From positions 1 to 26,705 of the forward strand of contig JBBILZ010000036.1 of assembly GCA_037444665.1 (NCBI GenBank): DNA of 26,705 nt, written 5' to 3'. The DNA is from a candidate division WOR-3 bacterium (lineage in GTDB: Bacteria > Hydrothermota > Tepidihabitantia > SM23-42 > JAOAFX01). Each line of letters opens with the position of its first letter. Position 1 is the stretch's first letter. Below are positions 1 to 26,705 of this stretch, one piece after another. Under the pieces are notes generated by a model that ran no database searches, had not been told where the DNA came from, and saw only the letters and a list, made by a program, of their open reading frames with translations. The position numbers and the translations under genes are program-made.

Positions 1-75
1 CCATTTAATCAAAACAACATCTTATTCTTTCAGGCATTTTCTTTAGGCGTTTAGGCATTTTGGACTTTTAGGCAT

Positions 76-705
76 TTATTTTATTATTCCCAGCCACGGT
101 CCTAAGAGAAACTGGAATCTGCCAATCAACAGGCTTATTCTTGCCATTACCGTATACCCGAACGATGCGCCAAAACCGAGCATAATAAAGATAATGCCAA
201 GATTAGCAATTGGCTTGATAATACCTTTTCGTTCGCGTGAAAAGAAAAAGAAAATCAATGTAGCGACAACACCAAGAAGAATCAAGATTGCCCAGAGTCC
301 ATTGTCCCAGCGTGCAAACAATTCGCGTGTGAGCATTGTTCCCTGTATCTGTTTTATTACATCGGTTTGCAATGTTGCAGGAATAACTACACCTGAACCC
401 CAGCCAAGAAGGAATGCGATTGGTATTCTAACGAGCCAGGATATTTGAGGAATAAATCTTGTTATATAGAGGATTCCCAGGATGAGCGGAATAACATAGA
501 TGAACTGCCCTTCTTTGAATAAGGGCACAATGAGATTGGGATACACGACATTATGATAAGATAGGGCGATGAGATAGCCAGCAGAGGTTCCTACAAACAA
601 ATGTTCAGCAAATCTATAGAATGGATTGTCCCTGAAGATAAAAGAAAAAATGCAGAGTGTAAGTAGTGAAGAAATCCAGACCAAAATATCAGTGGAGATA
701 TTCAT
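76..705 (-). CDS. Uncharacterised polytopic membrane protein (about 6 TM)
   Basis: 209-aa hydrophobic ORF (DNPFYRFAEHLFVG, FGASFGYTVMARISLLIGR); ATGA overlap with upstream gene at 702-705. Confidence 0.85.
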   Translation of the reverse strand: MNISTDILVWISSLLTLCIFSFIFRDNPFYRFAEHLFVGTSAGYLIALSYHNVVYPNLIVPLFKEGQFIYVIPLILGILYITRFIPQISWLVRIPIAFLLGWGSGVVIPATLQTDVIKQIQGTMLTRELFARWDNGLWAILILLGVVATLIFFFFSRERKGIIKPIANLGIIFIMLGFGASFGYTVMARISLLIGRFQFLLGPWLGIIK

Positions 706-1544
706 CTTGACCTCCTTAAAAGTAAGAAACCAATATTACCTATTATGATAAAGACCATAATAAAAAAGTGTCCTAAGGACTGGGCATCCATTGCCTTTGT
801 TGCGTCTCTTCTGGTTAATTTGTAACCACTTTTAAAGAGTGCTGTTTCATATTCAGCAGCGCCTTTCATACCTGCAAAAACACCGACAAGCTGGCCACTT
901 CCAAGATATGGATATGTATCAGCTGCAGAGACTGCAGTAACGCCAGTTCCCAGTTTAAAACCAAATTTGGACTGCCCATAAAAAAGCCAGGTTCTATATC
1001 CTGGGTCGCCTGCGGAAAGACTGACAACAAGACTAATATCATTATAATTGGTTAAATTCGCAGTAAGGTGCAATGAATCAAGCGAGGTATTATAATAATC
1101 TGCAGGAAATACATTTTTCAATTTATCACCAATACCAAGAATCACGGCTGCTGCTCCTGCTTTATAACCGAGGAATACATAGTCTTTGCCATATTCTTTA
1201 TTGTATATCCTGGGAATTGTGCTCAATGCCATATCTGCCATACCCGCACCCTGTGGCCAGAGTGCCATCACCAGCACTTTTATATTTTTTGCAAATAGAT
1301 GATTCAGCAATGCCTCAAGCATTGGATATAATTCAGGCATTGACTGCGGGTCAAAATCACAGGAGATAAGGACTGGTTTAGCATCTTCGGGCAATGATTC
1401 AATAGCATCAACCAATTTTTTTGTTTGGGGCATAACATTTATAGGCATGCCTATGGGAACAATAAGCGGGATAATAATGGCAAGTGCCATAATTAAATAG
1501 ATTATCTGCCGGGGAATTTTTGATAATATTTCTGGTATCTTCAT
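702..1544 (-). CDS. Uncharacterised membrane protein with N- and C-terminal TM helices around a soluble alpha/beta domain
   Basis: 280-aa ORF with hydrophobic ends and a GMKGAAEYE motif; TAATG overlap with upstream gene. Confidence 0.85.
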   Translation of the reverse strand: MKIPEILSKIPRQIIYLIMALAIIIPLIVPIGMPINVMPQTKKLVDAIESLPEDAKPVLISCDFDPQSMPELYPMLEALLNHLFAKNIKVLVMALWPQGAGMADMALSTIPRIYNKEYGKDYVFLGYKAGAAAVILGIGDKLKNVFPADYYNTSLDSLHLTANLTNYNDISLVVSLSAGDPGYRTWLFYGQSKFGFKLGTGVTAVSAADTYPYLGSGQLVGVFAGMKGAAEYETALFKSGYKLTRRDATKAMDAQSLGHFFIMVFIIIGNIGFLLLRRSR

Positions 1545-2164
1545 TATTTACCTCCAAGCCATGACCTTTCAATACCCAATATTATCTTCAACGCAGTTGA
1601 TACTCCACCTAATGCCACGCCAAACATAATTCCTCTTTTTGCCGCCATATTGGGAACCTTAAGTAACCATTCAGCAAATTCTGAAAGTTTTGGAGAAATA
1701 AAATAGCCAAAAGGAACCATACCAAGCATCACCACAAACGCAGCAATTAATAATAGTGTTGCCTCAGTCGTTTTTGCGCGGAAGGCACGATATGCGGCTG
1801 ATGCCATATAGAATGCTAAGATTGCAAACATTGATGCACCAAGTGGTAAAATTACATTGGAATACACAATCATAAATAATGTTCCGCTTTTAATTCCACC
1901 AAATAGCCCAATTATAGTCATAAATGCGAGACCGATCAGGGTAATAATACTGAAAGGCCATCCTTCATTCTTTCTTTTGATTCTATCTGTATGATGGTCA
2001 ATAAGACTACCTATTCCAAGAATGATTGCGAATGCTGAAACAACAATGACCCAACGATTTATGTGTTCATTTGCCTGGATACTCACGGGATGACCTATAA
2101 AGAATTGGACAATCATTACTACACCCATCAACATACAGATATATAATGGAATCTGTTTCTTCAT
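1544..2164 (-). CDS. Uncharacterised polytopic membrane protein
   Basis: 206-aa hydrophobic ORF ([22 protein letters not shown]); GGAGG RBS upstream. Confidence 0.85.
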
Positions 2165-2216
2165 TTTTCCTCCACAATTTAGGTGTTTAGGTATTTAGGG
2201 AGTTTAGGCATTTAAA

Positions 2217-3044
2217 TTAGCCTATATTAAACAACGAAACGACCTTTTGCCAGCCGAGAAGAGCAAGAAGTGAGCTTAACAATAATACACCGAGAATAAT
2301 CATTTTACCCCAGTCCTGACCTTTTAATGAACCCAAGAGCAATGGCTCTCGGGAAAGGTATGCTGAAGCAGCGTACAATTCTTCTCCGATTAGTGTATAA
2401 TCACAGGCAACAATGAAGAAAGGTAACTGAAATATGGAATCAGTGCCGGCAATCTGAATTGCTCCGGTCGCAGCACCGGTTTCAGCAAGCACCAGTGATT
2501 CTGCCCAAAAGTATCCGACAAAAAGATTGGTTGCCGGTTTATCCCGCACCATTGTTCCACACACTGCTGAGGTATAACCAAATTGGTCCTGGGTTAAAAA
2601 ATAGATATTATCTGCATTAAATGCATCGGGTCTGCCCGCATCAGTATATGCCTCTTTTACAACCTCTCTTGCCACTGTATAAACCACTGGGTCACGATTA
2701 GGCACAAGAAGAGTGGTATTATATTCTGCAGTCTTTTTTGCAACCTGGGATAAAATATTCATTGAGGCAATTGTGGAAATAACATCAATCGTAGCAAGCC
2801 CGGGCACATAAAGTATTGGCTTCCCCATTTCTGTTGCCCTGCCCACTGCTTCTTCTACTGCATCAAGACCACTTATCTTTCGAATAAATAGTTCTTTGCC
2901 CTTTCTTGCATGATAAATAAACCAGAGCAGTAAAATAGCATATATAATTAACGCAATGAGCACATTCAGACGGGCAATATTAAAGATTTGGACACTGCCT
3001 GCCTGATTGCCTTCTACCATAAATAAAAATAAAGTTACTTGCAT
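2217..3044 (-). CDS. Membrane-anchored protein, probably DUF6754 family
   Basis: 275-aa ORF; IRKISGLDAVEEAVGRATEMGKP and LPFFIVACDYTLIGEELYAASAYL resemble DUF6754 as I recall it (not searched); AAGGGGG RBS. Confidence 0.7.
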   Translation of the reverse strand: MQVTLFLFMVEGNQAGSVQIFNIARLNVLIALIIYAILLLWFIYHARKGKELFIRKISGLDAVEEAVGRATEMGKPILYVPGLATIDVISTIASMNILSQVAKKTAEYNTTLLVPNRDPVVYTVAREVVKEAYTDAGRPDAFNADNIYFLTQDQFGYTSAVCGTMVRDKPATNLFVGYFWAESLVLAETGAATGAIQIAGTDSIFQLPFFIVACDYTLIGEELYAASAYLSREPLLLGSLKGQDWGKMIILGVLLLSSLLALLGWQKVVSLFNIG

Positions 3045-3245
3045 AGAACCCCCTTTTAAAATCGCAGTATCATTAAATTTGCAGTATCATGCCGACAAAG
3101 AGGTCGGGATTTGCAGTATCGTGCCTTCAGCACTTGCGGTAACGCCTAAATCTTGCAAATTATGTAAATCCGTCATACAGCGAGCGAAGCGATTTTGCAT
3201 CTCCTGCAAGTGAAACGATACTGCAAGCGTAGCGATCCTGCATTT

Positions 3246-4514
3246 TTATTTTGTCACTGCCCTTAAGGTAAGGTATGAAATCAAAATTGAAACTGCCACT
3301 GAACCAATCTCAACATAGTCCTGCCAGAATTTGAAGATCTGTCTGGGAACAAAGATTCTATCGCCCTCCATAATTATCGGGTCTTTTTTCACGGAGAGTT
3401 TCTTTTTCCCACGAACAATATAAGCACCGGACATATTTGCCTCAGCCAGTGGTCCACCAGCAAGTCCAATATAATCACTCGCTTTGAGATTGGGTTGAAA
3501 TGGAAATGCACCAGGATTTACTATTTGTCCCTGGACATAGACAATGGCATTTACTGAAGGAACCACAATAACATCTTTGTCCTGCAATTCAATATTTGCT
3601 TCACTATTACTATTGGCAAGTATGGTCTGAAAATCAATATCTATCCTGTTATCAGCCCTCTGCACATAAATATTCTTTAAATCTGCCCAGGGTGTAACAC
3701 CACCTGCTTTATCAATCAAATCTGAAACCTTATCGCCTGGATTCAACTCATAAAGTCCTTCACTTGTGCGCTCCATTGCAGCAGTAAGTTGCGATACTCT
3801 AAGTTCATAACCCATTTTGCCGAATACAGCACCTTTAACAATAACAGATTTTTCCATTTTTGGAACATATATAACATCGCCATCCTGGACATAAGGATTA
3901 TCTGTAATATTACCGGTTCGTTCAAATTCTTCAAGATTTACTAATTGAGCTGTTTTATTACTACGCTTCAATTCAATTTTTGAGCGTGAGCCAATGGCTG
4001 TTGTCCCACCAACTCTTTTTATAATTTCTGAAACACGGTCAATTGGTCGTGCAATAACAGTTCCAGGATTTTTAACTTGACCCGCAACAAAAACAATGAA
4101 TGTGCGCATTCCCAAAAGAGTAATATCTACATTGATATTTCTAAAATACTTCATAAATACACTGGTTAGCGAGTCTTTCGCCATCTTCAAATTGAGTCCG
4201 TAAATTGGAACAGTGGCAATCACATCATATTGAGGCACATACACACCCTGGGCAGTGGGCACTGAGGCAACTGGTATATTAATAGTAATTTTACCTTCAT
4301 ATGTAATACCAGTGATATAAGAGTAATTGGTTGCTCCAACAATAGTAATCAGAACCGTATCCCCTGGCATTAGAATATATTCTTCAGAAACCACTGGTTT
4401 TTCAAGGCCAGGAACGCCAACTTCGCCTCCTTCCTGGGCAAAGACAAAAAGAGTAGAAAGTAGCAAGTAGAAAGTAGAGAGTAAAAATTTAACGATAAAT
4501 TTATTTTTTTTCAT
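3246..4514 (-). CDS. SLBB-domain polysaccharide export/biosynthesis protein (Wza/KpsD-like)
   Basis: Signal peptide, EYILMPGD poly_export-like motif, three SLBB-type repeats (VAGQVKNPG, VKGAV, VQGQIVNPG) and a C-terminal helix; ATG at 4514 preferred over TTG at 4520. Confidence 0.8.
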   Translation of the reverse strand: MKKNKFIVKFLLSTFYLLLSTLFVFAQEGGEVGVPGLEKPVVSEEYILMPGDTVLITIVGATNYSYITGITYEGKITINIPVASVPTAQGVYVPQYDVIATVPIYGLNLKMAKDSLTSVFMKYFRNINVDITLLGMRTFIVFVAGQVKNPGTVIARPIDRVSEIIKRVGGTTAIGSRSKIELKRSNKTAQLVNLEEFERTGNITDNPYVQDGDVIYVPKMEKSVIVKGAVFGKMGYELRVSQLTAAMERTSEGLYELNPGDKVSDLIDKAGGVTPWADLKNIYVQRADNRIDIDFQTILANSNSEANIELQDKDVIVVPSVNAIVYVQGQIVNPGAFPFQPNLKASDYIGLAGGPLAEANMSGAYIVRGKKKLSVKKDPIIMEGDRIFVPRQIFKFWQDYVEIGSVAVSILISYLTLRAVTK

Positions 4515-4519
4515 AGCCA

Positions 4520-4547
4520 ATTATATTTAATTCTAATGTGAAGTCAA
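4520..4547 (-). promoter_or_regulatory. sigma70-like promoter for the SLBB gene and downstream membrane genes
   Basis: TTGACT (4547-4542), 16 bp, TATAAT (4525-4520). Confidence 0.65.
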
Positions 4548-4550
4548 CAG

Positions 4551-4578
4551 TTGACAGAAGAAGATTTTTGGGTATAAT
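4551..4578 (+). promoter_or_regulatory. sigma70-like promoter for the Fe-S/flavoprotein pair
   Basis: TTGACA (4551-4556), 16 bp, TATAAT (4573-4578). Confidence 0.75.
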
Positions 4579-4741
4579 GGAAACTGATAGCAAATAGTGA
4601 ATATTATGGTGATTGGGTTGGGGTTGAGAGGCTGGACTTTCTTGGTTAAATATTTAACCATTCGCCAATTACCATTTAACCAAAAAAACCAGCATCTAAA
4701 CCTTAACCTTTACACTATTTGTTAAGAAGGAGGTTTTTCAA

Positions 4742-5497
4742 ATGGCAGAAGATAAGAATATTATGGACGAAATTGCTGAAGCGAATAAATCAGTAGTTAC
4801 CGGTATAGACGAGAAGGATATCAAACACTGGATTTCTATCTCAATAATGGGTAGGAAATACCGTGTTCCGGCCGGTTTAACAATTATGCAGGCAATGGAA
4901 TTTGCTGGTTATAGATTTATTCGCAGTTGTGGTTGTCGGGCAGGGTTCTGCGGTGCCTGCACAACAGTTTATAGAATTGAAGGTGATTATCGCTTAAAAA
5001 CCGCACTTGCTTGTCAGACCAGGGCAGAAAATGGAATGTATCTTGTTCAAATACCTTTTACTCCAGCCCAGAGGGCAAATTATGATATCAATCAACTAAG
5101 ACCTGGTATTGAGGCATTTTTAAAAGTTTATCCCGAGATATTAAAATGTCTGGGTTGTAATTCCTGCACCAAGGCGTGCCCCCAGGATATTGATGTAATG
5201 GAGTATATCGCCTGCGGTAAGAGGGGCGATATTGCCAGAATGGCAGAAATTTCTTTTGATTGTATTCAATGCGGATTGTGTGCAATCAGATGTCCAGCAG
5301 AGCTTGCCCAGTATAATTTTGCCCAACTCGCGCGCCGACTCCACGGTAGGCACGAACTTCCTTTACCCGAACATCTAAAAAAGAGACTTGCTGAGCTCAA
5401 AGAAAGAAAATTTGAACCTGAATTGAAAAAGTTGATGGCTATGCCAGTAGAAGAATTGCGAAAAGTTTATACTTCTCGCGACATAGAAAAAGAATAG
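4742..5497 (+). CDS. SdhB/FrdB-like iron-sulfur protein (2Fe-2S plus 2x4Fe-4S)
   Basis: CRAGFCGAC...LAC 2Fe-2S motif; CLGCNSCTKACP and CIQCGLCAIRCP; AGGAGG RBS. Confidence 0.85.
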   Translation: MAEDKNIMDEIAEANKSVVTGIDEKDIKHWISISIMGRKYRVPAGLTIMQAMEFAGYRFIRSCGCRAGFCGACTTVYRIEGDYRLKTALACQTRAENGMYLVQIPFTPAQRANYDINQLRPGIEAFLKVYPEILKCLGCNSCTKACPQDIDVMEYIACGKRGDIARMAEISFDCIQCGLCAIRCPAELAQYNFAQLARRLHGRHELPLPEHLKKRLAELKERKFEPELKKLMAMPVEELRKVYTSRDIEKE

Positions 5498-5507
5498 GAG
5501 GCGAAAA

Positions 5508-7166
5508 ATGGCAGAATTAAAATTTATTGGTGGTTATCCAGAATATATGCGCAAGCTCATTGATGTGGTCAATAAAACAAGGCAACGGCGCAAAGATTTC
5601 ATACCTAAAGCAATGAGTATGGAAGAGAGGCAAGAAGTATTAAAGTTATGCCATCCTGATTATGCACCAGGTGGAAAAAGGCAAATTTCTATAGGACCAA
5701 ACAAAGGTGACCTTGCACCAAATGAGGTTGTTGATTTGTTAGAAGCAAATCCCCTTGTTGATCCGGAAACCATAAATATCTCAAATCCTGACTATACGGT
5801 TGACCTTTTGATTATTGGTGGTGGTCTTGCAGGAACTTCCGCAGCATTGTTAGCAAATGATAATGGTGTAAAGGCGGAAAACATTTTGCTTGTGAACAAA
5901 CTCCGGCATGGTGATTCCAATTCAATGATGGCTCAAGGTGGAACACAGGCTGCGGATAGGGAAAAAGATTCGCCAATAATGCATTATATTGACACAATTG
6001 GAGGTGGGCATTTTGCTAATAAACCAGAAGTGGTTGAAGCACTTGTTAATGATGCGCCTTTTGTGATGGAATGGCTCTGCAAGCTCGGTGCAATACTGGA
6101 TAGGGAAAAAGATGGCAGTTTTATAGAAAAGGCATTCGGTGGTGGCTCAAGATTGAGGATGCATGCCTGCCGTGATTATACGGGTCTTGAGGAATTGAGG
6201 GTTCTGAGGGATGAGTTTAGATGTCGTGGTATTCCATATTTAGAATACTACCCGGTAATTGAATTTCTGACTGATGGAAATCGCGTAACCGGTGCGGTAT
6301 TATATAATCTTGAAACCGGCGAATATAAGGTTGCCCAGGCAAAGGCAACAATTCTTGCAACTGGAGGTTTTGGCAGGTTACACATCAGAGGATTTCCCAC
6401 CACAAACCATTATGGTGCGACTGCTGATGGCATAATCCTTGCCTATCGGGCTGGTGCAAAATTGCGTGATACAGATACTGTTCAATATCATCCAACCGGC
6501 GCGGCTTATCCACAGCAAATCATAGGCTTGTTATTAACTGAAAAATTAAGGGGTATGGGTGCCCAACCTTTAAATATTGATGGTGAGGCATTTGTCTATC
6601 CACTTGAACCAAGGGATGTTGAGGCATCAGCCTTCATAAAAGAATGCTATGTTGAGGAAAAAGGGATTGTGACCCCTACGGGAATGCGTGGAGTCTGGCT
6701 TGATACGCCATTGATTGATCTAAAAAATGGTGCAGGTGCGATTGAGAAAGAACTACCAGCGATGTTCAGAATGTACAAGAGATTTGATATTGATATGCGT
6801 AAAGACCCGGTTTTAGTCTTTCCAACACTCCATTATCAAAACGGTGGTGTAGAGACCGACCCCTGGGGCAGAACCAATATTGAAGGTTTATGGGTTGCAG
6901 GTGAAGTTTCTGGCGGCGTGCATGGTAAGAACAGGTTAATGGGCAATTCCACACTTGATTGTCTTGTTTTTGGCAGAAGGGCAGGTATTGCTACTGCTGA
7001 ATATTTAAAGAAGAACCCTTCCCAAGGTAAGTTGACTTTAAACCATATTAAAAACTATAAAAAGATGCTCATGGAAGCGGGTATAAAGACAACGAGAAAA
7101 TCTCCCATTCTATTTCCTGATTACCGGGGTAAAGCAGTTCTGGCAAGAAAAATAGATATATTCTAA
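5508..7166 (+). CDS. Fumarate reductase/succinate dehydrogenase/NadB-family flavoprotein
   Basis: GGGLAG FAD loop, SMMAQGG, LATGG, QYHPT, PRD, HYQNGG, HGKNRLMGNS; GGAGG RBS. Confidence 0.9.
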   Translation: MAELKFIGGYPEYMRKLIDVVNKTRQRRKDFIPKAMSMEERQEVLKLCHPDYAPGGKRQISIGPNKGDLAPNEVVDLLEANPLVDPETINISNPDYTVDLLIIGGGLAGTSAALLANDNGVKAENILLVNKLRHGDSNSMMAQGGTQAADREKDSPIMHYIDTIGGGHFANKPEVVEALVNDAPFVMEWLCKLGAILDREKDGSFIEKAFGGGSRLRMHACRDYTGLEELRVLRDEFRCRGIPYLEYYPVIEFLTDGNRVTGAVLYNLETGEYKVAQAKATILATGGFGRLHIRGFPTTNHYGATADGIILAYRAGAKLRDTDTVQYHPTGAAYPQQIIGLLLTEKLRGMGAQPLNIDGEAFVYPLEPRDVEASAFIKECYVEEKGIVTPTGMRGVWLDTPLIDLKNGAGAIEKELPAMFRMYKRFDIDMRKDPVLVFPTLHYQNGGVETDPWGRTNIEGLWVAGEVSGGVHGKNRLMGNSTLDCLVFGRRAGIATAEYLKKNPSQGKLTLNHIKNYKKMLMEAGIKTTRKSPILFPDYRGKAVLARKIDIF

Positions 7167-7218
7167 AAAATCGTTAATTCTTTAAGGGTTACGACGCCCG
7201 TTTCGGTTAAAAAGGCTA

Positions 7219-7244
7219 TGAAAACGAAGTCAGTTTCGTTTTCA
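7219..7244. terminator. Hairpin between convergent genes, candidate bidirectional terminator
   Basis: TGAAAACGAA-6 nt-TTCGTTTTCA perfect 10-bp stem; no strong U tract. Confidence 0.4.
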
Positions 7245-7284
7245 CAATTCAAGCTTCCTAACCTTTAATCATTAGACGCATTCT

Positions 7285-8532
7285 TTACGGGAATATCCCT
7301 CTGTATTTATATACCTCTGCAACCCTCTGCAAGGCAACAATATAGGCAGCAGTTCGCAATGAAACCTTTGTTTTTTGGGTAAGTTCCCAGACTTCGTTAA
7401 AGGTTTTTATTAACTTATTTTCAAGTCGTTCATTCACCTCTTTCTCTTCCCAATACAATCCGGCTAATGCCTGAACCCATTCAAAATGGCTAACGATCAC
7501 ACCACCTGAATTAGCAAGGATATCTGGCACTACATATACACCCTTTTTCTCAAGAATTTCGTCTGCCTCAGGTGTTGTTGGGCCATTTGCTCCCTCAACT
7601 ATAACCTTCACCTTTATCTTATCCGCATTATCCTCGCGTATCTGATTTTCCAGTGCTGCGGGAATTAGAATATCTGCTTCCTGATATAGAATTTCATCCC
7701 TTGATACTTTTTTGCCCTTTGTATAAGGCTCAAGCAGTTTATGCTTATCCACACATTCCATTAATTCTTTAACATCAAATCCATTTTTATCAATTATGCC
7801 TGTTGATGAATCAGAAACGCCAATGATTTTAGCACCATCCTGTGATAGAAAATAGGCAGCATAACTACCAACATTGCCAAATCCCTGAACCAGAACTTTT
7901 GCATCCTTTAGAGATTTTCCGAGTTTTTTGTATAACTCTCTTGTAGTAATATAAACACCCCTGCCTGTTGCTTCTTTTCTTCCTTTTGAACCGCCCAGAA
8001 CTTCTGGTTTTCCAGTCACTACTGCAGGCTCAGTGTGTCCGGTCATCATACTGAATGTATCCATCATCCATGCCATGGTCTTTGATGTAGTAAATACATC
8101 AGGTGCGGGAATATCAATGTGGGGTCCTAAAACTGGCATAATCTCAGCAGTATAACGTCTGGTAATCTTTTCAAGTTCCCTTTCAGACAATTTCATCGGG
8201 TCACAAATCACTCCACCTTTTGCCCCGCCATAAGGTAAGTCTACGAGTGCACATTTCCAGGTCATCCAGGCAGCGAGTGCAATAACTTCATCTTCGTTTA
8301 CATCAGGATGGTAACGAACACCACCCTTGGTTGGTCCGCGGGCATCATTATACTGACATCTATAGCCAGTAAAACATTGAATTGTTCCGTCATCCATTTG
8401 AATAGGGAAGGTGACTCTTAACATACGCTTTGGACACATAAAAATCTTTTGTAATGGCTCAGGCAAATTCATTGCTTTTGCTGCACGCTCTATTTGTCTT
8501 CTTGCCATCTCTGCGACAGAAAATTTAGCCAT
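7285..8532 (-). CDS. gdhA: Glu/Leu/Phe/Val dehydrogenase, NAD(P)-dependent glutamate dehydrogenase
   Basis: GPTKGGVRYHP, LPYGGAKGG, DIPAPD, QGFGNVG, EGANGP, PDILANSGG; ATG at 8532 with GAAGGGGG RBS. Confidence 0.93.
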   Translation of the reverse strand: MAKFSVAEMARRQIERAAKAMNLPEPLQKIFMCPKRMLRVTFPIQMDDGTIQCFTGYRCQYNDARGPTKGGVRYHPDVNEDEVIALAAWMTWKCALVDLPYGGAKGGVICDPMKLSERELEKITRRYTAEIMPVLGPHIDIPAPDVFTTSKTMAWMMDTFSMMTGHTEPAVVTGKPEVLGGSKGRKEATGRGVYITTRELYKKLGKSLKDAKVLVQGFGNVGSYAAYFLSQDGAKIIGVSDSSTGIIDKNGFDVKELMECVDKHKLLEPYTKGKKVSRDEILYQEADILIPAALENQIREDNADKIKVKVIVEGANGPTTPEADEILEKKGVYVVPDILANSGGVIVSHFEWVQALAGLYWEEKEVNERLENKLIKTFNEVWELTQKTKVSLRTAAYIVALQRVAEVYKYRGIFP

Positions 8533-8672
8533 AAAACCCCCTTCTAAAGAATAGTTTGTGGGTAATGGGTTATGATGCCGTATCGTCAATCGTTAAATGG
8601 TAAGAGTCAAAATGGTAAAAGGCGTAGCCTTTTTCAACGAAACGGGCATCGTAACCATAGTCCTTTACACCC

Positions 8673-10256
8673 TTATCCCTTAAGTATCTTTTCTACCTCT
8701 TCTTTATCTACTTCTGTAATATAAGGAATGCCGGAAATATTTGCTGCGTCTTTTGTGAGTGCTGCAATGTCATCGCGTGTAATATAATCAAGGGAGAATT
8801 TCCGATTACCGCACATCAACTGGCGTAAGCCCTGTGCCAATCTCTCAATATATGTATAAACACCAAGTGCACCAGTTGAAAGTTTGTCAAAATCTTTACC
8901 CAATTCGCGTTTTAGTGCTGAAGCAGTTACAAATATCTCTTCTTTTTGATTCCCGAATCTCTCAACAAATACAGGAATTTCTTCTTCTTCAATCTTTTTG
9001 CCAATAGTTTTACCAACCATTGCCGCGCAGACTATAGAACGTGCCATTCCCACAAGTTTTACATAAGGAGCACCAAGAGCCAGTGCTTTGAATATCTGGT
9101 CCTCAAATGCAATACCACCAGCAAATGCAATGGCTGGGACATATTCACCCTTCTTGGCAAGTTTATCCGCATAGAAATAAGTGAGTGAATGGAGTTCTAC
9201 AGGTGGGACGCCCCACTCATTCATCATATGCCAGGGGCTCATACCAGTTCCACCACCAGCGCCATCAACAGTAAGCAAATCTATCTTTGCGATTGAAGCA
9301 TACTTCACTGCCCTGGCAAGGTCTGCTGGACGATAAGCACCTGTCTTTAAGAAGACATACTTTGCACCTGCATTGCGCAATTCCTCAACCCTTTGAACAA
9401 ATGAATCAAGTTCCACCATACCGATCCGTGAATGCCTTTCAAACTCTGAGAATGCCCGTTTTTCAAATGCCTTAATCACATTTTCATCAAGTGGGTCCGG
9501 AAGAACAATATATCCACGCTTGCGCAATTCCTGTGCCTTTTTCAAATCTTTTATTTTAACTTCACCACCAATATCCTTTGCACCCTGTCCCCATTTCAAC
9601 TCTACTGCCTCAACACCCAATTTCTGAATCGCATATTCCTGGACTCCAAGTCTTGTATCTTCAACATTTGCCTGAACTACAATTGTGCCGTATCCATCAC
9701 GCTGCCATTGTTTGTAGGCTTTTACCCGGTAGTCTAAATCAGGCGCCTTTACAACTTTTCCATTTTTTATTTCTGATTCCATATCCATCGCTGCGACATT
9801 CTCGCCAATCGTCATTATAATACCAGAGATTGCCGCACCAATTGCAATACCATCCCAGTTATTTTTAGCGACATTTGTTGAACCGAGGCCCGGAACTACT
9901 GCAGGAAATCTCACTTTTATTCCTTTATCATGACCAATCCTCTGCTCAATGTTGACATTCGGGAAGATTGCCTTATCCGGGTCAGGGTCAATACCTTGGG
10001 CACCTACTGCGGTTCCCATAATATTAAAATGCGAATAATCAACCGGATAATTCTTCTCTGATGCAGCAGTGATGATACCGAATGGTTGTGGATAGAGCAC
10101 TTCATGACCACGGTATGCGGACTTTCCTATTTCACACATACCAATACAACCATCAACACAGGTTACACACATCCCGCTAAGCGGGACGATTGAATCTTCA
10201 GTTCTATTTTTTGTTAATGTTGCTGCTGATGCATTTATTTTTGATAAAGAACCCAT
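8673..10256 (-). CDS. Stand-alone FMN-binding glutamate synthase (GltB synthase domain)-family protein
   Basis: ELKWGQGAK..GG, TVDGAGGGTG, AGGI, KALALGA; N-terminal CxxCxxxCxxxC; ATG at 10256 with AAGGAG RBS; no amidotransferase domain. Confidence 0.85.
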   Translation of the reverse strand: MGSLSKINASAATLTKNRTEDSIVPLSGMCVTCVDGCIGMCEIGKSAYRGHEVLYPQPFGIITAASEKNYPVDYSHFNIMGTAVGAQGIDPDPDKAIFPNVNIEQRIGHDKGIKVRFPAVVPGLGSTNVAKNNWDGIAIGAAISGIIMTIGENVAAMDMESEIKNGKVVKAPDLDYRVKAYKQWQRDGYGTIVVQANVEDTRLGVQEYAIQKLGVEAVELKWGQGAKDIGGEVKIKDLKKAQELRKRGYIVLPDPLDENVIKAFEKRAFSEFERHSRIGMVELDSFVQRVEELRNAGAKYVFLKTGAYRPADLARAVKYASIAKIDLLTVDGAGGGTGMSPWHMMNEWGVPPVELHSLTYFYADKLAKKGEYVPAIAFAGGIAFEDQIFKALALGAPYVKLVGMARSIVCAAMVGKTIGKKIEEEEIPVFVERFGNQKEEIFVTASALKRELGKDFDKLSTGALGVYTYIERLAQGLRQLMCGNRKFSLDYITRDDIAALTKDAANISGIPYITEVDKEEVEKILKG

Positions 10257-10320
10257 TTTATCTCCTTTCATAAAACAAACCATAAGTAAAGAATAAAAAA
10301 TTATGTGACTCCATTGTTTC

Positions 10321-10802
10321 AAATCCGAAATTCCAAACACTAAATCCTAAACAATATCCAATTCCCAAATTTCCAAATTTGGCAGTCATTTGCTTTTCTC
10401 AAGAATAGAACCAAATATTTTAGTCAATTCATTGGCTTCGTTAATCAAATATTCCTTTTTCTGTTTCTGCTCATCTTTAGGTATCGTTAATCGTAACCAG
10501 TACCGACTTTCCTTTGCTTCTTTTTTGCATATCTTTATTCTCATGCAGAAATCTTTCTTGCTCAACGATTCATTCGCCTCTATATAATTTGCGCCAACAG
10601 AACCTGAAGATTTAACTAACTGTTTACCATTTTCAATATTGGGAATTGTCTTAGGAAGTTGAGTAACATATTCGTTTACTCTTTTAGCAAAAAGATAAGT
10701 TCTTTCTTCTAAGTCGTATTGTTTGGAATTTGTAGTTTGTAATTTTGGAATTTGTTTAGAATTTAGAATTTCGGATTTGGGATTTGAAGATATTTTATCC
10801 AT
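10321..10802. mobile_element. Cassette: four-helix-bundle gene between inverted heptamer-repeat (AAATYCN-type) arms
   Basis: Arm 10321-10382 (AAATCCGAAATTCCAAAC...) is inverted relative to arm ~10722-10786 (...GAATTTCGGATTT); homologous arms recur at 15425-15598 and 16392-16631. Confidence 0.6.
10386..10802 (-). CDS. Four helix bundle protein (23S rRNA IVP / TIGR02436, Avd-like fold)
   Basis: YDLEERT..F, KQLVKSSGSVGANYIEANESLSKKDF..RIKICKKEAKESRYWL; the first ~28 aa are encoded by the heptamer-repeat arm. Confidence 0.9.
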   Translation of the reverse strand: MDKISSNPKSEILNSKQIPKLQTTNSKQYDLEERTYLFAKRVNEYVTQLPKTIPNIENGKQLVKSSGSVGANYIEANESLSKKDFCMRIKICKKEAKESRYWLRLTIPKDEQKQKKEYLINEANELTKIFGSILEKSK

Positions 10803-10807
10803 TCTTG

Positions 10808-11506
10808 CTACTCGCTACTTGCTACTTTTTTTCCTTCTCTGACGCATGTTCCACAATCACCGGTTGTTCCCATCCAGCATTGATAATCCTCATATTGTTC
10901 AATACAGGTGGGTTCAAGGCTTAGACAGGCATTACATATATCAGTTGGTGGCTCTGGTCCCTGACACCTCAACTGGCACGCTGGGCAGATATAGATACAT
11001 CCACCGCATAATCTACAAACTTCTGAACGAATATTGAACGGTGTTGCAATCTTTTTCTTATATCCTCTTTCTACAAAACTGATTGCACCCGATTGCATCT
11101 GCTCCTTGCACATACGAACACACAGACCACAGAGCACGCAGTCATCGTTTCGCACCTTAAAACGAACCTTTGTAACATTGAACTTTGATGCCAAATCCTG
11201 AATAGTTTTTGATTGGGGAGAGATTGATAATAATAGTTCAATCATCATTTTCCGGGCATTTATTACCCTTTTTGTATTCGTTCTCACAACGAGCCCTTCT
11301 TCAACCGGATATGTGCAGGAACTGACAAGCTTCGCGTTATCTTCTTGTTTTATTTCAACCAGACACAAGCGGCAGCCACCATAAGGTGAAAGACCTTCGT
11401 AGTAACAGAGCGTAGGAATTTCGATGCCGTAGAATTTACAGGCGTCCAGGATAGTTGAACCTTCTTCAACCTGAACTTCAAGTCCATTCAGTTTAAATGT
11501 TATCAT
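10808..11506 (-). CDS. NuoG/HydA N-terminal-like Fe-S subunit (2Fe-2S, 2x4Fe-4S) without a catalytic domain
   Basis: IPTLC...GGCRLC...SSC; CVLCGLCVRMC; CRLCGGCIYICP; Cys-rich C-terminal tail; only 232 aa. Confidence 0.85.
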   Translation of the reverse strand: MITFKLNGLEVQVEEGSTILDACKFYGIEIPTLCYYEGLSPYGGCRLCLVEIKQEDNAKLVSSCTYPVEEGLVVRTNTKRVINARKMMIELLLSISPQSKTIQDLASKFNVTKVRFKVRNDDCVLCGLCVRMCKEQMQSGAISFVERGYKKKIATPFNIRSEVCRLCGGCIYICPACQLRCQGPEPPTDICNACLSLEPTCIEQYEDYQCWMGTTGDCGTCVREGKKVASSE

Positions 11507-11517
11507 TTTTTACTCCT

Positions 11518-13311
11518 TTACTGAACTAATACTGCTTCAAAACGGCATACCTGTAAACAGGAGCCGCATTTGGTGCATTTATTCGCATCAATAATGTGAA
11601 CCTCTTTCCTCTTACCTGTAATTGCGTTTGCCGGGCAAACCTTGAGGCAAGCCATACATCCAGTGCATTTTTCTGGGAGGATTGAGTATTTGATTAAAGG
11701 CTTGCAAACTTTTGCTGGGCATTTCTTCTCTTTTATATGGGCGATGTATTCGTCTTTAAAGTATCTCAATGTAGAAAGAACTGGATTTGCTGCGGTCTGG
11801 CCCAATCCGCACATTGAGGCATCTTTTACTGCGTATGCGAGCTCTTCAAGAACCTCAAGGTCTTCCATTGTTCCTTCACCATCAGTAATCTTACCAAGAA
11901 TTTCCCACATTCTTTGCGTGCCCTCTCTGCAGGATAAACACTTGCCACAGGATTCATCCCTTAAGAAGTTCATAAAATACTTTGCCACATCAACCATACA
12001 GGTATCTTCATCCATCACAATCATACCGCCTGAGCCCATCATTGAACCGGCCTGTTTCAGAGTTTCATAATCAATGGTTAAATTAAGAAGTTTTTCTGGG
12101 ATACAACCACCAGAAGGTCCACCGGTTTGGACTGCCTTGAATTTTTTATTTTTTGGAATGCCACCACCAATCTCATAGATAATGTCCTTTAGTTTAATCC
12201 CCATAGGCACTTCTACAAGACCGGTATTATTTATCTTACCGACGAGTGAGAAAATCTTTGTTCCTTTGCTTGTCTCTGTGCCGATTGACGCAAACCATTT
12301 AGCACCTTTATCAATAATCTGTGGCACATTTGCCCAGGTTTCTACATTGTTGATTACAGTCGGCTTTTTCCATAAACCCCTTTGAACAGGGTAGGGTGGA
12401 CGCTGTTTTGGAACACCAATCCTTCCTTCTATTGCAGCAATGAGTGCTGTTTCTTCTCCAGAGACGAATGCACCTGCGCCCCTTGAGACCTCAATATCAA
12501 AATCAAATCCCGTGCCTAAGATATCCTTACCCAAAAGTCCATATTTTCTTGCCTGTTCAATAGCCAGTCTTATCCTCTTTAATGCAAGTGGATATTCGGT
12601 TCTAACATAGATGTATCCTTTTTGAGCGCCGATTGCCTTTGCTCCAATTATCATACCTTCAATCACTGCATGGGGGTCTGCCTCAAGGACACTACGGTCC
12701 ATAAATGCGCCAGGGTCTCCTTCATCACCGTTGCAGATGATGTATTTTCCATTCCCGGGTTGTTGTCTGCACCTTTCCCATTTCAAGCCTGTAGGGAATC
12801 CTGCGCCACCACGACCTCTCAATCCAGATTCTTTTATCTCTTTTATAATCTCTTCAGGCTTCATTTTGGTTAATGCCTTTTCCAGGGCTTTATAACCATC
12901 AAAGGCAATATACTCATCAATATTTTCCGGGTCTATTCTGCCGCGATTGCGTAGAACAATCAACCTTTGAAGCTTGAAAAATCCAATATCTGACATTCTC
13001 GGAACAGGCATTGCTTCTGCTGGTGGTGTATACATCAATTTTTTAACTGGCCTTCCTTTTAACAGATGTTCTTCAACCAGAAAAGGTATATTCTCTTTTT
13101 TAAGTCTTTGATAGAATATACCATCAGGCTGAACAACTACGATGGGTCCTCTTTCACAAAAACCATTACAGCCAGTTGAAATTACTGCTATTTCGTCCTG
13201 TAGTTTCCGTTTATTTATCTCTTTGACCAATGCTTCTCTTATCTCATAAGAACCACCTGCAACACACCCTGTTCCAGCACAGACCAGTAAGTGCATTCTA
13301 TAACCCTTCAA
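11518..13311 (-). CDS. HydB/HndC/NuoF-like NADH/FMN-binding subunit of a HydABC (Bfu)-type oxidoreductase
   Basis: N-terminal 2Fe-2S (CAGTGC, GCNGFC), GRGGAGFPTG, NGDEGDPGAFMDRS, GEETAL, GGPSGG, ESCGKC..C, C-terminal 2x4Fe-4S; TTG start with AGGAGG RBS. Confidence 0.92.
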   Translation of the reverse strand: MKGYRMHLLVCAGTGCVAGGSYEIREALVKEINKRKLQDEIAVISTGCNGFCERGPIVVVQPDGIFYQRLKKENIPFLVEEHLLKGRPVKKLMYTPPAEAMPVPRMSDIGFFKLQRLIVLRNRGRIDPENIDEYIAFDGYKALEKALTKMKPEEIIKEIKESGLRGRGGAGFPTGLKWERCRQQPGNGKYIICNGDEGDPGAFMDRSVLEADPHAVIEGMIIGAKAIGAQKGYIYVRTEYPLALKRIRLAIEQARKYGLLGKDILGTGFDFDIEVSRGAGAFVSGEETALIAAIEGRIGVPKQRPPYPVQRGLWKKPTVINNVETWANVPQIIDKGAKWFASIGTETSKGTKIFSLVGKINNTGLVEVPMGIKLKDIIYEIGGGIPKNKKFKAVQTGGPSGGCIPEKLLNLTIDYETLKQAGSMMGSGGMIVMDEDTCMVDVAKYFMNFLRDESCGKCLSCREGTQRMWEILGKITDGEGTMEDLEVLEELAYAVKDASMCGLGQTAANPVLSTLRYFKDEYIAHIKEKKCPAKVCKPLIKYSILPEKCTGCMACLKVCPANAITGKRKEVHIIDANKCTKCGSCLQVCRFEAVLVQ

Positions 13312-13419
13312 GAAATCCTCCTTTCAAAAAGATGGTCTAAAGGTTAGGGTTGGGAAGCTCGTATCGTTATAAGAGTTTTTGTTACCAGCATCTTAACCCT
13401 AACCCAATTACCATCTGTG

Positions 13420-13803
13420 TTAATGTGTCGTTTCACTTCCCACAGCAAGGGCATATTCTTGCACAATATTACCCTTTAGCACATGCTCGGCAAATATCTT
13501 TTTAATTTTTTCCGGAGTCAGGTCCACATATTTTACCGGTGGTTTATCAATAAGTTCCACAGTTGCCATCGGTTCTCTGCTACATAATCCTGCACAGCCA
13601 GAAGTTGTAACAATCACATCGGTCACTTTCTTTTTTTCTATCTCGCTCATCAAAGTGGTCAGGATGTCACGGGCACCAGCTGCAATACCACAGGTTCCCA
13701 TATGGACTGTAATCCTTGCCCTTGCCTTGCCTTCTCTCAGCACCCTTGTCTTTGCAACCTTTTCTCTTATTTTCTCCAAATCTCCTATTTTAAGTTTTTT
13801 CAT
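13420..13803 (-). CDS. Thioredoxin-like 2Fe-2S ferredoxin (HydD/HndB-like)
   Basis: VHMGTCGIAAGA and TSGCAGLCSREP motifs; AAGGAG RBS. Confidence 0.88.
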   Translation of the reverse strand: MKKLKIGDLEKIREKVAKTRVLREGKARARITVHMGTCGIAAGARDILTTLMSEIEKKKVTDVIVTTSGCAGLCSREPMATVELIDKPPVKYVDLTPEKIKKIFAEHVLKGNIVQEYALAVGSETTH

Positions 13804-13841
13804 TATTGCTCCTTTTTTTTGTCAGATATATTTAATTTTCT

Positions 13842-14123
13842 GTAGGGACAACCTTTATGGTTGTCCGAAATTTTTATTTTCAGCCCTTGTGGCTGTCCGA
13901 TGTTTCGGACAGGGATAAACCCTGTCCCTACATTGGGAATTTTGTTTTGTAGGGACAGCCCTTGTGGCTGTCCGTTATTTCGGACAGGGATAAACCCTGT
14001 CCCTACATTGGGAATTTTGTTTTGTAGGGACAGCCCTTGTGGCTGTCCGTTATTTCGGACAGGGATAAACCCTGTCCCTACGTTGTTCCCGTTATTTCGG
14101 ACAGGGTCAAACCCTGTCCCTAC
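13842..14123. repeat. GTAG-family REP array (BIME-like), downstream of RAYT
   Basis: Hairpins GTAGGGACAGGGTTTATCCCTGTCC, GTAGGGACAGCCCTTGTGGCTGTCC and GTAGGGACAACCTTTATGGTTGTCC in alternating orientation; 75-bp tandem unit. Confidence 0.9.
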
Positions 14124-14130
14124 AATTTCA

Positions 14131-14883
14131 TTACTGAGGGATTTCATCCAACAACCCACAGAATTCATAATCTTCATATGATTCCACCATTCCTTTTCGC
14201 ACCGGATTATTTAGAATGTATTGAGCAATCTCTTCTATATCTTCATTTCTTCGCAATATATGGTCATAAAACCTTTCTTGCCATAGTTTTTTGATACCCT
14301 TTTCCCAACCCAAGCGGGTCGTTTTGCTTTTAAATCCACCAATAAATCTTGAAATACTAATTCCCGAATTGGCAGGAGAAATTAACAGATGCAGGTGGTC
14401 GGGCATTAAGCAGTAGACATAAACATTAACCTTTGTTTTATTTTTTTCCGCCACAAGACAATCCAGTATTTTTTTATTAAATTCTTTTTCAGTAAAAAAA
14501 CGATTTTTATTTTTTGCACATATTGTTACAAAATATACATAGGGCAATGAGTAGTCAAAGTCCTTTAAACGAGGAGTTTTCCGCTTTGGTAGCAACAGTT
14601 GGTTTATATTTTTATTTTTTGTGTAGGGACAACCTTTATGGTTGTCCGAAATTTTTATTTTCAGCTGTCCGTTGTTTCGGACAGGGATAAACCCTGTCCC
14701 TACATTGGGAATTTTGTTTTGCTTGTAGGGACAACCTTTATGGTTGTCCGAAACTTTTATTTTCAGCCCTTGTTGCTGTCCACAAACATTTATTTTTTCA
14801 TGTAGGGACAGCCCTTGTTGCTGTCCGCTATTTCGGACAGGGATAAACCCTGTCCCTACATCCTGAATTATTTTGGTAAGCAT
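14131..14883 (-). CDS. REP-associated tyrosine transposase (RAYT/TnpA-REP, HUH Y1)
   Basis: RLKDFDYS, YFVTIC, LMPDHLH (HUH), LWQERFYDH, YILNNP. Core domain about 14131-14595; start uncertain (TTG 14595, or ATG 14883 reading through the REP array). Confidence 0.88.
   Translation of the reverse strand: MLTKIIQDVGTGFIPVRNSGQQQGLSLHEKINVCGQQQGLKIKVSDNHKGCPYKQNKIPNVGTGFIPVRNNGQLKIKISDNHKGCPYTKNKNINQLLLPKRKTPRLKDFDYSLPYVYFVTICAKNKNRFFTEKEFNKKILDCLVAEKNKTKVNVYVYCLMPDHLHLLISPANSGISISRFIGGFKSKTTRLGWEKGIKKLWQERFYDHILRRNEDIEEIAQYILNNPVRKGMVESYEDYEFCGLLDEIPQ
14623..14859. repeat. GTAG-family REP array, upstream of RAYT core
   Basis: Five complete and two partial GTAGGGACA hairpins of the same three types. 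Confidence 0.9.
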
Positions 14884-15404
14884 CTTTTAATCTCTCTTCT
14901 CAAAAACTTTAAGACCTCAGGATTATTTATCTCTTCACTTCCGAGTAGCTCCTTAATTTGCTTTGTAGAAAATACAAATTCTTGACCGTTTTTTTTATGT
15001 CGGTAGATAATGTCCATATTGGCTCCCCGTGTTCCAATCAGTGCCATTAGTGTTTCGCACATATCGCCCAGAGGTTTTCGGTCAATATGATTATAACACA
15101 TCTGTGCCTTTACAACAGTACCTTTGCCTAATTTTGAATCAATTTCAATCTTACCATCTGCCTCTTTGACACTCTGTGCAAAAAGCGATAAACCCAATCC
15201 AACTCGTCTGACTTTTTTCGTTGTATAAAAGGGGTCAAAAACCTTTTTCAATGTTTCTTTATCAATTCCTCTACCATTATCTTTTATTTTTATTTTTAGC
15301 AAATTTTCTTTTATCCTTTCTTCAATCACTATCTCCACCTTCGTAGCACCAGCATCAATTGAATTTTCAACAATATCAAGGATATGTAGTGACAGGTCCT
15401 GCAT
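14868..15404 (-). CDS. Stand-alone HATPase_c (histidine-kinase-like ATPase) protein
   Basis: DIVENSIDAGA (N box), DNGRG (G1), FDPFYTTK (F), GLGL (G2); no HisKA domain. Confidence 0.88.
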   Translation of the reverse strand: MQDLSLHILDIVENSIDAGATKVEIVIEERIKENLLKIKIKDNGRGIDKETLKKVFDPFYTTKKVRRVGLGLSLFAQSVKEADGKIEIDSKLGKGTVVKAQMCYNHIDRKPLGDMCETLMALIGTRGANMDIIYRHKKNGQEFVFSTKQIKELLGSEEINNPEVLKFLRREIKRCLPK

Positions 15405-15598
15405 TACTCCTCACATAAAATGTTAAATCCAAAATTCCAAGCACTAAATTCTAAACAATCTCTAAATCCCAATTTTTCAAACTTGGTAAATGGACTAATC
15501 TCATTATGTTCTTCATTTAAGTCATATTGTTTGGAACTTGTAATTTGGGAATTTGATATTTGTTTAGAATTTGGGATTTCGGATTTAGAATTTTTCAT
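15404..15598 (-). mobile_element. Internally deleted derivative of the four-helix-bundle cassette, encoding a 64-aa bridging ORF
   Basis: Arms match the 10.3-10.8 kb copy (53/62 and 64/76 by eye); keeps the SKQYDL start of the gene; only ~31 bp between the matched segments. Confidence 0.7.
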
Positions 15599-16344
15599 TT
15601 TAATGAAATCCTTCTTCCACTTTCATTTTTCAATGCCATTTTTATTTCCTTTATCGTTGGTTCTTCAATCAAAAAACTCGTTGTCAACTTTCCGATATCA
15701 TCAAGAAAATGGGCATCAGAACTGCGAATAATTGGGAATTTTTCTATCTCAGGAAATCGCTTAAGGGCATCATCGGTAGTAATATTTTTTGAAATCTCTA
15801 CAGCATCAATTGCTAAATCTTCAGGAATAAATCCCAATTGTCCAATCAGACTGAAACTTTCGCGGTCAATATGCGAGGCGATTGCAATGCCATTTAATTT
15901 ATGGACTTGTTCAACAATCTCATGGACACCTAAACTACATGCGCCTATGAGCAATCTATCATTATATCCTTCAACCTCATCAAACTCATTGGCAATAATC
16001 TGCTCACCAAAGAGTTGTGGATTATTTTTTTCTTCAGGAAGTGATTGATAAACAAGTTCCTGTAATTTCTGCACTGCTTTTAATTCGTTAAAAAGTCCGA
16101 TAATATGAACTTCTTCTTTTGTGCAGATTTCCATACCAGGAAGCACCTTTAAAGATGGACATATATTTTTTGCGGCGTTAATTGCATAACACACATTCTC
16201 AGCAGAATTATGGTCGCAGATTCCTATGATATCGGGCATAGTAAATCTTGCCTTTTCAACTATTCGTTTTGGCGACATAGTCAAATCTCCGCAAGGAGAG
16301 AGGCAGGTGTGAATGTGGAGGTCTGCGCGATACCATTTTAGCAT
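15595..16344 (-). CDS. PHP-domain phosphoesterase
   Basis: ADLHIHT, ICDHN, PGMEI, EVHI, ASHIDR, SSDAH; ATG at 16344 preferred (alternative 16386 adds a repeat-derived peptide). Confidence 0.88.
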   Translation of the reverse strand: MLKWYRADLHIHTCLSPCGDLTMSPKRIVEKARFTMPDIIGICDHNSAENVCYAINAAKNICPSLKVLPGMEICTKEEVHIIGLFNELKAVQKLQELVYQSLPEEKNNPQLFGEQIIANEFDEVEGYNDRLLIGACSLGVHEIVEQVHKLNGIAIASHIDRESFSLIGQLGFIPEDLAIDAVEISKNITTDDALKRFPEIEKFPIIRSSDAHFLDDIGKLTTSFLIEEPTIKEIKMALKNESGRRISLK

Positions 16345-16631
16345 GAAAGTAGCGAGTGGAGAGTAGAAAGTAGAGAGAAGTTGCATTTTTTAAATTCTAA
16401 ATTCCAAGCACTAAATCCTTTGCTATAATGGTTTTTAGTAAAAAACTGTTGGGCATAGATGCCAGTATGGTCTGATGTTAAATGTTGAGAGTTTAATAGA
16501 TTTTTCATCTTAAGACTATGCCTATTAACAATACTGGTTGCGATGCCGTATAACCTATGACCATGCCTGTTGCTAAGAAATTGTTTAGAATTTAGGATTT
16601 CGGATTTGGAATTTAAAGATATTTTATCCAT
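16338..16631 (-). mobile_element. Second derivative of the four-helix-bundle cassette with an unrelated interior, encoding a 97-aa bridging ORF
   Basis: 16581-16631 matches 10752-10802 at 48/51; 16392-16419 matches 10321-10348 at 25/28. Confidence 0.65.
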
Positions 16632-16636
16632 CTATT

Positions 16637-16990
16637 CTATCTTTCTCCCGAAATGCCCATTTCGTATAATCTTCCTACCACCTCAAAAGCAGATACTTCA
16701 GTGGTCATAATTGGTATCTTTTCCTGTTCTGCTTTTTTTATTGTCTCAGATTCAGGTTTACGATTGCCAGTAATCACAATGCCACTGATTTCCTTTAAAA
16801 CCGCTACTGCCACAATATTGGGATGAACCTGCATAGTAACCCAGATATCGCCTTTTTTTGCATTTGCCATCACATCACTTAAGAGGTCGCTCACATAACC
16901 TCCAGTTACAAGGCGGTTAAGAAAATCTTTTCCGCACATAACTTTTAGTCCTAATGTTTTTATTATTTCCAAAAGTTGGATTTCTTTCAT
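16637..16990 (-). CDS. DRTGG-domain protein
   Basis: GGYVSDLLSDVM, WVTMQVHPNIVAVA; ATG at 16990 forms an ATGA overlap with the upstream stop. Confidence 0.85.
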   Translation of the reverse strand: MKEIQLLEIIKTLGLKVMCGKDFLNRLVTGGYVSDLLSDVMANAKKGDIWVTMQVHPNIVAVAVLKEISGIVITGNRKPESETIKKAEQEKIPIMTTEVSAFEVVGRLYEMGISGER

Positions 16991-18255
16991 AAATTTGATT
17001 CTCCCAGGTAAACACAAGTTCTCGGACCTGGTTCATTCCTAACCAGGTCTTCTGCAAATGATTCGCAGTCCGGTGCACCACAAACACCACAATTTATACC
17101 GGGAAGGCTTTTCAATATCTTCTCTTTCTTTTTCAGTTTTTTGATCGCTTCATTTTTATCAGGGTCAAGCGGTGGAAAGGGTTTTGGTTTTATATCCCTT
17201 TCAAATGAAAAAAATTCTTTTTCGTATAATTGTTTTACATAGTCAACATCAATCCGATTCTTTCCACCGTATCGCCGTATCAATTTTAAGATGTGGCTCT
17301 TTGCCAGAAATCTATTTTCTACAGTCAGAGGTCCACCAATACAACCATCCGGGCAAATAAGACATTCAAGATATTCTATATTTTTTATTTTGCCCGATTC
17401 TACATCATTAAGAATCTTTATTGTATCATATACGCCAGAAACAGAAATTGAAGCATCCTGTTTTATACCCCTTATCTCTCCACCGGAAATTGCCCAGCCA
17501 ATGCCGATTCCACTTATCTGGCTCTGTGTTTGAAGCAAAAATTTACGTTCTTTTCTTTTTAATTTTGCCATTATTTGGTTATAAATTTCTCTTATTGATA
17601 TAGCACCATCAAGATAAGACTTTTCCATTGTCTCTGGTTTGTTTATAGAAACCATCTTTGCTGAACAGGAAGTAATATGAAAAATGCCAATTTCATTTTC
17701 TTCTATCCTGTGTTCTTTAGCAAGTTCCTTTCTTAAATTTTTTGCTGCAACTTCTCTTGGCGGTTCCATTCTAATAATCAGTGGAACCAAATCAGGAAAT
17801 AGCCGCTGAATCAACCTTACAACTACCGGGCAGGTTGATGAAATTATAGGCCTGGGTGTTCTATTTCTTGTCAAATACTCTTCAATGGCAATAGAAGTCA
17901 TTTCGCAGGCAAGTGCCTCATCATAGACATAGTCAAATCCAATTTCTTTTAAGACAATTAATATCTCGTCAGGCATAATATCAGAGCCAAATTGTGAATA
18001 GAGAACTGGAGATGGAAGTGCAACTTTTATTCTGAAACGCTCAATGTCTGAGGTTTTGGTTGTTAAAGGTGTAATGGCGTTATAAGGGCATACCCGGTAA
18101 CATTCACCGCAATCAATACATCTTTCTGCAATTACTTTTGCTTTTTTATCTCTGACTCTTATTGCCTTTGTTGGGCAGGCTTTCATACAGGCGACACAAC
18201 CAATGCACTTTGTCTCATCTATTTCTACTGAGTGATAAATAGCTTGCTCGTTCAT
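16987..18255 (-). CDS. [FeFe]-hydrogenase-like Fe-S protein (group C/D type, putative sensory)
   Basis: N-terminal 2x4Fe-4S; degenerate H-cluster motifs SSTCP, TSCSAK, ECLICPDGCIGG; C-terminal LPGINCGVCGAPDC Fe-S motif. Confidence 0.82.
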   Translation of the reverse strand: MNEQAIYHSVEIDETKCIGCVACMKACPTKAIRVRDKKAKVIAERCIDCGECYRVCPYNAITPLTTKTSDIERFRIKVALPSPVLYSQFGSDIMPDEILIVLKEIGFDYVYDEALACEMTSIAIEEYLTRNRTPRPIISSTCPVVVRLIQRLFPDLVPLIIRMEPPREVAAKNLRKELAKEHRIEENEIGIFHITSCSAKMVSINKPETMEKSYLDGAISIREIYNQIMAKLKRKERKFLLQTQSQISGIGIGWAISGGEIRGIKQDASISVSGVYDTIKILNDVESGKIKNIEYLECLICPDGCIGGPLTVENRFLAKSHILKLIRRYGGKNRIDVDYVKQLYEKEFFSFERDIKPKPFPPLDPDKNEAIKKLKKKEKILKSLPGINCGVCGAPDCESFAEDLVRNEPGPRTCVYLGESNL

Positions 18256-18695
18256 TTTTTATTGTTCAAATTAATTTCAATCTCAAGTTGGGTACCCTTA
18301 TTGATTGTTGATTGAATACTGAATTTGTCAGCGTTTTTCTTAATATTTGGCAGACCCATCCCTGCGCCAAATCCCATTTCTCTCATCTCTGGTGTTGCTG
18401 TTGAATAGCCCGGTTGCATTGCGAGTTCAATGTCTGGTATACCAGGACCTTCATCAATCACATTTATTATAATTTTTTTAGGCGTTAGCAAGAGTTTCAT
18501 TATTCCCTTTTTTGCATACATTACAACATTCATTTCTGCCTCATAAGATGCAATTGCTGCTTTCCGCAGAATCTCCGCATCAACTCCGATATTTTTCAAA
18601 ATATTTTTTATCTTACAGGAAGCAGAACCGCCATTTATAAAATCACCGCCCGTGATTTCAAACTGTTCTTGAAGGATTGATTCCTGTTCTATCAT
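18252..18695 (-). CDS. Anti-sigma-factor-type Ser/Thr kinase (RsbT-like HATPase)
   Basis: YEAEMNVV, DEGPGIPDIELAMQPGYST, GAGMGLPN. Confidence 0.88.
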   Translation of the reverse strand: MIEQESILQEQFEITGGDFINGGSASCKIKNILKNIGVDAEILRKAAIASYEAEMNVVMYAKKGIMKLLLTPKKIIINVIDEGPGIPDIELAMQPGYSTATPEMREMGFGAGMGLPNIKKNADKFSIQSTINKGTQLEIEINLNNKK

Positions 18696-19044
18696 CTTTT
18701 TCCTTGGGGTTTTTTATTCCCTGAGAATAGAGGATACCACACGCTTCAAACATTGATAATTTTGAACTTAAAAGTAAAATACCAGATTCTTCCGCAAGTT
18801 TTATTGTTTCATTATCAGGTTTTTTCCCACGAACAAAGATCACAACACTAATTCCGGCAATGTCGCAAGTTCTGATAGTCTGATTATTTGCTAATCCGGT
18901 TAAAAGAAGGTCTGCAGATACAGAAGAATTGAGTATATCACTCATTAAATCAGAGGCAACAATATGTTTAATCTCTCGGTCAAAGGGTATGTTGTTGGTG
19001 AGAACTGTTGCGTTCAGAAATTCTTTTATTTCTAAAATATTCAC
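18658..19044 (-). CDS. DRTGG-domain protein
   Basis: ASDLMSDIL, LLLTGL, IFVRGKKP, SMFEACGILY. Confidence 0.85.
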   Translation of the reverse strand: MNILEIKEFLNATVLTNNIPFDREIKHIVASDLMSDILNSSVSADLLLTGLANNQTIRTCDIAGISVVIFVRGKKPDNETIKLAEESGILLLSSKLSMFEACGILYSQGIKNPKEKDDRTGINPSRTV

Positions 19045-19553
19045 TTTTTCTTTTTTGCCTTTTTCACCTTAGCTTTTATGGATTTTGGCTTGGCAGTTTT
19101 TATTTTGTTTAAAATTTCATCTGCCTTCTGAATTGTGCTCTGGGCATTATATTTGCCGTCAACTACCACGACCGGAGCTAATGCACAGCAGCCCAGACAA
19201 TTTACTGTTTCTAAAGAAACATTGTGGTCAGGAGTTGTTTGCCCTGCTTCAATTTTCAATGTATCCTGGAAACGATTGAGCACATTGGGTGCACCCCTTA
19301 CATGGCAGGCAGTTCCCATACAGACCGTGATGTTATGCTTACCCGGTTGCACAAGTTTAAATGCACGATAGAATGTAGCGACACTATAAATATCTGCAAG
19401 CGGAACACAGAGTTTTTCTGAGACGAACCTCAATGCTTCTTGCGGAAGCCAGTTATATTTTTCCTGTATGTCTTGCAAAATTGCAATTAAGGCATTCTTT
19501 TTATTATCATATTTTTTAAGAATATTGGTTATTTCTTTTAAGTTTAAGTCCAT
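19041..19553 (-). CDS. HydC/HndA/NuoE-like 2Fe-2S subunit
   Basis: ILQDIQE, VATFY, VCMGTACHVRG, CLGCCALAP; ATG at 19553 with AAGGAG RBS. Confidence 0.9.
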   Translation of the reverse strand: MDLNLKEITNILKKYDNKKNALIAILQDIQEKYNWLPQEALRFVSEKLCVPLADIYSVATFYRAFKLVQPGKHNITVCMGTACHVRGAPNVLNRFQDTLKIEAGQTTPDHNVSLETVNCLGCCALAPVVVVDGKYNAQSTIQKADEILNKIKTAKPKSIKAKVKKAKKKK

Positions 19554-19578
19554 TATCGATCTCCTTTTTGAATGCATT

Positions 19579-19606
19579 ATTATATTCATTTTTGTCTAAA
19601 AGTCAA
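19579..19606 (-). promoter_or_regulatory. sigma70-like promoter of the long redox operon
   Basis: TTGACT (19606-19601), 16 bp, TATAAT (19584-19579). Confidence 0.7.
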
Positions 19607-19649
19607 TGAATTTGATCTCTTATTGCGGGCACTACCTCTAAGCCAGGAG

Positions 19650-19677
19650 TTGATTTTTTGATTTATTGGGCTAAAAT
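19650..19677 (+). promoter_or_regulatory. sigma70-like promoter of pbpC
   Basis: TTGATT (19650-19655), 16 bp, TAAAAT (19672-19677); ATG follows after 7 nt. Confidence 0.5.
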
Positions 19678-19684
19678 TTAATAA

Positions 19685-22027
19685 ATGAAAAATGCCTTAA
19701 GAAAAAAGGTGCTCAGGATATTATCCTCTGGAATTGTCGTATTCGTATTAGCAATTATTATCTTTTTTATGATACCTCCTCAAAAGGGTTCACTTTATCC
19801 TGAATTCAGTTCTTTTATAATTACTGATAGGAACGGCACCCTTTTGAGAGAGGTTTTATCTAAGGATTATAAGACGAGTGTATGGAAACCATTAAGAGAG
19901 ATTTCACCTGATATGATAAAGGCAACCATAATAAGGGAAGATAAAAGATTTTTTCTGCACAAAGGAATAGATTTTATTGCCCTTTTCAGGGCACTTTATG
20001 AGAATATCAGTTCGGGTAAGGTTCGTTCTGGTGGTTCTACAATCACAATGCAGGTAGCAAAGATTTTATTAAATTATCAAAATCTGAATATTTTAAAAAA
20101 ATTTATACAGATTATTTATGCGTTAAAATTGGAACTCTATCTAAATAAAGAGCAAATACTTGAAATCTATCTTAATAGGGCACCTTATGGAAACCAGACA
20201 TATGGGGTAGAGGCAGCCGCAAGGTTTTATTTTAATAAACCAGCAAAAGACCTTTCTTTGAGTGAATCCTGTTTGTTAGCACAAATCCCAAAGGCACCAT
20301 CATTACTCCATCCAATAAAAAATTTTCTTCTTACTGAAAAGAACAAAATTGATTTGTTAGAGAAAATTTTAAAATATGGACTCATAGACACGTTCTCATA
20401 TCTTTGTGCAAAGAACGAACAAAGTATAGTGAATAGAAAGAAGATATTATTCAGGGCACCCCATTTTGTTGATTTTATTTTAAGTCAGAACATTACAAAA
20501 ACATATTCAACTATTACATCAACAATTGATTACAACTTACAGGAAAAGTTAGAAAAAATATTATTTACTTCAATAAATGCTTTAAAAAAATACAATGTCA
20601 ACCAGGGTTCAATTGTTGTTATTGATACAAAGACCGGCGAGATTATGGCAATGGTTGGTTCAAAGGACTATTTTGAAGAAAACGAAGGCCAGGTGAATGG
20701 TTGTGTTTCATTGCGCCAGCCTGGTTCAAGTTTAAAGCCATTTTTATATATTTTAGCACTCCAGAATGGTTTTCCAATGAGTTACTTGATGAATGATACG
20801 GTTACTGAATTTAAATTACCAGATGGCACAGTCTTTGCACCGAGAAATTATGGCAATAAATATCACAGACTTGTCCGGGCAAGGGAAGCGCTCGGTTCTT
20901 CATTCAATGTTCCTGCAGTCATCCTCCTTGATAAGATCGGCGTAGAAAATTTTTATACATTTCTTACAAGGCTCCATTTTACAACCTTATTTAAAAACCC
21001 GAATTTTTATGGATACTCGCTTTCATTGGGTGCTGCAGAAGTAAAACTCATTGAACTTGTGAATGCTTATCGGGCAATTGCTAATAAGGGAATGTGGACA
21101 CAATACAAATTCATAAAGAATGAAAAATCTGAAAGAATAGGGGAGAGGGTCTTCTCTGAAGAGGCAGCATATATAATAACCAATGTTCTTTCTGATAATT
21201 CAAGCAGGATTAAGGCATTTGGTGATGATTCGCCTTTGAACCTGCCATTTCCCTGTGCAGTAAAGACTGGCACAACAAAAAATTTTAAAGACAACTGGTG
21301 TATTGGTTTTACAGGAAGGTATACAGTTGGTGTTTGGGTAGGAAATTTTGATGGTGCACCAATGAATGGGGTTTCTGGTATTTCTGGTGCTGGACCACTA
21401 TTCAGGGATATTATGATTGAATTGCACAGGGATGGATATCCTGAAGACTTTGAAGAACCAAAGACACTGGTGCATTTCAAAATATGTGCTCAGAGTGGAT
21501 TAATAGCAGGCAAGCATTGTCCAGCTATTGATGAAATCTTTATTCCCGGAACCGAACCAAAAGATACCTGTTATTATTGTGTAGGGACAGGGTTTATCCC
21601 TGTCCGAAGCAACGGGAACGATGTAGGGACAGGGCTTGTCCCTGTCCGAAACAACAGCAATGATGTAGGGACAGGGCTTGTCCCTGTCCGAAACAACGGA
21701 CAGCCACAAGGGCTGTCCCTACAAAACAAAATTCCCAATGTAGGGACAGGGTTTATCCCTGTCCGTAATCTTTGCATTCTCCATCCACAAAACGGTGATA
21801 TCTTTAAACTTGACCCCCACATTCCTTATAAAAACCAGGCAATCGCCTTTAAAATTGAGATAGATTCAGGCATAGAATCCTTTGCCCTGTATCTGAATGG
21901 CAAGAAACTATGTGAGAACCAAACAACCTATCTCTGGCAGCCAAAACCAGGCAGATACGAACTTGAAGCAAGGGCAAATGATAAATCAAAATCATACATA
22001 GAAAAAATTTATTTTACAGTGTATTAA
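19685..22027 (+). CDS. pbpC: Penicillin-binding protein 1C (transglycosylase/transpeptidase)
   Basis: N-terminal TM; EDKRF, GGSTITMQ, YLNRAPYG; SSLK, SFN, KTGT; PBP1C-type C-terminal domain. Confidence 0.9.
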   Translation: MKNALRKKVLRILSSGIVVFVLAIIIFFMIPPQKGSLYPEFSSFIITDRNGTLLREVLSKDYKTSVWKPLREISPDMIKATIIREDKRFFLHKGIDFIALFRALYENISSGKVRSGGSTITMQVAKILLNYQNLNILKKFIQIIYALKLELYLNKEQILEIYLNRAPYGNQTYGVEAAARFYFNKPAKDLSLSESCLLAQIPKAPSLLHPIKNFLLTEKNKIDLLEKILKYGLIDTFSYLCAKNEQSIVNRKKILFRAPHFVDFILSQNITKTYSTITSTIDYNLQEKLEKILFTSINALKKYNVNQGSIVVIDTKTGEIMAMVGSKDYFEENEGQVNGCVSLRQPGSSLKPFLYILALQNGFPMSYLMNDTVTEFKLPDGTVFAPRNYGNKYHRLVRAREALGSSFNVPAVILLDKIGVENFYTFLTRLHFTTLFKNPNFYGYSLSLGAAEVKLIELVNAYRAIANKGMWTQYKFIKNEKSERIGERVFSEEAAYIITNVLSDNSSRIKAFGDDSPLNLPFPCAVKTGTTKNFKDNWCIGFTGRYTVGVWVGNFDGAPMNGVSGISGAGPLFRDIMIELHRDGYPEDFEEPKTLVHFKICAQSGLIAGKHCPAIDEIFIPGTEPKDTCYYCVGTGFIPVRSNGNDVGTGLVPVRNNSNDVGTGLVPVRNNGQPQGLSLQNKIPNVGTGFIPVRNLCILHPQNGDIFKLDPHIPYKNQAIAFKIEIDSGIESFALYLNGKKLCENQTTYLWQPKPGRYELEARANDKSKSYIEKIYFTVY
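21581..21765 (+). repeat. GTAG REP array inserted in frame within pbpC
   Basis: Four GTAGGGACAGGG..CCCTGTCC units (21581, 21623, 21665, 21740) and one inverted unit (21697-21722). Confidence 0.9.
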
Positions 22028-22305
22028 CCTGGATTATTCATAATTCAATGTCATTGCGGTTGCCTCATTTATGAGACCTTCTATTTTTTGTAGGGACAAC
22101 CCTTGATTTGTATATGGAGTTAAGCCGTAAGGCTTTTATCTCTTTAGAGTCAAGCCCTGTCTCTACTTTATTATTCTTTGTAGATTAGAAAATTTAATCT
22201 ATTTCCGATGAGTCCACAACTACTATCTCACACCGCGGTGATTTCATCTTTGGCAAAGGCAGAAAATAAATCTAAAAAATAGAGAGGACTCACCTGACAT
22301 ACCCC

Positions 22306-22333
22306 TTGATTTTTAATACAAAATATTTATAAT
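22306..22333 (+). promoter_or_regulatory. Candidate upstream sigma70-like promoter
   Basis: TTGATT (22306-22311), 16 bp, TATAAT (22328-22333). Confidence 0.45.
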
Positions 22334-22478
22334 GTAATGTGGGTTTTGGAAAAACTTGTCCTGATGTAAATCATGGATACCAATACTTAGCAAATGCCTC
22401 TGGCATTTATGGTGATGAAAATTTCATCATAAAAAAATTTTTTACGAACTACAGTTACATGAAATTTTTATACTATAC

Positions 22479-22506
22479 TTGACAAGATTGGGGAGAACGT
22501 TATAAT
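22479..22506 (+). promoter_or_regulatory. sigma70-like promoter for the helicase/RM genes
   Basis: TTGACA (22479-22484), 16 bp, TATAAT (22501-22506). Confidence 0.75.
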
Positions 22507-22597
22507 GTGTGTGATAAATAGTAATGGTATGGAATTTACGGGGATGGCAACATTAAAAATGACAGAGAAATACTACAAAAGTTAGGGATGGTAATTC

Positions 22598-25500
22598 ATG
22601 GCTAAAGAAGAGGGATATTCGCTTCCGCAGATAAATTCAGCTGAAAGAAAGAGCATACCTTTAGATTTAACATTTATCGCAAATGAGCCGGGTAAAACAC
22701 TGAAGGATAGATTTGAGCAACTGATAAAGGATTGCAAGTTTTTTGATTGTCTGGTTGCCTATTTTTATGTAAGTGGTTTTTATGCCATATATAAGTCATT
22801 AAAAAACACGCAGCGAGTTAGGATCCTTATTGGCATTGGAACCACCAAAGAAACACTTGACTTGATAAAAGATGCAGTAAGTCAACGTTCGAATGGGTCC
22901 TTATTCTCTCATTCAGAAACAAAGCAAAAAATTGAAAACATAGTAGAGAATGAAATGGCTGATTCAGAAGATAATCAGAATATAGAAGAAGGGATTCCAA
23001 AGTTTATTGAATGGATAAAAGAAGGGAAACTACAAATAAGGGCTTATCCCTCTCAAAATCTTCATGCGAAATTATATATTATGACTTTTAGAGAAGGTGA
23101 CAGAGATGTAGGAAGGGTCATAACGGGCTCAAGCAATTTTACCCAATCAGGACTTGTAGACAACCTTGAATTTAATGTTGAGTTAAAAAATGTTTCTGAT
23201 TATGAGTTTGCAAAGAATAAATTTGAAGAATTATGGGAAAATGCCGTTGATGTTAGTGAAGAATACATTCAGACAATAAATGAAAGAACCTGGCTTAATC
23301 AAAATATTACCCCTTACGAACTCTATCTTAAATTTTTATACGAGTATTTTAAGGATGAACTCACAAGAAAAGATGAAGTTTTTACAAGATATTTGCCTTA
23401 TGGTTTTAAAAGATTTGAATATCAGGAACAGGCAGTTCTGAATGCAAAGAAGATATTAGAAGAATATGGTGGAGTCTTTATCTCCGATGTAGTAGGACTC
23501 GGTAAAACCTATGTGGCTACTATGCTTGCTGGACAACTTGATGGTAGAACTCTTGTCATTGCGCCACCTGTGCTTCTTAACAAAAATAATCCTGGTTCCT
23601 GGCCAAATGTTTTTTCTGATTTCCATATTCCTGCTGATTTTGTATCTACTGGAAAACTTGATGATGCAAAACGACTGACTGAACAAAGAGAGTATAGGAA
23701 TATAATCATAGATGAAGCTCATCGTTTCAGGACAGAAACAACCATTAGTTACGAAGATCTTGCTGAAATTTGCCGTGGGAAAAGGGTAATTTTGGTCTCT
23801 GCAACCCCATATAATAACTCACCAAGAGATATTCTTTCACAGATTAAGTTATTCCAAAATGTAAGAAAAAGCACAATTCCTGGTTTACCTAATCTTGAAG
23901 GATTCTTTGGAGGACTTGAGGGACGGCTAAAAATGATTGACCGTCAGAAAGATTTTAATAAGTTCCTTGAAATAACAAGAAGTAATGCAAAAGAGATCCG
24001 CGATAAGGTCTTGAAATATTTGATGGTTAGAAGGACAAGATCAGAAATTGAAAAATATTTTGAAGAGGACTTAAAGAAAAACAATGTTAAATTTCCAGAA
24101 GTAGAAGATCCAAAGCCTTTTTATTACCAGTTAAACGATGATGAAGACAGAATCTTTATGCAAACTGTAGAGTTAATAACACAGAAATTCAAATATACTC
24201 GTTATATGCCATTACTTTATTTAACCAAACCCATCTCTCAACTTGAAGAGCAATCTCAAAGAAATATGGGCGGTTTTATGAAGGTGCTCCTTATAAAACG
24301 TCTTGAAAGTAGTTTTTATGCATTTAGAAAAAGCATTGACAGGTTCATCAATTCCTATGAGATGTTTATCAAAGAATATAAAGAGGGAAATGTTTATATA
24401 AGCAAAGGATATATAAATAAAATTTTTGAACTTATAGAACAAGGAGATGATGAGGCAATCCAGAATCTTATTGATGAAGGAAAAGCAGAAAAATATAACA
24501 GCCAAGATTTTAGACCTGACTTTGCACAAGACCTAAAAATTGACTTTGAAATTTTAAAACAGATAAAATCTATGTGGGAATCTATAAGAAGAGACCCAAA
24601 ACTTAAGACCTTGCTAAATGAATTAAGAAATAACCAAATCCTAAAAAATAAGAAAATAATTATCTTTACAGAGTCAAAAGAGACAGCAGAGTATTTGACT
24701 GAAAACATAAATAACAACATAGGTAAAATTGCCCTCCTCTTTCATGGCAACTCTCCAGAATTAGTGAGAGATAGAGTAATAGAAAACTTTGATGCAAGGG
24801 CAAGAAATAAAAAAGATGATTATAGAACTCTTGTCTCAACCGAGGTTCTTTCTGAAGGTGTTAACCTACATAGGTCAAATATCGTGATAAACTACGATAT
24901 ACCCTGGAATCCAACAAGATTAATGCAAAGAGTTGGAAGGGTTAACAGAATAGATACACCATTTGATAAAATTCACACTTTCAACTTTTTCCCGACAAAA
25001 CAAGCAGACTCTGAAATTGAACTTACAAACATTGCTTGTTCAAAAATAGAAGCATTTCTGACACTGCTTGGTGGTGACAGCGCAATACTCACTGAAGGCG
25101 AACCTGTCTCTTCCCATGAACTGTTTGATAAACTACTTTCAAAGAAAACCATTACAGAAGATGAGGAAGAAGAAAGCGAACTTAAGTATTTAAGAATTAT
25201 TGAAGATATCCGCGATAAAAATCCTGAACTCTTTGAAAAGATAAAGCGACTTCCCAAGAAGGCTCGTTCTGCAAAGTTTTATTCTCAATCTTTAAAAGAT
25301 ATTGCTTCTGCTAATTCTTTAATTACTTTTTTTAGAAAGGGTAAGTTAATGAAATTCTTCCGTTCAAATAAAACTTCTACTTTTGAACTTGATTTTCTGA
25401 CCGCCGTAAAAATTCTTGAAAGTACTGAAAATGAAGAAAGAGCAAAACTACCTCTTAAGGATTACTATGAACTCCTTGATAAAAATAAAAGCGCTTTCTT

Positions 25501-25873
25501 TAACGCAACTATTGAAGAGATCATTGAAACTCGCAGGCGTGGGGGGACGGATAGCTATACAAAACTTCTAAAAATCCTAAAAGTAACACAAAAAAATAGC
25601 AAACAACTCACTGAACAGCAGGAAGAATACCTTAAAAAACTCATAACCCGGCTTGAACAAGGAGCATTGCCAAAACAAACAGTAAAGAAAGCACTCAATG
25701 CACTAAACAAGCTCGGAAACGAGGTACAGAATCCATTAAAAGTAATAGGTGTCTTACAAAGAGAAATCTCACCTACCTTTCTTAAAAGCCATTATGCAGA
25801 AGTATATGCTATACCAGAAGGAAAAAGGGAAGTTATATTATCACTTTATTTAGCAGAGGACAGCGATGAATAG
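22598..25873 (+). CDS. PLD-nuclease-domain SNF2-type helicase
   Basis: LHAKLYI..GSSN (HKD-like); DVVGLGKT, DEAH, SATP, LSEGVNL, WNPTRLMQRVGRVNR. Confidence 0.9.
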   Translation: MAKEEGYSLPQINSAERKSIPLDLTFIANEPGKTLKDRFEQLIKDCKFFDCLVAYFYVSGFYAIYKSLKNTQRVRILIGIGTTKETLDLIKDAVSQRSNGSLFSHSETKQKIENIVENEMADSEDNQNIEEGIPKFIEWIKEGKLQIRAYPSQNLHAKLYIMTFREGDRDVGRVITGSSNFTQSGLVDNLEFNVELKNVSDYEFAKNKFEELWENAVDVSEEYIQTINERTWLNQNITPYELYLKFLYEYFKDELTRKDEVFTRYLPYGFKRFEYQEQAVLNAKKILEEYGGVFISDVVGLGKTYVATMLAGQLDGRTLVIAPPVLLNKNNPGSWPNVFSDFHIPADFVSTGKLDDAKRLTEQREYRNIIIDEAHRFRTETTISYEDLAEICRGKRVILVSATPYNNSPRDILSQIKLFQNVRKSTIPGLPNLEGFFGGLEGRLKMIDRQKDFNKFLEITRSNAKEIRDKVLKYLMVRRTRSEIEKYFEEDLKKNNVKFPEVEDPKPFYYQLNDDEDRIFMQTVELITQKFKYTRYMPLLYLTKPISQLEEQSQRNMGGFMKVLLIKRLESSFYAFRKSIDRFINSYEMFIKEYKEGNVYISKGYINKIFELIEQGDDEAIQNLIDEGKAEKYNSQDFRPDFAQDLKIDFEILKQIKSMWESIRRDPKLKTLLNELRNNQILKNKKIIIFTESKETAEYLTENINNNIGKIALLFHGNSPELVRDRVIENFDARARNKKDDYRTLVSTEVLSEGVNLHRSNIVINYDIPWNPTRLMQRVGRVNRIDTPFDKIHTFNFFPTKQADSEIELTNIACSKIEAFLTLLGGDSAILTEGEPVSSHELFDKLLSKKTITEDEEEESELKYLRIIEDIRDKNPELFEKIKRLPKKARSAKFYSQSLKDIASANSLITFFRKGKLMKFFRSNKTSTFELDFLTAVKILESTENEERAKLPLKDYYELLDKNKSAFFNATIEEIIETRRRGGTDSYTKLLKILKVTQKNSKQLTEQQEEYLKKLITRLEQGALPKQTVKKALNALNKLGNEVQNPLKVIGVLQREISPTFLKSHYAEVYAIPEGKREVILSLYLAEDSDE

Positions 25874-26705
25874 GGAACAAGCAAGAAAACTTGTAATTGA
25901 AACATTTGAAAATTCTTTTGACATAAATAGTTTTACCCGTTTTCTTAGAAATCTACTAAAATCTTATGAAGGAACGCCATTTGTTTATCAAGGCAATTAC
26001 ATCCCTGATGCCTTTGAAAAATATATAAGTTCGTTAGAAAGAGTTGGTAAGTACACCTATGACGATAAAGAAATTGATTTACTGATTGTCAATCTAAAAA
26101 GAGAGACCTCGCTTGAGCGAGCAAGAACAATGCAAAGAAACTTTGTTGCCTGGTACCTTAAAGGAAGTAGAGGAGGAAAGTTAAAAGACGCAGCCCTTGT
26201 TGCATTTATCTCACCTAATAATGAAGATTGGAGATTTTCCCTTGTTAAGATGGATTACCGCTTTCAAGAAACTCCCTCCGGTAAGATTAAAGTTAAAGAA
26301 GAATTCACGCCAGCAAGAAGATGGTCTTTCCTTGTTGGAAAAAACGAAAAGAGCCATACTGCTCAAAGCAGTTTTTTTAAAATACTTAAGGATGATGACT
26401 TTAGACCTACCCTTGAAGATTTAGAACAAGCATTTAATGTTGAAATCGTCACAAAAGAATTCTTCCAAAAATACAGAGACCTTTTTATAAGAACGAAATT
26501 AGAACTGGATAAAATTGTTCGCAAAGATACAAAGGTGAAAAAAGAATTTGAATCCAAGAACATAAACACCGTTGACTTTGCAAAAAAACTTTTAGGTCAG
26601 ATTGTATTTCTGTATTTCTTGCAAAAGAAAGGATGGTTTGGAATTGAAAAGGGAAAACCATGGGGAACAGGTCCAAAAGATTTTATAAGAAGATTGTTTA
26701 ATAGA
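25866..26705 (+). CDS. Probable Type IIG (Eco57I/TaqI-like) restriction-modification protein, 5' part only
   Basis: ATG at 25866 overlaps the helicase end and is open to the window edge: MNREQARKLV...WRFSLVK...AFNVEIVTKEFFQKY...KLLGQIVFLYFLQKKGW. Methyltransferase motifs are not within the window. Confidence 0.7.
   Translation, partial: MNREQARKLVIETFENSFDINSFTRFLRNLLKSYEGTPFVYQGNYIPDAFEKYISSLERVGKYTYDDKEIDLLIVNLKRETSLERARTMQRNFVAWYLKGSRGGKLKDAALVAFISPNNEDWRFSLVKMDYRFQETPSGKIKVKEEFTPARRWSFLVGKNEKSHTAQSSFFKILKDDDFRPTLEDLEQAFNVEIVTKEFFQKYRDLFIRTKLELDKIVRKDTKVKKEFESKNINTVDFAKKLLGQIVFLYFLQKKGWFGIEKGKPWGTGPKDFIRRLFNR

Follow-up and report, generated by a model that had tools for sequence, protein, structure and literature searches.

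Four gene junctions of a hydrogenase-regulator operon in the window (the whole stretch of 26,705 nucleotides that was analysed) have been invaded by selfish DNA, and the inserts carry open reading frames that span them in the sense of the host genes. Such bridging of inserts by sense ORFs recurs in this genome, in the same operon of 12 genomes and in the surroundings of 30 cassette genes from the genus, and it is sense-specific and non-random. The best reading of these data, to which a probability of about 0.6 is given, is that the inserts are translationally transparent operon parasites, whose bridges we infer to be translated.

The invaded operon and its inserts

Located on the minus strand, the operon begins near 19589 and extends to 8673 or further, and its products include a NuoE-like protein, a DRTGG protein, an ATPase, an [FeFe]-hydrogenase-like sensor, a second DRTGG protein, a PHP protein, a further ATPase, a ferredoxin and a NuoF-like protein, followed by others. 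The host features discussed here are the following.

19579..19606, minus strand: promoter-like site, the best upstream of the first gene of the operon (TTGACT-16-TATAAT, 11/12; a consensus match only)
16637..17017, minus strand: DRTGG-domain gene adjoining insA upstream (PF07085, E 6.4e-10; stop 16639-16637)
15595..16344, minus strand: PHP-domain gene, a probable phosphoesterase (PF02811 and PF13263; true start ATG 16344)
14868..15404, minus strand: histidine-kinase-like ATPase (HATPase) gene (PF02518, E 3.4e-19)
13420..13803, minus strand: thioredoxin-like [2Fe-2S] ferredoxin gene (PF01257; own AGGAG ribosome site before the start)

The PHP start at ATG 16344 is supported by homology, as it is aligned in 12 of the 12 genomes compared; a longer PHP ORF of 263 aa runs from 16386, so that its start falls within insA. 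In its insert-free state, found in four sister-family genomes, the DRTGG|PHP junction is a TAATG overlap, while in G040 the PHP|HATPase gap measures 2 nt and HATPase|ferredoxin is an ATGA overlap. These arrangements indicate that stop and start codons of neighbouring host genes formerly overlapped at the junctions, coupling the genes. The inserts that now occupy the operon are always oriented like the host genes.

16345..16636, minus strand: insA, a composite gene-less hairpin element (7-nt-repeat arms 16579-16616 and 16389-16426)
15407..15594, minus strand: insB, a gene-less remnant of the same cassette family (arms 15559-15593 and 15421-15460)
10303..10807, minus strand: full cassette in the same operon (arms 10750-10787 and 10317-10355; gene 10386-10802)
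14131..14883, minus strand: frame of a RAYT (REP-associated Y1 transposase; 250 aa; PF01797, E 3.7e-13, residues 117-225)
13806..14130, minus strand: downstream REP array, between the RAYT and ferredoxin genes (units of 42 and 75 nt)

The original prediction held that two unrelated element families are involved, and they can now be named: one consists of hairpin cassettes of the 23S-IVS-protein type and remnants derived from them, the other of RAYT with its REPs. To the first belong insA, insB and the element at 10303-10807, three members of one family. The arms of the cassette are inverted runs of a 7-nt repeat, and its cargo is a four-helix-bundle gene of the type found in 23S rRNA intervening sequences (IVSs), with no known transposase. 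This gene (10386-10802) starts 5 nt past the upstream stop and encodes 138 aa matching PF05635 (E 2.9e-12, 47.2 bits, cut-off 33.8). It is trailed by a 43-aa ORF (10258-10389), which forms an ATGA overlap with the stop of the cassette gene and spans the right arm. InsB has a 5' coding stretch in common with the ORF of the full cassette (27 aa, 70% identical to the N-terminus of the cassette protein). Judged by sequence, insA and insB are deletion remnants of a PF05635-type cassette, because the arms and the 5' end of the ORF are common to the full copy; the PF05635 domain itself is absent from both (0 Pfam families). Over its last ~40 nt (16345-16385), insA is similar to the right arm of another type of cassette, found at DRTGG|PHP in G007 and G017.

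The inverted repeats of the cassettes measure 33-42 nt and are 73-80% complementary; in each of the three copies the minimum-energy fold pairs them, as A+U-rich and weak stems (fold z -1.1 to -3.4). The family has terminal inverted repeats, small size and many copies in common with MITEs; comparison of insA and insB with empty sites shows no direct repeat at their ends. Copies of 100-230 nt with paired arms occur in C2, C19, C29 (two), C68, C89 (two) and C36 (two), in addition to two full copies; members of the family at operon ends are few and consist of solo arms. All cassette copies examined lie between protein genes and none inside the 23S rRNA gene. Of the 15 arm matches examined within predicted genes, 12 were rejected as inserts, since they correspond to C-terminal sorting-type domains of secreted proteins with the same 7-nt repeat; the remaining three are at N-termini.

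In the fourth insert, REP arrays flank a gene for a RAYT transposase. The ATG of this gene at 14883 overlaps the end of the HATPase gene (stop 14870-14868) by 16 nt, and the frame runs through the entire upstream REP array, the Y1_Tnp domain beginning only at residue 117. The core of the gene is 14131-14610, and the ~91 leader codons (14611-14883) are REP hairpins read as codons. Apart from this ATG, the frame offers a single further start, a TTG at codon 98; G008 lacks it and can start in frame only at the ATG that overlaps the upstream gene. The same layout recurs with another REP family in G002 (-4), G001 (+3) and G010. By eye, the RAYT translation shows an HLH triplet and a later Tyr, which we take to be the catalytic motifs. 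On both sides the gene is flanked by cognate GTAG-headed palindromes (six copies of a 36-nt core, as hairpins in both orientations), and further REP copies are found at 21580-21769 and in C53 and C50. The arrays are strongly structured (fold z -8.4 and -11.2, the latter for the downstream array). Terminator-like matches of the REP hairpins number 0 in sense and four in antisense, those of the downstream array being antisense only. As side observations, a penicillin-binding-protein gene contains a REP array in frame, read in the same open frame as here, and REP-like inserts occur within the PHP gene of relatives.

Bridging reading frames at this locus and beyond

The coordinates and overlaps that the original prediction gave for the insert ORFs are all correct on the minus strand. 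The bridges are the following.

16338..16631, minus strand: 97-aa bridge over insA (starts 5 nt past the DRTGG stop; ends as ATGCTAA on the PHP start, 16344-16338)
15404..15598, minus strand: 64-aa bridge over insB (ATGA on the PHP stop; TAATG on the HATPase start)
13803..14177, minus strand: 124-aa ORF through the downstream REP array (ends as TAATG on the ferredoxin start)

In the 64-aa ORF, the ATG at 15598-15596 overlaps the PHP TGA at 15597-15595, and the TAA at 15406-15404 overlaps the HATPase ATG at 15404-15402; the bridge spacings in the window are +5/-7, -4/-1, -16 and -1. A single bridging ORF is found in dinucleotide shuffles with p of 0.003 for insA, 0.013 for insB and 0.005 for the REP array, the last value coming from a null that breaks the tandem structure and is therefore too generous. 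One of the six frames of insA is open and its antisense is not bridged, while insB has two open frames of six, one per strand, the antisense one also spanning the insert. In each REP array one of the three sense frames is open. The downstream array is open as far as the ferredoxin gene in 3/3 genomes holding it; the counterpart of the 124-aa frame continues into the ferredoxin gene in G008 (216 aa), and in G002 it comprises 45 aa and stops 21 nt short of that gene. By sequence the bridges are not gene-like: the 97-aa and 64-aa ORFs match no Pfam family, and codon usage is non-coding-like in three of the four bridges (log-odds per codon of -0.06 for the 97-aa and -0.02 for the 124-aa ORF, compared with 0.11-0.22 for real genes).

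The genome-wide survey was based on 2022 anchor ORFs, with gene calls from a crude codon-usage finder and longest-ORF starts, and a gap was scored as bridged when a single ORF spanned it. A criterion allowing multi-step relays (up to six ORFs, windows -30 to +20) was discarded as too permissive, given that ~45% of shuffled gaps pass it. Likewise, bridged unique gaps were set aside as evidence, because many of them hold real small genes (ribosomal proteins, HPr, Cas2), and the count was limited to repeat-holding gaps. Two of the 27 such gaps of 130-200 nt hold tRNA genes and were dropped. Among the remaining 25, all co-directional, 11 are bridged in sense and none in antisense (Fisher p 2.4e-4); for gaps of that length with cassette arms the figures are 6/7 in sense and 0/7 in antisense, with 0.29 expected. 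Repeat-holding convergent or divergent gaps are bridged in 3 of 36 strand tests, and 57 of the 59 long repeat-holding gaps (200-451 nt) are unbridged. All ten cassette genes of G000 lie between co-directional genes. The 30 cassette genes from the genus have 60 sides, of which 23 are direct (<40 nt); among 27 testable sides, 19 are bridged in sense and 7 in antisense, with 8.6 expected; the right arm alone is bridged in 11 of 13 cases (p 7e-5, a value that, like the others, overstates the case because copies and genomes are related).

The same operon in 12 genomes gives a similar picture. Taking three junctions together, a sense ORF bridges 16 of 26 inserts (shuffle expectation 1.8), and an antisense ORF bridges 3 of 26. 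The PHP|HATPase junction stands out, with one sense ORF bridging each of its ten inserts, antisense bridging in two of the ten, and shuffle expectations that sum to 0.875. These ten represent at least five sequence types; taking one per type, with the largest p for each, the product is 2.9e-7. At HATPase|ferredoxin, where the ferredoxin gene has its own ribosome site, five of eight inserts are unbridged, as is the 60-nt gap at DRTGG|PHP in G007 and G017.

According to the preferred reading, the elements sit at formerly coupled junctions with one sense frame stop-free from the upstream stop to the downstream start. Ribosomes ending the upstream gene would re-initiate on the frame of the element, melt its hairpins as they pass, and terminate at the next start, so that the downstream gene, often without its own ribosome site, would still be translated. 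By the same route the cassette protein and RAYT would be made. Selection to keep the frames open could act on element families, on individual copies, or on both.

A wider formulation is tentative and less likely than not. It proposes that a guild of unrelated selfish elements (several IVS-type cassette families, remnants and RAYT/REP) converged on translationally transparent operon parasitism, landing on coupled junctions, borrowing terminating ribosomes and handing them on, with RAYT made only by reading its own REP hairpins. If this were true, the dosage of transposase and cassette protein would be tied to translation of the host operon, and the repeated re-invasion of one junction without loss of the operon would be explained.

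Selection, by-product and structure

The original prediction went further, proposing that inserts are selected to be non-polar and suggesting a test of whether they are stop-free and coupled more often than shuffled copies. The excess of stop-free bridging over chance, in sense only, bears out part of this. Coupling through ATGA or TAATG is not enriched, as exact -4 and -1 overlaps occur in 8/21 and 4/21 real bridges against 0.255 and 0.141 in controls with shuffled interiors and host flanks kept (p 0.14 and 0.34), which means that the overlaps come with the host gene ends. As for selection, bridging is non-random and sense-specific, but openness is partly inherited or intrinsic and many inserts are unbridged. 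Each cassette arm is open in two of three frames on both strands, and the REP unit (unit lengths 42, 75 and 102 nt) has, on each strand, one frame that is intrinsically open. Selection on each single copy is not needed for much of this openness, because insA and insB retain the 5' part of the cassette ORF and the REP unit is intrinsically open. In addition, re-initiation is described as requiring overlaps or very short gaps (PMC10666635), a need that junctions at -16, -47 and +28 fit poorly.

These observations lend themselves to another, less likely explanation, in which the bridges are leftovers of the cassette frame together with stop-poor repeats (heptamer arms, G+C-rich palindromes, units that are multiples of 3). 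The overlaps would then be old host junctions, with no selection for translation, and the downstream genes would either start by themselves or encode dispensable regulators. Consistent with such a by-product are the retained 5' end of the cassette ORF in both remnants, the openness of the arms on both strands, the open antisense of insB, the single open frame of the REP unit on each strand, and the canonical overlaps without enrichment. The HATPase and ferredoxin genes also have Shine-Dalgarno-like sequences, and the HATPase gene is split in G004, which shows that the regulators can decay. Neutral-substitution simulations give a probability of 0.05 to 0.45 per orthologous pair that the frame stays open, so that open frames are only mildly unlikely. 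What a by-product does not account for is the asymmetry of whole gaps between sense and antisense (11/25 versus 0/25, and 16/26 versus 3/26) or the bridging of at least five unrelated insert sequences at PHP|HATPase. Three further cases count against it: a nested AT-rich insert of 117 nt (39 codons) in G033 and G038 that keeps the reading frame and contains no stop, a cassette gene in G010 that has decayed and whose frame is still open despite 62 changes in 171 nt, and the RAYT of G008, without a start of its own. The frame has also been kept through independent deletions of 36 and 198 nt. For stop avoidance after insertion, that is, selection on individual copies, the evidence is weak.

Translationally transparent parasitism must also be weighed against a role at the RNA level, which is improbable. 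On this view the hairpins would be sites of RNase III processing, or would stabilise mRNA or act as attenuators that set the ratio of operon products, and the ORFs would be irrelevant. Folding predicts that the arms pair, and strong structure is also seen in the REP arrays; moreover, RNase III cuts the stems of 23S IVSs (PMC4990558), and Correia and REP elements influence both the processing and the stability of mRNA (PMC2229807, PMC10969869). However, the cassette stems are weak and A+U-rich, and such a role leaves unexplained why the host-sense frame alone is stop-free; it is also compatible with a ribosome relay, in which translation would govern stem formation. That the bridges are small proteins functional in their own right is hardly credible, for although the frames are open, often coupled and recurrent at the same junction in relatives, they lack a family match, mostly have non-coding-like codon usage, consist of translated repeats and hairpins, and yield peptides that at one junction are unrelated between lineages.

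Comparison with known systems

Translation of the bridges, if it occurs, would mean that selfish DNA can settle in the most compact parts of bacterial genomes, the overlaps of 1-4 nt between coupled genes, and cause no polar damage. It would also supply an expression strategy for the four-helix-bundle cassettes known from rRNA intervening sequences, which have long lacked an explanation, and would make synthesis of the RAYT transposase depend on translating its own REPs. For annotation, gene callers will call bridges hypothetical proteins or extend real genes into inserts, as in the 263-aa PHP ORF. The operon in 12 genomes constitutes a natural experiment, with the same junction empty, filled, re-filled or decayed in different genomes.

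Regarding the cassettes, the closest known relatives in build are the 23S rRNA IVSs with an ORF from Coxiella and Leptospira (S23p), which are regarded as selfish and of unknown mobility (PMC4990558). Both have stem-forming terminal inverted repeats, tandem heptamers by the ORF start and a PF05635 four-helix-bundle cargo. However, IVSs as described there reside in helix 45 of 23S rRNA and are excised by RNase III, whereas the cassettes separate protein genes within operons and have reading frames running across their arms; thus, they are IVS-like in build and not rRNA intervening sequences.

The RAYT insert resembles REP/RAYT (REPIN) systems and the intercistronic REPs of enterobacteria in having a Y1 transposase gene between GTAG-headed palindromes and REPs between the cistrons of operons. 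It differs in that the frame begins upstream of the 5' REPs, at the stop of a host gene, an arrangement of which no description was found in the literature searched; the REPs upstream of RAYT would be translated as an N-terminal extension.

Rickettsia palindromic elements and MITEs with contiguous ORFs (ERIC, the 107-bp Correia element, YPAL) are likewise small stop-free palindromic repeats that are tolerated when translated (PMC2229807, PMC10969869). These reports, in the portions available, concern in-frame fusions inside genes, while here separate ORFs bridge stop and start; the terms operon and polar are absent from the available text of PMC2229807. In Geobacter uraniireducens, a full-length copy of the MITE Chunjie disrupts a phosphate-uptake operon (PMC10969869).

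The idea of bridging is not new, as the mycobacterial MIRUs represent a published precedent. These mobile repeat units occupy gene junctions of operons, which has been read as insertion with minimal effect on expression (PMC12548453, citing Supply et al. 1997). As in the inserts described here, their ORF is co-oriented with the flanking genes and has its two ends at the stop and start codons of these. This likeness is claimed by analogy and for function only, the elements being unrelated in kind: MIRUs are tandem units of 40-100 bp without cargo, from another phylum and with unrelated sequences, whereas this operon holds cassettes of hairpin type that carry a four-helix-bundle gene, gene-less remnants of such cassettes, and REP arrays together with a transposase gene.

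Operon and inserts

The genome under study (G000; 2.54 Mb, 120 contigs, 37.7% G+C) is represented in the window by one entire contig of 26,705 bases (C36), whose minus strand carries a long operon with its top promoter-like site at 19606-19579. The following genes were assigned by Pfam:

16987-18255, minus: [FeFe]-hydrogenase-like sensor
16637-17017, minus: DRTGG protein
15595-16344, minus: PHP protein (alignment of 12 genomes supports the start at 16344)
14868-15404, minus: histidine-kinase-like ATPase (HATPase)
14131-14883, minus: Y1 transposase (RAYT), domain at residues 117-225
13420-13803, minus: thioredoxin-like ferredoxin
11518-13311, minus: NuoF-like protein

The original prediction described four ORFs crossing inserts in this operon: one of 97 aa in insA (between DRTGG and PHP), one of 64 aa in insB (between PHP and HATPase), the RAYT frame, and one of 124 aa spanning the REP array that precedes the ferredoxin gene. 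Rechecking of coordinates and translations has confirmed that all four are present, with overlaps exactly as stated. No Pfam family was matched by the three short ORFs (97, 64 and 124 aa). On codon usage they score log-odds of -0.06 (97 aa), -0.02 (124 aa) and +0.12 (64 aa) per codon, and the RAYT leader -0.005, compared with 0.11-0.22 for the real genes of the operon.

The repeat found in insA and insB has a third copy in the same operon (10303-10807). This copy includes a 138-aa ORF belonging to PF05635 (E 2.9e-12), the protein family of 23S rRNA intervening sequences, whose members form a four-helix bundle. Since insA and insB have in common with this copy the 5' end, including the start of the 138-aa ORF, and inverted arms built from a 7-nt repeat, they are hairpin-cassette remnants that lack the gene. 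Over its final ~40 nt, insA is similar to the right arm of a second type of cassette, which fills the DRTGG/PHP junction in two relatives (G007 and G017). The fourth insert is the RAYT gene flanked by arrays of its own GTAG-headed REP hairpins. In predicted RNA folds the cassette arms pair weakly (z -1.1 to -3.4) and the REP arrays very strongly (z -8.4 and -11.2), the REP hairpins resembling intrinsic terminators solely in the antisense direction (4 matches versus 0 in sense; 13846-14048 and 14627-14647, plus strand).

Bridging in related operons and across the genome

Of 41 related genomes searched with the PHP protein, 34 were found to carry the operon; 12 loci were analysed. Ancestral junctions are kept in the sister family, where DRTGG/PHP is a TAATG overlap in four genomes and where one genome (G040) shows a 2-nt gap at PHP/HATPase and an ATGA overlap at HATPase/ferredoxin. 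The remaining genomes show repeated invasion of the junctions, and the ten inserts at PHP/HATPase represent at least five unrelated sequences.

Table. Inserts bridged by a single ORF in the related operons
Junction; inserts; sense-bridged; antisense; shuffle expectation
PHP/HATPase; 10; 10; 2; 0.875
DRTGG/PHP; 8; 3 (strict test); 0; 0.02
HATPase/ferredoxin; 8; 3; 1; 0.92
Three junctions summed; 26; 16; 3; 1.8

At DRTGG/PHP, two further inserts narrowly fail, their starts (-35 and +28) being a few bases out of range. The gap of G007 and G017 is 60 nt long and unbridged. Every bridge at this junction ends in ATGCTAA because the TAA sits in codons 2-3 of the PHP gene, which indicates that the 3' overlap is supplied by the host gene. 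The ferredoxin gene holds a strong AAAGGAG-type ribosome site in 10/10 genomes and the PHP gene none, so that bridging is rarest where the downstream gene is able to initiate unaided.

Other peculiarities were observed in these operons. One genome of the same genus (L056 in G006) lacks the insert at DRTGG/PHP and shows a 7-nt overlap, ATGCTAA, the stop that ends all bridging ORFs found there elsewhere. In G002, G006 and G009 (L055-L057), the PHP gene contains an in-frame insert of ~30 codons after residue ~60, with the frame open for 287-295 aa, which looks like a translated palindromic repeat. In G004 (L008, 2366-2772), the operon's ATPase gene is broken up into two ORFs that overlap, and no DRTGG gene is found at this position.

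For the genome-wide test, a crude codon-usage set of 2218 ORFs was used, with 2022 anchors of at least 100 aa drawn from the same scored ORFs. To count as bridged, a gap needed a single ORF whose start lay at -30 to +20 nt relative to the upstream stop and whose end lay at -20 to +30 nt relative to the downstream start. As controls we used the antisense strand and dinucleotide-shuffled gap sequences between unchanged flanks. Many bridged gaps of unique sequence are genuine small genes, and the count was therefore restricted to gaps that hold repeats.

Table. Bridging of co-directional gaps of 130-200 nt in G000
Gaps; n; sense; antisense; shuffle expectation (sense)
All; 79; 23; 5; 3.8
With cassette arms; 7; 6; 0; 0.29
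Repeat-holding; 27; 12; 0; 1.6
Repeat-holding minus two tRNA loci; 25; 11; 0; not recomputed (Fisher p 2.4e-4)

Convergent or divergent repeat-holding gaps were bridged in 3/36 strand tests. Repeat-holding gaps of 200-451 nt were bridged in just 2/59 cases, which counts against the bridging idea. The long unbridged gaps inspected (11 loci) contain other REP-like hairpins plus promoter-like boxes, and for this reason they are probably operon ends. Long gaps such as C53:1535-1807, C61:841-1187, C62:7827-8116 and C8:17011-17426 are occupied by two more hairpin families of high copy number and by a CTAC-rich repeat of low complexity; these gaps likewise have promoter-like boxes and are unbridged.

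Genes of the PF05635 family are common in the genus, with 72 matches in 11/12 genomes. All ten copies of G000 sit between co-directional genes, eight of them without an opposite-strand gene call within 1.5 kb, and at C18, C26, C68 (two), C76 and C36 the arms lie under small ORFs that lead into or trail the cassette gene. In a survey of 30 cassette loci of the genus (60 sides), 23 sides were direct (<40 nt) and 27 were testable; 19 of the latter were bridged in sense, versus 7 in antisense and 8.6 expected, with 11/13 for the right arm (p 7e-5) and 8/14 for the left (p 0.06).

A full cassette at C18:39673-41901 shows perfect relay overlaps (ATGGGTAA, TAATG, ATGA) and lies one gene upstream of a split RAYT-like gene whose ORF opens with cassette-arm sequence. 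At C4:57490-58329 (minus strand), a cassette gene and the gene after it form one continuous frame of 279 aa, and five relatives have open frames of 271-285 aa that carry the cassette-protein domain. Twelve genes for secreted proteins (C3, C5, C7, C10, C13, C14, C24, C41, C55, C67) hold a sorting-type C-terminal domain in which one loop is encoded by the cassette-arm 7-nt repeat, some loops being enlarged by extra units or a REP-like stretch.

Selection or by-product

The bridging is a genuine pattern, which recurs and is specific to the sense strand. The inserts are best described, with a probability of about 0.6, as translationally transparent operon parasites, in which case transcription would cross them and the bridges would be translated. 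A rival explanation, which we regard as rather unlikely, holds that the bridges arose incidentally from inherited frames and from repeats with few stops. By-eye reading of the cassette arms found them open in two of three frames on both strands, and insB is also crossed by an antisense open frame. In the REP unit a single sense frame is open and one antisense frame nearly so, and unit lengths are 42, 75 and 102 nt, so that an array can stay open without copy-by-copy selection. The same sense frame is read in both operon arrays and in an in-frame array of a penicillin-binding-protein gene. The latter array, of the same family (21576-21772, plus strand), lies within a class A penicillin-binding-protein ORF (19685-22027), where it separates the transpeptidase domain from the C-terminal one.

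At several loci of the genus, the RAYT frame stays open across the 5' REPs. In G008 its sole in-frame start is an ATG overlapping the ATPase gene by 16 nt, in G002 it has an ATGA overlap with the upstream gene, and in G001 (+3) and G010 the arrangement is the same but the REPs are of another family. Downstream, the array remains open up to the ferredoxin gene in the three genomes holding this RAYT, ending as a TAATG overlap on the ferredoxin start (G000), an in-frame fusion with ferredoxin of 216 aa (G008), or a 45-aa ORF followed by 21 nt (G002).

When neutral substitution between orthologous inserts was simulated, the probability that the frame stays open was 0.12 from G007 to G010, 0.38-0.44 for G008/G015, 0.35-0.45 for G033/G038 and 0.05-0.07 for G000/G007. 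Indels between inserts measure 36, 117 and 198 nt, each a multiple of three, and the nested 117-nt insert is AT-rich but stop-free, which is suggestive of frame keeping, although not decisive.

The original prediction went further, proposing that the inserts had been selected as non-polar relays for ribosomes. Sense-specific, recurrent bridging agrees with this proposal, but the ability of REP arrays to stay open unselected weakens it, and so does the lack of enrichment in coupled overlaps: those of -4 and -1 nt, present in 8/21 and 4/21 real bridges versus 0.255 and 0.141 in shuffled interiors with real flanks, are no commoner than in the shuffled-interior bridges. In G000 as a whole, 241 overlaps of -4 and 54 of -1 occur among 1718 co-directional pairs.

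Comparison with known elements

We found no literature on operon-borne four-helix-bundle cassettes, nor any describing a RAYT whose translation runs through its own REPs; since most subscription journals lay outside our searches, this absence is weak evidence. MITEs with contiguous ORFs are described, in reviews by Delihas (PMC2229807, PMC3184786) and in PMC10969869, as in-frame fusions within genes. The relay idea itself had reportedly been published already in 1997 for mycobacterial MIRUs. According to a 2025 review of translational coupling (J Bacteriol; PMC12548453), these elements appear mobile and insert at start codons, and the MIRU ORF is coupled at -4 nt, which probably minimises the effect on expression. 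The cassette from which insA and insB derive is similar in build to 23S rRNA intervening sequences that bear an ORF, for which PMC4990558 likewise reports a terminal stem, heptameric repeats by the start codon and an S23p ORF.
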